Shown here: in pieces, positions 1 to 64,000 of the stretch | How the letters are laid out: the number at the start of each line of letters is the position of its first letter | How positions within the stretch are numbered: position 1 is the stretch's first letter | Notes under the pieces: generated by a model | What the model saw: only the letters and a program-made list of their open reading frames with translations | The model's database searches: none | Told to the model about the DNA's origin: nothing | Assembly (NCBI RefSeq): GCF_057098645.1 | Contig: NZ_CM169472.1 | DNA: 64,000 nt | Direction: 5' to 3' (one strand) | Made by a program: the position numbers and the translations under genes

Positions 1-1234
1 TTTTTCTAATGGTCATAAGTATCTCGTCAATTTTATTTTGATCAATATTATCTAATTCATGAAGAATAACTATTTTATTCAACTCTTTGTATTGATATGC
101 CAAAGTGGAAGGATACGAAATGACAATATCTACATCAGGGAAATAATCATCATCTGTAATGAAATTCCATTTTGTCTTTTTGGCTTTTTCAGATGCTCTA
201 GCTTTTGGATGTTCTTTATAATAAAGAACAATATTATCTGATAACGTTGAAAGTTGTGACCCAAGACTTAGTTGTCCTCGTTCACACAATGAATGCCCAA
301 TAATTAGAATTGATAATCCTTTATTATTAATTGATGAAACATAAAATGGCTGTTGATAGAAATGAATTTTTATATTGTAATCATTAGCCTGTGAGATTAT
401 ATGCTCTAAAAATAATTCAAGCTCAATTTCGTTAAAGATAGCGAGCTCTGATACAGCTTTCAGTTTATATGAGAGAGAGAAAAATTCATAACCCTTAGTC
501 TTTAACGCCAGTAACGAGCCATGTTGAATTAATATATATCTTTTCCTTTTTATTCTGCATATAAAATCAGTTAAAACAGCCCAACGATCATAATGTTCAC
601 TACTTGCGAGATTGCCTTTAATATTATTCATTCCCATAGCAACCAAAAACCAAGAAGGTGCTGTATAAATATGAAGAAGCCATTTTATACGTGATGGTTT
701 TAAATAATAGATATAACTAAAAATAGATAACAAGAATGCTCTTGCCACATCTAGAAACGATGTTAATTCATATAAATTAATAGCATTAAAGTCACAACTC
801 GTTGGTGTATAATTTACCCATGGTAATTTTATTATAATAAGTTCATCTCGAGATAATTTGTAACTATCATTATCTTTAAAAAAATAGCAAGTTTGCCTCA
901 TTTCTAAATCTGAAAACGAAAAATAGTAAAATTTACCTTCCTTATTATTAGCAACCTTTATTTCTGAAATGGAATTTTTAAATTTAGCCAATATATATTT
1001 AGCAAAAAATAATATAACATATAATAAAAACCCCCCAAAAATAAAGGCAAACATAATCACTGCATAAATAATTTGCAAACTCGATGAACTCCACCTTTCC
1101 CCAGCCCATTTACTTGTCCTGGGAAGTGGTGGCATTTTTTTTGTAATGCTTTTTGATAAAGACTTATCGATATCTATTTCATTTTGTGTTGCGTGTAAAT
1201 AACATTCTATTATTTGCGACATTGATAATTGCAT
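1..1234 (-). CDS. Putative O-antigen glycosyltransferase, possibly a sialyltransferase; partial, 3' end lies beyond the window start
   Basis: Manual minus-strand translation from ATG 1232-1234 (alternative ATG 1220-1222) gives about 411 codons with no stop down to position 1. Absent from the ORF track only because it has no in-window stop. N-terminal hydrophobic helix; EHP motif near residue 350. Start overlaps wzy stop. Family assignment is a guess. Confidence 0.55.
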   Translation of the reverse strand, partial: MQLSMSQIIECYLHATQNEIDIDKSLSKSITKKMPPLPRTSKWAGERWSSSSLQIIYAVIMFAFIFGGFLLYVILFFAKYILAKFKNSISEIKVANNKEGKFYYFSFSDLEMRQTCYFFKDNDSYKLSRDELIIIKLPWVNYTPTSCDFNAINLYELTSFLDVARAFLLSIFSYIYYLKPSRIKWLLHIYTAPSWFLVAMGMNNIKGNLASSEHYDRWAVLTDFICRIKRKRYILIQHGSLLALKTKGYEFFSLSYKLKAVSELAIFNEIELELFLEHIISQANDYNIKIHFYQQPFYVSSINNKGLSILIIGHSLCERGQLSLGSQLSTLSDNIVLYYKEHPKARASEKAKKTKWNFITDDDYFPDVDIVISYPSTLAYQYKELNKIVILHELDNIDQNKIDEILMTIRK

Positions 1235-1236
1235 AT

Positions 1237-2424
1237 TTATCTTCCTATAGAGCTTTTAACTAATTTATATTTATATATATAATATCCGCATGAGATAAAG
1301 AACAATTGATTTACAGGAAAAGAATTTATAAATGAATTTGAAAGCCCGGATATTAGGAAATAAATAAAAACAACTCTCCAAATGGCTATATCTTCAGCCA
1401 TTAACTCATTAAATATTTTAAATTGTATGTTCCAGAAGATAAGCAGCAATAAAATTAATAAAACAATAAAAAAGCCGATTAGACCGGCATAATTAAACAT
1501 TACGAGATAAAAGTTATCTGAAATGAGATTTATATTTTTATCTAAAAAATCAGGTAGCAACATATTCAGATCAACTAAATTTAAATATGTCAGAAAGTTT
1601 TCAACTCGAATTGATGCCGTATACGTATTAAGACCTCGATATTGTGATTCAATACCAGAGATACTGCCCATATAAAATATGGCGTACAATGCACCGCAAA
1701 CAGTGCCAATGCTTGCAAGAGTAAATATTTTTTTTCGCAAGCGAATGCTGGCACTGTCTCTCAATACTACTGTTAATAAAAGTGTCATACCAAGTGATAA
1801 CCATGCTGTGCGCGAACCACTGCTAATTAACGTTATCATCGGCATTATAAGAAATAAAGCTCTTTTAAAAAGACTTTTTATATTTGTCACCAAGGCGATT
1901 AAAATAATAATCGCTGAATAAGCACCACTATTCGTAGGATTCAGAAGAGAAGATATTGACCTAATCCCATCAGTGGCAGCCCAATATGAAACCATATAAT
2001 TATAAAATACCGTTAATTCTAATACAGAAATCGTGCCTACAATAACTCCTGTCCATAAAAGAACTCTATTAACTTTCACCATATTATAAGAAAATAGAGG
2101 AATAATCAGGCAAAAGCTGATCATAGTTGCAATAATCAACATTGTTGTTGCGTAAATTGTTACCGCACCACTGAAAAGGGCTGAAGCAACAGACAGGAAC
2201 AAGAAAAAAAACAATACAAAAAAATAATTAAATTTCTTGTAAATAAATAAGATACTTAGACTTATAACTAAGCAAACTATATATTTTATAATTTTTTGCG
2301 TTAAATCTTCATTATATTTTAATGTGTCAACACCAGAAAAAATAGCATTTAAGTAATATAACGAAGAAATAATTAACCAAAAAAAAAGCACTCCATTTAT
2401 AAACTTATCTTTCTTTATATTCAC
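1237..2424 (-). CDS. wzy: O-antigen polymerase Wzy (polytopic membrane protein)
   Basis: 395 aa, highly hydrophobic multi-TM ORF; GSRTAWLSLG-type motif typical of O-antigen polymerase/ligase-like domain; very low GC; GTG start at 2422-2424. Confidence 0.6.
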   Translation of the reverse strand: MNIKKDKFINGVLFFWLIISSLYYLNAIFSGVDTLKYNEDLTQKIIKYIVCLVISLSILFIYKKFNYFFVLFFFLFLSVASALFSGAVTIYATTMLIIATMISFCLIIPLFSYNMVKVNRVLLWTGVIVGTISVLELTVFYNYMVSYWAATDGIRSISSLLNPTNSGAYSAIIILIALVTNIKSLFKRALFLIMPMITLISSGSRTAWLSLGMTLLLTVVLRDSASIRLRKKIFTLASIGTVCGALYAIFYMGSISGIESQYRGLNTYTASIRVENFLTYLNLVDLNMLLPDFLDKNINLISDNFYLVMFNYAGLIGFFIVLLILLLLIFWNIQFKIFNELMAEDIAIWRVVFIYFLISGLSNSFINSFPVNQLFFISCGYYIYKYKLVKSSIGR

Positions 2425-2431
2425 GTTTATT

Positions 2432-3670
2432 TTAAACCTTTTTTAGAATTTTATATAACGGGATCATTTTTAAGATCAAAAGTAATACAAAACTAGCTAT
2501 CATACCAATTAGCAAGTAATAGATATCACTTTGACATACGCTAAAAAAAACAAATAGTAAAAAAGATAAAAATGATATCAGTTGACTTACTAATATGTAA
2601 CGATCTTCTCTCATCGCGTATAAAGCAATATGTGGAATAAGACTTATACAATAGATATAAGTCGCTGCTATTAATAATATAAATACAGGAAATAATTGTA
2701 TGTAATCTCGTTTATCCAACCACTTAACCAATATAATCCCAGTAAAAAAGCAACAGATGCTCAAGAAAGATAGTAGTAAAATTAATTTATAAGTGAATTT
2801 TCTTAACTCAGATTTAAATTTTATATATTTTTTCCCTGAATATAACAAGGCAAGCTTTGGAAATGAAAAAGATATCAAAATAGTATCCAAAAATGATTGA
2901 ATAGCTGAAGTCATACTAACAAATAATGTATATCCCCCCAAAACTTCTAGGCCCGATATTTTTTCTACCGCGAATCTATCAAACGTGAAAAAGCCTCGTA
3001 GTGCAAGGGCTGCAATTAGCATTGGTACAGACAGCTTTATACCTTTTTTTATCCACGTCCAATCCCAGTTTGTAATATCGCTTTGTTTTTTTTTATTTAA
3101 AATATAAGCCACTCCAAGCACACTCGCGGACACAGTACCACCAAACCAAAAAATAAATACAACTGTTATATTTCTTAAGTTCGGATACACTAGCATCACA
3201 GCTATAGCTAACCAACACCATACACCTTGTCTTACAAAAAGAATAAAACTTGCAATCGATTGGCTTTCTATTGTTATTAGAACTCTATTAATCTCTTGTG
3301 ATAAGTGCTCAAAAAATAAAAGTAGGATAAACCAGTATTCACTTCCAGATGGTAATATTTCTAAATATAATAAAAAAATAAATGCCGGTATACATAGTAT
3401 ATAAGATATAACAGTAAATAGAGCTTGATTTTTTAGTATAAAAAAAAGCCTATTTTTTTGCGAGTTAATTATTTCTCTCGTTGAATACGTATAAAACTCA
3501 AAACCTACAACGAAAATACCATATCCTACAGCTGCATTAATTAATCCATACACTCCTAAATCTGTTGATGGTAAAAGTCGAGCAAGCAAAACAATGAAAA
3601 TAAATTTAGTAAGTAGAGTAATCCCTCTTAATCCAACACTTGAGTAATACTTAAGCATAGTATTAAACAT
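2432..3670 (-). CDS. wzx: O-antigen flippase Wzx
   Basis: 412 aa polytopic membrane protein; N-terminal region (LLARLLPSTDLGVYGL) typical of Wzx/RfbX polysaccharide-transport family; ATG at 3668-3670. Confidence 0.65.
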   Translation of the reverse strand: MFNTMLKYYSSVGLRGITLLTKFIFIVLLARLLPSTDLGVYGLINAAVGYGIFVVGFEFYTYSTREIINSQKNRLFFILKNQALFTVISYILCIPAFIFLLYLEILPSGSEYWFILLLFFEHLSQEINRVLITIESQSIASFILFVRQGVWCWLAIAVMLVYPNLRNITVVFIFWFGGTVSASVLGVAYILNKKKQSDITNWDWTWIKKGIKLSVPMLIAALALRGFFTFDRFAVEKISGLEVLGGYTLFVSMTSAIQSFLDTILISFSFPKLALLYSGKKYIKFKSELRKFTYKLILLLSFLSICCFFTGIILVKWLDKRDYIQLFPVFILLIAATYIYCISLIPHIALYAMREDRYILVSQLISFLSFLLFVFFSVCQSDIYYLLIGMIASFVLLLILKMIPLYKILKKV

Positions 3671-3801
3671 CCAAGGCCAATGTTAAAATCGGAAGTTTTT
3701 AATCTGTGATTATTAAATTTGCAATAATTTAAATATTAATATGAGGTTTTTAAATTTTAAATATCATACAAATAACTTATTAAAAACAATACCCATGTTG
3801 T

Positions 3802-4980
3802 TTATTTTAAATGACTATAGTCATATGCAACATCATAGAAGTCTTTATAATCCAACTTTTCATAAGTTAAAAAATCTTTAATGATTTTAACAATACTATT
3901 CATTACATCATTATTATAGTAAGGATTATGAGCATTTTTTACACGTTCAATGAAACTTTTCTGTTGTGAATAAGCAATGGCACATTCTATACTTTCTTTT
4001 TTACATATGGTATCTATTACCGAATCACCTCTAACCCTTCCTTTTTGGCGATCGCCTATATTAATCGTCGGAACCTTTAAGCTTGGAACCTCAATTAACC
4101 CAGATGACGAATTGCCTATTAAGCCATATGAATATTTTATCAAAGCTAGATATTCTTCAGGTCTCACAGAAATCATATATCGACAGCCATATACTCTACA
4201 AAAATCGAGAGTCATTTCTCTTATTTGTTCTGAACCAGTATCAGCATTTGAGCCAATAAAGATATAATCGTATTCTTCGCTAAAACTAGCTAATGCTTCT
4301 AGTAATTCTAAATACTGCTCTCTAACAGGTAAAGTTGATAACGTTTCAGGATGAAATACGACTACGAAATATTTTCTATTTAACCCACCGTACTTATTTT
4401 CAAGCTCCTTTTTAGAGGGTAATTCTAGTTGCAAACTGTTTTCAGCCCCTAGCGCACCTACATTAAATACACAATTAGGATCTTCACCAAGTTGGATAAC
4501 CCTTTTCCGATATTCATCAGTTGATACTAGATGTAGACGACTCATTTTCGTTATTGAATGTCGTATAAATTCATCATAATTCCCTAACGTTTTCTCTCCA
4601 CCATGAAGATGAATAATAGGTAGGTTATGCATAGAAGCTGCTACTGCCACTGAAAATATTTCGTATCGATCACCTAATATAATGACAGCATCATATTTTT
4701 TCTCTTGGAAATGCTCACCAAATGCTTGTTGGCATATCGACATCGTTTTCAAAACATCTGCGTTGGTTTTATTTTTCAGCTGCAAATCAATTAATTTTTC
4801 AATTAAGAAACCATCATTCTCGATTGTTTTATATGTATAACCATATTCAGAATCGCAATGCATACCTGTTGCAATAATTGATAAATCAATATCAGGATCA
4901 TCTTTTAGACTTTTTAATAGTCGTTTCATAATACCGTACTCAGCTCTTGAGCCGGTGACATAGAGCAATTTTCTTTTCAT
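3802..4980 (-). CDS. neuC: UDP-N-acetylglucosamine 2-epimerase (hydrolysing), NeuC/NnaA
   Basis: 392 aa; N-terminus MKRKLLYVTGSRAEYGI...IATGMHCD matches the NeuC family signature; ATG 4978-4980 overlaps neuA stop. Confidence 0.85.
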   Translation of the reverse strand: MKRKLLYVTGSRAEYGIMKRLLKSLKDDPDIDLSIIATGMHCDSEYGYTYKTIENDGFLIEKLIDLQLKNKTNADVLKTMSICQQAFGEHFQEKKYDAVIILGDRYEIFSVAVAASMHNLPIIHLHGGEKTLGNYDEFIRHSITKMSRLHLVSTDEYRKRVIQLGEDPNCVFNVGALGAENSLQLELPSKKELENKYGGLNRKYFVVVFHPETLSTLPVREQYLELLEALASFSEEYDYIFIGSNADTGSEQIREMTLDFCRVYGCRYMISVRPEEYLALIKYSYGLIGNSSSGLIEVPSLKVPTINIGDRQKGRVRGDSVIDTICKKESIECAIAYSQQKSFIERVKNAHNPYYNNDVMNSIVKIIKDFLTYEKLDYKDFYDVAYDYSHLK

Positions 4981-6242
4981 TTTAAGATACTCGAAATATC
5001 ATTTTCTAACTGTTTGTAAGCTTGTAACGTGAAATGTAAACCATCATAAGTATAATTTTCATTCAGATTGCCGAACTCATCATAAAAAGATGGAGATAAC
5101 GGCATCCAAATAACATTGTCTAATTTACTAAAATATTGTTTCATTGCCAGATTTAATTTATTGATAGTATTATTATCCCTATCAACTCTTCCTCGAACAG
5201 GCGGCACTGCTAGCAGAATGATAGTAACATCAGGATTTATAATTTTTACTCTATTGATCAGATTTTTTGTCCATTTTATAGTGTATTCAATAGTCCAACC
5301 ATCGTTCACAATGTCGTTTGTGCCTGAAATTAATAGCACATACTTACCTATATTGGTGAGCATGTTTTTTTCAATGATGTATTTGTAATATTTTTCGCTA
5401 TCAATGCCAGCAATGCCTAAATTGTTAACCTTAATTCCACATATGTTGCTGAGATCCCAATAATCAAAAATTGAATGTCCAATCAGTGTAATTTGCTCAA
5501 CTTTGTTAAATAAATCTTTTTTATCGACAATTCGTTTGATAATAGCATTATCCAATAAATTTTTTTTATTTTTTTTTGTTTGGATTAGAATTGCCAATTC
5601 AAAATCTAACTGATCATCGATATCAATAGAATCTTCTTTATTCATAATATAGGCTATACTGTCAGCACCAAAGAAATGTTTTTGTCTTAAATAATTAGAA
5701 ACATAACCAATAAAAATCGCACCATTTGGACAGTATTCTTTTTTATTTTGTCTACGATATGTACTAAAATCACAGTCAAAGTTCCTTAATGACAGTGAAT
5801 TATCAATTGGTTTAATTAACGCCGAACTTTTATCACTTTCTACCACAGACACCAAAAATTTTGCTTCGTGATTATTTTCAAATTGCTCAACAGCATTCTT
5901 AATATGCTTATAATTACGAAATGGTGATGTTGGTTGTAGAAGCACAAAATAATCATATCCTGGACATTTTTCAAGCACATCTTGAACTACCATAAAAGAT
6001 GTTGCCGAATCCGACGATAATTCTTTTGTGCGTAATATTACTTCCGCGCCATATTTCTCTGCAATATATTTATATTCTAATGAATCTGTTGAAACAATAA
6101 TTTTATCAAATATATTAGAGCTAATCGCTGCTTCGATAGTATAAGCAATTAATGGGCGATCCAATAACATTAGTATATTTTTATTTCGTAAGCCCTTAGA
6201 TCCAGACCGAGCAGGTATAATGGCAATTTTTTTTAATGACAC
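4977..6242 (-). CDS. neuA: CMP-N-acetylneuraminate synthetase with C-terminal SGNH/GDSL-like esterase domain, NeuA/NnaC
   Basis: 421 aa; N-terminus IAIIPARSGSKGLRNKN is the CMP-sugar cytidylyltransferase signature; C-terminal about 170 aa (LLISGTNDI...DGLHF) resembles the SGNH hydrolase domain of bifunctional NeuA; GTG start. Confidence 0.85.
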   Translation of the reverse strand: MSLKKIAIIPARSGSKGLRNKNILMLLDRPLIAYTIEAAISSNIFDKIIVSTDSLEYKYIAEKYGAEVILRTKELSSDSATSFMVVQDVLEKCPGYDYFVLLQPTSPFRNYKHIKNAVEQFENNHEAKFLVSVVESDKSSALIKPIDNSLSLRNFDCDFSTYRRQNKKEYCPNGAIFIGYVSNYLRQKHFFGADSIAYIMNKEDSIDIDDQLDFELAILIQTKKNKKNLLDNAIIKRIVDKKDLFNKVEQITLIGHSIFDYWDLSNICGIKVNNLGIAGIDSEKYYKYIIEKNMLTNIGKYVLLISGTNDIVNDGWTIEYTIKWTKNLINRVKIINPDVTIILLAVPPVRGRVDRDNNTINKLNLAMKQYFSKLDNVIWMPLSPSFYDEFGNLNENYTYDGLHFTLQAYKQLENDISSILK

Positions 6243-6245
6243 AAC

Positions 6246-7286
6246 TCAAACCTCTTGTTTACTAAAATCAGAGTGCTCAATTAGTTGATCCTCATCAAAA
6301 TCCTTTTCAGCTATTTTACCTAAGACCTCATACCAGTACATTGGACTAATTCCGTTTCCTGGTCGCTTTGTCGTAATATTTTCCGTCGTAAAAATATCTC
6401 CTTTTTTTATTGCACATTTAGCAACAATTGATTTTCGAGCTACTACTTTATTCTTTCGTTCTGAATTTGTTACTAACTTTTCATAGCTACCAAGTGAAAT
6501 TTCTACTGCACGTATTCCTTCGCATAGTAATTTAAGTTCCTCAGGTGTAACTGATGCTTTATGATCTGGACCTTCAAAATTTTTATCCAGTGTAAAATGT
6601 TTCTCAATAAAAGTGATCCCATAAGGCACTGATGCAATACCAGCAAAATAACCTGGAGAATGATCAGAAAATCCAATATTATATTGACTAAATATTTTTT
6701 TGAATCCAGAAATTGTATTTAGATTTACATCTTCAAATGGCGTTGGATACTCTGTATTACAATGTAATATTGTTATATTTCTATGTGTAATGCCATTATC
6801 AATAAAAACCTTTAATGCCAAATTGATTTCATCAACTGTTGCCATACCAGTTGATAGTACAATTTTTTTATCTTCGATTGGCAATTTGGCTATTTTCTCT
6901 AAATATGGTAAATTTAATAATTCGCCTGATGGAATCTTCCAAACTTTTTGATTTCTGGATGCAAGAAAATCGATTGAATCAAAATCAAATGGTGTTGAGA
7001 AGACATCCAACCCAAGTTCTTTTGCATATTCTTCCAGCTTGATAAACTCATCATATGGCAACTCTAACTTACGAGTCATCTCTAATTGAGTCTCTTCATT
7101 ACCGGTAACTTTTATTTGATATTCTGCTTTAGGAGCATATTTTGAGATAAGTTGCTCAGCTTTAAAAGTTTGGAATTTTACTGCATCTACCCCGGCAGAT
7201 TTTGCCTCTTTTACCATTTTCTTAGCTAACTCGAAATCTCCGTTATGATTACAACCAATTTCAGCAACAATATAAATTCTCGACAT
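6246..7286 (-). CDS. neuB: N-acetylneuraminate synthase, NeuB/NnaB
   Basis: N-terminus MSRIYIVAEIGCNHNGDFELAKKM...VDAVKFQTF is the NeuB signature; ATG at 7284-7286 preceded by AGGTGA; the track ORF begins 4 codons upstream at a GTG. Confidence 0.88.
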   Translation of the reverse strand: MSRIYIVAEIGCNHNGDFELAKKMVKEAKSAGVDAVKFQTFKAEQLISKYAPKAEYQIKVTGNEETQLEMTRKLELPYDEFIKLEEYAKELGLDVFSTPFDFDSIDFLASRNQKVWKIPSGELLNLPYLEKIAKLPIEDKKIVLSTGMATVDEINLALKVFIDNGITHRNITILHCNTEYPTPFEDVNLNTISGFKKIFSQYNIGFSDHSPGYFAGIASVPYGITFIEKHFTLDKNFEGPDHKASVTPEELKLLCEGIRAVEISLGSYEKLVTNSERKNKVVARKSIVAKCAIKKGDIFTTENITTKRPGNGISPMYWYEVLGKIAEKDFDEDQLIEHSDFSKQEV

Positions 7287-7294
7287 AATAAAAA

Positions 7295-7921
7295 TCACCT
7301 TGCTCTAATAAACTTTGTAGGAGCCCCGGCCACTACTACATTGTCAGGAACATCACGAATAACTACAGAACCAGAACCAATAATTGATGAATTACCTATC
7401 TTTAGTTGCCCATTAACAACGGTACAACTTCCTATAAAGGATTTTTCCCCAACGAATACATCACCATTAAGAACAACATTAGTAGAGATATTTGTACAAT
7501 ATGATATATAATTCCCATGCTCTACTAATGCTCTTGTGTTTATCACCACTCCATCTTCTAGTTCTGAATCACAGTTAATGATAGCCATTTTCCCTATATA
7601 AATGCAGGTACCAAGCCTAGAATGTTCAGAAATTATAGATGTTCTGTCAATTACATTGATAGTTGAAAGTTTCATTTCTTCTATTAACTTCATCCATAAG
7701 GCTCTGTAATCGGGATCTCCAATTGCAATAAAGTATAGGTATTGGTTAGGTTCGTCTATGACACCTAAAGTATCACCTAAAATAGGGTATCCTTGATGCT
7801 CACCTGTTTTAAATGTATCAATGAACCCTTCTATTTCATACTTTTCATGATCCAAACTGTCAATTACAGTTTTAGCAAAACCACCAGCACCAATAATTAT
7901 TAATTTTTGCTTCATATTCAT
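7295..7921 (-). CDS. neuD: Hexapeptide-repeat acetyltransferase of the sialic-acid pathway, NeuD/NnaD
   Basis: 208 aa; N-terminal Rossmann-like KLIIIGAGGFAK then left-handed beta-helix hexapeptide repeats; first gene after the JUMPstart region. Confidence 0.8.
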   Translation of the reverse strand: MNMKQKLIIIGAGGFAKTVIDSLDHEKYEIEGFIDTFKTGEHQGYPILGDTLGVIDEPNQYLYFIAIGDPDYRALWMKLIEEMKLSTINVIDRTSIISEHSRLGTCIYIGKMAIINCDSELEDGVVINTRALVEHGNYISYCTNISTNVVLNGDVFVGEKSFIGSCTVVNGQLKIGNSSIIGSGSVVIRDVPDNVVVAGAPTKFIRAR

Positions 7922-7996
7922 ACCATCTAATGGTTTGATTAGATCACATTAACTTTGTTGTTACTTGTATTCATGACAACGATAATACATAAATAT

Positions 7997-8035
7997 CTCA
8001 AAAACACACGCTACCGCCCCTGGCTTTACAGCAAC
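7997..8035 (-). promoter_or_regulatory. JUMPstart element with ops (GGCGGTAGCGTG on minus strand at 8007-8018) upstream of the O-antigen operon
   Basis: Exact ops 12-mer read on the minus strand; flanking bases acacgctaccgcccctggcttt are shared with the wza upstream copy at 33061-33082. Confidence 0.85.
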
Positions 8036-8245
8036 CAGAGCACTATCTGAATAACAAAGTTATAACCTGCCTCACCAGCCATAGCAAAGCATTATAATTT
8101 CAACTCTCAATTGTCTTACTAAATACTGGCAGAAACAAGGAAAATCCGACAAAAAATCGGAGTAACATTTTTTACTTAGTGTAATAACCGCAGAGACGTT
8201 AGCTGGCGTTGTTCTTTCTAACATGTGACTGCTAATGCTCGAAAT

Positions 8246-9151
8246 CTACTTCTCTAGTAACATCTCAATACTTTTACGGAACTTCGTCCCTTCTTTCAGG
8301 TTGCGTAGCCCATACTTCACAAACGCCTGCATGTAGCCCATTTTTTTGCCGCAGTCGTAGCTGTCACCAGTCATCAGCATTGCATCAACAGACTGTTTTT
8401 TCGCCAGTTCAGCAATAGCATCAGTCAGTTGGATACGTCCCCATGCACCTGGCTGAGTGCGTTCAAGTTCCGGCCAAATATCGGCAGAAAGCACATAACG
8501 GCCCACGGCCATGATGTCTGAGTCCAGCGTCTGCGGCTGATCCGGTTTTTCGATAAATTCAACAATGCGGCTGACTTTACCTTCGCGATCCAGCGTTTCT
8601 TTGGTCTGAATAACAGAGTATTCAGAGAGGTCACCCGGCATACGTTTTGCCAGCACCAGGCTGCGGCCCGTTTCGTTGAAGCGCGCAATCATGGCTGCAA
8701 GGTTGTAACGCAGCGGGTCGGCGCTGGCGTCGTCGATCACAACGTCTGGCAGCACCACGACAAATGGATTGTCACCAATGGCGGGTCGTGCACATAAAAT
8801 GGAGTGGCCCAAACCTAAAGGTTCGCCCTGACGCACGTTCATAATTGTCACGCCTGGCGGGCAAATGGACTGTACTCCCGCCAGTAGTTGACGCTTCACG
8901 CGCTGCTCAAGGAGAGATTCTAATTCATAAGAGGTGTCGAAGTGGTTTTCGACCGCGTTCTTGGACGCGTGAGTTACCAGGAGGATCTCTTTGATCCCTG
9001 CAGCCACAATCTCGTCAACAATGTACTGAATCATTGGCTTGTCGACGATCGGTAGCATCTCTTTGGGAATCGCCTTAGTGGCAGGCAACATATGCATCCC
9101 AAGACCCGCTACAGGAATAACTGCTTTTAAATTCGTCATTATTTCATCCAC
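8246..9151 (-). CDS. galF: UTP--glucose-1-phosphate uridylyltransferase paralogue GalF
   Basis: 301 aa; [44 protein letters not shown] matches GalF/GalU family; conserved position between colanic-acid and O-antigen clusters. Confidence 0.93.
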
Positions 9152-9412
9152 CTGTAAAATGGTTGCTGAATTATAGCTTGTTCGATTTTTTTCGCCAGCA
9201 TCAATTACCCTGAATTGATTACTGAATTACTTGTGATGTTACGCCGCTTCGTTGTGGATTGCAGTAGCATTGTTCCTAAGTATGGCTCCATTTTTCCAGG
9301 AATGGTCGCAAATCTACTCCCTCCGTTCCGGCAATCTAAAGTTAATCTTTTCCACATTAACAATATGGTGATTAATCCTGTCGATATCGACGGAGCTTTG
9401 TCCTTTTTCATT

Positions 9413-9421
9413 CACCGCATG
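9413..9421. repeat. IS1 target-site duplication, left copy (caccgcatg)
   Basis: 9-bp direct repeat identical to 10190-10198, immediately flanking the IS1 ends. Confidence 0.9.
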
Positions 9422-9476
9422 GGTGATGCTGCCAACTTACTGATTTAGTGTATGATGGTGTTTTTGAGGTGCTCCA

Positions 9477-9752
9477 GTGGCTTCTGTTTCTATCAGCTGT
9501 CCCTCCTGTTCAGCTACTGACGGGGTGGTGCGTAACGGCAAAAGCACTGCCGGACATCAGCGCTATCTCTGCTCTCACTGCCGTAAAACATGGCAACTGC
9601 AGTTCACTTACACCGCTTCTCAACCCGGTACGCACCAGAAAATCATTGATATGGCCATGAATGGCGTTGGATGCCGGGCAACCGCCCGCATTATGGGCGT
9701 TGGCCTCAACACGATTTTCCGCCATTTAAAAAACTCAGGCCGCAGTCGGTAA
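9477..9752 (+). CDS. insA: IS1 InsA (transposition inhibitor / N-terminal part of InsAB' transposase)
   Basis: 91 aa [43 protein letters not shown]... recognised as IS1 InsA. Confidence 0.95.
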
Positions 9753-21299: not shown

Positions 21300-21778
21300 A
21301 ATCCGGGTACTCCGGTACGCTTCTCAGCGAGAAAATAGGCGCGGCTGTTAGCATGAACATTATCACTGGCGAGCAGCGCGTCCGACGTCAGCCAGCGGTA
21401 ATCGTCATGCTGCTCATCCGGCAGTAACAGCTCTTCTTCCGCTACCGTGAAGCGAAAACCGAGCACCACATAGTGAGTGGTGAAATCCGTGCCAGAGAAG
21501 TTATCGTCATAAAAGTGCTGCCAGACACCGTAAAACTGGCCTGCTGTTATCGGCAGACGCAGCCCCAGTTCCGCCATCGTCAGCCGCTCAAATGCGGCCT
21601 CCAGCGTTTCGTCTTTCTGCACGCGCCCTCCCGGCACAAACCAGTAACCCTGCGCCGGGCGGTTGGTTCTTTTGCCAAGCAGAAACTCGCCGCGACTGTT
21701 CTCGACAATAAAGTCGAGAGAGACAAGCGGGGTGGAGCGCACTACCGTGGCAAAGTCTTCCTGACGTAAAAACATCAT
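21296..21778 (-). CDS. gmm: GDP-mannose mannosyl hydrolase (Nudix), Gmm/WcaH
   Basis: 160 aa; Nudix box [22 protein letters not shown]. Confidence 0.9.
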
Positions 21779-22743
21779 TACCCCCGAAAGCGGTCTTGAT
21801 TCTCAAGGAACCACTGGTAAGTGCTGGCAAGCCCCGCTTCCAGTGAGATTTCGTGATACCAGCCAAGCTGATGCAGGCGCGTCACATCCAGCAGTTTGCG
21901 CGGCGTACCATCCGGTTTGCTGGCATCAAAAACCACCCGACCTTTGTAACCCACCACTTTGGCGATGGTTTGCGCCAGCTCGCGGATAGTGCAGTCAACG
22001 CCCGTACCAACGTTAATGTGCGACAGCATCGGCTGGGTGTTCTCCAGCCAGACTTCATGCGCCAGCTCCATCACATGAATGCTCGCCGCCGCCATGTCAT
22101 CGACGTGCAGGAATTCACGCATCGGTGTACCGCTGCCCCATACCACCACGTCCGGCGCATTCTGTGCCGTCGCCTCGTGGAAGCGACGCAGCAATGCTGG
22201 GATCACATGCGAGTTACTCGGGTGGAAGTTGTCATGCGGCCCGTACAGGTTGGTCGGCATGACAGAGCGGTAATCGCGTCCATACTGGCGGTTGTATGAT
22301 TCGCACAGTTTGATCCCGGCGATTTTGGCAATGGCGTAAGACTCGTTGGTCGGCTCCAGCGTGCCCTGCAATAACTCGCTTTCTGCCATCGGCTGTTTTG
22401 CCAGTTTCGGGTAGATACAGGACGATCCAAGAAACAGCAGTTTGTTCACGTCGTTCTGATGCGCGGCGTGAATGATGTTGCTCTCAATCATCATGTTCTG
22501 GTAGATGAAATCCGCCGGATAGGTGTTGTTGGCAACAATGCCGCCCACTTTCGCCGCCGCCAGATAGACCTGGTCAATGCGTTCGCTGGCAAAGAAATCA
22601 TGCACCGCGCGGCTGTCCAGCAGGTTCAGCTCGTCGCGGGTGCGTAATACCAGTTCCACATCACCGCGCTGTTCGAGCTGCCGCGTGATGGCGGAACCGA
22701 CCATTCCGCGATGGCCAGCGATAAAAATGCGTTGTCTACTCAT
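21778..22743 (-). CDS. fcl: GDP-L-fucose synthase Fcl (WcaG)
   Basis: 321 aa; SDR-fold NAD(P)-binding N-terminus [14 protein letters not shown]. Confidence 0.93.
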
Positions 22744-22745
22744 GC

Positions 22746-23867
22746 TTATGACTCCAGCGCGATCGCCACGTCGTAGCCGTGAGATTTCAGCAGAGAGTGT
22801 TTTTTCGCCGCTTCGAGGTCATTAGCCACCATTTCAGACACCATCTCTCTGAGGGTGATTTCCGGTTTCCAGCCCAGTTTTTCGTGCGCTTTGGTCGGGT
22901 CGCCGAGCAGCGTTTCAACTTCCGCCGGACGGAAGTAACGCGGGTCAACGGCGATAATCACATCGCCCGGTTTAACGCCCGGCGCGTCATGCCCGGTGAC
23001 GGAAACCACAATGCCCTTCTCTTCAACGCCCGTGCCTTCAAAGCGCAGTTTGATGCCCAGCTGTGCTGCCGCCATTTCCACGAACTGACGTACGGAGTAC
23101 TGAACGCCGGTCGCGATAACGAAATCTTCTGGCTGTTCCTGTTGCAGCATCATCCACTGCATTTTTACGTAGTCTTTGGCGTGGCCCCAGTCACGCAGGG
23201 AATCCATATTGCCGAGGTACAGACACGACTCCAGCCCCTGGGCGATGTTGGCGATTGCGCGGGTGATTTTGCGGGTAACGAAGGTTTCGCCGCGGCGCGG
23301 GGATTCATGGTTGAAGAGAATACCGTTACAGGCGTACATGCCGTAGGATTCGCGGTAGTTAACGGTGATCCAGTAGGCATACAGTTTGGCGACCGCATAC
23401 GGAGATCGCGGGTAGAACGGCGTGGTTTCTTTCTGCGGAATTTCCTGCACCAGACCGTACAGTTCAGAGGTGGAAGCCTGATAGAAACGGGTTTTCTTTT
23501 CCAGACCGAGGAAGCGGATCGCCTCCAGCAGGCGCAGCGTACCCATCGCGTCGACGTCAGCGGTATATTCCGGTGACTCAAAAGAAACCGCAACGTGGCT
23601 CATTGCGCCCAGGTTGTACACTTCATCCGGCTGCACTTCACGCAAAATGCGCGTCAGGTTGGAGGTATCACTCAGGTCGCCATAATGCAGATGGAATTTC
23701 GGGTTGCAGGTGTGCGGATCCTGATAAATGTGATCCACGCGCTCGGTGTTGAATGACGATGCACGACGCTTAATACCATGCACCTCGTAACCTTTTTCCA
23801 GCAGAAACTCTGCCAGGTAAGAACCGTCTTGTCCGGTTACACCGGTGATGAGAGCGACTTTTGACAT
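22746..23867 (-). CDS. gmd: GDP-mannose 4,6-dehydratase Gmd
   Basis: 373 aa; [27 protein letters not shown]. Confidence 0.95.
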
Positions 23868-23894
23868 GTCTTATTCCTCTGTATTTTTTTGAAT

Positions 23895-24443
23895 TTATTT
23901 AGTTTCAACGCGTTCGCGTATCACCACTGCGGGATTCCCCCGGCAAACCACATTTGCCGGAAGCGATTTAAAAACACTGCTTCGTGCACCCACGACGGTG
24001 CCGTCGCCAATCGTGACGCCAGGGGCAACAAAAACATCGGTTGCCAGCCAGCATTTCTCGCCAATCACAATAGGCGTGGCATTAATGGTGAAATGTTGAC
24101 TTGCATGGTCGTGGCTACCGGTGCATAAATAACTTTTTTGCGATATCACCGAATGTGCGCCAATGGTTATTTCACCGAGGGTATATAAATTGACGTCATC
24201 GCCGACCCACGCGTAATCACCTAAGGTTAATTTCCACGGATAGGTAATTTTTACTGACGGACGAATAACTACGTTTTTTCCTATTTTTGCGCCGAATAAA
24301 CGTAATAAAAAAGCCCGCCAGCGATACAATACTTGTGGCGACCAGGCAAATATTGTTGCCTGTACTGCCCACCATAATTGCACTTTAATAGCGTTGCCGC
24401 CCCGGAACCCTTTCGGCACCGAGAAACCGCTTAAATCTTGCAT
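23895..24443 (-). CDS. wcaF: Colanic-acid acetyltransferase WcaF (hexapeptide repeat)
   Basis: 182 aa; left-handed beta-helix repeats; conserved position. Confidence 0.88.
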   Translation of the reverse strand: MQDLSGFSVPKGFRGGNAIKVQLWWAVQATIFAWSPQVLYRWRAFLLRLFGAKIGKNVVIRPSVKITYPWKLTLGDYAWVGDDVNLYTLGEITIGAHSVISQKSYLCTGSHDHASQHFTINATPIVIGEKCWLATDVFVAPGVTIGDGTVVGARSSVFKSLPANVVCRGNPAVVIRERVETK

Positions 24444-24458
24444 CGTTTTCCCTTATAT

Positions 24459-25205
24459 TCAGCTTTTGTTATATAAGGCTTTCGTCTTTGAGGTAGTACG
24501 TTGGCGTAAATGCCAGGATAATTCTGCCCAGAAGCCAGGCACATGTAATATTTGCCGTTGGACTTTTTTCGCGTCAGCACACAATTCCATATTATTGGTG
24601 GTAGATACCCCACCCATAGAAAATTCAGACACCAGGCCATTGAGTTTTTTAAATGCATAACCTGCTTTATACATTTTGGCTGCCAGCGCGTAATCAGAAG
24701 AAACTTTATATTCCAGGTCATAACGCCATTTTTTCAAACCGGATACCGGGAAAAATATCGCCTGATGACTGGCGGGCAGGCTGTGATAAATATACCAACC
24801 CGGTTTGGCGCTACGTTTAATTTTATGCCCGTCGCCAAAATCCAGCAGCGCATCGCCGGTGATCATCACGTTATCTTTTTGCATTTTTAACTTACGGACA
24901 AAATATGCGGCATCCTGATGAAAAATATCGCCCGAGTTGAGAAACAACGCGAACTTGCCTTGTGCCATCGCAATGCCCTTGTTCATGGCGTCGTAGATAC
25001 CGTTATCTGGCTCGCTGACAAAGCGTAGGTTATAGATACCATTGAGATTTTCCAGATACTCACGGGTGCCGTCATTGGAGCCGCCATCGACAACAATCCA
25101 TTCGAAGCTGATATCGTCCGCCTGCGCCAGATGCGCCAGCGAGGCATGTGTTTTGACTATCCCTTCGAGGTTACGAAACGCGACAGTGATTATGCTAAGC
25201 AACAT
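24459..25205 (-). CDS. wcaE: Colanic-acid glycosyltransferase WcaE (GT2)
   Basis: 248 aa; GT2-like with DxD region ([10 protein letters not shown]). Confidence 0.88.
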
Positions 25206-25215
25206 GTTCTTATTC

Positions 25216-26433
25216 TTACCTCGTAATATTTAACGCTTTTCGCAAAATAAACGGACAGACGATTAAAAATGCATATTCCGGGCTAAATATCGAACCGGTA
25301 AAAAACAGCGATACCGGAGTAAAAAGATATAATTGCACGCGAAAATTGCGGTTATCACCAAAAGCGTTGATCATCATTTTTATCACTTTCCCCATGTACC
25401 ACAGCGATAAAAACACCGCGAACCAGGAAAAATAAATAATCAGCAGATACAAACCATTGTCTATGGTTTTTCCGACATCCGCACCGTTAAATATTCCGAA
25501 TGATGCGACATATTCATAAAGTGAGCCAAATCTGACTACACCGTCAATATGGGTCAAAGAATAACCGACCATCACCAGCGGACCGACAATACGATAATAC
25601 GATGACGATCCTTCCGTACCTAAATCGCCCAGACGGGTGGAAATATAAGGAAACGCGATTACCACACCAACCAGGAATACAGCCAGAGAAATCAATGCTA
25701 ACGGTAACCTTTTCTTAATCGCCTCTTTATTCAGATATTGGAATGCCCACTCCAGCAAATAAAACAGGATAAAGGTCATAACCCCTGAAAACGATCCGGA
25801 TAATATTATCCCTGCGAGAATCATAGCATCGGTTTTAGGCGTTTTGATACCAAACTGTTTGATGCTGAGCCAAATTGAGATTAATGCCAGAGCGAAAAAT
25901 GCCGGTTCGAAATAAAGTGCTGTCGTGCGCTTGCCGCCGAATTTAATGAAATTCAGTACATAGCTGTTGCTGTAAATCAGATATTTCGAAATCGACTCCA
26001 TAATACTGCTGCCACCGGTGAGGATAATTTGCGCCATCTCCACCGCCGCCAGCGCCACCACCAGCCCGACCACCAGATAAAAGAAACGTAATATCTTGCG
26101 ATGGTTGTGTGGCGAAATCGTTTTAAAGCGAATACTCCACACCATGCCAATAATGATCACAATATAGACAAACAGCATGGTTGAAGTGACGTATTTACTG
26201 GCATCCAACGACTGACCAAACAGGTAGTTAAACGCCGTGAGTCCCGCACCAATCCCTAAGGCAATAATCAATTTTTTAACGCTGATGCGTTCTAAAAACA
26301 GCAGTAATAAGACAGGTAAAAAAGTGACGATGGTGATGGGGAAACTTTCGCCAAGCTGGGCGATTTTGACGTTAACCAGCAGGTAGATCAGCGGCAGCAG
26401 CAGGTAGCTACAGATTCTGATAGAAGTTGACAT
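25216..26433 (-). CDS. wcaD: Colanic-acid polymerase WcaD
   Basis: 405 aa polytopic membrane protein from ATG 26431-26433; track ORF extends 24 codons upstream into wcaC. Confidence 0.88.
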
Positions 26434-27625
26434 ACTCCTCCAGCATCTGTTGTCCACTGTAGGCGGCGCGGCTGCGTTGGCTGAACTCAGCCAGCGTGGT
26501 ACCAAATATCGCCTGCGCGATTTCCGGTTTGCTTAACTGCACCAGTTGCAGCACGTCTTCTTCGCTGACGGTTTTACCGCCGGATTTTTGCAGCACTTCC
26601 CGCGCCGCGTCGCTATGGGTGGCAATCACCGGCACGCCAATCGATAGCGCCTCACACAAAATCAGCGGGTAGTTATCGACGCGAGAACTGAACACCAGCG
26701 CATCCATCTGATTGAGCGCGCTCATCAACTTGCGCTTGTCAGTTTCAAAGCCGTGATTAACCACGTTGCCAGCGGTGAACGGCGAGAACTTACCAAAGGT
26801 ATGCAGTTCGATTTTATCGCCCAGCGCCATCATCTCACGCACCAGTTGCTGGTTAGTCTTGCCGTCGTAACGCAGGTCATGCGCCACCACCGCGATTTTC
26901 GGCTTGCCCTGGGTTTCGCGTACCGGAGGCAAGTCCGCCAGAATCGCTTCTGTTGCCACATCAATACCATTATTGATAATCCGGCAACGCCCTGGACCGT
27001 ACAGACTATTGAAAGCGTCAGCCACATGCTGGCTGGGGGAAATAAACTGACAGCCCAGTGCCAGCATCTCGCGGAATAACTGGCGTTTGCCCGCCACCAG
27101 CTGGTGCGCCCGATCAATCTTCACCGGCGGATAGTTATTTAAGGTCGGGCATTTCTGGCAGCCCGTTTTCCAGCCTTCGCAACCGTCGGTAAAGGCGCAG
27201 CGTCCGGTAACGCTCCAGTGATCGTGCAGCGTCCAGACCAGAGTGGCGTCCGGTTTATGGTTTTTCACCTTTTCGCAAAAGCGCACCACGCTGTTAAGAT
27301 TCAACCAGTAGCTGTGCAGCACATGAAAATGCAGGACCACCGGACCCGGTGTGCGAGTAATGGTGCGATATAACTCATTGAAATTGCCGAACAGATCGCG
27401 ATTAAACAGACGAAACAGGGCAATATTCGCCATCGCGGTCATCCGCGGCGTATGTTTGATGACCTGCGGATAGTTCTGATGGCTGACGCTCTCTTTGCCG
27501 CCTTTGCCGTAGCCATAGACAAAATGTGACGCCAGCCCCTGTTGCAGCGCACGCTGGTGGAGATCTAACGCCACACCTGCTGCCCCGCCTTCCGCCAGTC
27601 GCACATTAAATTGCAAAATATTCAT
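26408..27625 (-). CDS. wcaC: Colanic-acid glycosyltransferase WcaC (GT4)
   Basis: 405 aa; conserved position. Confidence 0.9.
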   Translation of the reverse strand: MNILQFNVRLAEGGAAGVALDLHQRALQQGLASHFVYGYGKGGKESVSHQNYPQVIKHTPRMTAMANIALFRLFNRDLFGNFNELYRTITRTPGPVVLHFHVLHSYWLNLNSVVRFCEKVKNHKPDATLVWTLHDHWSVTGRCAFTDGCEGWKTGCQKCPTLNNYPPVKIDRAHQLVAGKRQLFREMLALGCQFISPSQHVADAFNSLYGPGRCRIINNGIDVATEAILADLPPVRETQGKPKIAVVAHDLRYDGKTNQQLVREMMALGDKIELHTFGKFSPFTAGNVVNHGFETDKRKLMSALNQMDALVFSSRVDNYPLILCEALSIGVPVIATHSDAAREVLQKSGGKTVSEEDVLQLVQLSKPEIAQAIFGTTLAEFSQRSRAAYSGQQMLEEYVNFYQNL

Positions 27626-28110
27626 TTAATTACCTTCACTCGCGCTTTTTCTCCCACCACCAGCGCGTTGTCCGGGACAGAGTCGAGCACCACGCTGCCC
27701 GCGCCCACGGTGACGTTGTTACCAAGCGTGATATCACCAAGAATAATGACGTTGGCACCGAGTTCGACGCCGTTGCCAATGTGTGGACATGCCATGTTAT
27801 CGGCACCACGATTGCCGATAGTGACGCCGTGGCGAATGGTGAAATCATCCCCCGCTACCACGTTTTTATTGATCACTACGGCGTAACCGTGATGGATAGT
27901 AAAGCGGCGGCCAATGGTCGCGGCTGCCTGGATTTCATAACCGAAAAAGCATTCGGTGATAATGCGATACAGCACCAGCAGCGGGGCCGCCCACAGATTG
28001 TTGAGGACGTTCTTTTTGCGCCACACCGAACAAAAATGAGCGACGCGATAGGCAAGAACCATGCAGCACGGGCGTAAACTCCAGCTGTTGGCGCGTAGAT
28101 CTTCCAGCAT
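27622..28110 (-). CDS. wcaB: Colanic-acid acetyltransferase WcaB (serine acetyltransferase-like)
   Basis: 162 aa hexapeptide-repeat protein. Confidence 0.9.
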   Translation of the reverse strand: MLEDLRANSWSLRPCCMVLAYRVAHFCSVWRKKNVLNNLWAAPLLVLYRIITECFFGYEIQAAATIGRRFTIHHGYAVVINKNVVAGDDFTIRHGVTIGNRGADNMACPHIGNGVELGANVIILGDITLGNNVTVGAGSVVLDSVPDNALVVGEKARVKVIK

Positions 28111-28112
28111 CT

Positions 28113-28952
28113 TTAGCGCCCCCGAATACCATCAGCCAGACGTTTGCCGTTACGCACCGACAGCAGCGTCAGCAAAGTGCGCCAGGTCATACGTTTATTG
28201 CGGATCTGGTAGAGGGTAAACAGCTGATATTTTTTACTGGCACGGTCGAATTTGTCTTTGTGCTTGCGGTAAAAGTGGAAGTATCCGGAGAATTTTTTCG
28301 GTGACGAGGTGATCTGCATTTCACCGTGATTGATATGCAGGATCTGCGTCGCCTCTTCCACTTTCCACGGTTCGCCGTACTCCACCACCATCCGCAGGAA
28401 GATGTCGTAATCCTGTGCTGCTTTCAGTTCGGTATCGAACAAACACTCTTTGAAACGCCATGCCCAGGTAAAGACCTGATTGCCAATGATATTGCGTTTA
28501 TAGAACAGGCGGCGTGAGTACGGCGATTTGGGATACAGTGGTAAGCTTGCCGGTTGGGAATAAACTTCTCCCTGGCAAACGTAGTCGTTAGCGTACAAAA
28601 AGGCGTGTGTGACCAGTTGCTGTTTATGGGCGAGGAAGACGCTCAGGCGGTTGGGCGTCCATTCATCATCATCATCGATCCCGGTGATGTATTCCCCTTG
28701 CGCCAGCATAATCGCCTGGTTACGTACCGCGCACGCCCCGCTGTTAATGTCGTTGTGAATGTAGGTGATACGCGGATCGTTGAGGGCGGTGACGTACTGT
28801 TGCAGCTGTTCCCAGGAGGTGGAGCAATCATCCACGATGATCATCTCCCAGTTGCTGTAGTCCTGGCGCAAGACCGATTTTATCGCCCGAATCGCCAGTT
28901 GTTGGCGGTTCCAGGTCGGCATATAGATTGAGATCAGCGGATTGTCTTTCAT
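28113..28952 (-). CDS. wcaA: Colanic-acid glycosyltransferase WcaA (GT2)
   Basis: 279 aa; GT2 fold with DDxxxxxD (IIVDDCS...DDDDEW). Confidence 0.9.
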   Translation of the reverse strand: MKDNPLISIYMPTWNRQQLAIRAIKSVLRQDYSNWEMIIVDDCSTSWEQLQQYVTALNDPRITYIHNDINSGACAVRNQAIMLAQGEYITGIDDDDEWTPNRLSVFLAHKQQLVTHAFLYANDYVCQGEVYSQPASLPLYPKSPYSRRLFYKRNIIGNQVFTWAWRFKECLFDTELKAAQDYDIFLRMVVEYGEPWKVEEATQILHINHGEMQITSSPKKFSGYFHFYRKHKDKFDRASKKYQLFTLYQIRNKRMTWRTLLTLLSVRNGKRLADGIRGR

Positions 28953-29014
28953 AGGTTGTTCTCCCGGAGTGTCGAGATGTTCTGCCGGTTTATAAGCTTG
29001 TTTACGGGTTCTGT

Positions 29015-29120
29015 TGCCGGATGCGGCGTGAGCGCCTTATCCGGCCTACGGAGCTGGTTTGCTTGCCGGATGCGGCGTGAGCGTAGGTCGGATAAGATGC
29101 GTCAGCATCGCATCCGACAG
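29015..29120. repeat. REP/BIME elements between wcaA and wzc
   Basis: Two copies of tgccggatgcggcgtgagcg with the ccttatccggcctac / taggtcggataag REP cores. Confidence 0.8.
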
Positions 29121-29129
29121 CGGATGTCG

Positions 29130-31292
29130 TTATTTCGCATCCGACTTATATTCGTATTCGTAATAGCCATAATCCTGATACGCGCTGGCGCGGCGGAAGA
29201 TGGAGTTCAGAATCACCCCTTTCACCGGAATACCGTTTTGCTCAAAGCGGCTCAGACTGGTTTCCACTTCTTTCAATGTGTTGACCGCATAACGCGCCAC
29301 CATTAACGTGGTTCCAACATGACGACCAACAATTGCCGCATCGGTCACTGCCAGAATCGGCGGCGTATCAATCAACACCAGGTTATAGTTTTTACTCGCC
29401 CAGTTCACCAGTTCGGCAAAGCGTTCGCTCATCAACAGTTCAGAAGGATTTGGCGGTACCTGACCGCGCGGGATCAGGTCAAATTTGGCAATAGAGGTCG
29501 GTTTAGCAGCGGTAGTAATATCGCCCTGACCAATCAGAATTTCCGACAGGCCATTGACGTTATTAGTGCCCAACAGCTCGTGGGTGTAGCCTTTGCGCAT
29601 ATCGCAGTCGATCAACAACACCCGTTTATTGGTCTGACTGATCACCGCCGCCAGGTTGGCGCAGACAAAGGTTTTACCGATTGACGGGCTAACCCCTGTC
29701 ATCATCAACACATTGTTCTGCGCCTGCATCATCGCGAAGTGCAGACTGGTACGCAGACTGCGGATGGCTTCAATCGCCAGATCGGTTGGATTCCCCAACG
29801 CCAGTAGCTGGCTCTGCTTATAGCGTTTAACCCCTTTGATGGTTTTGACGCTATCGCGCGCTTTCTGCCACTCCGACAGCGGGATGCTGGCATAGACGCT
29901 GATACCGTGTTCTTCCAGCACCTGCGGGCTTTCGATGCCGCGATTAAACAACGAGCGCAGCAGCACACCCACGATAGAGAGCATCAGGCCAAGGATAATC
30001 GCGCCGAGGATAATCAGCCCTTTCTTCGGTTTTAGCACGCCAGGCTGGGTGATTGCCGGGTCAACAATGCGCACATCGCCGACGGTGCTGGCTTCGGTGA
30101 TTTTCAGCTCCTGCTCTTTATTCAGCAGTTGCATATAGACCTGCTGACCAGACTCGACATCGCGGGTCAGACGGACAATTTCCTGCTGGGTTTTCGGCAT
30201 CGCCGTTACGCGACCGTTAAGTTTGGCTTTTTCGTCTTCCAGCGCCTGCCGTTTCTCCAGCAGCGTGCGATACGCCGGGTGAACTTTGGTGTACAGCTTG
30301 GAGATTTCCGCTTCTTTAAAGGTCAGTTCGTTCAATTGTGCGTCGATGTTCACCATCGAATCGAGCACCGCTTTCGCTTCCAGCGGCAGATCAACAGAAT
30401 CTTGATCCTGACGGAAGGCATTCAGTTTGTTTTCGGCAACATCGAGGCGGCTACGTACTTCCGGTAACTGTTGCGCGAGGAAAGCGAGGCTTTTCGACGC
30501 TTCCGCCGATTTGCGCTCAATATTTTGTTCCTGATAGTTACGGGCGATGCTGTTAAGAATGTCGCGGATCTGTTCGCGATCTTCACCGGTATAAGTCAGG
30601 CTCAAAACGCCTGCGTCTTTGCCGTTCTCCGTTACCGTCAGGCTGTTTTGCAGTTGGTTGATCATCCCCAGCGTGGAGTATTTGGTGACGGTAAACTCAC
30701 TGCCCGGGCGGGCGTGAATAGCTTCAACCATCAGCGTGACGCCTTCTTTTGTCAGCATCTGGCCCGCTTGCCCACGGGCGCTAAAGCCGCCATCACTGCT
30801 CAGAGTGTAGTTTTTGTCATCCAGCACATTAAGCGTAAACACCTGGTCCGCCATCTCTTTCGGGCGGTTAAAGGTGGTCACTTTCACCGTCTCGTTCTGA
30901 CGTCCCATCAGGCGATCCCAACCCGCACCGAAAATCGGGAACGTGTTTTTGCTCACCGCAATATCGAGGTCTAGATCGTCCACCGTTTTACCAAGCACCA
31001 GACGCGAACGAATCAACTGGATCTCGGCATCCGATGCTGGCGGTTTATTGGCTAATGCCGATCCGATATCCTGCACTAACGAATTGCCGCTGCTTTGCTC
31101 GATTTGTACCAGTGCGTCGGCACTGTATATCGGCGTGGCGAAGAAGGTGTAAACCACAGCACAGAGGGCGAATACGGCGGTGATGCCAATCACCCACCAG
31201 CGCGCTTCAATGACGGTGCCGACCAGGCGACCAATATCGATTTCATCACTGCCCGTTACCGGAGCGGCATGTTGTTTTACTTTTTCTGTCAT
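29130..31292 (-). CDS. wzc: Tyrosine autokinase / polysaccharide co-polymerase Wzc
   Basis: 720 aa from ATG 31290-31292 (MTEKVKQHAAPVTG...); Walker A (GVSPSIGKT) and C-terminal tyrosine-rich tail YQDYGYYEYEYKSDAK. Confidence 0.93.
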   Translation of the reverse strand: MTEKVKQHAAPVTGSDEIDIGRLVGTVIEARWWVIGITAVFALCAVVYTFFATPIYSADALVQIEQSSGNSLVQDIGSALANKPPASDAEIQLIRSRLVLGKTVDDLDLDIAVSKNTFPIFGAGWDRLMGRQNETVKVTTFNRPKEMADQVFTLNVLDDKNYTLSSDGGFSARGQAGQMLTKEGVTLMVEAIHARPGSEFTVTKYSTLGMINQLQNSLTVTENGKDAGVLSLTYTGEDREQIRDILNSIARNYQEQNIERKSAEASKSLAFLAQQLPEVRSRLDVAENKLNAFRQDQDSVDLPLEAKAVLDSMVNIDAQLNELTFKEAEISKLYTKVHPAYRTLLEKRQALEDEKAKLNGRVTAMPKTQQEIVRLTRDVESGQQVYMQLLNKEQELKITEASTVGDVRIVDPAITQPGVLKPKKGLIILGAIILGLMLSIVGVLLRSLFNRGIESPQVLEEHGISVYASIPLSEWQKARDSVKTIKGVKRYKQSQLLALGNPTDLAIEAIRSLRTSLHFAMMQAQNNVLMMTGVSPSIGKTFVCANLAAVISQTNKRVLLIDCDMRKGYTHELLGTNNVNGLSEILIGQGDITTAAKPTSIAKFDLIPRGQVPPNPSELLMSERFAELVNWASKNYNLVLIDTPPILAVTDAAIVGRHVGTTLMVARYAVNTLKEVETSLSRFEQNGIPVKGVILNSIFRRASAYQDYGYYEYEYKSDAK

Positions 31293-31294
31293 TC

Positions 31295-31738
31295 TTATAC
31301 CTGCTCTGCGTTCAATGCCTGCGCCCACTGGCGGGCAGACCGTTCAAGTAATGTGTACACCGCTGCAAACGTTTCCCGGCTTTTGCGATACGGATCGGGG
31401 ATTTCACATTCGTTATCCCAGTGACCAAACAGCATCACTTTGCCGCGCATCTCAGGTGCCATCTCGCATAAGCGTTCGATATGGCGCTTTTCCATGGTCA
31501 AAATCAGGTCATAGTTGCGACACAGGCGGCGGCTGATTTGCCGTGCACAGTGACCTTCCAGAGACAGTTGATGTTCTGCGGCGACGCTGATAGCGGTAGG
31601 ATCAGCGCCCTTACCGACCAGCGCGCCGAGTCCAGCGGACTCCACTTTCAGTTCCGGGTGATAACGTTGCAGTAAGCGTTCCGCCGTCGGGGAACGGCAA
31701 ATATTGCCGACACAGACAACTAAGATGTTGTTAAACAT
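31295..31738 (-). CDS. wzb: Low-molecular-weight protein-tyrosine phosphatase Wzb
   Basis: 147 aa; CX5R motif VCVGNICRS at N-terminus. Confidence 0.93.
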   Translation of the reverse strand: MFNNILVVCVGNICRSPTAERLLQRYHPELKVESAGLGALVGKGADPTAISVAAEHQLSLEGHCARQISRRLCRNYDLILTMEKRHIERLCEMAPEMRGKVMLFGHWDNECEIPDPYRKSRETFAAVYTLLERSARQWAQALNAEQV

Positions 31739-31743
31739 GACGA

Positions 31744-32883
31744 TTACCAGTTATGAATGTCGCTGGCTGTATCCGTCATGTAACGGACACCGCTAATAGT
31801 TGGCAGCAACTGATTGATCAGACGGTTCCAGCGGGAAACCGGGGCGGTGGTGACATACACCACGTCATAAGGTTGCAGGCGGAATTCTGTCGCCATCACC
31901 AGCGACGTCGCATCGGACATATCCAGCTGGTAGATATTGGCAATCTTGCCATTACGCCCGCCCTCGCCTTTCAGCGGACGAATGACAAAGATGCCGCTGG
32001 CGTTGGAGGTGGTCATGTCGATGCCTTCAGCATTACCCAGGGCTTCAGTCAGGGTCATGCCGCTAAAGTCCATTTTCAGGGTGCTCTGTTTCTTCACTTC
32101 ACCCATCACAAATACTTTCAGATCATCATTACGCGGCACGTAGAGAATATCGCCGGGATAAAGCAGTCGGTTCTGATTGAGGTCGCCGTTTTGCATCAGC
32201 GCCTGCAAAGAAATGCGTTCTTCACGACCATTGTGTGTTAGCACCACGTTGCGCCAGTCAGCGGTGTCGGTCAGGCCACCTGCGGCGTTGATGGCGTCGA
32301 GAATAGTCAGTGGTACGTTGGTGATCGCCTGTTGACCGGATTTATTCACCTGACCTGAGATATAGGCCTTTTGTGAGCGGAAGGCGGCGATATTAACGTC
32401 CACCTGCGGGTCAGCGATGTACGTCGCTAAGCGCCCGGTAATATCACTGCGGATTTCAGCGAGCGTTTTCCCGACTACGTGAACCTTGCCGATATACGGG
32501 TAGAACATGGTGCCGTCAGGCTGTACCCAGTTGCCGGTGTCACTGGAGCTGCGGTACTGACCGGCTGGCGTGGTGAGTTCCGGGTGATCCCAGACGGTGA
32601 CATTAAGAACGTCCCCCGGCCCGACGCGATACTGGTAATTCGCGATCTCGCTTTCCAGCGTCATATTGGGGCGCGCTACGTTGGGTCGTGGACGTAATTG
32701 GTCAATCAGGCGCGGGGTCAACGGATAAACATTCACCATTTTGTCGAGATCGAAATCAGCGTCCTGCTGTTTGATGACGTCTTTGCCCATCGTCGACATA
32801 TTGCTGCCCGGAAGTACTGTGCAACCGCTTATCAAGGTTACTGACACCAATAATGGCATCAATTTCATTTTGGATTTCATCAT
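31744..32883 (-). CDS. wza: Outer-membrane polysaccharide export lipoprotein Wza
   Basis: 379 aa; lipoprotein signal (LISGC); conserved first gene of colanic-acid operon. Confidence 0.93.
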
Positions 32884-33051
32884 TGTTTATTTATCACTTT
32901 GGCAGAGTAATTATCCTGTGCACTATTAATAGCAATGTCGCCATGCACATTTACCTTGCAGTTAATTGAATACAAATTTAACTGGCATCAGTCCTAAAAA
33001 AATTGATTTCATCCGCAGGCTATTGACAGAATAATTCAGACTGGTCTTTCA

Positions 33052-33090
33052 GGCATCCAGACACGCTACCGCCCCTGGCTTTTTAGCTAC
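33052..33090 (-). promoter_or_regulatory. JUMPstart element with ops (GGCGGTAGCGTG on minus strand at 33062-33073) upstream of wza
   Basis: Exact ops 12-mer; about 180 bp upstream of the wza start. Confidence 0.85.
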
Positions 33091-33541
33091 CAATACACTG
33101 ATTTAGCTTAATTTTTCAAACCCTCTCTGCATACAATCGTTGATGAGAAAGGGTTATTGCGGAAATTAACTTCCGAATATAAGGTGACATTATGGTAATT
33201 GAATATTGGCTCTCCAATAATGCAGGAGGAAGTGTTACAGCTAACGGAATAGCAGGCAAGGTAACAATTCGGCAATTGGCTATTTTTAAGAATTATATTA
33301 AGTGTCATTCAATATGGTTTTTAGGAGTTTCTTTAGGTTGACAATATTTAATATTGCGTCTCCACATGCGATATTTCTTAAATAATGTTTTATTATTACC
33401 ACTTTTAATTCAGGGATAATGTGAGGTTATTACCCTCAAATAATATGAGATAAATAGTGCTGCAACATTGCATTTTTGCCCCGATTTATCCATGATCGAA
33501 TTGTGACATTTGTCATACAACGAATAGGTTTTGTACTTACT

Positions 33542-35125
33542 ATGGAATGGATTGCCGATCCGTCTATCTGGGCCGGGTTAATCACGCTGATTGTGATCGA
33601 ACTGGTCCTCGGCATTGATAACCTGGTCTTTATTGCCATCCTCGCCGAAAAACTACCGCCGAAGCAGCGCGACCGCGCACGGGTTACCGGGCTGCTGCTG
33701 GCGATGTTAATGCGCCTGTTACTGCTGGCGTCAATCTCCTGGCTGGTCACCCTGACTCAACCGCTGTTCAGCTTCCGCTCGTTTACCTTTAGCGCCCGCG
33801 ACTTAATCATGCTGTTTGGTGGTTTCTTCCTGTTGTTCAAAGCCACGATGGAGCTGAACGAACGGCTGGAAGGGAAAGACAGCAATAATCCCACACAACG
33901 CAAAGGTGCGAAGTTCTGGGGCGTGGTGACGCAAATTGTGGTACTGGACGCCATTTTCTCACTCGACTCAGTGATTACCGCCGTCGGGATGGTCGACCAT
34001 TTACTGGTCATGATGGCCGCCGTGGTTATCGCTATCAGCCTGATGTTGATGGCCAGCAAGCCGTTAACGCAATTTGTTAACAGTCACCCGACGATCGTTA
34101 TTCTCTGCTTAAGCTTCCTGTTGATGATTGGCTTTAGCCTGGTGGCAGAAGGTTTCGGCTTCGTCATTCCGAAAGGCTACCTGTACGCTGCCATTGGTTT
34201 CTCGGTGATGATCGAGGCGCTCAATCAGTTGGCTATCTTTAACCGGCGACGTTTTCTTTCCGCTAACCAGACGCTGCGCCAGCGGACTACCGAAGCGGTA
34301 ATGCGCCTGCTTAGCGGGCAAAAAGAAGATGCGGAACTGGACGCCGAAACCGCGTCCATGCTGGTGGATCATGGTAACCAGCAGATCTTTAATCCGCAGG
34401 AACGGCGGATGATTGAGCGGGTACTAAATCTTAACCAGCGTACCGTCAGCAGCATTATGACGTCGCGCCACGATATTGAGCATATCGATCTCAACGCGCC
34501 GGAAGACGAGATCCGCCAGTTGCTGGAGCGAAATCAGCATACGCGGCTGGTGGTTACCGACGGTGATGACGCAGAAGATTTGCTCGGTGTTGTTCACGTT
34601 ATCGACCTGCTACAACAGTCTCTGCGCGGCGAACCGCTCAACCTGCGGGTGTTGATTCGCCAGCCGCTGGTGTTCCCGGAAACCTTGCCGTTGTTACCTG
34701 CCCTGGAGCAGTTCCGTAATGCCCGCACGCACTTTGCTTTTGTGGTGGATGAGTTTGGCTCGGTGGAAGGGATTGTGACATTAAGTGACGTCACTGAAAC
34801 CATTGCCGGTAACTTACCGAACGAAGTGGAAGAGATCGACGCCCGCCATGATATTCAGAAGAATGCGGACGGTTCCTGGACGGCGAATGGTCATATGCCG
34901 CTGGAGGATCTGGTGCAATATGTGCCGCTGCCGCTGGATGAAAAACGTGAATATCACACCATTGCCGGGCTGTTGATGGAGTATTTGCAGCGTATTCCAA
35001 AACCTGGCGAAGAAGTTCAGGTGGGGGATTATTTGCTTAAAACGTTGCAGGTAGAAAGCCATCGCGTGCAGAAGGTGCAGATTATACCGCTGCGTAAGGA
35101 TGGCGAGATGGAGTACGAGGTGTGA
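33542..35125 (+). CDS. yegH: Inner-membrane protein YegH (TerC-like membrane domain plus CBS pair plus CorC/HlyC C-terminal domain)
   Basis: 527 aa from ATG 33542; track ORF begins 22 codons upstream. Confidence 0.85.
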
Positions 35126-35360
35126 TGGTATCGGTCATTTTACCCGATGCTGCGTAACGCCTTATAACTTCAGCAATGAAGCGTTGTCTGTGGTACATGG
35201 ACATCACAGCGGGGGTGTGGGCCCGGGTTGCCAGGGTGGTGGCGATTGAGCCACCCTGGCACGTTCACCGGCTTGAGCGTTCCATAGTAACGAGGAACAT
35301 CAAGTGAACGGAACAGCCTTCGATCTTACATATTCAGAATATAATGATGCCGCCACGAAC

Positions 35361-35397
35361 GCCTGATGCGACGCTTTACGCGTCTTATCAGGCCTAC
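35361..35397. repeat. REP element in the yegH-asmA intergenic region
   Basis: gcctgatgcgacgctttacgcgtcttatcaggcctac. Confidence 0.75.
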
Positions 35398-35417
35398 AGG
35401 ACTGGTCACCTAGTAAC

Positions 35418-37271
35418 CTACATCTTCTCAAGCAACTTCTTCACATCTTTGCCATTACGGGAATCTTTATTCCGCTCGGCCCAGTCATTCAGGCGACGTT
35501 TCGCTTCGTCCTGTAGATGTTTGCGCAGTAACTGATCCACTTGCAGGCTGTAATTGAGTTGCTGCCAGTTGCCATAAACCCGCAGCGGTACTGGCGTTTC
35601 TTTCAGGAAATCAATCAGTTTGCTTTCCCCGTTCCAGCCACCCACGACCCGAATATCAAACTGGGTGTCGCAGGTTTGATCTGCCAGATTCAACATGCCT
35701 TCCCCTGTCAGCGCCAGCACAGGCGATTGACCTTGCATGTCGTTTAACGTCACGACGCCATCCTTCAACGTCAAATCGGTGGTAAAGCGGTCAAGCCGCG
35801 TCACGTTATCAAAGTTTTCAGCGGCCTTCACATCACCGCCATTACGCTCTACCGCTTGCTGAATCATCTGCTGGAAGTTCATCCCTTCCATGCGCGTGTC
35901 GGTCATTTCGACATGTGCCTGTCCTTGCCAGTTGTGGCGGAATGCGTCGGCATCTATGTCAGCACCGGAGAAATCACCAGCCAGTGACATTTTTCCGGTC
36001 AACGAAATCGGATAGTTAAACGCCTTCAGAATGGTACCAATCTCAACGTTTTCCAGCCGTGGCTGGAAGTTTATCCGCGGATTTATTGATGTCGCGTCCA
36101 GCGTGCCCGGCAGTGAAACCTGTCCACCGTTAAGCTTGCCCTGCAGTTGAGTAATTTCCAGCAAACCCGACTTGTTGGTCATTTGCGTGGCAACATCTGT
36201 AAAATTCATTCCGCGCCAGCGCACGTTACTGACCTGCAACAAAATATCAGCCGTAAAGCCTTGCAGTCCCTGATAGGCCGGTTCATCAATACGCGAAGAA
36301 ATAACCGGGCGCGGCAACGTTGATTGGCTCTGCCCCTGCTGCGCGGCACCGTTTTCACCATTCGCTGTTTCATTAAGCGGGATGAGGTTGTCAAGATTCA
36401 GTTGCGGGAATTGCAGCCTCAGCTGCCATTCCGGTTTCTCTGTCAGCGTAACCTGTGCTTGCCCGCTCAGCGTACTGTCATTGGCGGTCAAGCTGATTTG
36501 GTTAAATGAAAGGCGTTTATGTGACTCCTGCCACTGGGCCTGGAAACTCCCCTGCCCCTGAATACCTTGTTTTGGTAAATCGGCACCCTGCAACTGCCAG
36601 TTAATTTGTTCAATAGCCGCCGTTAAATCATGCGGATAATCAGAAGCATCTACCGTACCGTTAAGGGATATCGTGAGATCGCGCTGATCGCGATTAACCC
36701 GCCCGGAAAACTCAAATGAGCCACGATGTTGGGGATCTTGTTCCATTTGCAGGCGGATATTGCGGATTGTCACCTGCTCGTCATCTTCATGCTGGAACAC
36801 CAGAACGCTGTCCGCCACCTTAAGACTGGATATATCAAACGACCATCCGCGATCGTCTGACAGATCCGGCAAGGTATTGTCGCGCGGTGCAACCGGAGCG
36901 TCTTCACTGCGCACCGCTTCCGTCTGCGGCGTCAGTTGGATCACTGCCCCTTTTAGCATCACCTGCTTAACGCTCAGTTGATGACTCAGTAGTGGTAAAA
37001 GCGCCACGTCCAGACGCATGTTGTCGGCGCGAACCAGTGGCTGGCTTGCGCCCTGGGCGGTGAGAGACATTCGCCCGGAGAGGATACTAAGCTGCGGCCA
37101 GACGTGCCAACGCAGTGGCCCGTCGAGCTGCAATTGATAACCGCTACGTGCAGCAACTTGCTTGACCATATAGTCGCGGAAATCATTCGGATTCACCAGC
37201 AACACTAACGCAGATAACCCGGCCACCAGCACGACCAGGAGTATCATCAGCGTCGTCAGAAATCGTCTCAT
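35418..37271 (-). CDS. asmA: Outer-membrane assembly protein AsmA
   Basis: 617 aa; N-terminal signal/anchor (MRRFLTTLMILLVVLVAGLSALVLL); recognised as AsmA. Confidence 0.9.
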   Translation of the reverse strand: MRRFLTTLMILLVVLVAGLSALVLLVNPNDFRDYMVKQVAARSGYQLQLDGPLRWHVWPQLSILSGRMSLTAQGASQPLVRADNMRLDVALLPLLSHQLSVKQVMLKGAVIQLTPQTEAVRSEDAPVAPRDNTLPDLSDDRGWSFDISSLKVADSVLVFQHEDDEQVTIRNIRLQMEQDPQHRGSFEFSGRVNRDQRDLTISLNGTVDASDYPHDLTAAIEQINWQLQGADLPKQGIQGQGSFQAQWQESHKRLSFNQISLTANDSTLSGQAQVTLTEKPEWQLRLQFPQLNLDNLIPLNETANGENGAAQQGQSQSTLPRPVISSRIDEPAYQGLQGFTADILLQVSNVRWRGMNFTDVATQMTNKSGLLEITQLQGKLNGGQVSLPGTLDATSINPRINFQPRLENVEIGTILKAFNYPISLTGKMSLAGDFSGADIDADAFRHNWQGQAHVEMTDTRMEGMNFQQMIQQAVERNGGDVKAAENFDNVTRLDRFTTDLTLKDGVVTLNDMQGQSPVLALTGEGMLNLADQTCDTQFDIRVVGGWNGESKLIDFLKETPVPLRVYGNWQQLNYSLQVDQLLRKHLQDEAKRRLNDWAERNKDSRNGKDVKKLLEKM

Positions 37272-37292
37272 GGTATCCTCAATGGGCCTGAA

Positions 37293-37874
37293 TTAGTCTT
37301 TATCGATTCGGCTGGCTACCGCGCCCTGCTGGTTGCGATATTTCGCATCTTCACGGCGGTTGTAAGGTCGCGCCGCCGGGCCGGAAAGCGGCTCAAAGCT
37401 CAGCGCACCAATTAACATGCCCGGACGCAGCGCCAGCGGCAGCTTACCGGAGTTGTAGAACTCCAGCACAATGCAACCAGACCAGCCCGGATCGATGCGG
37501 TGCGCGGTGACGTGCACCATCAGCCCCAGACGCGCCAGTGAGGAACGCCCGTCCAGCCAGCCCACCAGATCGGCTGGCAGCGTCACCGACTCCAGCGTCA
37601 CCGCCAGCGCCAGCTCTCCTGGGTGAAGATAGAACGCCTCGCCCTCGTCGAGAACGATCTCATCGCTCATCACGCGGTCAAGCGCGGCGCTCACTTCATC
37701 TTTGGGACCGCTCAGATCGATAAACGCTGCCGTGTGACCACGGAAGGTACGAAATTTATTGCCCAGGCGTACATCCACCGTCGCGCCGTTAATACGCTCC
37801 ACTGGCGGACGTGGGTTGATCGACAAACGGCCTTCATCAAGCCAGGCTTCAATATCTCGGTCACACAGACGCAT
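37293..37874 (-). CDS. dcd: dCTP deaminase
   Basis: 193 aa; [23 protein letters not shown] recognised as Dcd. Confidence 0.93.
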
Positions 37875-37965
37875 GGCATTTTCTCCTTTCGCGCATCACT
37901 CCCTTAACGCCAATTACGTCAAGGGCATACCAGGTTATCACTGAACGGTACACAATTTATCAAGC

Positions 37966-38607
37966 TTATTCAAAGAACTGACTTATTTTCGCTTTCAATA
38001 TATCGATCGCGATGCGGTTTTTCCCGCCGCGCGGCACGATAATGTCCGCATATTGTTTAGAAGGCTCAATGAATTGCAGGAACATCGGGCGCACGGTTTT
38101 TTGATATTGCGCCATCACTGAATCCATTGAACGCCCACGCTCGTTAACGTCACGCTTGATGCGGCGCATCAGGCAGATATCCAGCGGGGTATCAACGAAA
38201 ATGGAGAAGTTAAGTTCGTCACGCAAACGCGCATCCGTCAGCAACAAAATGCCTTCGAGAATGATGACCTTCTTCGGCTCAACCGTCACCGTTTCTTTCA
38301 TACGCGTATGTTCAACATAGCTGTAAACCGGCAGGTCAATTGCCGAGCCGCGTTTCAACGCTTGTAAATGCTCAAGCAGCAGACTGTGATCCATCGCGCT
38401 GGGATGGTCGTAGTTGGTCTTAACGCGTTCTTCCATCGACAGATGGCTTTGATCTTTGTAATAGCAGTCTTCGGGAATTACGCCGATGTGTTCATCACCG
38501 ACTTGCTCACGCAATTCACGATAAAGGGTACTGGCAATAAGACTCTTGCCGGAAGCCGATGCGCCAGCGATACCGATAATGACGCACTGATGAGACTGAT
38601 CAGTCAT
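37966..38607 (-). CDS. udk: Uridine/cytidine kinase
   Basis: 213 aa from ATG 38605-38607; P-loop [11 protein letters not shown]; track ORF extends 21 codons upstream. Confidence 0.93.
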
Positions 38608-38924
38608 ATATTTAGCGACCTGATTAACCTGGATGTTAGGAAGGGGGCGACGAAGCGCCAAACGCGGCAATTATAGGGATTTCATCCGTCTGATACCAGT
38701 CGAATAGCGTTGCCGCGCGCTCAGAGTTAATTGTTGACAAAGAATTCCCGGGGGCAAATTACGTTGATCAGTTTTATGTAAGGTAAAAAATGTTATACGC
38801 AGTTGCGCAAATTATCCGCCTTTACGTCACTTTATGAGCAATTCGCATATAAAATGTAAAACTTTTGTACTAGCATAAACACAGAAACGAATACTGGCGA
38901 CCAGGTCTTGCGGATAAAGCGGTA

Positions 38925-41900
38925 ATGAGCAAACAATCACAGCATGTATTAATTGCCCTGCCCCACCCGCTGCTTCACCTGGTCAGTTTAGGTTTAGTCT
39001 CGTTTATCTTTACCCTTTTCTCGCTTGAGCTTTCGCAGTTTGGCACCCAACTCGCCCCACTGTGGTTCCCGACGTCCATCATGATGGTGGCGTTTTATCG
39101 CCATGCCGGGCGCATGTGGCCGGGAATTGCGCTGAGCTGTTCGCTGGGAAATATCGCCGCATCCATCCTGCTTTTTTCCACCAGCTCGCTGAACATGACC
39201 TGGACGACCATCAATATTGTTGAAGCCGTGGTCGGGGCAGTGCTGCTACGTAAATTGCTGCCGTGGTATAACCCCTTGCAAAATCTGGCTGACTGGCTGC
39301 GTCTGGCACTCGGCAGCGCCATTGTTCCGCCTCTGTTGGGGGGTGTTCTGGTTGTCCTGCTGACGCCCGGAGACGATCCTCTCAGGGCATTTTTGATATG
39401 GGTACTGTCAGAATCCATCGGCGCTCTGGCACTGGTGCCGCTGGGATTGTTATTTAAACCACACTATCTGCTGCGCCATCGCAACCCACGGTTGCTTTTT
39501 GAGTCGCTGCTCACGTTAGCCATCACACTGACGTTAAGCTGGCTTTCGATGCTGTATCTGCCGTGGCCTTTTACTTTCATTATTGTGCTGTTGATGTGGA
39601 GCGCCGTGCGTCTGCCACGAATGGAAGCCTTTTTGATCTTCCTTACCACGGTGATGATGGTGTCGCTGATGATGGCCGCGGATCCCTCCCTGCTTGCTAC
39701 GCCGCGTACGTACCTGATGAGCCATATGCCGTGGCTACCGTTTTTGCTGATCCTGCTGCCCGCCAACATCATGACCATGGTGATGTATGCCTTTCGTGCG
39801 GAACGCAAACACATTTCCGAAAGCGAAACCCACTTTCGGAACGCGATGGAATATTCCGCTATCGGTATGGCGTTAGTGGGCACCGAGGGACAATGGCTGC
39901 AAACCAACAAAGCGCTCTGCCAGTTTCTCGGGTACAGTCAGGAAGAGCTGCGCGGACTCACCTTTCAGCAACTGACCTGGCCGGAGGATCTCAATAAAGA
40001 TCTCCAACAGGTTGAAAAGCTGATAAGCGGTGAAATAAACACCTATTCAATGGAAAAACGCTACTACAACCGCAATGGCGATGTTGTCTGGGCGTTGCTT
40101 GCCGTCTCACTGGTGCGCCACACGGATGGCACGCCGCTCTATTTTATCGCTCAGATTGAAGACATTAACGAGCTAAAACGCACCGAACAGGTCAATCAGC
40201 AACTGATGGAGCGCATCACGCTGGCTAACGAAGCGGGCGGGATTGGCATCTGGGAGTGGGAGTTGAAGCCGAATATTTTTAGCTGGGATAAGCGGATGTT
40301 CGAGCTGTATGAAATTCCTCCGCATATCAAACCGAACTGGCAGGTGTGGTACGAGTGTGTATTGCCGGAAGATCGCCAACACGCCGAAAAAGTGATTCGT
40401 GATTCGTTGCAATCACGCTCGCCCTTTAAGCTGGAATTTCGCATTGCCGTGAAAGATGGCATCCGCCATATCCGCGCCCTCGCCAACCGGGTACTGAATA
40501 AAGAAGGCGAAGTCGAACGCCTGCTCGGCATTAATATGGATATGACTGAGGTTAAACAGCTTAACGAGGCATTGTTTCAGGAAAAAGAGCGCCTGCACAT
40601 TACGCTTGATTCCATCGGTGAAGCCGTGGTCTGTATTGATATGGCGATGAAAATTACCTTTATGAATCCAGTGGCGGAGAAGATGAGCGGCTGGACGCAG
40701 GAAGAAGCGTTAGGTGTTCCGCTCCTGACGGTGTTGCATATTACTTTTGGCGACAACGGACCATTAATGGAGAACATTTACAGTGCCGACACCTCACGTT
40801 CCGCGATCGAGCAAGATGTGGTGTTGCACTGTCGGAGCGGCGGCAGTTACGACGTGCATTACTGTATTACGCCGTTAAGTACTCTGGACGGCAGCAATAT
40901 TGGTTCGGTTCTGGTGATTCAGGACGTTACCGAATCACGCAAAATGCTGCGCCAGCTGAGCTACAGCGCCTCCCATGATGCACTGACGCATCTCGCCAAC
41001 CGCGCCAGTTTTGAGAAACAACTGCGTATCCTGCTGCAAACGGTAAACAGTACACATCAGCGACATGCCCTGGTGTTTATCGATCTTGATCGCTTTAAAG
41101 CGGTGAATGACAGCGCCGGGCATGCGGCGGGTGACGCTTTGCTGCGCGAACTGGCGTCGTTAATGCTGAGTATGCTGCGTTCCAGCGACGTGCTGGCGCG
41201 ACTCGGTGGGGATGAATTTGGTCTGCTGCTACCAGACTGTAATGTTGAAAGCGCGCGTTTTATCGCTACACGCATTATCAGTGCCGTGAATGACTATCAC
41301 TTTATATGGGAAGGCCGTGTGCATCGGGTAGGTGCCAGTGCCGGGATTACCTTGATTGATGACAACAATCATCAGGCGGCAGAAGTGATGTCGCAGGCTG
41401 ATATCGCCTGTTATGCCTCCAAAAATGGTGGCCGGGGCCGGGTGACGGTTTACGAACCGCAGCAAGCTGCCGCACATAGCGAACGGGCGGCGATGTCGCT
41501 TGATGAACAGTGGCGGATGATTAAAGAGAATCAGTTGATGATGCTCGCCCACGGTGTCGCTTCGCCACGGATCCCGGAAGCGCGTAATTTGTGGCTGATT
41601 TCACTTAAGCTCTGGAGTTGCGAAGGCGAGATTATTGATGAACAAACATTTCGTCGTAGCTTCAGCGATCCGGCGCTTAGCCATGCTCTTGACCGCCGGG
41701 TATTCCACGAATTTTTCCAGCAGGCCGCAAAAGCGGTTGCCAGTAAAGGCATAAGCATCTCCCTCCCCCTTTCCGTTGCCGGTTTGAGTAGCGCCACGCT
41801 GGTGAATGATCTGCTTGAGCAGCTGGAAAATAGCCCTCTACCACCACGGTTATTACATCTGATTATTCCGGCTGAAGCGATTTTAGATCACGCAGAAAGC

Positions 41901-42242
41901 GTGCAAAAACTGCGGCTGGCGGGATGTCGGATAGTGCTCAGCCAGGTGGGCCGCGATCTGCAAATCTTCAACTCGCTGAAAGCGAATATGGCAGATTACC
42001 TGCTACTTGATGGTGAGTTATGCGCCAACGTGCAGGGTAATTTGATGGATGAGATGCTGATTACGATTATTCAGGGGCACGCTCAGCGACTCGGGATGAA
42101 AACCATCGCCGGGCCAGTCGTTTTACCCTTAGTGATGGATACGCTTTCTGGCATCGGCGTCGATCTGATTTATGGTGAGGTGATTGCCGATGCCCAACCG
42201 CTGGATTTGCTGGTGAATAGCAGTTATTTCGCGATTAACTGA
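38925..42242 (+). CDS. dgcE: Diguanylate cyclase DgcE (YegE): MASE1 membrane domain, PAS repeats, GGDEF, degenerate EAL
   Basis: 1105 aa; hydrophobic N-terminal third; GGDEF motif RLGGDEFGLLL present; C-terminal EAL-like region. Confidence 0.9.
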   Translation: MSKQSQHVLIALPHPLLHLVSLGLVSFIFTLFSLELSQFGTQLAPLWFPTSIMMVAFYRHAGRMWPGIALSCSLGNIAASILLFSTSSLNMTWTTINIVEAVVGAVLLRKLLPWYNPLQNLADWLRLALGSAIVPPLLGGVLVVLLTPGDDPLRAFLIWVLSESIGALALVPLGLLFKPHYLLRHRNPRLLFESLLTLAITLTLSWLSMLYLPWPFTFIIVLLMWSAVRLPRMEAFLIFLTTVMMVSLMMAADPSLLATPRTYLMSHMPWLPFLLILLPANIMTMVMYAFRAERKHISESETHFRNAMEYSAIGMALVGTEGQWLQTNKALCQFLGYSQEELRGLTFQQLTWPEDLNKDLQQVEKLISGEINTYSMEKRYYNRNGDVVWALLAVSLVRHTDGTPLYFIAQIEDINELKRTEQVNQQLMERITLANEAGGIGIWEWELKPNIFSWDKRMFELYEIPPHIKPNWQVWYECVLPEDRQHAEKVIRDSLQSRSPFKLEFRIAVKDGIRHIRALANRVLNKEGEVERLLGINMDMTEVKQLNEALFQEKERLHITLDSIGEAVVCIDMAMKITFMNPVAEKMSGWTQEEALGVPLLTVLHITFGDNGPLMENIYSADTSRSAIEQDVVLHCRSGGSYDVHYCITPLSTLDGSNIGSVLVIQDVTESRKMLRQLSYSASHDALTHLANRASFEKQLRILLQTVNSTHQRHALVFIDLDRFKAVNDSAGHAAGDALLRELASLMLSMLRSSDVLARLGGDEFGLLLPDCNVESARFIATRIISAVNDYHFIWEGRVHRVGASAGITLIDDNNHQAAEVMSQADIACYASKNGGRGRVTVYEPQQAAAHSERAAMSLDEQWRMIKENQLMMLAHGVASPRIPEARNLWLISLKLWSCEGEIIDEQTFRRSFSDPALSHALDRRVFHEFFQQAAKAVASKGISISLPLSVAGLSSATLVNDLLEQLENSPLPPRLLHLIIPAEAILDHAESVQKLRLAGCRIVLSQVGRDLQIFNSLKANMADYLLLDGELCANVQGNLMDEMLITIIQGHAQRLGMKTIAGPVVLPLVMDTLSGIGVDLIYGEVIADAQPLDLLVNSSYFAIN

Positions 42243-42259
42243 GGGAGCGTTTGCCCATT

Positions 42260-42295
42260 GCCTGATGCGACGCTAACGCGTCTTATCAGGCCTAC
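42260..42295. repeat. REP element between dgcE and alkA
   Basis: gcctgatgcgacgctaacgcgtcttatcaggcctac. Confidence 0.75.
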
Positions 42296-42342
42296 AAATC
42301 GCTCATTCCGCAAGGCGCTCGCACCGCTTCCGGCGACCAACG

Positions 42343-43191
42343 TCATGCTTCGTCTGGCTGCCAGCCTTCCGTATACCAGATATGCAACAGCGCATAAGAA
42401 CGCCAGGGCTTCCAGCGCTCGGCATAACGGCGGATTTGCGCCGGTGTCATTCCCGGAAATCGCTGTTTAATCAGATAATCATCCGGCAGGAAAACATCTT
42501 TCGCCTGCCAGCCACGCAAAGCAAAATAATTCGCCGTCCAGCTCCCGATACCCGGAAAAGTTTGCAGCGTTTTCATCGCCTGCTCCACATCGCCCGGTAT
42601 TGTCATTGGTAAGGTGCCCTCCAGCGCCGCATTTGCCAGATGAATCAGCGCCTCTGCCCGTTTCAACGGCATACCTAACGCTTTTAATGCCTGCGGGTCT
42701 GCTGCTGCCAGCCGCTGAGGCGTGGGGAAGCAGATATACTCCGGAAAATCATCCAGCCGTTCGCCATAAAGCTGTGCCACTCTGGCGGTCAATTTTGCCG
42801 CCATCGCCACGCTCACCAGTTGGCCTAAAATCGCCCGCACGCCCTGCTCAAAAGCATCAACACTGCCGGGTAAACGCAATCCGGGCCGCGCCGCGCCTAA
42901 CTTGCCCAACGCACCGTTAACAATCTGCGGGTTACATTGCAGATCAAGCAGGCGGCTCATTTTCGCCAGACACTCAGCGGCAACGGGTTCTAAACCTACA
43001 CTTAAATTTATGTGCAGAGTATGGCGGGCTATATCCGGAACAGCAGTCACCACGCCGCGATATTCGCCCACCGCCAGACTACGGGCATAATAACTGTCCG
43101 CGACCGTTTCCACACCGCTCACCGCACGGGCGGCGAGAAATCCCAACATCCACGACCAGTCATACGGCGGCTGCCAGTTCAGGGTATACAT
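42343..43191 (-). CDS. alkA: DNA-3-methyladenine glycosylase II
   Basis: 282 aa; MYTLNWQPPYDWSWMLGFLAARAV recognised as AlkA; HhH-GPD region. Confidence 0.92.
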   Translation of the reverse strand: MYTLNWQPPYDWSWMLGFLAARAVSGVETVADSYYARSLAVGEYRGVVTAVPDIARHTLHINLSVGLEPVAAECLAKMSRLLDLQCNPQIVNGALGKLGAARPGLRLPGSVDAFEQGVRAILGQLVSVAMAAKLTARVAQLYGERLDDFPEYICFPTPQRLAAADPQALKALGMPLKRAEALIHLANAALEGTLPMTIPGDVEQAMKTLQTFPGIGSWTANYFALRGWQAKDVFLPDDYLIKQRFPGMTPAQIRRYAERWKPWRSYALLHIWYTEGWQPDEA

Positions 43192-43240
43192 CGCATCTCC
43201 TTATTCATCCGCTTTCAGCATAAACGTTATTCAGACGCTA

Positions 43241-43258
43241 CGCTTTGCTTTCATATTC
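43241..43258 (-). promoter_or_regulatory. Candidate Ada box (AAT-N6-GCAA) in the alkA promoter
   Basis: Minus strand reads aatatgaaagcaaagcg 50-65 bp upstream of the alkA ATG; matches the Ada box A/B spacing (AATnnnnnnGCAA). Confidence 0.55.
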
Positions 43259-43324
43259 CGGTTGTCGCGACGGCAACATTTCGCTAAAGTCACGCCCCTT
43301 CTTCACCGGCATGGGGATTAATTC

Positions 43325-44677
43325 GTGTTTATTGGTTTTGATTACGGTACAGCAAACTGTTCAGTGGCGGTCATGCGTGACGGTAAACCGCAATTACTGA
43401 AAATGGAAAACGACAGCACGCTGCTGCCTTCAATGCTTTGCGCGCCAACGCGTGAAGCAGTAAGTGAATGGCTGTACCGCCATCATGATGTTCCGGCAGA
43501 CGACGATGAAACGCAGGCGCTGTTATGTCGGGCGATTCGTTATAACCGCGAAGAAGATATCGATGTTACGGCGAAAAGCGTGCAGTTCGGTCTTTCCTCA
43601 CTGGCACAGTACATTGATGATCCAGAAGAAGTGTGGTTTGTGAAATCACCAAAATCGTTCCTCGGTGCCAGCGGCTTAAAACCGCAGCAGGTAGCGCTGT
43701 TTGAGGATCTGGTCTGCGCAATGATGTTGCACATTCGCCAGCAGGCGCAGGCGCAGCTGCCAGAAGCGATTACTCAGGCGGTGATTGGTCGCCCGATCAA
43801 CTTCCAGGGGCTGGGCGGCGATGAAGCAAACGCCCAGGCGCAAGGGATTCTGGAACGCGCGGCGAAGCGTGCCGGATTCAGGGACGTGGTATTCCAGTAC
43901 GAGCCGGTCGCGGCTGGGCTGGATTACGAAGCCACCTTGCAGGAAGAAAAACGGGTGCTGGTGGTGGATATCGGCGGTGGTACGACTGACTGTTCATTGC
44001 TGCTGATGGGACCGCAGTGGCGTTCGCGTCTCGATCGTGAAGCCAGCCTGCTGGGTCACAGTGGTTGTCGTATTGGCGGTAACGATCTGGATATCGCCCT
44101 GGCGTTTAAAAACCTGATGCCACTGCTGGGTATGGGTGGCGAAACCGAAAAAGGCATCGCCCTGCCGATCCTGCCGTGGTGGAATGCGGTTGCCATCAAC
44201 GACGTACCTGCGCAGAGTGATTTCTACAGTAGTGCCAACGGTCGTCTGCTTAACGATCTGGTACGCGATGCCCGCGAACCGGAAAAAGTGGCCCTGTTAC
44301 AGAAAGTCTGGCGTCAGCGTTTAAGCTATCGCCTGGTGCGTAGCGCAGAAGAGTGCAAAATTGCTCTTTCAAGCGTAGCGGAAACCCGCGCCTCACTGCC
44401 GTTTATCAGCAATGAACTGGCTACGCTGATTAGCCAGCGAGGGCTGGAAAGCGCCCTCAGCCAGCCACTGACGCGGATTCTGGAACAGGTGCAACTGGCC
44501 CTGGATAACGCCCAGGAAAAACCGGACGTTATCTACCTGACCGGCGGTAGCGCCCGTTCTCCGCTGATTAAAAAAGCGCTGGCAGAACAGTTGCCGGGCA
44601 TTCCGATTGCAGGCGGCGATGACTTTGGCTCCGTCACCGCCGGGCTGGCACGCTGGGCGGAAGTGGTGTTTCGTTAA
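43325..44677 (+). CDS. yegD: Hsp70-family (actin-like ATPase) protein YegD
   Basis: 450 aa; MFIGFDYGTANCSVAV and DIGGGTTDCSLL motifs of the Hsp70/sugar-kinase fold. Confidence 0.88.
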   Translation: MFIGFDYGTANCSVAVMRDGKPQLLKMENDSTLLPSMLCAPTREAVSEWLYRHHDVPADDDETQALLCRAIRYNREEDIDVTAKSVQFGLSSLAQYIDDPEEVWFVKSPKSFLGASGLKPQQVALFEDLVCAMMLHIRQQAQAQLPEAITQAVIGRPINFQGLGGDEANAQAQGILERAAKRAGFRDVVFQYEPVAAGLDYEATLQEEKRVLVVDIGGGTTDCSLLLMGPQWRSRLDREASLLGHSGCRIGGNDLDIALAFKNLMPLLGMGGETEKGIALPILPWWNAVAINDVPAQSDFYSSANGRLLNDLVRDAREPEKVALLQKVWRQRLSYRLVRSAEECKIALSSVAETRASLPFISNELATLISQRGLESALSQPLTRILEQVQLALDNAQEKPDVIYLTGGSARSPLIKKALAEQLPGIPIAGGDDFGSVTAGLARWAEVVFR

Positions 44678-44689
44678 TTGAAAAATGGC

Positions 44690-46639
44690 TCAGCAGCGGC
44701 TTAAATCTGCCTGCGCCTGAGCCAGTTTTTCTGCTGCCTGACGTAACGGTTCCATCAACGGCATGGTCCGTGCTGGAGCATGAAGGCGGAATCGCTGCAA
44801 CTCTGTCGCGCCGACTGTCAACGCCGATTCCAGCCGATGTCGTTTGGCGGTCATTTTCGCCATTACCGCTTGTCTGTCTGCTGGCGTTATCGCTTCATTC
44901 GGCCTGAACACAAAACGGCGTTCACAGCTCGCTTTCCAGTCGATAACCGCCTGGGTCAGATGGTCGCCAAACCCTTTCACTTGCTTAACGCCACGACGGG
45001 TAACATCTGCGGCTGTTTCAATACCAAAAGACCGTAACGCCGCTTTACGCGCAGGGCCAACGCCGGGAATAGAGGCAACATCAATAAAAAATCCCTCCAG
45101 AAACTTCTGCTTCTGCCGTTCCCTTGCAGTGTCATGAAGTGCTGCCAGAGCGCGTTTCTCTTCTTCCGGTAACCCGAGAATTTCGTCCTTCATTTTTTCG
45201 AGCATCGTCCGTTTGGCGATAAAACCTTCCAGGCCGCCTACCTGCTGGATCTGGCGGACTAAATGGTCATAGTCCATTTTCGCACGATTAAATGCCTCAC
45301 GGCGTTGCTGAACTTCTGCTTTGTACGCTTTGCTTGTCAGACTGCCAATAATCCAGATAGCCGCCAGCACAGGAACCAAAATAATATAACGCGGTTCTGC
45401 CTGAAGGCCGCAAAGCAGCAGCGATAATGCTGACAGTGCGATCTCAAGCAGAATGATGTATTCGCGCCGTAACAGGCCTAAAGGAAGCGGCCTGCCAGTC
45501 GGTTGGAAATGATCGGGTAATGGCAGTTGCAATGCTGGCGGTGCTACTGACGCCATCACCATCGCCCAGACTTTCGCCAGCACAAAATTCCCGCCGGTGG
45601 TAATGACCTCTTCGCCGAGATCAATAAAATAGATAACGCCTTGATTATCCAGCGTACACCACGGGCAGTCGGTCAAATGAGCGGGATAAACATGCATTGC
45701 CGAAACGGTACATTTCTTTAACTGTTGGCGTAGAGAATCCAGTGCTGCTACCCACGCTTTAGCCGTCGGACGCCCGGTTGCTACACCACTTTCCGTAAAC
45801 GCCTGCTGAAACATGGCTTCAACATCGCCCGGTAACATCGACAGCGGAATCGATCGTGGCGGCGGTTTTAAACCACGTCGCTGATTATCTGACGCGTAGG
45901 CATAACGGAAATGGGCAATATCCGTCTCCAGCGCATTACCCGCATCAGAGATAAGCGGCACACCAGAATAAGGATGCCGCCCACCAAACAAGACGTGAAA
46001 AATAAGCAACGCAAGGCCAAAATTATCGTGATTCGCGGTACGTTCAAAACCGACAAATGATGGCAAGGTTTGTAGCTCTGGCGGCGTAAAATGCGACACG
46101 CCGACTTCGCATAAATGCAGTGTGCCATTGGCGTTAATCTGAAAGGAGTCACTATCGATCAACACCACTTTGCTGTCGCGACCTACCATAAAGCTGTTCT
46201 GGTTTACGTCCCCCACGACGTGCCCGTGCTCGTGAACCGTAGCAAAAGATGAAGCAATATTGCGCGCAACATAGAGTAGAAAATCCCACGCACAATGAGG
46301 GTAACTCTGGCGACGATGTGCCGGGCTATAGATCATATGAATCGGTTCTTTACCAGAAACTTTTGGCATCATAAAACCGATAACTTTTCCGCCTCGCCCA
46401 CCGTGAAGCGTTGCCTGCGGCCAGGCGACATAATTCAACAACTGCGCGTCAGCTGTCGCAGCCATAAAGGCAAGTTTGTCCTGTTTTAAGGCGGGTGGCG
46501 GCGTGTGATAAATCTTGGCGACGCTATCGGCAAACTCCTCGATATCATAAACCGCACCTTCACCGCCTTTGCCCAGTTCACGGCCTGGCGTAACGCACTC
46601 ACCAGTAGCAGTATATAAAGTGGGTTTCATGGTAACCAC
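44690..46639 (-). CDS. yegI: Eukaryotic-like Ser/Thr protein kinase YegI (kinase domain, two central hydrophobic helices, C-terminal HhH-like segment)
   Basis: 649 aa; glycine-rich loop LGKGGEGAVYD; hydrophobic stretch near residues 390-430; IPGVGPARKAAL helix-hairpin-helix-like motif; start overlaps pphC stop. Confidence 0.85.
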   Translation of the reverse strand: MVTMKPTLYTATGECVTPGRELGKGGEGAVYDIEEFADSVAKIYHTPPPALKQDKLAFMAATADAQLLNYVAWPQATLHGGRGGKVIGFMMPKVSGKEPIHMIYSPAHRRQSYPHCAWDFLLYVARNIASSFATVHEHGHVVGDVNQNSFMVGRDSKVVLIDSDSFQINANGTLHLCEVGVSHFTPPELQTLPSFVGFERTANHDNFGLALLIFHVLFGGRHPYSGVPLISDAGNALETDIAHFRYAYASDNQRRGLKPPPRSIPLSMLPGDVEAMFQQAFTESGVATGRPTAKAWVAALDSLRQQLKKCTVSAMHVYPAHLTDCPWCTLDNQGVIYFIDLGEEVITTGGNFVLAKVWAMVMASVAPPALQLPLPDHFQPTGRPLPLGLLRREYIILLEIALSALSLLLCGLQAEPRYIILVPVLAAIWIIGSLTSKAYKAEVQQRREAFNRAKMDYDHLVRQIQQVGGLEGFIAKRTMLEKMKDEILGLPEEEKRALAALHDTARERQKQKFLEGFFIDVASIPGVGPARKAALRSFGIETAADVTRRGVKQVKGFGDHLTQAVIDWKASCERRFVFRPNEAITPADRQAVMAKMTAKRHRLESALTVGATELQRFRLHAPARTMPLMEPLRQAAEKLAQAQADLSRC

Positions 46640-47388
46640 AGCGCCAGTGCCAACGTTTTATCATCATCGGTACGCTCGTTTACCGCCGGGCTCGACAAAA
46701 ACTGCTTTAACAATTCAGGTAATAAATCGAGTTGTTCCTGCGTTGCTGCCGCCAGTCCATTGAAAAACGGGGTAAAGAAAGGCACATGCGGAGAATTATC
46801 CAGCATATTTAACGCCAGTCGCTGAATACCATCCGTAAATGCTGCAACTTTATGCGCACGCTCAGTGCTGGTGAAAGTTTCCAGTCTGGAAACAGCATCT
46901 TCATCGCTAATGAAATGCGTCATATTGGCATATTCACCCACCATCGGCGTGAGCAGCAGTTCCAGACCACGACCAAAATCCACCACTACACCGCCGTCGC
47001 CAATTTGCATAATCAATGTGCCGTTAGCCGATGAAATCAATCCCAGAAACGTGCAGGCAAAATCGCGAACTGCTAATGCTTTGGCTTCTGCCTCGGCAAA
47101 AAGTCGTTGACGAATGGTCAGTACCATATTTGTGGCGAGGACATCATTAAGCCCCAATTCACCGTCCTGTACTTTTTGCACCATAAACGCCATCGCTTCA
47201 TTGACGGCGAGCTTCGCGCCTTCTCCTCCCTGCGAAACGCTACCTGCGCCATCAGCAAGGAACATCACCAGTAATGGCTGCTGGTCATTTAGCCAGGCAA
47301 CCTGCATCTGGCAGGCATCCTGACAAGGTAAATCAGCGCTAATGTGCGACGTTCCAACAGCGGATGCATAAACCAGACGCCAGCTCAC
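46627..47388 (-). CDS. pphC: PP2C-like Ser/Thr phosphatase PphC (YegK)
   Basis: 253 aa; conserved position between yegL and yegI with overlapping start/stop codons. Confidence 0.82.
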
Positions 47389-48044
47389 ACTGACGTCCAG
47401 CCTTTTGGCGCTTCCAGCACAACTTCCGTTCCCGGCGTGGAGCGGGAAACCGAACGCAGTGAACTGGATAACCAGCTAAACAGTTCGCGGAATTGTAATC
47501 CCTGCAGAGACAAAGGCTGACGGACGCTGATTTGGGCCAGCGTCTTCATATCCGCCCCCTGAACACCGATGGAAAAGAAGGCAAACTTCTTATCTTCTTC
47601 CCCCTGAAACACTTTGTTGGCGGCAGCCTGCCACTCATCGGTTGGAGCGCCATCGGTGATCAGGAAAATCCACGGGCGATAATACGAAATACCATTTGCA
47701 CGATACTCACGTTTCCGCTCCTCTACCATATCCAGGGCTTTGGTAATGGCGGCACCCATTGGTGTATCGCCCTGGGCAAACAGAATGGGCGGGAAAAAAT
47801 TAGCGGCGCTGGTAAAGGGTTGTTCCACATGCACCGGGCCGAACGTCACAATACCAAGTTCCACTCTTTTTAAGGCCAGCGGGTCGGCAAGCAGCTCATC
47901 GCGAAAGGTAACCAATCCGGCGTTAAGTTCATTAATGGGTCTACCGTTCATCGAACCAGAAACATCCAGCAGCAAAATGCAGGGGCAACGTGGTTCCGGG
48001 TTACTGGCAAAATCGCTGGTGGCAAACGTGATTTGTTCGCTCAT
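47385..48044 (-). CDS. yegL: von Willebrand factor A (TerY-like) domain protein YegL
   Basis: 219 aa; MIDAS motif DVSGSM near the N-terminus. Confidence 0.85.
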
Positions 48045-48225
48045 AAGAAATCCTTTCTTAGAGAATTATTGAGGTCCGGTATCATACCGATTGCAATAAT
48101 GAAATAAGAGCAAACGAAGAAACTTTCAGAATTAGGCCCGGCGGCGCAGAAAATTTTGCTATTCGCCTCGCAAGAACGGAGAGCCGTCGATTGACACTAA
48201 GGGCGGAGTGACATAATTACAGGAG

Positions 48226-48376
48226 TGAGGGTTAGGGAGAAGTTTCCCCCTCCCCCTGGTGTTCTTAGTAAGCCTGGAAGCTAATCACTAAGAGTATCAC
48301 CAGTATGATGACGTGCTTCATCATAACCCTTTCCTTATTTAAAAGCCCTCTTCTCCGGGAGAGGGTTCCCCGTTTT
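48226..48376 (+). ncRNA. sibA: Sib antisense sRNA, copy 1 (sibA-like antitoxin RNA); ends approximate
   Basis: Sigma70-like promoter (TTGACA 48191-48196, 17-bp spacer, TAATTA 48214-48219); fully antisense to ibsA; hairpin 48346-48365 followed by a T-rich run. Confidence 0.7.
48265..48324 (-). CDS. ibsA: Type I toxin peptide IbsA (19 aa, MMKHVIILVILLVISFQAY)
   Basis: Translated directly from the minus strand; matches my recollection of K-12 IbsA (from memory, not searched); too short to appear in the ORF track. Confidence 0.85.
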   Translation of the reverse strand: MMKHVIILVILLVISFQAY

Positions 48377-48561
48377 AGCGTCCCGCTGAAATCGTCGGCT
48401 TACCTCCTTTCGCCCTGAATGCAGTCTATCGCTGACTTGCGGATAAAATAGTTTCAAGTGTGATTATTGCGTAACGACTCGCAAAGAATATTTGCTGGCA
48501 GGATCGCAGACTGCAAAGCCTGCAGATTGACAATCTTATCGTGAAGGCATACTTTCAGGAG

Positions 48562-48705
48562 TGAGGGTAGAGCGGGGTTTCCCCCGCCCTGGTAGTCTTA
48601 GTAAGCGGGGAAGCTTATGACTAAGAGCACCACGATGATGAGTAGCTTCATCATGACCCTTTCCTTATTTAAGGCCCCTTCCTCGGGAGGGGCTTTCCCG
48701 TTTCA
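48562..48705 (+). ncRNA. sibB: Sib antisense sRNA, copy 2 (sibB-like); ends approximate
   Basis: Promoter TTGACA 48527-48532 / TACTTT 48550-48555; antisense to ibsB; terminator hairpin about 48674-48693 then T-rich run. Confidence 0.7.
48598..48654 (-). CDS. ibsB: Type I toxin peptide IbsB (18 aa, MMKLLIIVVLLVISFPAY)
   Basis: Translated directly from the minus strand; matches my recollection of K-12 IbsB (from memory, not searched). Confidence 0.85.
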   Translation of the reverse strand: MMKLLIIVVLLVISFPAY

Positions 48706-48889
48706 GCGTCCCGCTGAAATCTTCGGCTTACCTCCTTTCGCCCTGTATGCAGTCTATCGCTGACTTGCGGATAAAATAGTTTCAAGTGTGATTATTGCGT
48801 AACGACTCGCAAAGAATATTTGCTGGCAGGATCGCAGACTGCAAAGCCTGCAGATTGACAATCTTATCGTGAAGGCATACTTTCAGGAG

Positions 48890-49033
48890 TGAGGGTAGAG
48901 CGGGGTTTCCCCCGCCCTGGTAGTCTTAGTATGCTGGGTAGCTAATCACTAAGAGCACCACGATGATGAGTATCTTCATCATGACCCTTTCCTTATTTAT
49001 GGCCCCTTCCTCGGGAGGGGCTTTCCCGTTTCA
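48890..49033 (+). ncRNA. Sib antisense sRNA, copy 3 (third tandem module); ends approximate
   Basis: Promoter TTGACA 48855-48860 / TACTTT 48878-48883, identical to copy 2; terminator hairpin about 49003-49022. Confidence 0.65.
48926..48982 (-). CDS. Ibs-family type I toxin peptide, third copy (18 aa, MMKILIIVVLLVISYPAY)
   Basis: Translated directly; differs from the copy-2 peptide at positions 4 and 15 (L to I, F to Y). Confidence 0.75.
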   Translation of the reverse strand: MMKILIIVVLLVISYPAY

Positions 49034-49189
49034 GCGTCCCGCTGAAATCGTCGGCTTACCTCCTTTCGCCATGCAAGCAGTCTATCGCTAACGCGTAGAT
49101 AAAATAGTTTCCTGTGTTATTACTGGATGCGTGCTCGCAAATGTGCCCGCCATTCAGACGATTCCCGATAGTGTTTCATAATTCCTCCA

Positions 49190-49207
49190 TTTTTCTCCCT
49201 TATTGGC
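49190..49207 (+). promoter_or_regulatory. BaeR box upstream of mdtA
   Basis: tttttctcccttattggc matches 17 of 18 positions of the BaeR consensus TTTTTCTCCATDATTGGC as I remember it; about 55 bp upstream of the mdtA ATG. Confidence 0.7.
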
Positions 49208-49260
49208 TGGCTACACTAGTATCATTCCGCGAAACGTTTCAGGAAGAGAAACTCTTAACG

Positions 49261-50508
49261 ATGAAAGGCAGTTATAAATCCCGTTGGGTAATCGTAATCG
49301 TGGTGGTTATCGCCGCCATCGCCGCATTCTGGTTCTGGCAAGGCCGCAATGACTCCCAGAGTGCAGCCCCAGGGGCGACGAAACAAGCGCAGCAATCGCC
49401 AGCGGGTGGTCGCCGTGGTATGCGTTCCGGCCCATTAGCCCCGGTTCAGGCGGCGACCGCCGTAGAACAGGCAGTTCCGCGTTACCTCACCGGGCTTGGC
49501 ACCATTACCGCTGCTAACACCGTTACGGTGCGCAGCCGCGTAGATGGTCAGTTGATGGCGTTACATTTCCAGGAAGGCCAGCAGGTCAAAGCAGGCGATT
49601 TACTGGCAGAAATTGACCCCAGCCAGTTCAAAGTTGCATTAGCACAAGCCCAGGGCCAACTGGCAAAAGATAAAGCCACGCTTGCCAACGCCCGCCGTGA
49701 CCTGGCGCGTTATCAACAACTGGTAAAAACCAATCTCGTATCTCGTCAGGAACTGGATGCCCAACAAGCGCTGGTCAGTGAAACCGAAGGCACCATTAAG
49801 GCTGATGAAGCAAGCGTCGCCAGCGCACAGCTGCAACTCGACTGGAGCCGCATCACCGCACCAGTCGATGGTCGCGTTGGTCTCAAGCAGGTTGATGTTG
49901 GTAACCAAATCTCCAGTGGTGATACCACCGGAATTGTGGTGATCACCCAGACGCATCCTATCGATTTGCTCTTTACCCTGCCGGAAAGCGATATCGCTAC
50001 CGTTGTGCAGGCGCAAAAAGCCGGAAAACCGCTGGTGGTAGAAGCCTGGGATCGCACCAACTCGAAGAAATTAAGTGAAGGCACGCTGTTAAGTCTCGAT
50101 AACCAAATCGATGCCACTACCGGTACGATTAAAGTGAAAGCACGCTTTAATAATCAGGATGATGCGCTGTTTCCCAATCAGTTTGTTAACGCGCGCATGT
50201 TAGTCGACACCGAACAAAACGCCGTAGTGATCCCAACAGCCGCCCTGCAAATGGGCAATGAAGGCCATTTTGTCTGGGTGCTGAATAGCGAAAACAAGGT
50301 CAGCAAACATCTGGTGACGCCGGGCATTCAGGACAGTCAGAAAGTGGTGATCCGCGCAGGTATTTCTGCGGGCGATCGCGTGGTGACAGACGGCATTGAT
50401 CGCCTGACCGAAGGGGCGAAAGTGGAAGTGGTGGAAGCCCAGAGCGCCACCACTCCGGAAGAGAAAGCCACCAGCCGCGAATACGCGAAAAAAGGAGCAC
50501 GCTCCTGA
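49261..50508 (+). CDS. mdtA: Multidrug efflux RND membrane-fusion protein MdtA
   Basis: 415 aa from ATG 49261 ([16 protein letters not shown]...); the track ORF is an in-frame upstream extension. Confidence 0.95.
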
Positions 50509-53500
50509 TGCAGGTGTTACCCCCGAGCAGCACAGGCGGCCCGTCGCGCCTGTTTATTATGCGTCCTGTGGCCACCACGCTGCTGATGGTGGCGATCTTA
50601 CTCGCCGGGATTATCGGTTATCGCGCCCTGCCCGTTTCGGCGCTGCCGGAAGTGGACTATCCGACCATTCAGGTGGTCACGCTCTACCCAGGTGCGAGCC
50701 CGGATGTCATGACCTCTGCCGTTACCGCGCCGCTCGAACGCCAGTTCGGGCAGATGTCTGGTCTGAAACAGATGTCGTCGCAAAGTTCCGGCGGTGCGTC
50801 AGTTATCACTTTGCAGTTCCAGCTAACATTACCGCTGGATGTCGCCGAGCAGGAAGTACAGGCCGCGATTAACGCTGCGACCAACTTGTTGCCGAGCGAT
50901 CTGCCTAACCCGCCGGTTTACAGCAAAGTGAACCCGGCAGATCCGCCGATCATGACGCTCGCCGTCACCTCAACAGCCATGCCGATGACGCAAGTGGAAG
51001 ATATGGTGGAAACCCGCGTCGCGCAGAAAATCTCGCAGATTTCCGGCGTCGGCCTGGTGTCGCTTTCCGGCGGCCAGCGTCCGGCTGTTCGCGTCAAACT
51101 TAACGCTCAGGCGATTGCCGCCCTCGGCCTGACCAGCGAAACCGTGCGCACCGCCATTACCGGCGCTAACGTTAACTCGGCAAAAGGTAGCCTCGACGGC
51201 CCTTCCCGCGCGGTTACGCTTTCCGCGAACGACCAGATGCAATCCGCCGAAGAGTATCGCCAGTTGATTATCGCCTACCAGAACGGCGCGCCGATTCGTC
51301 TGGGCGATGTCGCAACTGTAGAGCAAGGTGCAGAAAACAGCTGGCTCGGCGCATGGGCGAACAAAGAACAGGCCATTGTGATGAATGTTCAGCGCCAGCC
51401 CGGTGCTAACATTATCTCCACCGCCGACAGCATCCGGCAGATGCTGCCACAGCTCACCGAGAGTTTGCCGAAATCGGTGAAGGTGACGGTACTTTCTGAC
51501 CGTACCACCAATATCCGCGCATCTGTCGATGATACTCAGTTTGAATTGATGATGGCTATCGCGCTGGTAGTCATGATTATCTACCTGTTTTTGCGCAATA
51601 TTCCGGCGACCATCATTCCCGGTGTTGCCGTGCCGCTGTCGTTAATCGGCACTTTTGCGGTTATGGTGTTTCTCGATTTTTCAATCAATAACCTGACACT
51701 GATGGCGTTAACTATCGCCACCGGATTCGTGGTCGATGACGCCATCGTGGTGATCGAAAACATTTCCCGCTATATCGAAAAAGGCGAAAAACCGTTGGCG
51801 GCGGCGCTCAAGGGCGCAGGTGAAATCGGCTTTACCATTATCTCGCTGACCTTCTCACTGATTGCGGTGTTGATCCCACTGCTGTTTATGGGCGATATCG
51901 TCGGGCGACTGTTCCGCGAATTTGCTATTACCCTGGCGGTAGCGATTTTGATCTCAGCGGTGGTGTCGCTGACCCTGACACCGATGATGTGCGCGCGGAT
52001 GCTCAGCCAGGAGTCGTTGCGTAAACAGAACCGCTTCTCCCGTGCCTCGGAAAAAATGTTCGACAGGATAATCGCCGCCTATGGTCGTGGACTGGCGAAA
52101 GTGCTGAATCATCCGTGGCTGACCTTAAGCGTGGCACTCAGCACGCTGCTGCTTAGCGTGCTGCTGTGGGTGTTCATTCCGAAAGGTTTCTTCCCGGTAC
52201 AGGACAATGGCATTATTCAGGGCACTTTGCAGGCACCGCAATCCAGCTCCTTTGCCAATATGGCCCAGCGACAACGCCAGGTCGCGGACGTGATTTTGCA
52301 GGATCCGGCAGTGCAAAGCCTGACCTCATTTGTTGGCGTTGATGGCACTAACCCGTCGCTGAACAGTGCACGTTTACAAATCAACCTCAAACCGTTGGAT
52401 GAACGTGATGATCGGGTGCAAAAAGTCATCGCCCGTCTGCAAACGGCGGTAGATAAAGTGCCGGGCGTCGATCTCTTCCTGCAACCAACGCAGGATCTGA
52501 CTATTGATACTCAGGTCAGCCGCACCCAGTACCAGTTTACCTTGCAGGCCACGTCACTGGATGCGCTCAGTACCTGGGTGCCACAGTTGATGGAAAAACT
52601 CCAGCAACTGCCACAGCTTTCTGATGTCTCCAGCGACTGGCAGGACAAAGGGCTGGTGGCGTATGTCAATGTTGATCGCGACAGCGCCAGCCGTCTGGGG
52701 ATCAGCATGGCGGATGTCGATAACGCCCTGTACAACGCGTTTGGTCAGCGGCTGATTTCCACTATTTATACTCAGGCCAACCAGTATCGCGTGGTGCTGG
52801 AGCACAACACCGAAAATACCCCAGGCCTCGCGGCGCTGGATACCATTCGCCTGACCAGCAGCGACGGCGGCGTGGTGCCGCTAAGCTCAATTGCCAAAAT
52901 TGAGCAGCGTTTTGCGCCGCTCTCCATCAACCATCTGGATCAGTTCCCGGTAACGACCATCTCCTTTAACGTGCCGGATAACTATTCGCTGGGCGATGCG
53001 GTGCAGGCGATTATGGACACCGAAAAGACGCTGAATCTGCCGGTGGATATCACCACGCAGTTCCAGGGCAGCACCCTCGCCTTCCAGTCGGCGCTGGGCA
53101 GCACTGTCTGGCTGATTGTCGCGGCGGTGGTGGCGATGTATATCGTGCTCGGCATTCTGTACGAGAGCTTTATTCACCCGATCACCATTCTCTCGACGCT
53201 ACCCACCGCAGGGGTTGGCGCACTGCTGGCGTTGCTGATTGCTGGTAGCGAACTGGATGTGATTGCGATTATCGGCATTATTTTGCTGATCGGTATCGTG
53301 AAGAAGAACGCCATCATGATGATCGACTTCGCGCTGGCTGCCGAGCGCGAGCAAGGCATGTCGCCGCGCGAGGCAATCTACCAGGCTTGTCTGTTGCGTT
53401 TTCGTCCGATCCTGATGACCACCCTGGCGGCTCTGCTTGGCGCGCTGCCGCTGATGTTGAGTACCGGGGTCGGCGCGGAACTGCGTCGTCCGTTAGGTAT

Positions 53501-53630
53501 CGGCATGGTCGGCGGCCTGATTGTCAGCCAGGTGCTGACGCTGTTCACCACGCCGGTGATTTATCTGCTGTTCGACCGCCTGGCATTGTGGACCAAAAGC
53601 CGCTTTGCCCGTCATGAAGAGGAGGCGTAA
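50508..53630 (+). CDS. mdtB: Multidrug efflux RND transporter MdtB
   Basis: 1040 aa; 12-TM RND permease; start overlaps mdtA stop. Confidence 0.95.
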
Positions 53631-56600
53631 GTGAAGTTTTTTGCCCTCTTCATTTACCGTCCGGTGGCGACGATTTTACTGTCGGTTGCCATTACCCTGT
53701 GCGGCATACTGGGCTTCCGTATGCTGCCGGTCGCCCCGCTGCCGCAGGTCGATTTTCCGGTGATTATGGTCAGCGCCTCGCTGCCCGGTGCGTCACCAGA
53801 AACAATGGCGTCTTCCGTTGCCACGCCGCTGGAGCGCTCACTTGGGCGCATTGCCGGAGTCAGTGAAATGACCTCCAGCAGTTCGCTCGGCAGCACGCGT
53901 ATTATTTTGCAGTTTGATTTTGACCGGGATATCAACGGCGCAGCGCGTGATGTGCAGGCGGCGATCAACGCTGCACAAAGTTTGCTGCCCAGTGGGATGC
54001 CCAGCCGCCCGACCTATCGCAAAGCGAACCCGTCGGATGCGCCAATTATGATCCTCACGCTGACGTCCGATACTTATTCGCAGGGTGAACTGTACGATTT
54101 CGCCTCGACGCAGCTGGCTCCGACGATTTCGCAAATCGACGGTGTTGGTGATGTCGATGTCGGAGGCAGCTCACTGCCCGCCGTACGCGTCGGGCTGAAT
54201 CCGCAGGCGCTGTTTAATCAGGGCGTGTCGCTGGACGACGTACGCACCGCCGTCAGCAATGCCAACGTGCGTAAACCGCAGGGCGCGCTGGAAGATGGCA
54301 CTCACCGCTGGCAGATCCAGACCAATGATGAGCTAAAAACCGCCGCTGAATATCAGCCGTTGATTATTCATTACAACAACGGCGGCGCGGTTCGTCTGGG
54401 CGATGTGGCGACGGTGACCGACTCAGTGCAGGATGTGCGCAACGCCGGGATGACCAACGCCAAACCGGCTATTTTACTGATGATCCGCAAACTGCCGGAA
54501 GCCAATATTATCCAGACGGTTGACAGCATCCGGGCAAAATTACCGGAGTTGCAGGAAACCATTCCGGCGGCGATTGATCTGCAAATTGCCCAGGATCGCT
54601 CCCCCACCATTCGCGCCTCGCTGGAAGAAGTCGAGCAAACGCTGATTATCTCGGTGGCGCTGGTGATTCTGGTGGTGTTTTTATTCCTGCGCTCGGGTCG
54701 CGCCACTATTATTCCCGCCGTTTCGGTGCCGGTTTCGCTGATTGGTACGTTTGCGGCGATGTACCTGTGCGGATTCAGTCTCAATAACCTTTCGTTAATG
54801 GCGCTCACCATCGCTACTGGTTTCGTGGTGGATGACGCCATCGTGGTGCTGGAAAACATTGCACGTCATCTGGAAGCGGGAATGAAACCGTTGCAAGCCG
54901 CACTGCAAGGTACTCGCGAAGTCGGTTTTACGGTGCTGTCGATGAGTCTGTCACTGGTGGCGGTGTTCCTGCCGCTGCTGTTGATGGGCGGATTGCCGGG
55001 CCGACTGTTACGCGAGTTTGCCGTGACGCTTTCTGTCGCCATTGGTATTTCGTTGCTGGTTTCTCTGACATTAACGCCAATGATGTGTGGCTGGATGCTG
55101 AAAGCCAGCAAGCCGCGCGAGCAAAAGCGACTGCGTGGTTTTGGTCGCATGTTGGTAGCCCTGCAACAAGGCTACGGCAAGTCACTGAAATGGGTGCTCA
55201 ATCATACCCGTCTGGTGGGCGTGGTGCTGCTTGGCACCATTGCGCTGAATATCTGGCTGTATATCTCGATCCCGAAAACCTTCTTCCCGGAGCAGGACAC
55301 TGGCGTGTTGATGGGCGGGATTCAGGCGGATCAGAGTATTTCGTTTCAGGCGATGCGCGGTAAGTTGCAGGATTTCATGAAAATTATCCGTGACGATCCG
55401 GCAGTGGATAATGTCACCGGCTTTACAGGCGGTTCGCGAGTGAACAGCGGGATGATGTTTATCACCCTCAAGCCACGCGACGAACGCAGCGAAACGGCGC
55501 AGCAAATTATCGACCGTCTGCGCGTAAAACTGGCGAAAGAACCGGGGGCGAATCTGTTCCTGATGGCGGTACAGGATATTCGCGTTGGTGGGCGTCAGTC
55601 GAACGCCAGCTACCAGTACACGTTGTTATCCGACGACCTGGCGGCACTGCGCGAATGGGAGCCGAAAATCCGCAAAAAACTGGCGACGTTGCCGGAACTG
55701 GCGGACGTGAACTCCGATCAGCAGGATAACGGCGCGGAGATGAATCTGGTTTACGACCGTGACACCATGGCACGGCTGGGAATCGACGTACAAGCCGCCA
55801 ACAGTCTGTTAAATAACGCCTTCGGTCAGCGGCAAATCTCGACCATTTACCAGCCGATGAACCAGTATAAAGTGGTGATGGAAGTGGATCCGCGCTATAC
55901 CCAGGACATCAGTGCGCTGGAAAAAATGTTCGTTATCAATAACGAAGGCAAAGCGATCCCGCTGTCGTATTTCGCTAAATGGCAACCGGCGAATGCCCCA
56001 CTATCGGTGAATCATCAGGGATTATCGGCGGCCTCGACCATTTCGTTCAACCTGCCGACCGGAAAATCGCTCTCGGACGCCAGTGCGGCGATCGATCGCG
56101 CAATGACCCAGCTTGGTGTGCCTTCGACGGTGCGCGGCAGTTTTGCCGGAACAGCGCAGGTGTTCCAGGAGACGATGAACTCACAGGTGATCCTGATTAT
56201 CGCCGCCATCGCCACGGTGTATATCGTGCTGGGTATCCTTTACGAGAGTTATGTGCACCCGCTGACGATTCTCTCCACCCTGCCCTCGGCGGGTGTTGGA
56301 GCGCTGCTGGCGCTGGAGCTGTTCAATGCCCCGTTCAGCCTAATCGCCCTGATAGGGATCATGCTATTAATCGGCATCGTGAAGAAAAACGCCATTATGA
56401 TGGTCGATTTTGCGCTTGAAGCCCAACGGCACGGTAACCTGACGCCGCAGGAAGCTATTTTCCAGGCCTGTCTGCTGCGTTTTCGCCCGATTATGATGAC
56501 TACCCTGGCGGCGCTGTTTGGCGCGCTGCCGCTGGTGTTGTCGGGCGGCGACGGCTCGGAGCTGCGGCAACCCCTGGGGATCACCATTGTCGGCGGACTG

Positions 56601-56708
56601 GTAATGAGCCAGCTCCTTACGCTGTATACCACGCCGGTGGTGTATCTCTTTTTCGACCGTCTGCGGCTGCGTTTTTCGCGTAAACCTAAACAAACGGTAA
56701 CCGAGTAA
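53631..56708 (+). CDS. mdtC: Multidrug efflux RND transporter MdtC
   Basis: 1025 aa; GTG start immediately after the mdtB stop. Confidence 0.95.
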
Positions 56709-58124
56709 ATGACAGATCTTCCCGACAGCACCCGTTGGCAATTGTGGATTGTGGCTTTCGGCTTCTTTATGCAGTCGCTGGACACCACCATCGTAAACAC
56801 CGCCCTTCCCTCAATGGCGCAAAGCCTCGGGGAAAGTCCGTTGCATATGCACATGGTCATTGTCTCTTATGTGCTGACCGTGGCGGTGATGCTGCCCGCC
56901 AGCGGCTGGCTGGCGGACAAAGTCGGCGTGCGCAATATTTTCTTTACCGCCATCGTGCTGTTTACTCTCGGTTCACTGTTTTGCGCGCTTTCCGGCACGC
57001 TGAACGAACTGTTGCTGGCACGCGCGTTACAGGGCGTTGGCGGCGCGATGATGGTGCCGGTCGGCAGATTGACGGTGATGAAAATCGTACCGCGCGAGCA
57101 ATATATGGCGGCGATGACCTTTGTCACGTTACCCGGTCAGGTCGGTCCGCTGCTCGGTCCGGCGCTCGGCGGTCTGCTGGTGGAGTACGCATCGTGGCAC
57201 TGGATCTTTTTGATCAACATTCCGGTGGGGATTATCGGTGCGATCGCCACATTGCTGTTAATGCCAAACTACACCATGCAGACGCGGCGCTTTGATCTCT
57301 CCGGATTTTTATTGCTGGCGGTTGGCATGGCGGTATTAACCCTGGCGCTGGACGGCAGTAAAGGTACAGGTTTATCGCCGCTGACGATTGCAGGCCTGGT
57401 CGCAGTTGGCGTGGTGGCACTGGTGCTTTATCTGCTGCACGCCAGAAATAACAACCGTGCCCTGTTCAGTCTGAAACTGTTCCGTACTCGTACCTTTTCG
57501 CTGGGCCTGGCGGGGAGCTTTGCCGGACGTATTGGCAGTGGCATGTTGCCCTTTATGACACCGGTTTTCCTGCAAATTGGCCTCGGTTTCTCGCCGTTTC
57601 ATGCCGGACTGATGATGATCCCGATGGTGCTTGGCAGCATGGGAATGAAGCGAATTGTGGTACAGGTGGTGAATCGCTTTGGTTATCGTCGGGTACTGGT
57701 AGCGACCACGCTGGGTCTGTCGCTGGTCACCCTGTTGTTTATGACTACCGCCCTGCTGGGCTGGTACTACGTTTTGCCGTTCGTCCTGTTTTTACAAGGG
57801 ATGGTCAACTCGACGCGTTTCTCCTCCATGAACACCCTGACGCTGAAAGATCTCCCGGACAATCTGGCGAGCAGCGGCAACAGCCTGCTGTCGATGATTA
57901 TGCAATTGTCGATGAGTATCGGCGTCACTATCGCCGGGCTGTTGCTGGGACTTTTTGGTTCACAGCATGTCAGCGTCGACAGCGGCACCACACAAACCGT
58001 CTTTATGTACACCTGGCTTAGCATGGCGTTGATCATCGCCCTTCCGGCGTTCATCTTTGCCAGAGTGCCGAACGATACGCATCAAAATGTAGCTATTTCG
58101 CGGCGAAAAAGGAGCGCGCAATGA
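56709..58124 (+). CDS. mdtD: MFS transporter MdtD
   Basis: 471 aa; 14-TM MFS-like. Confidence 0.93.
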
Positions 58125-59524
58125 AGTTCTGGCGACCCGGTATTACCGGCAAACTGTTTCTGGCGATTTTCGCCACCTGCATTGTCTTGCTGATCAGTAT
58201 GCACTGGGCGGTGCGTATCAGTTTTGAGCGTGGCTTTATTGATTACATCAAGCATGGTAATGAACAGCGATTACAACTGTTAAGTGATGCGCTTGGCGAG
58301 CAGTATGCGCAGCATGGCAACTGGCGCTTCCTGCGCAACAATGATCGCTTTGTCTTTCAGATCCTGCGTTCATTTGAACACGATAATTCGGAAGATAAAC
58401 CCGGCCCGGGTATGCCACCGCACGGCTGGCGTACCCAGTTCTGGGTGGTTGATCAAAACAACAAAGTGCTGGTTGGTCCGCGAGCGCCGATTCCACCTGA
58501 CGGTACACGGCGACCCATTCTGGTCAACGGTGCGGAAGTTGGCGCGGTGATCGCCTCCCCCGTTGAGCGGTTAACGCGCAATACTGATATCAATTTCGAT
58601 AAACAACAGCGGCAAACCAGCTGGTTGATTGTCGCCCTGGCAACGTTACTCGCGGCACTTGCCACTTTTCTGCTGGCGCGCGGTTTACTGGCACCGGTAA
58701 AACGACTTGTCGATGGCACGCACAAACTGGCGGCGGGCGATTTCACTACCCGCGTAACGCCCACCAGTGAAGATGAACTGGGCAAACTGGCGCAAGACTT
58801 CAACCAGCTTGCCAGCACACTGGAGAAAAACCAGCAAATGCGGCGCGATTTTATGGCCGATATTTCTCACGAACTGCGTACGCCATTAGCGGTGCTGCGC
58901 GGTGAACTGGAAGCCATTCAGGATGGCGTGCGTAAATTCACGCCGGAGACGGTGGCGTCTTTACAGGCGGAGGTCGGTACACTGACCAAACTGGTTGACG
59001 ATCTCCATCAGTTGTCGATGTCTGATGAAGGCGCTCTCGCCTATCAAAAAGCACCGGTAGATTTGATCCCACTGCTGGAAGTGGCGGGCGGCGCATTTCG
59101 CGAACGATTCGCCAGTCGTGGCCTGAAACTGCAATTTTCCCTGCCAGACAGTATTACCGTATTTGGCGATCGCGACCGTTTAATGCAGTTATTCAATAAC
59201 TTACTGGAAAACAGCCTGCGCTACACTGACAGCGGCGGCAGCCTGCAAATCTCTGCCGGGCAGCGCGACAAAACGGTGCGCCTGACCTTTGCCGACAGTG
59301 CGCCAGGTGTCAGTGACGATCAGCTACAAAAATTGTTTGAACGTTTTTATCGCACCGAAGGTTCCCGCAACCGTGCCAGCGGCGGTTCCGGGCTGGGGCT
59401 GGCGATTTGCCTGAACATTGTTGAAGCACATAATGGTCGCATTATTGCTGCCCATTCGCCTTTTGGCGGGGTAAGCATTACAGTAGAGTTACCGCTGGAA
59501 CGGGATTTACAGAGAGAAGTATGA
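58121..59524 (+). CDS. baeS: Envelope-stress sensor histidine kinase BaeS
   Basis: 467 aa; H-box SHELRTPL; HATPase region; 4-nt overlap with mdtD. Confidence 0.95.
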
Positions 59525-60243
59525 CCGAGTTACCAATCGACGAAAACACACCGCGTATTTTGATCGTGGAAGATGAACCGAAGCTGGGGCAGTTGCTCAT
59601 TGATTATCTGCGTGCTGCGAGCTATGCGCCGACGCTTATCAGCCACGGCGATCAGGTACTGCCGTATGTGCGCCAGACACCACCGGATCTGATCCTGTTA
59701 GATCTGATGCTCCCTGGCACCGATGGCCTGACGCTGTGCCGGGAAATTCGTCGTTTTTCTGACATTCCGATCGTGATGGTGACGGCAAAAATCGAAGAGA
59801 TCGATCGCCTGCTGGGGCTGGAGATTGGCGCAGATGATTATATCTGTAAGCCGTACAGCCCACGGGAAGTGGTAGCGCGCGTCAAAACCATTTTGCGCCG
59901 TTGCAAACCGCAGCGCGAGTTGCAGCAACAGGATGCTGAAAGCCCGTTGATTATCGACGAAGGTCGTTTTCAGGCTTCATGGCGCGGTAAAATGCTTGAC
60001 CTGACGCCTGCGGAATTTCGTCTGCTGAAAACGCTCTCTCACGAACCAGGAAAAGTGTTCTCCCGCGAGCAATTGCTCAATCATCTTTATGACGACTACC
60101 GCGTAGTAACCGACCGCACCATCGACAGCCACATTAAAAACCTGCGCCGCAAGCTGGAATCTCTCGACGCCGAACAGTCATTTATCCGCGCCGTTTATGG
60201 CGTCGGTTACCGCTGGGAAGCCGACGCCTGCCGCATCGTTTAG
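59521..60243 (+). CDS. baeR: OmpR-family response regulator BaeR
   Basis: 240 aa; receiver domain plus winged-helix; 4-nt overlap with baeS. Confidence 0.95.
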
Positions 60244-60433
60244 TTTTAGCGACATTATTTTGTTAGCCGGAGATGGCGTTCAGACCAGATCCGGCAACAT
60301 TATCCCACGCATGGTCAGCAAACTGACATTATCTCTCCGCCCTGGCAGGCATCAGAAAATCGCTCATACTTTAATCGGTAAACAGCACCTTTAGATGCTG
60401 TTTTCGATACACAATTTCAATCAAGGAGTCATT

Positions 60434-60766
60434 ATGGCTGGTTGGTTTGAACTCAGTAAGAGCAGTGATAATCAGTTCCGGTTTGTGCTAAAAGCGGGCA
60501 ATGGTGAGACTATCCTCACCAGCGAGCTTTATACCTCAAAAGCCTCTGCGGAAAAGGGCATCGCGTCGGTGCGTAGCAACAGCCCGCAAGAAGAACGCTA
60601 TGAGAAAAAAACGGCAAGTAACGGCAAATTCTATTTCAATCTGAAAGCCGCTAATCATCAAATTATCGGCTCCAGCCAGATGTACGCCACCGCGCAATCT
60701 CGTGAAACCGGAATTGCCTCCGTTAAAGCCAATGGCACAAGCCAGACGGTGAAAGACAATACGTAA
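60434..60766 (+). CDS. yegP: UPF0339 (DUF1508) tandem-repeat protein YegP
   Basis: 110 aa from ATG 60434 (MAGWFELSK...) with AAGGAG RBS; two internal about 50-aa repeats. Confidence 0.85.
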   Translation: MAGWFELSKSSDNQFRFVLKAGNGETILTSELYTSKASAEKGIASVRSNSPQEERYEKKTASNGKFYFNLKAANHQIIGSSQMYATAQSRETGIASVKANGTSQTVKDNT

Positions 60767-60912
60767 TTACGATGCCGGGCGTGGGTTGTTGGCGTCCGGC
60801 GCTTTACCAGATCCCCCCACAGCGCTACAATGCCCGCCCTTAAAGTGGAGGCACTCCCCTAACCGCTTCATCAGGTGAAGCGGATCTGACCTGTCATCAG
60901 AACGAGAGAATT

Positions 60913-62274
60913 ATGTTTAAACCGGAACTCCTTTCCCCGGCGGGAACGCTGAAAAATATGCGTTACGCTTTCGCTTATGGCGCAGATGCTGTTTATGCGG
61001 GCCAGCCGCGTTACTCCCTGCGTGTGCGCAACAACGAATTCAACCACGAAAATCTTCAGCTCGGCATCAATGAAGCCCACGCGCTGGGGAAAAAGTTTTA
61101 TGTCGTGGTCAACATTGCACCGCACAACGCCAAGCTGAAAACCTTTATCCGTGACCTGAAACCGGTGGTGGAAATGGGGCCGGATGCGCTGATTATGTCC
61201 GATCCAGGGCTGATTATGCTGGTGCGTGAGCACTTCCCTGAAATGCCGATCCACCTCTCGGTGCAGGCTAACGCCGTAAACTGGGCGACGGTGAAATTCT
61301 GGCAGCAAATGGGCCTGACCCGCGTGATCCTCTCTCGCGAGCTGTCGCTGGAAGAGATTGAAGAGATCCGCAATCAGGTGCCGGATATGGAGATCGAGAT
61401 CTTCGTTCACGGCGCACTGTGCATGGCCTACTCCGGTCGCTGCCTGCTCTCTGGCTATATCAACAAGCGCGATCCGAACCAGGGTACCTGCACCAACGCC
61501 TGCCGCTGGGAGTACAACGTCCAGGAAGGGAAAGAAGATGACGTTGGCAACATCGTACACAAGTACGAGCCGATTCCGGTGCAAAATGTTGAGCCGACGC
61601 TGGGTATCGGCGCGCCAACCGACAAAGTGTTTATGATCGAAGAAGCCCAGCGTCCGGGCGAGTATATGACCGCGTTTGAAGATGAGCACGGCACTTACAT
61701 CATGAACTCGAAAGATCTGCGCGCCATCGCCCATGTAGAACGCCTGACCAAAATGGGCGTGCATTCGCTGAAAATCGAAGGCCGTACTAAATCTTTCTAC
61801 TATTGCGCACGCACCGCACAGGTTTACCGTAAAGCTATCGATGACGCCGCTGCGGGCAAACCGTTCGATACCAGCCTGCTGGAAACTCTGGAAGGTCTGG
61901 CGCATCGTGGCTATACCGAAGGTTTCCTGCGTCGTCATACTCACGACGATTATCAGAACTACGAATACGGTTATTCAGTTTCTGACCGCCAGCAGTTTGT
62001 TGGTGAGTTTACCGGTGAGCGCAAGGGGGACCTCGCGGCGGTAGCGGTGAAAAATAAATTCTCCGTTGGCGACAGCCTTGAGCTGATGACGCCGCAAGGC
62101 AACATTAACTTTACCCTTGAGCACATGGAAAACGCCAAAGGTGAAGCGATGCCGGTCGCACCAGGCGATGGTTATACTGTGTGGCTCCCGGTCCCGCAGG
62201 ATCTTGAGCTCAATTACGCTCTGCTGATGCGTAATTTCTCCGGGGAAACCACGCGTAACCCACACGGTAAGTGA
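60913..62274 (+). CDS. yegQ: Peptidase U32-family protein YegQ (TrhP-like)
   Basis: 453 aa; MFKPELLSPAGTLKNMRYAFAYGADAVYAG typical of U32 family. Confidence 0.92.
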   Translation: MFKPELLSPAGTLKNMRYAFAYGADAVYAGQPRYSLRVRNNEFNHENLQLGINEAHALGKKFYVVVNIAPHNAKLKTFIRDLKPVVEMGPDALIMSDPGLIMLVREHFPEMPIHLSVQANAVNWATVKFWQQMGLTRVILSRELSLEEIEEIRNQVPDMEIEIFVHGALCMAYSGRCLLSGYINKRDPNQGTCTNACRWEYNVQEGKEDDVGNIVHKYEPIPVQNVEPTLGIGAPTDKVFMIEEAQRPGEYMTAFEDEHGTYIMNSKDLRAIAHVERLTKMGVHSLKIEGRTKSFYYCARTAQVYRKAIDDAAAGKPFDTSLLETLEGLAHRGYTEGFLRRHTHDDYQNYEYGYSVSDRQQFVGEFTGERKGDLAAVAVKNKFSVGDSLELMTPQGNINFTLEHMENAKGEAMPVAPGDGYTVWLPVPQDLELNYALLMRNFSGETTRNPHGK

Positions 62275-62358
62275 TTAATTTCGATTATTTTTCCCGGATG
62301 GAAAATTCTTAGAAACCGATCACATACAGCTGCATTTATTAAGGTTATCATCCGTTTC

Positions 62359-62446
62359 GCTGAAAAACATAACCCATAAAATGCTAGCTGTACCAGGAAC
62401 CACCTCCTTAGCCTGTGTAATCTCCCTTACACGGGCTTATTTTTTT
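62359..62446 (+). ncRNA. cyaR: CyaR (RyeE) Hfq-dependent sRNA
   Basis: gctgaaaaacataacccataaaatgctagctgtaccaggaaccacctccttagcctgtgtaatctcccttacacgggcttatttttt matches my recollection of CyaR (from memory, not searched); terminator hairpin plus T-run. Confidence 0.85.
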
Positions 62447-62604
62447 ATGCATAAGCCCTATCTCTGGTAACCGTCTTCCATTGACCACATCGATAGAATC
62501 CTCCTTCATAGCACGATGCCTTTCACTTATCGGCATCGTGCTCCCACAGGTTCCGGCTACGCACAGCCAGAACGCGCATATTTGACGCTTACCAAAAAAT
62601 ATTC

Positions 62605-62922
62605 TCACTCTCCACATTTGAATGTCAGACGAGCGACACCATGTAATCCTACACCTTCTGTCTTCAGCTCAACTATTTGCATTTTTTTGCCCTGAGTAAC
62701 ACAGAAATGAGTTGCATCATTTTTTACTATATTTTCTGCACCAGATATTCTACCCCTGGCTAAAGAAGCTTCGGCTTCGGTGTAGTATTGGTTATCGAGT
62801 TTACGCTGAATATTACTTTTATATGCAAGACCAAATTTACCGATACTTGTCTCATCATTATGCACAGCACAACCAGACATAATAAAAATACTAATTAATG
62901 ATATAGCAGCTATCTTTTTCAT
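62605..62922 (-). CDS. yegR: Small lipoprotein YegR
   Basis: 105 aa from ATG 62920-62922 (MKKIAAISLISIFIMSGCAV, lipobox MSGC); low-GC gene; track ORF extends 20 codons upstream. Confidence 0.8.
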   Translation of the reverse strand: MKKIAAISLISIFIMSGCAVHNDETSIGKFGLAYKSNIQRKLDNQYYTEAEASLARGRISGAENIVKNDATHFCVTQGKKMQIVELKTEGVGLHGVARLTFKCGE

Positions 62923-63327
62923 CTCACCTTCCCCCATTAAATACCAACGACACTCTCTAGTGTTTAAATATAATAATGGCATGATTATTATAATTGAATA
63001 GGATTATAATAAATGTTCTGTACAACATTTCCTACATAAGTAGGAATTACGGACATTGAGGCCCTTCAGGGTAACTCCATGGGGGCTTTAATATATTATA
63101 TTGAAGATGCCACTGTTTAGTTGAATATTAGGTATATGCTCTTTTTTGAAATTTATCGGTGGCAGCCGTTAGTATTCGCTGTCCCCATTGCAAGCTCCTG
63201 GTGGTAACCACTGAATCCTCCATACTTGAACTGACTTTTTATCCTCCGACTTTCATCCTGTTCTGACTCCACCTTTTGTTTTCTGCTCTACACTATCTAC
63301 AGACCAATCATAAAGGCACATACGATC

Positions 63328-64000
63328 ATGGCAGAATTTCCCGCCAGCTTACTGATTCTTAATGGCAAAAGTACTGACAATTTACCCTTGCGCGAAGCAA
63401 TTATGCTGTTGCGTGAGGAAGGAATGACGATCCATGTGCGGGTCACCTGGGAGAAAGGCGATGCCGCACGATATGTAGAGGAGGCCCGGAAGTTGGGCGT
63501 CGCAACGGTGATTGCTGGTGGTGGCGATGGCACCATTAATGAAGTTTCTACGGCGTTGATTCAGTGTGAGGGGGATGACATACCCGCGCTGGGAATTTTG
63601 CTATTAGGAACCGCCAATGATTTTGCCACCAGTGTAGGGATTCCTGAGGCACTGGATAAGGCGCTGAAACTGGCAATTGCCGGTGACGCCATTGCGATAG
63701 ATATGGCGCAGGTCAACAAACAAACCTGTTTTATTAATATGGCGACAGGCGGATTTGGGACGCGTATTACCACAGAAACGCCGGAAAAATTAAAAGCCGC
63801 GCTGGGTAGCGTCTCTTACATCATTCATGGCTTAATGCGTATGGATACTCTGCAACCGGACCGTTGTGAAATCCGCGGTGAAAACTTTCACTGGCAAGGT
63901 GACGCCCTGGTCATTGGTATTGGTAACGGGCGTCAGGCCGGTGGCGGTCAGCAATTGTGTCCGAACGCGTTAATTAACGATGGCTTGCTGCAACTGCGCA
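63328..64000 (+). CDS. yegS: Lipid kinase YegS (DAGK-catalytic family); partial, continues beyond window end
   Basis: ATG at 63328 opens [41 protein letters not shown]...[11 protein letters not shown]; no stop before the window end, so absent from the ORF track. Confidence 0.88.

Follow-up and report, generated by a model that had tools for sequence, protein, structure and literature searches.

Ibs toxins and their Sib antisense RNAs have been characterised since 2008, and K-12 MG1655 carries two of these modules, sibA/ibsA and sibB/ibsB, between yegL and mdtA. In the E. coli DNA analysed here (a stretch of 64,000 nt, hereafter the window), the same gap holds three intact Ibs toxin/Sib antisense-RNA modules, arranged in tandem and head to tail. 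This raises the question of what the third module is, where it came from and how far the array as assembled can be trusted. A first-pass annotation had correctly given K-12 only the pair at this locus, and had taken the third module for a recent duplication followed by divergence, which the comparisons presented below do not bear out. We consider it very probable that the window contains three intact members of the Ibs/Sib family, forming one allele of a yegL–mdtA array whose copy number is polymorphic (one to four modules) across E. coli.

Three Ibs/Sib modules in tandem

The three tandem modules proposed from the sequence are confirmed, since the plus strand contains three full-length matches to the Rfam model RF00113 (SIB_RNA), each accompanied by an ibs ORF on the minus strand (Table 1). 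These matches have E values of about 1e-30, the gathering score of the model being 56, and all three modules thus belong to the Sib family by covariance-model score. The direct repeats, previously put at about 330 bp, correspond to units of 336, 328 and 328 bp, in three-copy repeat families spaced 328–336 bp apart, and chance is excluded as the origin of three repeats with both SIB_RNA matches and ibs ORFs. Unit 2 can be aligned with unit 3 over 300 nt (48343–48642 versus 48671–48970) at 95% identity, and the two share a perfect repeat of 185 nt (48419–48603 is the same as 48747–48931), while the last ~60 nt of unit 3 diverge, giving way to the unique sequence that precedes mdtA. Between the start codons of yegL and mdtA there are 1,216 bp when the array has three modules, and about 1,544 bp when it has four.

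Table 1. Features of the yegL–mdtA interval (positions in the window)
Feature	Position	Strand	Basis
yegL (vWA-domain protein), left flank	47385–48044	-	ORF; yegL annotated at same place in K-12 and STE15
Repeat unit 1, sibA/ibsA module plus spacer, 336 bp	48160–48495		Three-unit alignment, repeat families
SibA promoter	48191–48219	+	-35 TTGACA 48191–48196, 17-nt spacer, -10 TAATTA 48214–48219
SibA antitoxin sRNA	48227–48371	+	Ends transferred from K-12 sibA (2153311–2153454); Rfam match 48191–48339, 144.9 bits; terminator hairpin about 48344–48367
ibsA, 19 aa, MMKHVIILVILLVISFQAY	48265–48324	-	Identical to K-12 IbsA, WP_010723109.1
Repeat unit 2, sibB/ibsB module plus spacer, 328 bp	48496–48823		Repeats, alignment
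SibB promoter	48527–48555	+	-35 TTGACA 48527–48532, 17-nt spacer, -10 TACTTT 48550–48555
SibB antitoxin sRNA	48563–48698	+	K-12 sibB annotation transferred; Rfam match 48527–48669, 142.0 bits; terminator hairpin about 48672–48695
ibsB, 18 aa, MMKLLIIVVLLVISFPAY	48598–48654	-	Identical to K-12 IbsB, WP_001386899.1
Repeat unit 3, 328 bp	48824–49151		Repeats, alignment
Third Sib promoter	48855–48883	+	TTGACA 48855–48860, 17 nt, TACTTT 48878–48883
Third Sib sRNA (B' type)	48891–49026	+	Rfam match 48855–48997, 140.8 bits; terminator hairpin about 49001–49021
Third ibs gene, 18 aa, MMKILIIVVLLVISYPAY	48926–48982	-	Identical to RefSeq WP_012767742.1
mdtA, right flank	49261–50508	+	ORF, comparison with STE15 and K-12

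All three ibs ORFs have the layout of Ibs toxins, i.e. 18–19 hydrophobic residues with an MMK/R start and an aromatic Y end, encoded wholly inside the Sib gene of the opposite strand, with AAGGAAAGGG (Shine-Dalgarno) just upstream of ATGATG. Their translations match exactly the minus-strand peptides given in the first-pass annotation, which had rightly described them as invisible to the ORF track, since ORFs of less than 20 aa are missing from that list, and each of them is identical to a curated Ibs protein (Table 1).

Promoters and terminators of the Sib RNAs

Each module has its own promoter and intrinsic terminator for a Sib RNA of ~140 nt. Plus-strand units of this kind, with sigma70-like promoters and terminators and overlapping the peptide genes, had been proposed before, and the sequence, the K-12 alignment and the predicted folds agree with that description. 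The promoters have a perfect TTGACA, a spacing of 17 nt and either TAATTA or TACTTT, and are located 7 nt before the starts annotated for K-12 sibA and sibB (in the K-12 alignment, the sibB start is 7 nt downstream of the SibB promoter). The third Sib promoter is that of unit 2 base for base, and alignment upholds the earlier remark that copies 2 and 3 have essentially identical promoter-proximal sequence and differ in their peptide. The folds predicted for the three RNAs are alike (-54.2 kcal/mol, z = -4.8 for SibA; -62.5, z = -4.3 for SibB; -58.1, z = -3.7 for the third Sib), with visible GC-rich terminator hairpins. A generic sigma-70 promoter and terminator scan flagged none of the Sib promoters, Sib terminators or ibs promoters (on the minus strand it gave no hit at all), and it misses the Sib elements because their -10 boxes fit the consensus at only 3/6 positions and the T-run is interrupted; such a scan is uninformative for the Ibs/Sib family. 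No ibs promoter was located, and inspection by eye of the minus-strand sequence preceding ibs gave no convincing sigma-70 promoter either.

At 48219, where the SibA -10 box ends, a T-to-A substitution gives TAATTA, in contrast to TAATTT in K-12 and every other genome examined (STE15, O145). The A is absent from all complete genomes searched, where the best match is 99.3%. Gene conversion from another Sib copy was considered as its source and rejected, because the A occurs in 0/37 loci examined and not in K-12 sibC, whose promoter is laid out like that of SibA (TTGACA-17-TAATTT, 7 nt to +1). A change at this position of the -10 box may weaken SibA.

The third peptide and the age of its module

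The third peptide differs from IbsB by L4I and F15Y, and in this respect the claim that it is a variant Ibs peptide holds. It is not new, however, since it already exists as WP_012767742.1, a protein annotated by PGAP as 'Ibs family toxin' in O157:H7, BL21(DE3) (two copies), O145:H28 and others; the same peptide is also found in PT62 and in two-module strains, and can be translated from annotated CDSs of 2009C-3133, ET490 and PT62. More generally, Ibs peptides are mosaics, with residues 4–5 (LL, WI or IL) and residue 15 (F, Y or W) occurring in different combinations. Other Escherichia species also have the IL and Y variants, and the variation at these residues is therefore old. Judged by its sequence, the third module is a widespread 'IL...Y' allele rather than a new gene.

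The idea that a recent duplication of sibB/ibsB, specific to this strain, gave rise to the third module, which would be starting to diverge into a new Ibs variant, draws on the two modules of K-12 and on the perfect 185-nt stretch, promoter included, shared by units 2 and 3. However, the body of the third module (B' hereafter) is 100% identical to modules of unrelated strains. Its 176-nt core is found at 100% identity in seven complete genomes, and identity of this extent over 176 nt excludes unrelated descent, so that these cores must be of common descent. Together with the distribution of the peptide just described, with the presence of at least three modules in about half of the records sampled (see below) and with closest relatives examined that carry four modules rather than two, this leaves a recent duplication with next to no credibility. 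If anything, the window appears to have lost one module, because RM12761 and Z1323HEC0399, with essentially identical flanks, carry four.

It is also very unlikely that the third module has lost its function and is decaying, persisting just as repeat DNA. Nothing specific points in that direction, although a Citrobacter sedlakii copy that has lost its stop codon shows that degeneration does occur in some genomes. By contrast, the ORF, Shine-Dalgarno, Sib promoter and terminator of the third module are all intact, its Rfam score is as high as those of SibA and SibB, four of the six ORF substitutions relative to ibsB are synonymous, the other two being conservative (L to I, F to Y), and the B' allele is conserved across many lineages.

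A mosaic of a four-module array

On the two sides of the array, flanks of 18 kb and 14.8 kb are essentially identical (reported 100.0%) to those of O145:H28 genomes, in which the array itself has four or two modules. In O145:H28 RM12761, an additional module X (MMKWIIIVVLLVISFPAY; TRD1 AGCCGGGAAGC, codons AAGTGGATC) is found between B and B', which is thus in fourth place, whereas the window has no X. With the exception of the SNP at 48219, all k-mers up to k=55 from window positions 48001–49300 are present in the RM12761 array; misses start at k=61 and k=71, which places two junctions in shared segments about 60 and 70 nt long. In terms of k-mer content, the window array is a mosaic made up of pieces of the four-module array. 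The spacer-2-to-promoter-1 junction and the whole B-to-B' junction are both absent from 5,426 complete genomes (best matches 98.6% and 98.7%, respectively), while seven complete genomes contain a 100% match to the second junction, which links promoter type 1 to the B' body. Loss of module X from the O145 four-module array by simple deletion was rejected as an origin, the promoter before B' being type 1 and not type 2 or type 3. For the same reason, one crossover cannot yield the window array.

On these comparisons, the arrangement would have arisen either through a rearrangement private to this genome or through a collapse during short-read assembly. In the latter case, the true array would have four modules (A, B, X, B'), from which a shortcut taken by the assembler through the shared repeats would have dropped module X, putting the SibB promoter before B'. 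This would account for the four modules of the O145:H28 relatives with essentially identical flanks, for the k-mer content, for the junctions missing from complete genomes and for an arrangement that a single unequal crossover could not produce. However, a mosaic of this kind also results from real recombination, complete assemblies of O145 relatives truly vary between 2, 3 and 4 modules (four and two in those with compared flanks, three in RM8988-C1), the promoter type 1–B' body junction is known from complete genomes and the contig is continuous across the repeat over 64 kb. We regard a collapse as rather unlikely, though far from negligible. That the window contains a genuine private O145:H28-like allele, produced by a two-step rearrangement together with the T-to-A change in the SibA -10 box, or more broadly that the locus is a recombining cassette array, is a reading which we put forward tentatively. 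A private allele would imply that two-step rearrangement placed a second copy of the SibB promoter before B', and a cassette system would imply that TRD1 and the variable peptide sites (residues 4–5 and 15) are reshuffled among units. In either event, this is a fast-changing tandem array (2 to 4 modules within O145), for which copy numbers from short-read assemblies should be distrusted.

A model for toxin control and array remodelling

The mechanism of Sib/ibs control, with its TRD1 and TRD2 elements, has been worked out previously (Han et al., 2010, PMC2943612; reviewed in PMC4147584). Transposed to the window, the minus strand would encode the hydrophobic Ibs peptides, over-production of which would depolarise the inner membrane and arrest growth, while transcription of the plus strand from a promoter of the type TTGACA, 17 nt, TAATTT or TACTTT would produce a Sib RNA of about 136–145 nt. 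This RNA would show perfect complementarity to the entire ORF of ibs as well as to its ribosome-binding site, as follows in silico from the antisense layout. The first contacts between Sib and ibs mRNA would be made by TRD1, inside the ORF, and by TRD2, over the Shine-Dalgarno and start codon, and pairing would block translation and lead to cleavage by RNase III. The 328-bp units would recombine with one another through unequal crossing-over and gene conversion, and the array would be remodelled in this way.

Where modules 2 and 3 differ bears on this scheme. The third Sib differs from SibB at +42, +45, +49, +54 and +57 (TRD1), +83 and +110 (edge of TRD2). Units 2 and 3 are near-identical over 247 nt, and of the eight differences there, five are clustered in 16 nt (P = 0.002), all of them in the region corresponding to SibC TRD1; four of these five are synonymous. 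On the cassette reading, this synonymous excess in TRD1 would point to selection on RNA–RNA specificity rather than on the peptide. The TRD1 duplexes are predicted at -41 to -43 kcal/mol for cognate pairs versus -21 to -30 for non-cognate pairs, i.e. TRD1 pairing is predicted to favour the cognate partner by 12–21 kcal/mol, whereas TRD2, in which modules 2 and 3 are one base apart, hardly discriminates between the Sib2/Sib3 pairs (about -31 kcal/mol for cognate versus -28). On these energies, TRD1 pairing should be cognate-specific between modules 2 and 3, and cross-repression via the nearly identical TRD2 is probably still allowed. These mostly synonymous differences concentrated in TRD1 fit the published idea that recognition elements keep paralogous Sib RNAs apart, and they represent natural variants with which that separation could be tested.

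Comparison with known Ibs/Sib systems

SibC/ibsC, the experimentally dissected member of the family, is at another locus (fau–serA) and encodes another peptide than the window modules, although the architecture of its RNA is the same and its TRD1 and TRD2 can be aligned with theirs. The IbsC peptide is MMRLVIILIVLLLISFSAY. Its toxicity and sequence tolerance have been described, and other K-12 Ibs peptides are toxic to different degrees (PMC8309996); the literature searched contained no published toxicity test for the IL...Y peptide. Variation among the K-12 paralogues is concentrated in TRD1, as it is between the window modules, and seven bases of SibC TRD2 (C107–C113) had to be changed to retarget SibC to ibsD (Han et al., 2010, PMC2943612). 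A single TRD2 base distinguishes module 2 from module 3, which would make cross-talk likelier in the window.

Among 60 records taken at even intervals from the 5,422 matching E. coli records, the locus has at least three modules in 31/60, two in 25/60, one in 3/60 and none in 1/60. On this sample, about half of sequenced E. coli would have three or more modules, and a third copy would be ordinary. Since loci with at least three modules are about as frequent as two-module loci, K-12 is a misleading reference here. Multi-copy arrays outside K-12 had been reported by 2010, with seven ibs genes in O157:H7 Sakai versus five in K-12 (Fozo et al., 2010, PMC2887945).

Among the closest known counterparts are sibA/ibsA (b4436/b4667) and sibB/ibsB (b4437/b4668) of K-12 MG1655, which have the same locus and flanks. 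K-12 IbsA and IbsB are peptides 1 and 2 of the window, Sib promoters, starts and terminators align base for base apart from the SibA -10 box, and the single B module of K-12 ends in the sequence that follows the last module of the window (TTTATGGCCCC); the difference is two modules versus three. Three- and four-module arrays are known in O157:H7, BL21(DE3) and O145:H28, whose peptides bear the RefSeq annotation 'type I toxin-antitoxin system Ibs family toxin' (WP_012767741.1, WP_012767742.1). The observation made in the window is thus real but already known in kind, down to a third peptide that PGAP annotates. The order A, B, ..., B' is common to the window and known three- and four-module arrays, O157:H7 having A, X, B' and BL21(DE3) having A, B, B', B', but in the window, unlike in these arrays, B' stands behind the promoter variant that normally precedes B.

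Organization of the array

The window carries three tandem sib/ibs modules, each consisting of a hydrophobic toxin gene, ibs, and a Sib antitoxin sRNA that overlaps it entirely on the opposite strand. All three are full-length matches to Rfam family RF00113 (E ~1e-30, gathering score 56), each match containing a minus-strand ORF that starts with ATGATG and has AAGGAAAGGG upstream (three of three units). Over 300 nt, unit 2 agrees with unit 3 at 95% of positions, and the two share a perfect 185-nt repeat (48419-48603 = 48747-48931). Such an array cannot be due to chance. The first-pass annotation, which had described three tandem repeats of about 330 bp, each Sib with its own promoter, and gave two modules for K-12, was right on all these points, K-12 being annotated with two modules between yegL and mdtA. 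Its three peptides match ours exactly and, at 18-19 aa, drop out of an ORF listing with a 20-aa floor.

Features of the sib/ibs array and its flanks (window coordinates)
Feature	Coordinates	Strand	Remarks
yegL	47385-48044	-	left flank of array
Repeat unit 1	48160-48495		336 bp, head-to-tail between yegL and mdtA
RF00113 (SIB_RNA), unit 1	48191-48339	+	full-length, 144.9 bits
ibs ORF, unit 1	48265-48324	-	MMKHVIILVILLVISFQAY
Repeat unit 2	48496-48823		328 bp, head-to-tail with units 1 and 3
RF00113 (SIB_RNA), unit 2	48527-48669	+	full-length, 142.0 bits
ibs ORF, unit 2	48598-48654	-	MMKLLIIVVLLVISFPAY
Repeat unit 3	48824-49151		328 bp, head-to-tail, mdtA side
RF00113 (SIB_RNA), unit 3	48855-48997	+	full-length, 140.8 bits
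ibs ORF, unit 3	48926-48982	-	MMKILIIVVLLVISYPAY
mdtA	49261-50508	+	right flank of array

Sib ends were placed by aligning the window to K-12 MG1655, in which sibA, ibsA, sibB and ibsB are annotated. By this alignment, SibA and SibB begin at 48227 and 48563; homology puts the third start at 48891, and the 3′ ends lie near 48371, 48698 and 49026. In every Sib promoter, a perfect TTGACA is followed after 17 nt by a weak -10 hexamer (TAATTA in unit 1, TACTTT in units 2 and 3) that lies 7 nt upstream of +1. One common fold is predicted for the three RNAs (-54 to -62 kcal/mol, z = -3.7 to -4.8 versus shuffles). It has a closing stem and a small GC hairpin, then a long hairpin with TRD1 (one of the two elements by which Sib recognizes ibs mRNA) at its apex, an AUGAUGA/UCAUCAU hairpin, a CCUUAUUUA tract left unpaired and a GC-rich terminator. 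A generic consensus scan flagged neither the Sib promoters nor the terminators of the window, and located no ibs promoter on the minus strand of the array. The ~130 nt downstream of each Sib terminator, i.e. upstream of ibs on the minus strand, are 81-94% conserved among the three units. The SibA terminator hairpin (48346-48365) also has a terminator-like score on the minus strand (CCCTCTCCCGGAGAAGAGGG then CTTTTAAATA), where it falls inside the putative ibsA 5′ leader and may act by attenuating ibsA transcription or by structuring the leader.

Distribution and age of the modules

The third module had been read as a recent, diverged duplication encoding a variant peptide. The observation and its classification stand but the claimed novelty does not, since the peptide is WP_012767742.1 (MMKILIIVVLLVISYPAY), annotated in RefSeq; the supposed variant is a known, widespread allele. 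Seven complete genomes match the 176-nt core of the window's module 3 at 100% identity, and 186 records do so at 99% or more. When the whole interval was compared by megablast with 5,426 complete E. coli genomes, 5,419 gave a match, and modules were counted, from record span and annotated CDSs, in 60 records evenly spaced down the ranking. Three or more are present in 31/60, two in 25/60, one in 3/60 and none in 1/60; among the 31, two clearly have four, while five aligned only to the third module and possibly have more. The K-12 two-module state is one allele among several.

Module composition in individual genomes (A, sibA/ibsA; B, sibB/ibsB; X, extra module; B′, third module of the window; L-numbers, fetched comparison loci)
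Genome	Locus	Modules	Order
BL21(DE3)		4	A, B, B′, B′
PT62		4	A, B, X, B′
O145:H28 RM12761	L009	4	A, B, X, B′
Z1323HEC0399	L010	4	A, B, X, B′
O157:H7 Wll001		3	A, X, B′
STE15		3	A, B, WI...Y hybrid
O145 RM8988-C1	L011	3	A, B, X
2009C-3133		2	A, B′
ET490		2	A, B′
O145:H28 RM13514	L012	2	A, IL...F hybrid

The X peptide is MMKWIIIVVLLVISFPAY (WP_012767741.1), and all of these peptides, B′ included, carry the PGAP label ‘type I toxin-antitoxin system Ibs family toxin’. The RM13514 hybrid is MMKILIIVVLLVISFPAY (WP_100792650.1), and a 1-nt deletion in a Sib promoter of this strain leaves a 16-nt spacer. Seven ibs genes were reported in O157:H7 Sakai against five in K-12, together with lineage-specific ibs duplications (Fozo et al. 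2010, PMC2887945). The three-module state, the third peptide and the tandem polymorphism were thus all in RefSeq and the literature beforehand. In K-12 (L001), the A-B spacer is the variant that follows the last module (CTAACGCGTGAAT...TTTCCTCTG; K-12/window alignment columns 385-409 and 597-924) and the single B module has a B-type TRD1 and peptide with B′-type downstream sequence (TTTATGGCCCC), so that the K-12 array itself looks like a recombinant or deletion product.

Modules directly upstream of mdtA occur well outside E. coli (e.g. L028, 1768-2238; L020, 8694-9117), as found by pattern-scanning one genome per species (L013-L037) and verifying loci with Rfam, blastn and ORF extraction. 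There is one in Citrobacter species and in Salmonella enterica subsp. diarizonae, two in Pseudocitrobacter, and one or two in other Escherichia species, where Escherichia sp. E1V33 encodes MMKILIIVVLLVISWPAY and MMKLLIIVVLLVISYPAY, MOD1-EC7003 MMKILIIVVLLVISFPAY and E. whittamii MMKWIIIVVLLVISFPAY. Throughout, variation falls at the same two sites: residues 4-5 are LL, WI or IL and residue 15 is F, Y or W, in most of the possible combinations. Peptide variation is an old polymorphism that recombination has reshuffled, and recent divergence of a new duplicate is rejected; the identical core in seven genomes also speaks against it. Tryptophan at residue 15 (ISWPAY) is found in E. coli E69 and Escherichia sp. 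E1V33. In Citrobacter sedlakii NBRC 105722 (L024, ~4851, minus strand), the ibs ORF runs past the usual stop (MMKSVIILVRFLVMSFQAYSDTRGRGDPPL) and has an arginine within the hydrophobic core; this copy is possibly degenerating.

Origin of the three-module array

The sequences flanking the array are essentially identical to those of O145:H28 genomes over 18 kb on the left and 14.8 kb on the right (reported as 100.0%); of these genomes, four modules are present in RM12761 and Z1323HEC0399 and two in RM13514. With O145 RM8988-C1, which has three and lay outside the flank comparison, these counts indicate that copy number shifts within a clonal lineage. The window differs from RM12761 in two ways only, a T-to-A change at 48219 and one missing 328-bp unit accompanied by a promoter switch: the promoter-proximal 60 nt before B′ are of the variant that normally precedes B (CTGCAGATTGACAATCTTATC) instead of CTGCGGATTGACATTCTGAAC. 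This combination rules out a single unequal crossover; deriving the window array from a four-module one needs two exchanges, or a deletion and a short gene conversion.

The array might instead have been short-cut from four modules to three during assembly, with loss of X, which we consider rather unlikely. Apart from the 48219 SNP, all its k-mers up to k=55 are present in the four-module array; the first misses come at k=61, for a junction within 48746-48805, and at k=71, for one within 48863-48936. A de Bruijn assembler run at k=55 or below that short-cut a four-module array would give this pattern, as would real homologous exchange. None of the 5,426 complete genomes contains the first junction or the whole B-to-B′ junction (best matches 98.6% and 98.7%), whereas the second junction, joining the type-1 promoter (the variant usually preceding B) to the B′ body, occurs at 100% identity in seven. 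Whether or not collapse occurred, the third module is real, known sequence, and doubt is limited to whether X has dropped out. Only two features are specific to the window, the exact A, B, B′ mosaic (possibly artefactual), in which the SibB promoter is duplicated, and the 48219 change.

The latter turns the SibA -10 from TAATTT into TAATTA, losing the hexamer's final T, which is among the most conserved positions of sigma-70 promoters. If real, it is predicted to lower SibA transcription. None of the 5,426 complete E. coli genomes has the A (best match 99.3%), nor does any of the 37 fetched loci, and it could stem from faulty sequencing or consensus calling within repetitive sequence. The change may otherwise be tolerated because cells without SibA remain viable, ibsA being recognized by other Sib RNAs (Han et al. 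citing Fozo 2008, PMC2943612).

Antisense specificity and comparison with known Sib/Ibs pairs

Anatomy, family membership and the pattern of differences were read from the window; for the mechanism we infer from the literature. By analogy with SibC, the experimentally dissected member, Sib RNAs would pair with ibs mRNAs starting either at TRD1, which in SibC spans +46 to +68 within the ORF, or at TRD2, which covers the translation initiation region at +99 to +115, and one of the two would be enough for repression; both coincide with the stretches that vary most across the family and determine cognate specificity (Han et al. 2010, PMC2943612). The duplex would then stop ribosome binding and be processed by RNase III (PMC4147584). 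Excess Ibs peptide would depolarize the membrane, as reported for IbsC, in which central hydrophobic and C-terminal residues are required but changes at the N-terminus are tolerated (PMC8309996); IbsA of Salmonella is reported to bind the a and b subunits of Fo and to reduce ATP (2025 preprint, bioRxiv 10.1101/2025.05.26.656083).

With the SibC elements mapped on the window, the RNAs of units 2 and 3 (Sib 2 and Sib 3) differ in TRD1 at +42, +45, +49, +54 and +57, and outside it at +83 (hairpin loop, codon 4) and +110 (edge of TRD2). Five of eight differences thus lie within 16 nt (48604-48619 versus 48932-48947) of 247 near-identical nt (P = 0.002, permutation), with only three in the remaining ~230 nt. 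On the coding strand, four of the five clustered changes are synonymous and one is F15Y, while that at +83 is L4I, a pattern which suggests that antisense specificity, and not the peptide, has been under selection. Predicted TRD1 duplexes in all three modules reach -41 to -43 kcal/mol for cognate but -21 to -30 kcal/mol for non-cognate pairs, so TRD1 would be cognate-specific. At TRD2, the Sib 2/Sib 3 values are about -31 kcal/mol for cognate and about -28 kcal/mol for non-cognate pairs; the two RNAs probably repress each other's targets through this element, and modules 2 and 3 would therefore be only partly insulated. The third peptide is probably toxic because L4I and F15Y are conservative and the family tolerates much substitution. 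By sequence, the modules appear to have every feature testable in silico that defines the Ibs/Sib family, and their promoters are laid out like that of K-12 sibC (TTGACA-17-TAATTT).

Follow-up and report, generated by a model that had tools for sequence, protein, structure and literature searches.

The junction between an array of Sib/Ibs toxin-antitoxin units and the efflux gene mdtA carries a BaeR box, raising the question of what this box controls and of whether it ties its two neighbors together. We addressed this question in a stretch of 64,000 nucleotides from contig NZ_CM169472.1 of NCBI RefSeq assembly GCF_057098645.1 (the whole stretch is referred to here as the window), which carries the yegL/sib-ibs/mdtABCD-baeSR region of Escherichia coli. 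A preliminary description of the window, based on the DNA letters and their open reading frames (ORFs), had pointed to the box as lying directly downstream of the array and had considered two kinds of coupling conceivable, namely, read-through from the Sib promoters into mdtABCD and BaeR-dependent effects on the adjacent toxin-antitoxin module.

The genes on either side of the array are readily assigned. In the ORF list, yegL occupies 47385 to 48044 on the minus strand, and mdtA, the first gene of the mdtABCD-baeSR operon, occupies 49261 to 50508 on the plus strand; the 415-aa mdtA product scored 722 bits against the NCBIfam MdtA/MuxA model (NF008589), for which the cutoff is 391. The operon is closed by baeS (58121 to 59524, plus strand; 930 bits against the NCBIfam BaeS model) and baeR (59521 to 60243, plus strand; 450.5 bits against the NCBIfam BaeR model), both scoring above the respective cutoffs and together representing the cognate two-component system. 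BaeR also matched the NCBIfam PhoB and OmpR models, with scores below their cutoffs, as expected of a paralogue. The mechanical ORF list additionally starts mdtA at a GTG at 49114 (49114 to 50508, 464 aa), a reading that spans the whole promoter and that we rejected as an artifact, as homology begins at the ATG at 49261.

Of 5426 complete E. coli genomes, 5419 contain a match to positions 47900 to 49400, the highest identity being 99.2%, in the avian strain STE15. An identity of at least 99% was reached by only 4 of the 5422 E. coli records that matched, and the species representative nearest by MdtA (99%) was "Escherichia sp. E1V33". The window may originate from a less sampled Escherichia lineage.

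The BaeR box upstream of mdtA

The published BaeR consensus, TTTTTCTCCATDATTGGC, has a single match in the window, the 18-mer TTTTTCTCCCTTATTGGC at 49190 to 49207 on the plus strand, which agrees with it at 17 of 18 positions (the mismatch being C for A at position 10), just as the preliminary description had reported. No match with one mismatch or fewer was seen in 100 dinucleotide shuffles of the window, and the expectation for matches with up to three mismatches was 0.24. The 17-of-18 score is nevertheless circular, since the mdtA site is among those from which the consensus was derived: the three founding sites in K-12, those of mdtA (TTTTTCTCCCTTATTGGC), spy (TTTTTCTCCATAATTGGC), and acrD (TTTTTCTCCACGATTGGC), reduce exactly to the published consensus, and the lone mismatch is mdtA's own deviation from it. 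Reports of BaeR sites are limited to those of spy, mdt-bae, acrD, and ycaC (PMC2731931). The placement of the box had likewise been described closely. It is separated from the mdtA ATG at 49261 by 53 nt (given earlier as about 55 bp) and begins 164 nt past 49026, the equivalent of the annotated 3' end of K-12 SibB (given earlier as about 160 bp from the terminator of the third Sib unit), or 168 nt past the hairpin at 49001 to 49022.

Window positions were related to K-12 by subtracting 2104755 from NC_000913.3 coordinates, an offset verified via the mdtA start and the flanking sequences in the K-12 Term-seq table. Between 48990 and 49300, the window and K-12 MG1655 align without gaps over 311 bp at 99% identity; the box is identical, and three point differences (49149, 49166, and 49169) are located upstream of it. 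The wet-lab evidence for a BaeR site at mdtA comes entirely from K-12, in which two BaeR ChIP-exo peaks fall within this segment. One of them, peak_5 (2153931 to 2153967; window 49176 to 49212), brackets the box, and the other, peak_6 (2153972 to 2153998; window 49217 to 49243), spans the −10 and start region (PMC7657598, Data Set S2). In 5% ethanol, deletion of baeR in K-12 changed mdtA expression by a log2 fold change of −4.0, i.e., a 16-fold drop, whereas the value without ethanol was 0.07, indicating that basal mdtA expression is BaeR independent (PMC7657598). Of 5417 E. coli records, 5266 have the 68-bp core under the two ChIP-exo peaks without any change, and the others match it at 95% or more.

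A chance match without function, in favor of which nothing can be cited beyond the circularity of the consensus, is refuted by the shuffles, by the identity of the box with the K-12 site bound in ChIP-exo, and by the near-invariance of the box region across E. coli. The box is identical to a site occupied in vivo and lies upstream of a BaeR-activated operon that includes the regulator itself, and we are confident that the motif is the already known, textbook BaeR site of the mdtABCD-baeSR promoter rather than a new one. Of the earlier interpretation, the assignment of the sequence as the BaeR box of mdtA therefore stands, given K-12 identity, ChIP-exo occupancy, and the 16-fold effect of baeR deletion; its other part, the coupling to Sib/Ibs, fared poorly, for the reasons set out below.

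Architecture and conservation of the mdtA promoter

For a view beyond E. coli, 80 mdtA loci were fetched from species representatives of the Enterobacteriaceae and aligned from −125 to the ATG; with the window counted, the set comprised 79 unique sequences. Conservation begins abruptly at about 49153 and is organized in blocks on the plus strand. The first is TCAGAC (49154 to 49159; exact in 49 of 79 sequences), followed by a conserved GACAGT-like motif (about 49166 to 49172; no exact count) and by GTTTCATAWTTCCTCCATTTTT (49173 to 49194), whose core, TCCTCCAT at 49183 to 49190, is exact in 72 of 79. After a variable stretch that is not conserved (49195 to 49210) come TAAACT or TACACT (49212 to 49217; 78 of 79), AGTATCAT (49218 to 49225; exact in 69 of 79), and TTCAGGA (49238 to 49244; 78 of 79).

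The first two blocks make up a conserved upstream element of the form TCAGAC-N(6-7)-GACAGT-like (49153 to 49172, plus strand). In the comparison with K-12, the same segment is a perfect CAGAC-N5-CAGAC direct repeat in that strain, and the second CAGAC copy of the window carries two substitutions (CCGAT at 49165 to 49169). In every genus, the element precedes the BaeR repeats. The sole sigma-70-like match returned by a promoter scan, TTCAGA-18-CATAAT at 49153 to 49182, also begins here; its reading as a vestigial fourth Sib promoter was rejected, as no homology to the Sib units extends past 49142 and the block is conserved in genera without Sib. A CpxR box (GTAAA-N5-GTAAA) was absent from 48990 to 49265 at up to two mismatches, and a paper on CpxR in Salmonella gives no E. 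coli mdtA site.

Two-thirds of the published box, at its 3' side, fall within the variable stretch. Outside Escherichia, this part (CTCCC...ATTGGC) shows only partial conservation, in Citrobacter: CTCCC is retained by just 19 of 79 sequences, from Escherichia and Citrobacter, and ATTGGC is essentially confined to Escherichia. Ten base pairs upstream of the published box lies a distal BaeR-like box, AATTCCTCCATTTTTCTC (49180 to 49197, plus strand), which is also inside the peak_5 equivalent at 49176 to 49212. The distal core TCCTCCAT is followed by a −10-like TAMAMT hexamer at a fixed spacing of 29 bp in 78 of 79 sequences, although the sequence in between is variable; in the window, this hexamer, TACACT, starts at +22 from the start of the published box and at +32 from that of AATTCCTCCATTTTTCTC. 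Conservation and spacing thus suggest that the deeply conserved, geometry-equivalent BaeR copy is the distal rather than the proximal one, and the functionally dominant BaeR site of mdtA may be that at 49180 to 49197 instead of the published 18-mer. The ChIP-exo data are neutral in this regard, as peak_5 spans both copies and does not discriminate between them. Overall, the region appears to consist of tandem BaeR-type repeats with a periodicity of 10 to 11 bp, starting at 49173, 49184, and 49194, an arrangement that would fit a dimer or oligomer of an OmpR/PhoB-family regulator.

Downstream of the repeats, the near-invariant block TACACTAGTATCAT (49212 to 49225, plus strand; TAAACT in most genera) is overlapped by the peak_6 equivalent at 49217 to 49243 and offers three candidate −10 hexamers, TACACT (49212 to 49217), TAGTAT (49217 to 49222), and TATCAT (49220 to 49225). 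Judged from the sequence, a position suitable for activation would fit both the location of these candidates and the spacing that is constant in 78 of 79 sequences. The list of transcription start sites (TSSs) of Kim 2012 contains no start at the mdtA promoter, and the genome-wide supplements of SMRT-Cappable-seq and Cappable-seq contain no entry for an mdtA start.

Site identity with K-12, in vivo occupancy by BaeR in K-12, BaeR-dependent induction, and conservation are the data on which we base a model of mdtA activation. Upon envelope stress, phosphorylated BaeR (59521 to 60243), an OmpR/PhoB-type response regulator, would bind the tandem 10- to 11-bp repeats, comprising GTTTCATAA at 49173, the distal core TCCTCCAT at 49183 to 49190, and the proximal, published box at 49190 to 49207. 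These repeats would reach from just upstream into the −35 position of a promoter that has no good −35 hexamer. BaeR would recruit RNA polymerase to the TACACT/TATCAT −10 block at 49212 to 49225, thereby activating its own genes along with the pump operon. The Sib/Ibs array upstream would be an independent module, with Sib transcripts ending at their own terminators. In this model, we infer the register of the repeats, the copy that matters most, the −10 hexamer, the TSS, and a class II-like mode of activation.

The Sib/Ibs array and its relation to mdtA

Three full-length SIB_RNA copies (Rfam RF00113) are present on the plus strand, in agreement with the earlier mention of a third Sib unit, and their scores of 141 to 145 bits far exceed the Rfam gathering score of 56. 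Unit 1 extends from 48191 to 48339 (Rfam span including the TTGACA promoter; 144.9 bits), unit 2 from 48527 to 48669 (142 bits), and unit 3 from 48855 to 49026 (Rfam span, 48855 to 48997; 140.8 bits), with its TTGACA promoter hexamer at 48855 to 48860. Each unit combines the SIB_RNA match with an antisense, hydrophobic ibs ORF of 18 to 19 codons on the minus strand, consistent with a type I toxin-antitoxin system; the ORFs are located at 48265 to 48324 in unit 1 (found by script; encoding MMKHVIILVILLVISFQAY), 48598 to 48654 in unit 2 (encoding MMKLLIIVVLLVISFPAY), and 48926 to 48982 in unit 3 (encoding MMKILIIVVLLVISYPAY), the latter two peptides being read from translations.

For unit 3, the TSS of K-12 SibB corresponds to window position 48891 (TSS table, PMC3415461), and the annotated full-length 3' end of K-12 SibB corresponds to 49026. 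In the RNA fold, a closed multistem structure ending in CCUU (48994) is followed by hairpin P7 and then by a small third hairpin. The terminator (49001 to 49033, plus strand) consists of P7, a perfect 9-bp G+C-rich hairpin (49001 to 49022) that has been named the terminator stem (PMC2943612), and the tail TTCCCGTTTC. Sib RNAs occur in two forms, the shorter of which possibly arises by RNase III processing (review, PMC4147584). The ibs promoter core of unit 3 is located at 49072 to 49084 on the minus strand, with a TAGACT −10 hexamer at 49084 to 49079, in a region identical to K-12; the K-12 ibsB TSS at 2151851 (minus strand), represented by only 3 reads, corresponds to 49072 (PMC3415461, Table S1). 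Homology of unit 3 to units 1 and 2 stops at about 49141 to 49142, according to the unit alignment and a repeat search (49003 to 49141).

The window carries three Sib/Ibs units versus two in K-12, and other complete E. coli genomes carry four or, in one strain, have IS421 between units. In every E. coli arrangement compared, 279 bp separate the start codon of the last ibs gene from the mdtA ATG; since the junction is constant, changes in copy number occur upstream of a fixed junction.

The ibs gene of unit 3 and mdtA are divergent, with about 140 bp between the ibs TSS equivalent and the mdtA −10 block. With this geometry, BaeR bound at 49173 to 49207 could also modulate the ibs promoter of the last unit (TSS at about 49072, 110 to 135 bp away), thereby linking envelope stress to the toxin. 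Escherichia, Citrobacter, Pseudocitrobacter, and Yokenella share this arrangement along with its spacing (the Kluyvera unit lies at a different distance), and putative, unpublished transcription factor sites upstream of other ibs promoters have been mentioned (PMC2943612). However, sibB and ibsB are missing from all supplementary tables of the BaeR regulon study in K-12, in which small genes may have gone unscored (PMC7657598); the homology common to the Sib/Ibs units ends at 49142, marking a self-contained unit that excludes the BaeR site; and the BaeR region is just as conserved in loci without ibs. We therefore regard control of ibs by BaeR as very unlikely, and the suggestion of a BaeR effect on the toxin-antitoxin module gains little from these data.

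The second form of coupling would run in the opposite direction: transcripts from the strong Sib promoters would partly pass their terminators, cross the BaeR region, and enter mdtA, supplying a BaeR-independent basal level of expression that is limited by Rho. In several genera, Sib and mdtA share a strand and keep a conserved distance from each other, and the BaeR independence of unstimulated mdtA expression is compatible with such a source. A weak or absent terminator between Sib and mdtA is not what we found, as the closing stem and a U-rich stretch are followed by the perfect 9-bp GC hairpin, and K-12 Term-seq data show how few transcripts get past it. The SibB 3' end maps to window position 48994 with 487,446 and 491,701 reads in two table entries, and the next 3' end on the plus strand, at 2153897 (window 49142), has 789 and 1217 reads (PMC7815308). 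Its location 148 nt past the major SibB end implies that some transcripts do pass the terminator, but it amounts to only 0.16 to 0.25% of the SibB 3' end and still lies upstream of the mdtA promoter; of the listed K-12 3' ends in the Sib region, more than 99.7% are at the end of Sib itself, and the list has no further one between the 49142 equivalent and mdtA (PMC7815308). The minor end coincides with the repeat boundary, 11 bp before the conserved mdtA block, and no intrinsic terminator is evident there, the fold of 49046 to 49160 being no better than that of shuffled sequence (z = −0.5).

Besides this minor 3' end, the K-12 observation that bears on a transcript spanning Sib and mdtA is a Rho-dependent termination region called on the plus strand; its best coordinate, 2154517, falls roughly 500 nt inside mdtA (window about 49762). 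Upstream/downstream coverage was 1386/20 without bicyclomycin and 1315/139 with it, a 7-fold downstream rise (PMC7815308). This bicyclomycin sensitivity would agree with Rho-limited read-through, but the Rho score uses 800-nt windows that include SibB, and the Rho-sensitive transcripts may accordingly reflect premature termination either of basal mdtA transcription or of Sib read-through.

A further point in favor of read-through comes from the TSS table of Kim et al., in which mdtA is given a 646-nt leader starting at a 5' end within SibA (207 reads). This end corresponds to about 48250, in unit 1 of the window, and second 5' ends are also present inside SibA (+47) and SibB (+18). The 5' ends inside SibA and SibB are probably processing sites, which could mislead operon annotation, and the 646-nt "mdtA leader" is an automatic nearest-gene assignment of one such probable site. 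Genera lacking Sib have retained the same promoter at mdtA, and the 16-fold induction of mdtA is BaeR dependent. Read-through into mdtABCD, which had been raised as a possibility at the outset, is accordingly little supported by the K-12 3' ends and the comparison among genera, and we consider it quite unlikely as a source of mdtA expression.

The gene order itself extends beyond E. coli. By BLAST, a Sib unit on the mdtA strand was found upstream of mdtA in 34 of the 80 loci, and Rfam, applied to 20 loci, confirmed an upstream Sib in 12. The Rfam Sib model ends 261 to 265 bp before the mdtA ATG in Escherichia, Citrobacter, Pseudocitrobacter, and Yokenella; the distances are 273 and 306 bp in two further Enterobacteriaceae and 239 and 366 bp in Kluyvera. 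No Sib was detected upstream of mdtA in the Rfam-tested loci of Enterobacter, Klebsiella, Raoultella, Atlantibacter, Cedecea, and Buttiauxella or, by BLAST, in those of Lelliottia. Apparent Sib remnants are located upstream of mdtA in Trabulsiella and in one metagenome-assembled genome (MAG). A literature search for sibB together with mdtA returned nothing relevant.

The mdtA promoter blocks are equally conserved in genera with and without an upstream Sib, and the size of the array varies (two, three, or four units, or IS421 between units) while the junction stays fixed; for these reasons, we judge the two units to be independent and conclude that the Sib/Ibs-mdtA adjacency is an old synteny of two autonomous modules. 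A reading in which the gene order is kept by a regulatory link, either BaeR control of the last ibs or Rho-limited Sib read-through, appears unlikely to us, as does, separately, a dominant role of the distal BaeR copy.

Comparison with known systems

The observation reidentifies a textbook regulatory site of an E. coli multidrug efflux operon beside a known toxin-antitoxin repeat. The conservation of the distal copy could be used to refine BaeR motif models for regulon prediction in other genera. Should a link be demonstrated between envelope stress signaling and the Ibs toxin, or between basal expression of the pump and read-through from Sib, it would be moderately interesting to those working on small RNAs and on the regulation of efflux.

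The closest counterpart is the mdtA (yegM) promoter of K-12, which resembles that of the window in the 18-mer, its distance from the ATG, the flanking sequences, the 279-bp ibs-mdtA junction, and the downstream operon including baeSR. The K-12 locus differs in having two Sib/Ibs units rather than three and at the positions equivalent to 49149, 49166, and 49169, two of which are in the CAGAC repeat. As for the neighboring array, the SibA/SibB locus between yegL and mdtA is the same in location, orientation, and RNA family, with a copy number that varies among E. coli strains; the array is a neighbor of the BaeR site and not a part of it.

Among the other members of the BaeR regulon, the K-12 spy and acrD boxes have in common with mdtA the sequence TTTTTCTCC...ATTGGC, an extra CTCC repeat 10 to 22 bp upstream, and a downstream TACA(C/G)T hexamer. 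In spy and acrD, this hexamer is at +32 from the start of the box, whereas in mdtA it is at +22 from the published box and at +32 from the distal copy. Based on these spacings, mdtA therefore appears to carry two BaeR copies one helical turn apart. A similar layout is known from class II sites of the PhoB/OmpR type, such as the pho box, in which, as apparently in mdtA, tandem direct repeats with a periodicity of 10 to 11 bp replace a missing −35 hexamer just upstream of a −10 element. The repeat sequence of the pho box is different, and the likeness suggests that BaeR may activate mdtA by a class II-like mechanism.

Follow-up and report, generated by a model that had tools for sequence, protein, structure and literature searches.

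An unoccupied phage P2 attachment site inside the CyaR terminator, next to a yegR islet that is most likely the remnant of an earlier P2-like integration

Phages have been described that integrate into the 3' ends of tRNA, tmRNA and sRNA genes. Phage P2 uses Int, a tyrosine integrase that acts together with IHF, and its excision needs Cox. The chromosomal site of P2 is called locI, which we take to be the site analyzed here. Barreiro and Haggard-Ljungquist are said to have described the locI site and the P2 remnant of E. coli K-12 in the Journal of Bacteriology in 1992. The K-12 remnant is the closest counterpart of the locus that we have studied in a window of 64,000 nucleotides from contig NZ_CM169472.1 (RefSeq assembly GCF_057098645.1), to which all coordinates refer unless another sequence is named. 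Both strains have the same locus (yegQ-cyaR on one side, yegR-yegS on the other) and the same 27-bp core, and the window represents the empty allele. The two differ only by a 629-bp prophage stump in K-12 and by the U-tract of the sRNA gene cyaR, which has 6 T in K-12, derived from the phage copy, and 7 T in the window. That an empty P2 attB is found where K-12 has a stump is already known. It is an ordinary polymorphism, in which a characterised att site routinely has or lacks a prophage stump, and although it is the main point of the analysis it matters little. Its chief use is a clean annotation, in which the last 27 bp of cyaR are labelled as the P2 attB.

The site resembles the integration sites in tRNA, tmRNA and sRNA genes in that the P2 core covers the 3' stem and the tail of a structured RNA gene, which the phage copy would restore. 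It differs in its target, which is the terminator of an Hfq-dependent sRNA and not a tRNA-like structure. In the open-access literature that we searched, no paper links cyaR to the P2 att site. A survey of the P2 family from 2011 states that P2-type integrases insert 'between other genes', whereas the present core lies inside cyaR. A further parallel is the 'grounded prophage' idea (PMC6379469). The yegR islet that follows cyaR would fit this idea with its intact left core, apparently decayed right core and putative arm-site relic, and K-12 would add a second, younger layer in front of the islet. In contrast to that idea, however, the older layer is without a phage gene, and yegR is without a phage homologue and is found elsewhere on plasmids and at IS-flanked sites. 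Taken as one reading, we consider it very probable that the interval is an unoccupied P2 attachment site and that the yegR islet beside it is most likely the remnant of an earlier P2-like integration.

Between positions 60500 and 64000 the open reading frames and the sRNA gene follow each other in the order yegQ/trhP (plus strand), cyaR, yegR (minus strand) and yegS (plus strand). We compared this arrangement with 120 Enterobacterales cyaR loci, found with a conserved CyaR pattern in one genome per species. The conserved left neighbour of cyaR, yegQ/trhP (60913..62274, plus strand, 453 aa; from the ORF listing and the annotation of matching genomes), lies 5' of cyaR in nearly all of them. Its conserved right neighbour is the lipid kinase gene yegS, the 5' part of which fills 63329..64000 on the plus strand (ORFs, annotation and synteny in the 120 loci). 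The cyaR (ryeE) gene itself occupies 62359..62445 on the plus strand, as placed by Rfam and by coordinates mapped from the K-12 annotation. The Rfam model RF00112 gives 100.7 bits at 62357-62442, compared to a gathering score of 47, and is matched over all of its positions (1-85 of 85). Terminator and fold predictions place the Rho-independent terminator at 62410..62446 (plus strand), with an 11-bp stem (62410-62437), a 6-nt loop and a U-tract; the stem is followed by TATTTTTTT. The predicted fold of the window CyaR is that of K-12 CyaR. An intact CyaR with its terminator at 62446 had been called in the original prediction, and this holds. Upstream of the gene we noticed by eye a TCACA half-site as a candidate element for cAMP-CRP-dependent transcription (62320-62324, with a centre about 42 bp 5' of +1) and TATCAT (62346-62351) as a candidate -10 element. 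The yegR gene is convergent with cyaR and separated from it by 159 bp.

A search of phage genomes with the 3' region of cyaR led to P2. The window sequence 62419-62445, AATCTCCCTTACACGGGCTTATTTTTT, is identical in 27/27 positions to positions 24356-24382 of the P2 genome (NC_001895), and several Peduovirus genomes are 27/27 identical to it as well. In NC_001895 these positions carry the annotation 'attP' and 'Int attP core'. According to the same annotation the P' arm, the Cox sites and int flank the core on one side, and the IHF site, the P arm and ogr on the other. In the window the core forms the last 27 bp of cyaR, where it spans the CyaR terminator from its loop through the 3' half of the stem to the U-tract. 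Since the core is located inside the terminator, integration would split cyaR and the copy of the core brought in by the phage would rebuild it. A P2-type integrase together with IHF would recombine the attB core with the identical attP core, and the integrated prophage would then come to lie between cyaR and yegR, with ogr beside cyaR and int beside yegR. The sRNA would survive through the restored 3' end, and CyaR is kept whether the site is empty or filled. We infer this mechanism from the annotation of P2 and from the established knowledge on P2 Int. The site in the window is likely functional for P2, and strains with the window allele would be expected to be good hosts for lysogenisation by P2, and hence for P4-helper lysogenisation, at this position.

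The comparison with K-12 is straightforward. The annotation of MG1655 lists cyaR, the 'cryptic prophage PR-X' (2167183-2167811, with ogrK and the yegZ pseudogene), yegR and yegS, just as the original prediction had supposed when it placed ogrK and yegZ between cyaR and yegR. It had proposed an alignment with K-12, and this alignment falls into two blocks, 60913-62445 and 62428-64000, which overlap by 18 bp and enclose the 629-bp segment that is found in K-12 only; the K-12 arrangement is therefore not a contiguous cyaR-yegR. At the left K-12 junction the core AATCTCCCTTACACGGGCTTATTTTTT is complete, and K-12 CyaR is identical to the window through the core. At the right junction merely the last 18 bp of the core are left, and they are preceded by sequence of gene D. 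The stump thus consists of ogrK, the 3' end of gene D (yegZ) and the truncated 18-bp right core. It contains neither int nor cox and for this reason is locked in place. In the window, the interval from cyaR to yegS contains no phage gene and no ORF that matches a PHROG, and ogrK and yegZ are absent. We also observed unequal identity to K-12 on the two sides of the att core: the left block has 22 mismatches in 1,533 bp (98.6%), the right block 4 mismatches in 1,573 bp (99.75%). L129, a locus labelled Escherichia that is without yegR, shows the reverse and a stronger contrast (98.4% left, 88% right). From these contrasts the att site looks like a recombination boundary.

How often the site is occupied was estimated with rules for joining BLAST pieces. 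The set consisted of 5,426 complete E. coli genomes, among which laboratory derivatives of K-12 are abundant. A 231-bp query centred on the att site was found in one place in 4,573 genomes (84%), a number that includes the K-12 type since pieces were joined. The K-12-type stump junction is present in 359 genomes (6.6%), many of them laboratory derivatives of K-12. This leaves about 4,214 genomes (~78%) that are contiguous like the window. A junction between cyaR and the P side of P2 was detected in 1,167 genomes (21.5%). The contiguous class and the P2-junction class sum to 5,381, so that the estimate is internally consistent. The original prediction that the window represents the unoccupied state of the site agrees with the perfect P2 core and with the contiguous majority; what it had missed is that P2 has its attB in the CyaR terminator.

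Occupied sites come in several forms. E. coli B has a decayed P2-like prophage of about 22 kb here, in which ogrK adjoins cyaR and int adjoins yegR, and the order of genes is ogrK, D', tail and baseplate genes, cargo, A, cox, C and int. Its core is full on the left and has one mismatch on the right. EC-07 retains ogrK, D, T' and I' in a stump of 2.6 kb, and in E. albertii two cores enclose a stump of 3.4 kb. At the yegR side, the stumps of K-12 (L001 3813-3830) and EC-07 (L004 6001-6018) have the same 18 bp of the core (TACACGGGCTTATTTTTT), equivalent to a start at 62428 in the window. The deletions start in different genes, in gene D in K-12 and in gene I in EC-07. Microhomology was considered as the cause of the common endpoint and rejected, as at most 2 bp are common. 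The endpoint at core position 9/10 in both strains suggests an aberrant deletion mediated by the integrase rather than random loss. Outside E. coli, P2-like int, ogr or arm sequences lie beside cyaR in Enterobacter, Citrobacter youngae, a Buttiauxella MAG and a MAG of an unclassified Enterobacteriaceae (L012, L029, L035, L088 and L120), and the cores of these loci differ from that of P2 by 2-6 bases. This makes the CyaR terminator a site of integration for P2-like elements far outside E. coli as well. One contig filed as 'MAG: Collinsella sp.' (JAIJJM010000051.1, L125, 9.7 kb) combines an E. coli-type cyaR with a P2 core free of mismatches and encodes an Ogr with 100% identity, and this bin is almost certainly contaminated with E. 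coli.

With P2-like prophages so common at this position, as the junction in 21.5% of the genomes indicates, the empty site of the window might be a derived state, reached after the lineage had carried and then lost a full prophage or a stump of the K-12 type. Since excision leaves a perfect core behind, cured and naive sites are indistinguishable, and the uneven flank identity to K-12 (98.6% against 99.75%) is compatible with recombination around the site. Nevertheless, we consider a former occupancy of this kind improbable. A stump as in K-12, with its right core cut to 18 bp and without int and cox, does not allow precise excision, and it would be removable solely through replacement by homologous recombination. 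Moreover, the empty state is that of the majority (~78%), and up to the end of the core the window has the arrangement of the relatives that are without yegR.

We turn to the DNA between the core and yegS. Alignment to three yegR-less loci (L129, L131 and L013) delimits an islet of about 800 bp (62447..63247) with an overall GC content of ~39%. Its first base, 62447, directly follows the core and the U-tract, and its end lies near 63247. The short arrangement without yegR is found in L129 and L131, both labelled Escherichia, and in E. albertii, and the yegR-less Escherichia have clean junctions that are colinear with the junctions in other genera. The GC content of the islet lies 11-13 percentage points below that of its surroundings. 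The composition is uneven: the yegR coding sequence has 36.5% and the spacer between yegR and yegS 37.9%, with a local minimum of 30%, compared to 49.9% in the whole window, whereas the first 158 bp (62447-62604) have 48%. The description of the 500 bp after the terminator as strongly AT-rich was therefore overstated, as 62447-62946 has 40.6% GC, and the AT-rich parts are the yegR coding sequence and the spacer. In complete E. coli genomes a clean junction without yegR was not found; the single match with at least 80% coverage consists of two pieces that span about 800 bp. From this we conclude that the islet is fixed in E. coli. Matches of the islet to plasmid DNA were uninformative, being chromosomes or fragments filed as plasmids.

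Presence and absence alone give no direction, and in principle yegR might be ancestral here and repeatedly lost in other Enterobacterales. Nothing specific speaks for such a history, to which we assign hardly any probability. A tblastn search detected no YegR in the cyaR loci of the 120 species. Among the 85 loci with yegS downstream, the modal distance from the end of the core to the start of yegS is about 80 bp, a value found in more than 40 loci from many genera, compared to 883 bp in the window. Together with the clean, colinear junctions of the yegR-less Escherichia and the low GC content of the islet, this effectively refutes an ancestral yegR. A horizontal acquisition of the islet, as the original prediction had proposed, is supported by its absence from sister lineages with a clean empty site and from the 120 other loci, its start right at the end of the att core, the GC content of 36-38% against 50%, and the presence of YegR homologues on plasmids and other mobile elements.

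The one modestly new element of the analysis is evidence that this fixed islet sits between fossil P2-type att elements. At its left end, 35 bp (62459..62493, plus strand) align locally to P2 (L002 1556-1591, spanning the annotated P arm at 1563-1590) and are a putative relic of an arm-binding site for a P2-type Int. The alignment scores 38, compared to a mean of 15.2 (sd 2.2, maximum 28) for shuffled sequences, none of which (0/500) reached 38; the z value is near 10. As a control, the inserts of more than 250 bp in 28 other species were treated alike; real P2 stumps gave z values of 12.5 and 14.1, and nearly all others stayed below 3. At the right end we find moderate evidence for a decayed att end (63185..63240, plus strand), which would comprise a stretch similar to the P' flank (63185-63213) and a pseudo-core (63214-63240). 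The pseudo-core matches the core in 18/27 positions. It is the best core-like match on either strand of 62447-63400 and abuts the ancestral flank CGACTTTCATCC. In a fixed register the probability of such a match is 2.2e-5, yet 18/27 or more was reached somewhere in the region in 10/300 shuffles. The stretch before the pseudo-core is similar to the P2 sequence in front of the core, at near-P2 spacing. Flank and core together score 22 against P2, with a null of 15.1 +/- 2.2, and 8/1000 shuffles reach this value; the P' side alone is weak, as 52/500 shuffles reach its score. A search of the islet for att cores had been proposed in the original prediction, and it returned these elements. Its statement that no prophage remnant lies between cyaR and yegR holds for genes but not for att elements, given the 35-bp arm relic and the apparently decayed core.

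These observations would be explained if the yegR islet was the leftover of an older P2-like integration, with the relic of the P arm at its left and the decayed core at its right end. K-12 would then have two layers in series, a younger stump in front of the older islet. We think the chances are slightly better than even that an ancient P2-like prophage integrated into the CyaR terminator in an ancestor of E. coli and that the islet is its final ~800 bp. The sequence identities, junctions and distribution were observed directly, and this origin we infer. Residual phage genes were not found in the islet; yegR is its sole gene, and the small ORFs are without a PHROG match. A rather unlikely, if by no means negligible, alternative is that the islet arrived independently of P2, by an illegitimate or IS-mediated event, with the 35 bp similar to the P arm as the scar of a P2 prophage deleted later and the pseudo-core as a chance match. 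In the two loci examined for it, a patch of an Enterobacter chromosome and a Klebsiella IncFIB plasmid, the YegR homologues are indeed IS-flanked. The different yegR loci have nothing but the coding sequence in common, and yegR could have entered an existing scar later. No phage with yegR was found, and the similarity at the right end is modest (8/1000 shuffles). On the other hand, the insert starts exactly after the last base of the core, and we saw no IS ends or transposase remnants. The pseudo-core lies beside the ancestral flank, precisely on the boundary and correctly oriented (fixed-register probability of about 2e-5), and the P'-flank-like stretch precedes it at nearly the spacing of P2. 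A single att-bounded element would account for both ends in one event.

If the islet is indeed a fossil P2-like integration, integration into this 27-bp site has taken place at least twice in the E. coli lineage. What is today regarded as the P2 'attB' in E. coli would structurally be an old attL, composed of a core and a degenerate Int arm site. The common endpoint of the K-12 and EC-07 stumps, which are independent of each other, would be in line with this reading. Such an origin would make the locus a small example of an sRNA terminator through which foreign DNA has entered repeatedly. The gene yegR, now wired to the acid-response regulator EvgA, may have been cargo of the element, which would provide a concrete origin for an uncharacterised, E. 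coli-restricted and EvgA-regulated lipoprotein gene.

The YegR family is mobile. Among 5.8 billion proteins, YegR is represented by 81 clusters, and almost all of the named ones are from Escherichia or Shigella. Homologues with 39-47% identity are encoded on 89 plasmids, 65 of them conjugative, in Klebsiella, Enterobacter, Citrobacter, Rahnella and Acinetobacter. In the one plasmid locus examined, the Klebsiella IncFIB plasmid, yegR lies between IS3, IS630 and IS26. Chromosomal homologues occur in the Enterobacter patch, which is rich in IS and Tn3 elements, and in at least three further neighbourhoods, making at least four contexts. The sequence that E. coli yegR and the other yegR loci have in common is confined to the coding sequence (62602-62931). 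In other enterobacterial loci a yegR homologue (77-82% identity; L136 3322-3651, L138 490-816) is followed directly by a second small lipoprotein gene (MMMRLPSTFAFLLLTGCSA...), and in two related loci (L138 and L139) a gene for the lysozyme inhibitor Ivy lies near the yegR homologue. E. coli has kept yegR alone, without the second small lipoprotein gene.

We also considered yegR as cargo of known phages and rejected this, because the matches in phage records and viral contigs are host flank at prophage edges. A tblastn search with YegR against 50,697 phage records returned two records, in both of which the match is host flank. In IMG/VR, the best 80 of 107 matches are all at least 95% identical to E. 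coli yegR and are nearly all located at the edge of a predicted prophage contig. YegR is matched by PHROG 21109 (E 4e-71). Beyond attR, the record ON470606.1 ('Escherichia phage vB_EcoM-720R8, partial genome') continues into host DNA with yegR, yegS and the gene for the gat repressor (32004-34824), and PHROG 21109 probably exists owing to over-extended prophage records such as this one.

The yegR gene of the window (62605..62922, minus strand) encodes a lipoprotein precursor of 105 aa, assigned by its ORF, by annotation and by Pfam PF27694, which is precomputed for homologues. The protein has the lipobox SGC with Cys18. In the family alignment G17 and C18 are invariant, and C74 and C103 are conserved. 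An AlphaFold2 model of the mature domain is confident, with a mean pLDDT of 79.9 and about 90 for residues 30-105. A search of NCBIfam with YegR returned weak similarity to signal peptides only. Upstream of the gene lies the palindrome TTCCTACATAAGTAGGAA (63029..63046), with one mismatch to the consensus of the EvgA box, and we take it to be a candidate EvgA box. It is the sole match to this consensus in the 64 kb, where 0.01 are expected by chance. According to a review, the yegR promoter is bound by EvgA (PMC8147483). Between the yegR stop codon and the P-arm relic, downstream of the gene, two perfectly complementary 11-bp arms surround an 11-nt loop (62510..62542), and this inverted repeat has a folding energy of -19.3 kcal/mol on the plus and -20.8 kcal/mol on the minus strand (z -5.9 and -4.8). 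We rejected this hairpin as an intrinsic terminator, since neither strand has a T-tract and it was not called as such.

Elsewhere in the window, three tandem SIB antitoxin RNAs are present at 48191-48997 (Rfam RF00113, 141-145 bits each). At the same locus four Ibs toxin genes are annotated in E. coli B, and K-12 has two copies here (sibA and sibB). The number of repeats thus varies between strains. On the minus strand, two JUMPstart elements and an algC RNA motif were detected (8007-8045, 33062-33100 and 18449-18498), which we take to be typical of polysaccharide clusters, such as those for colanic acid or O-antigen, upstream of the region.
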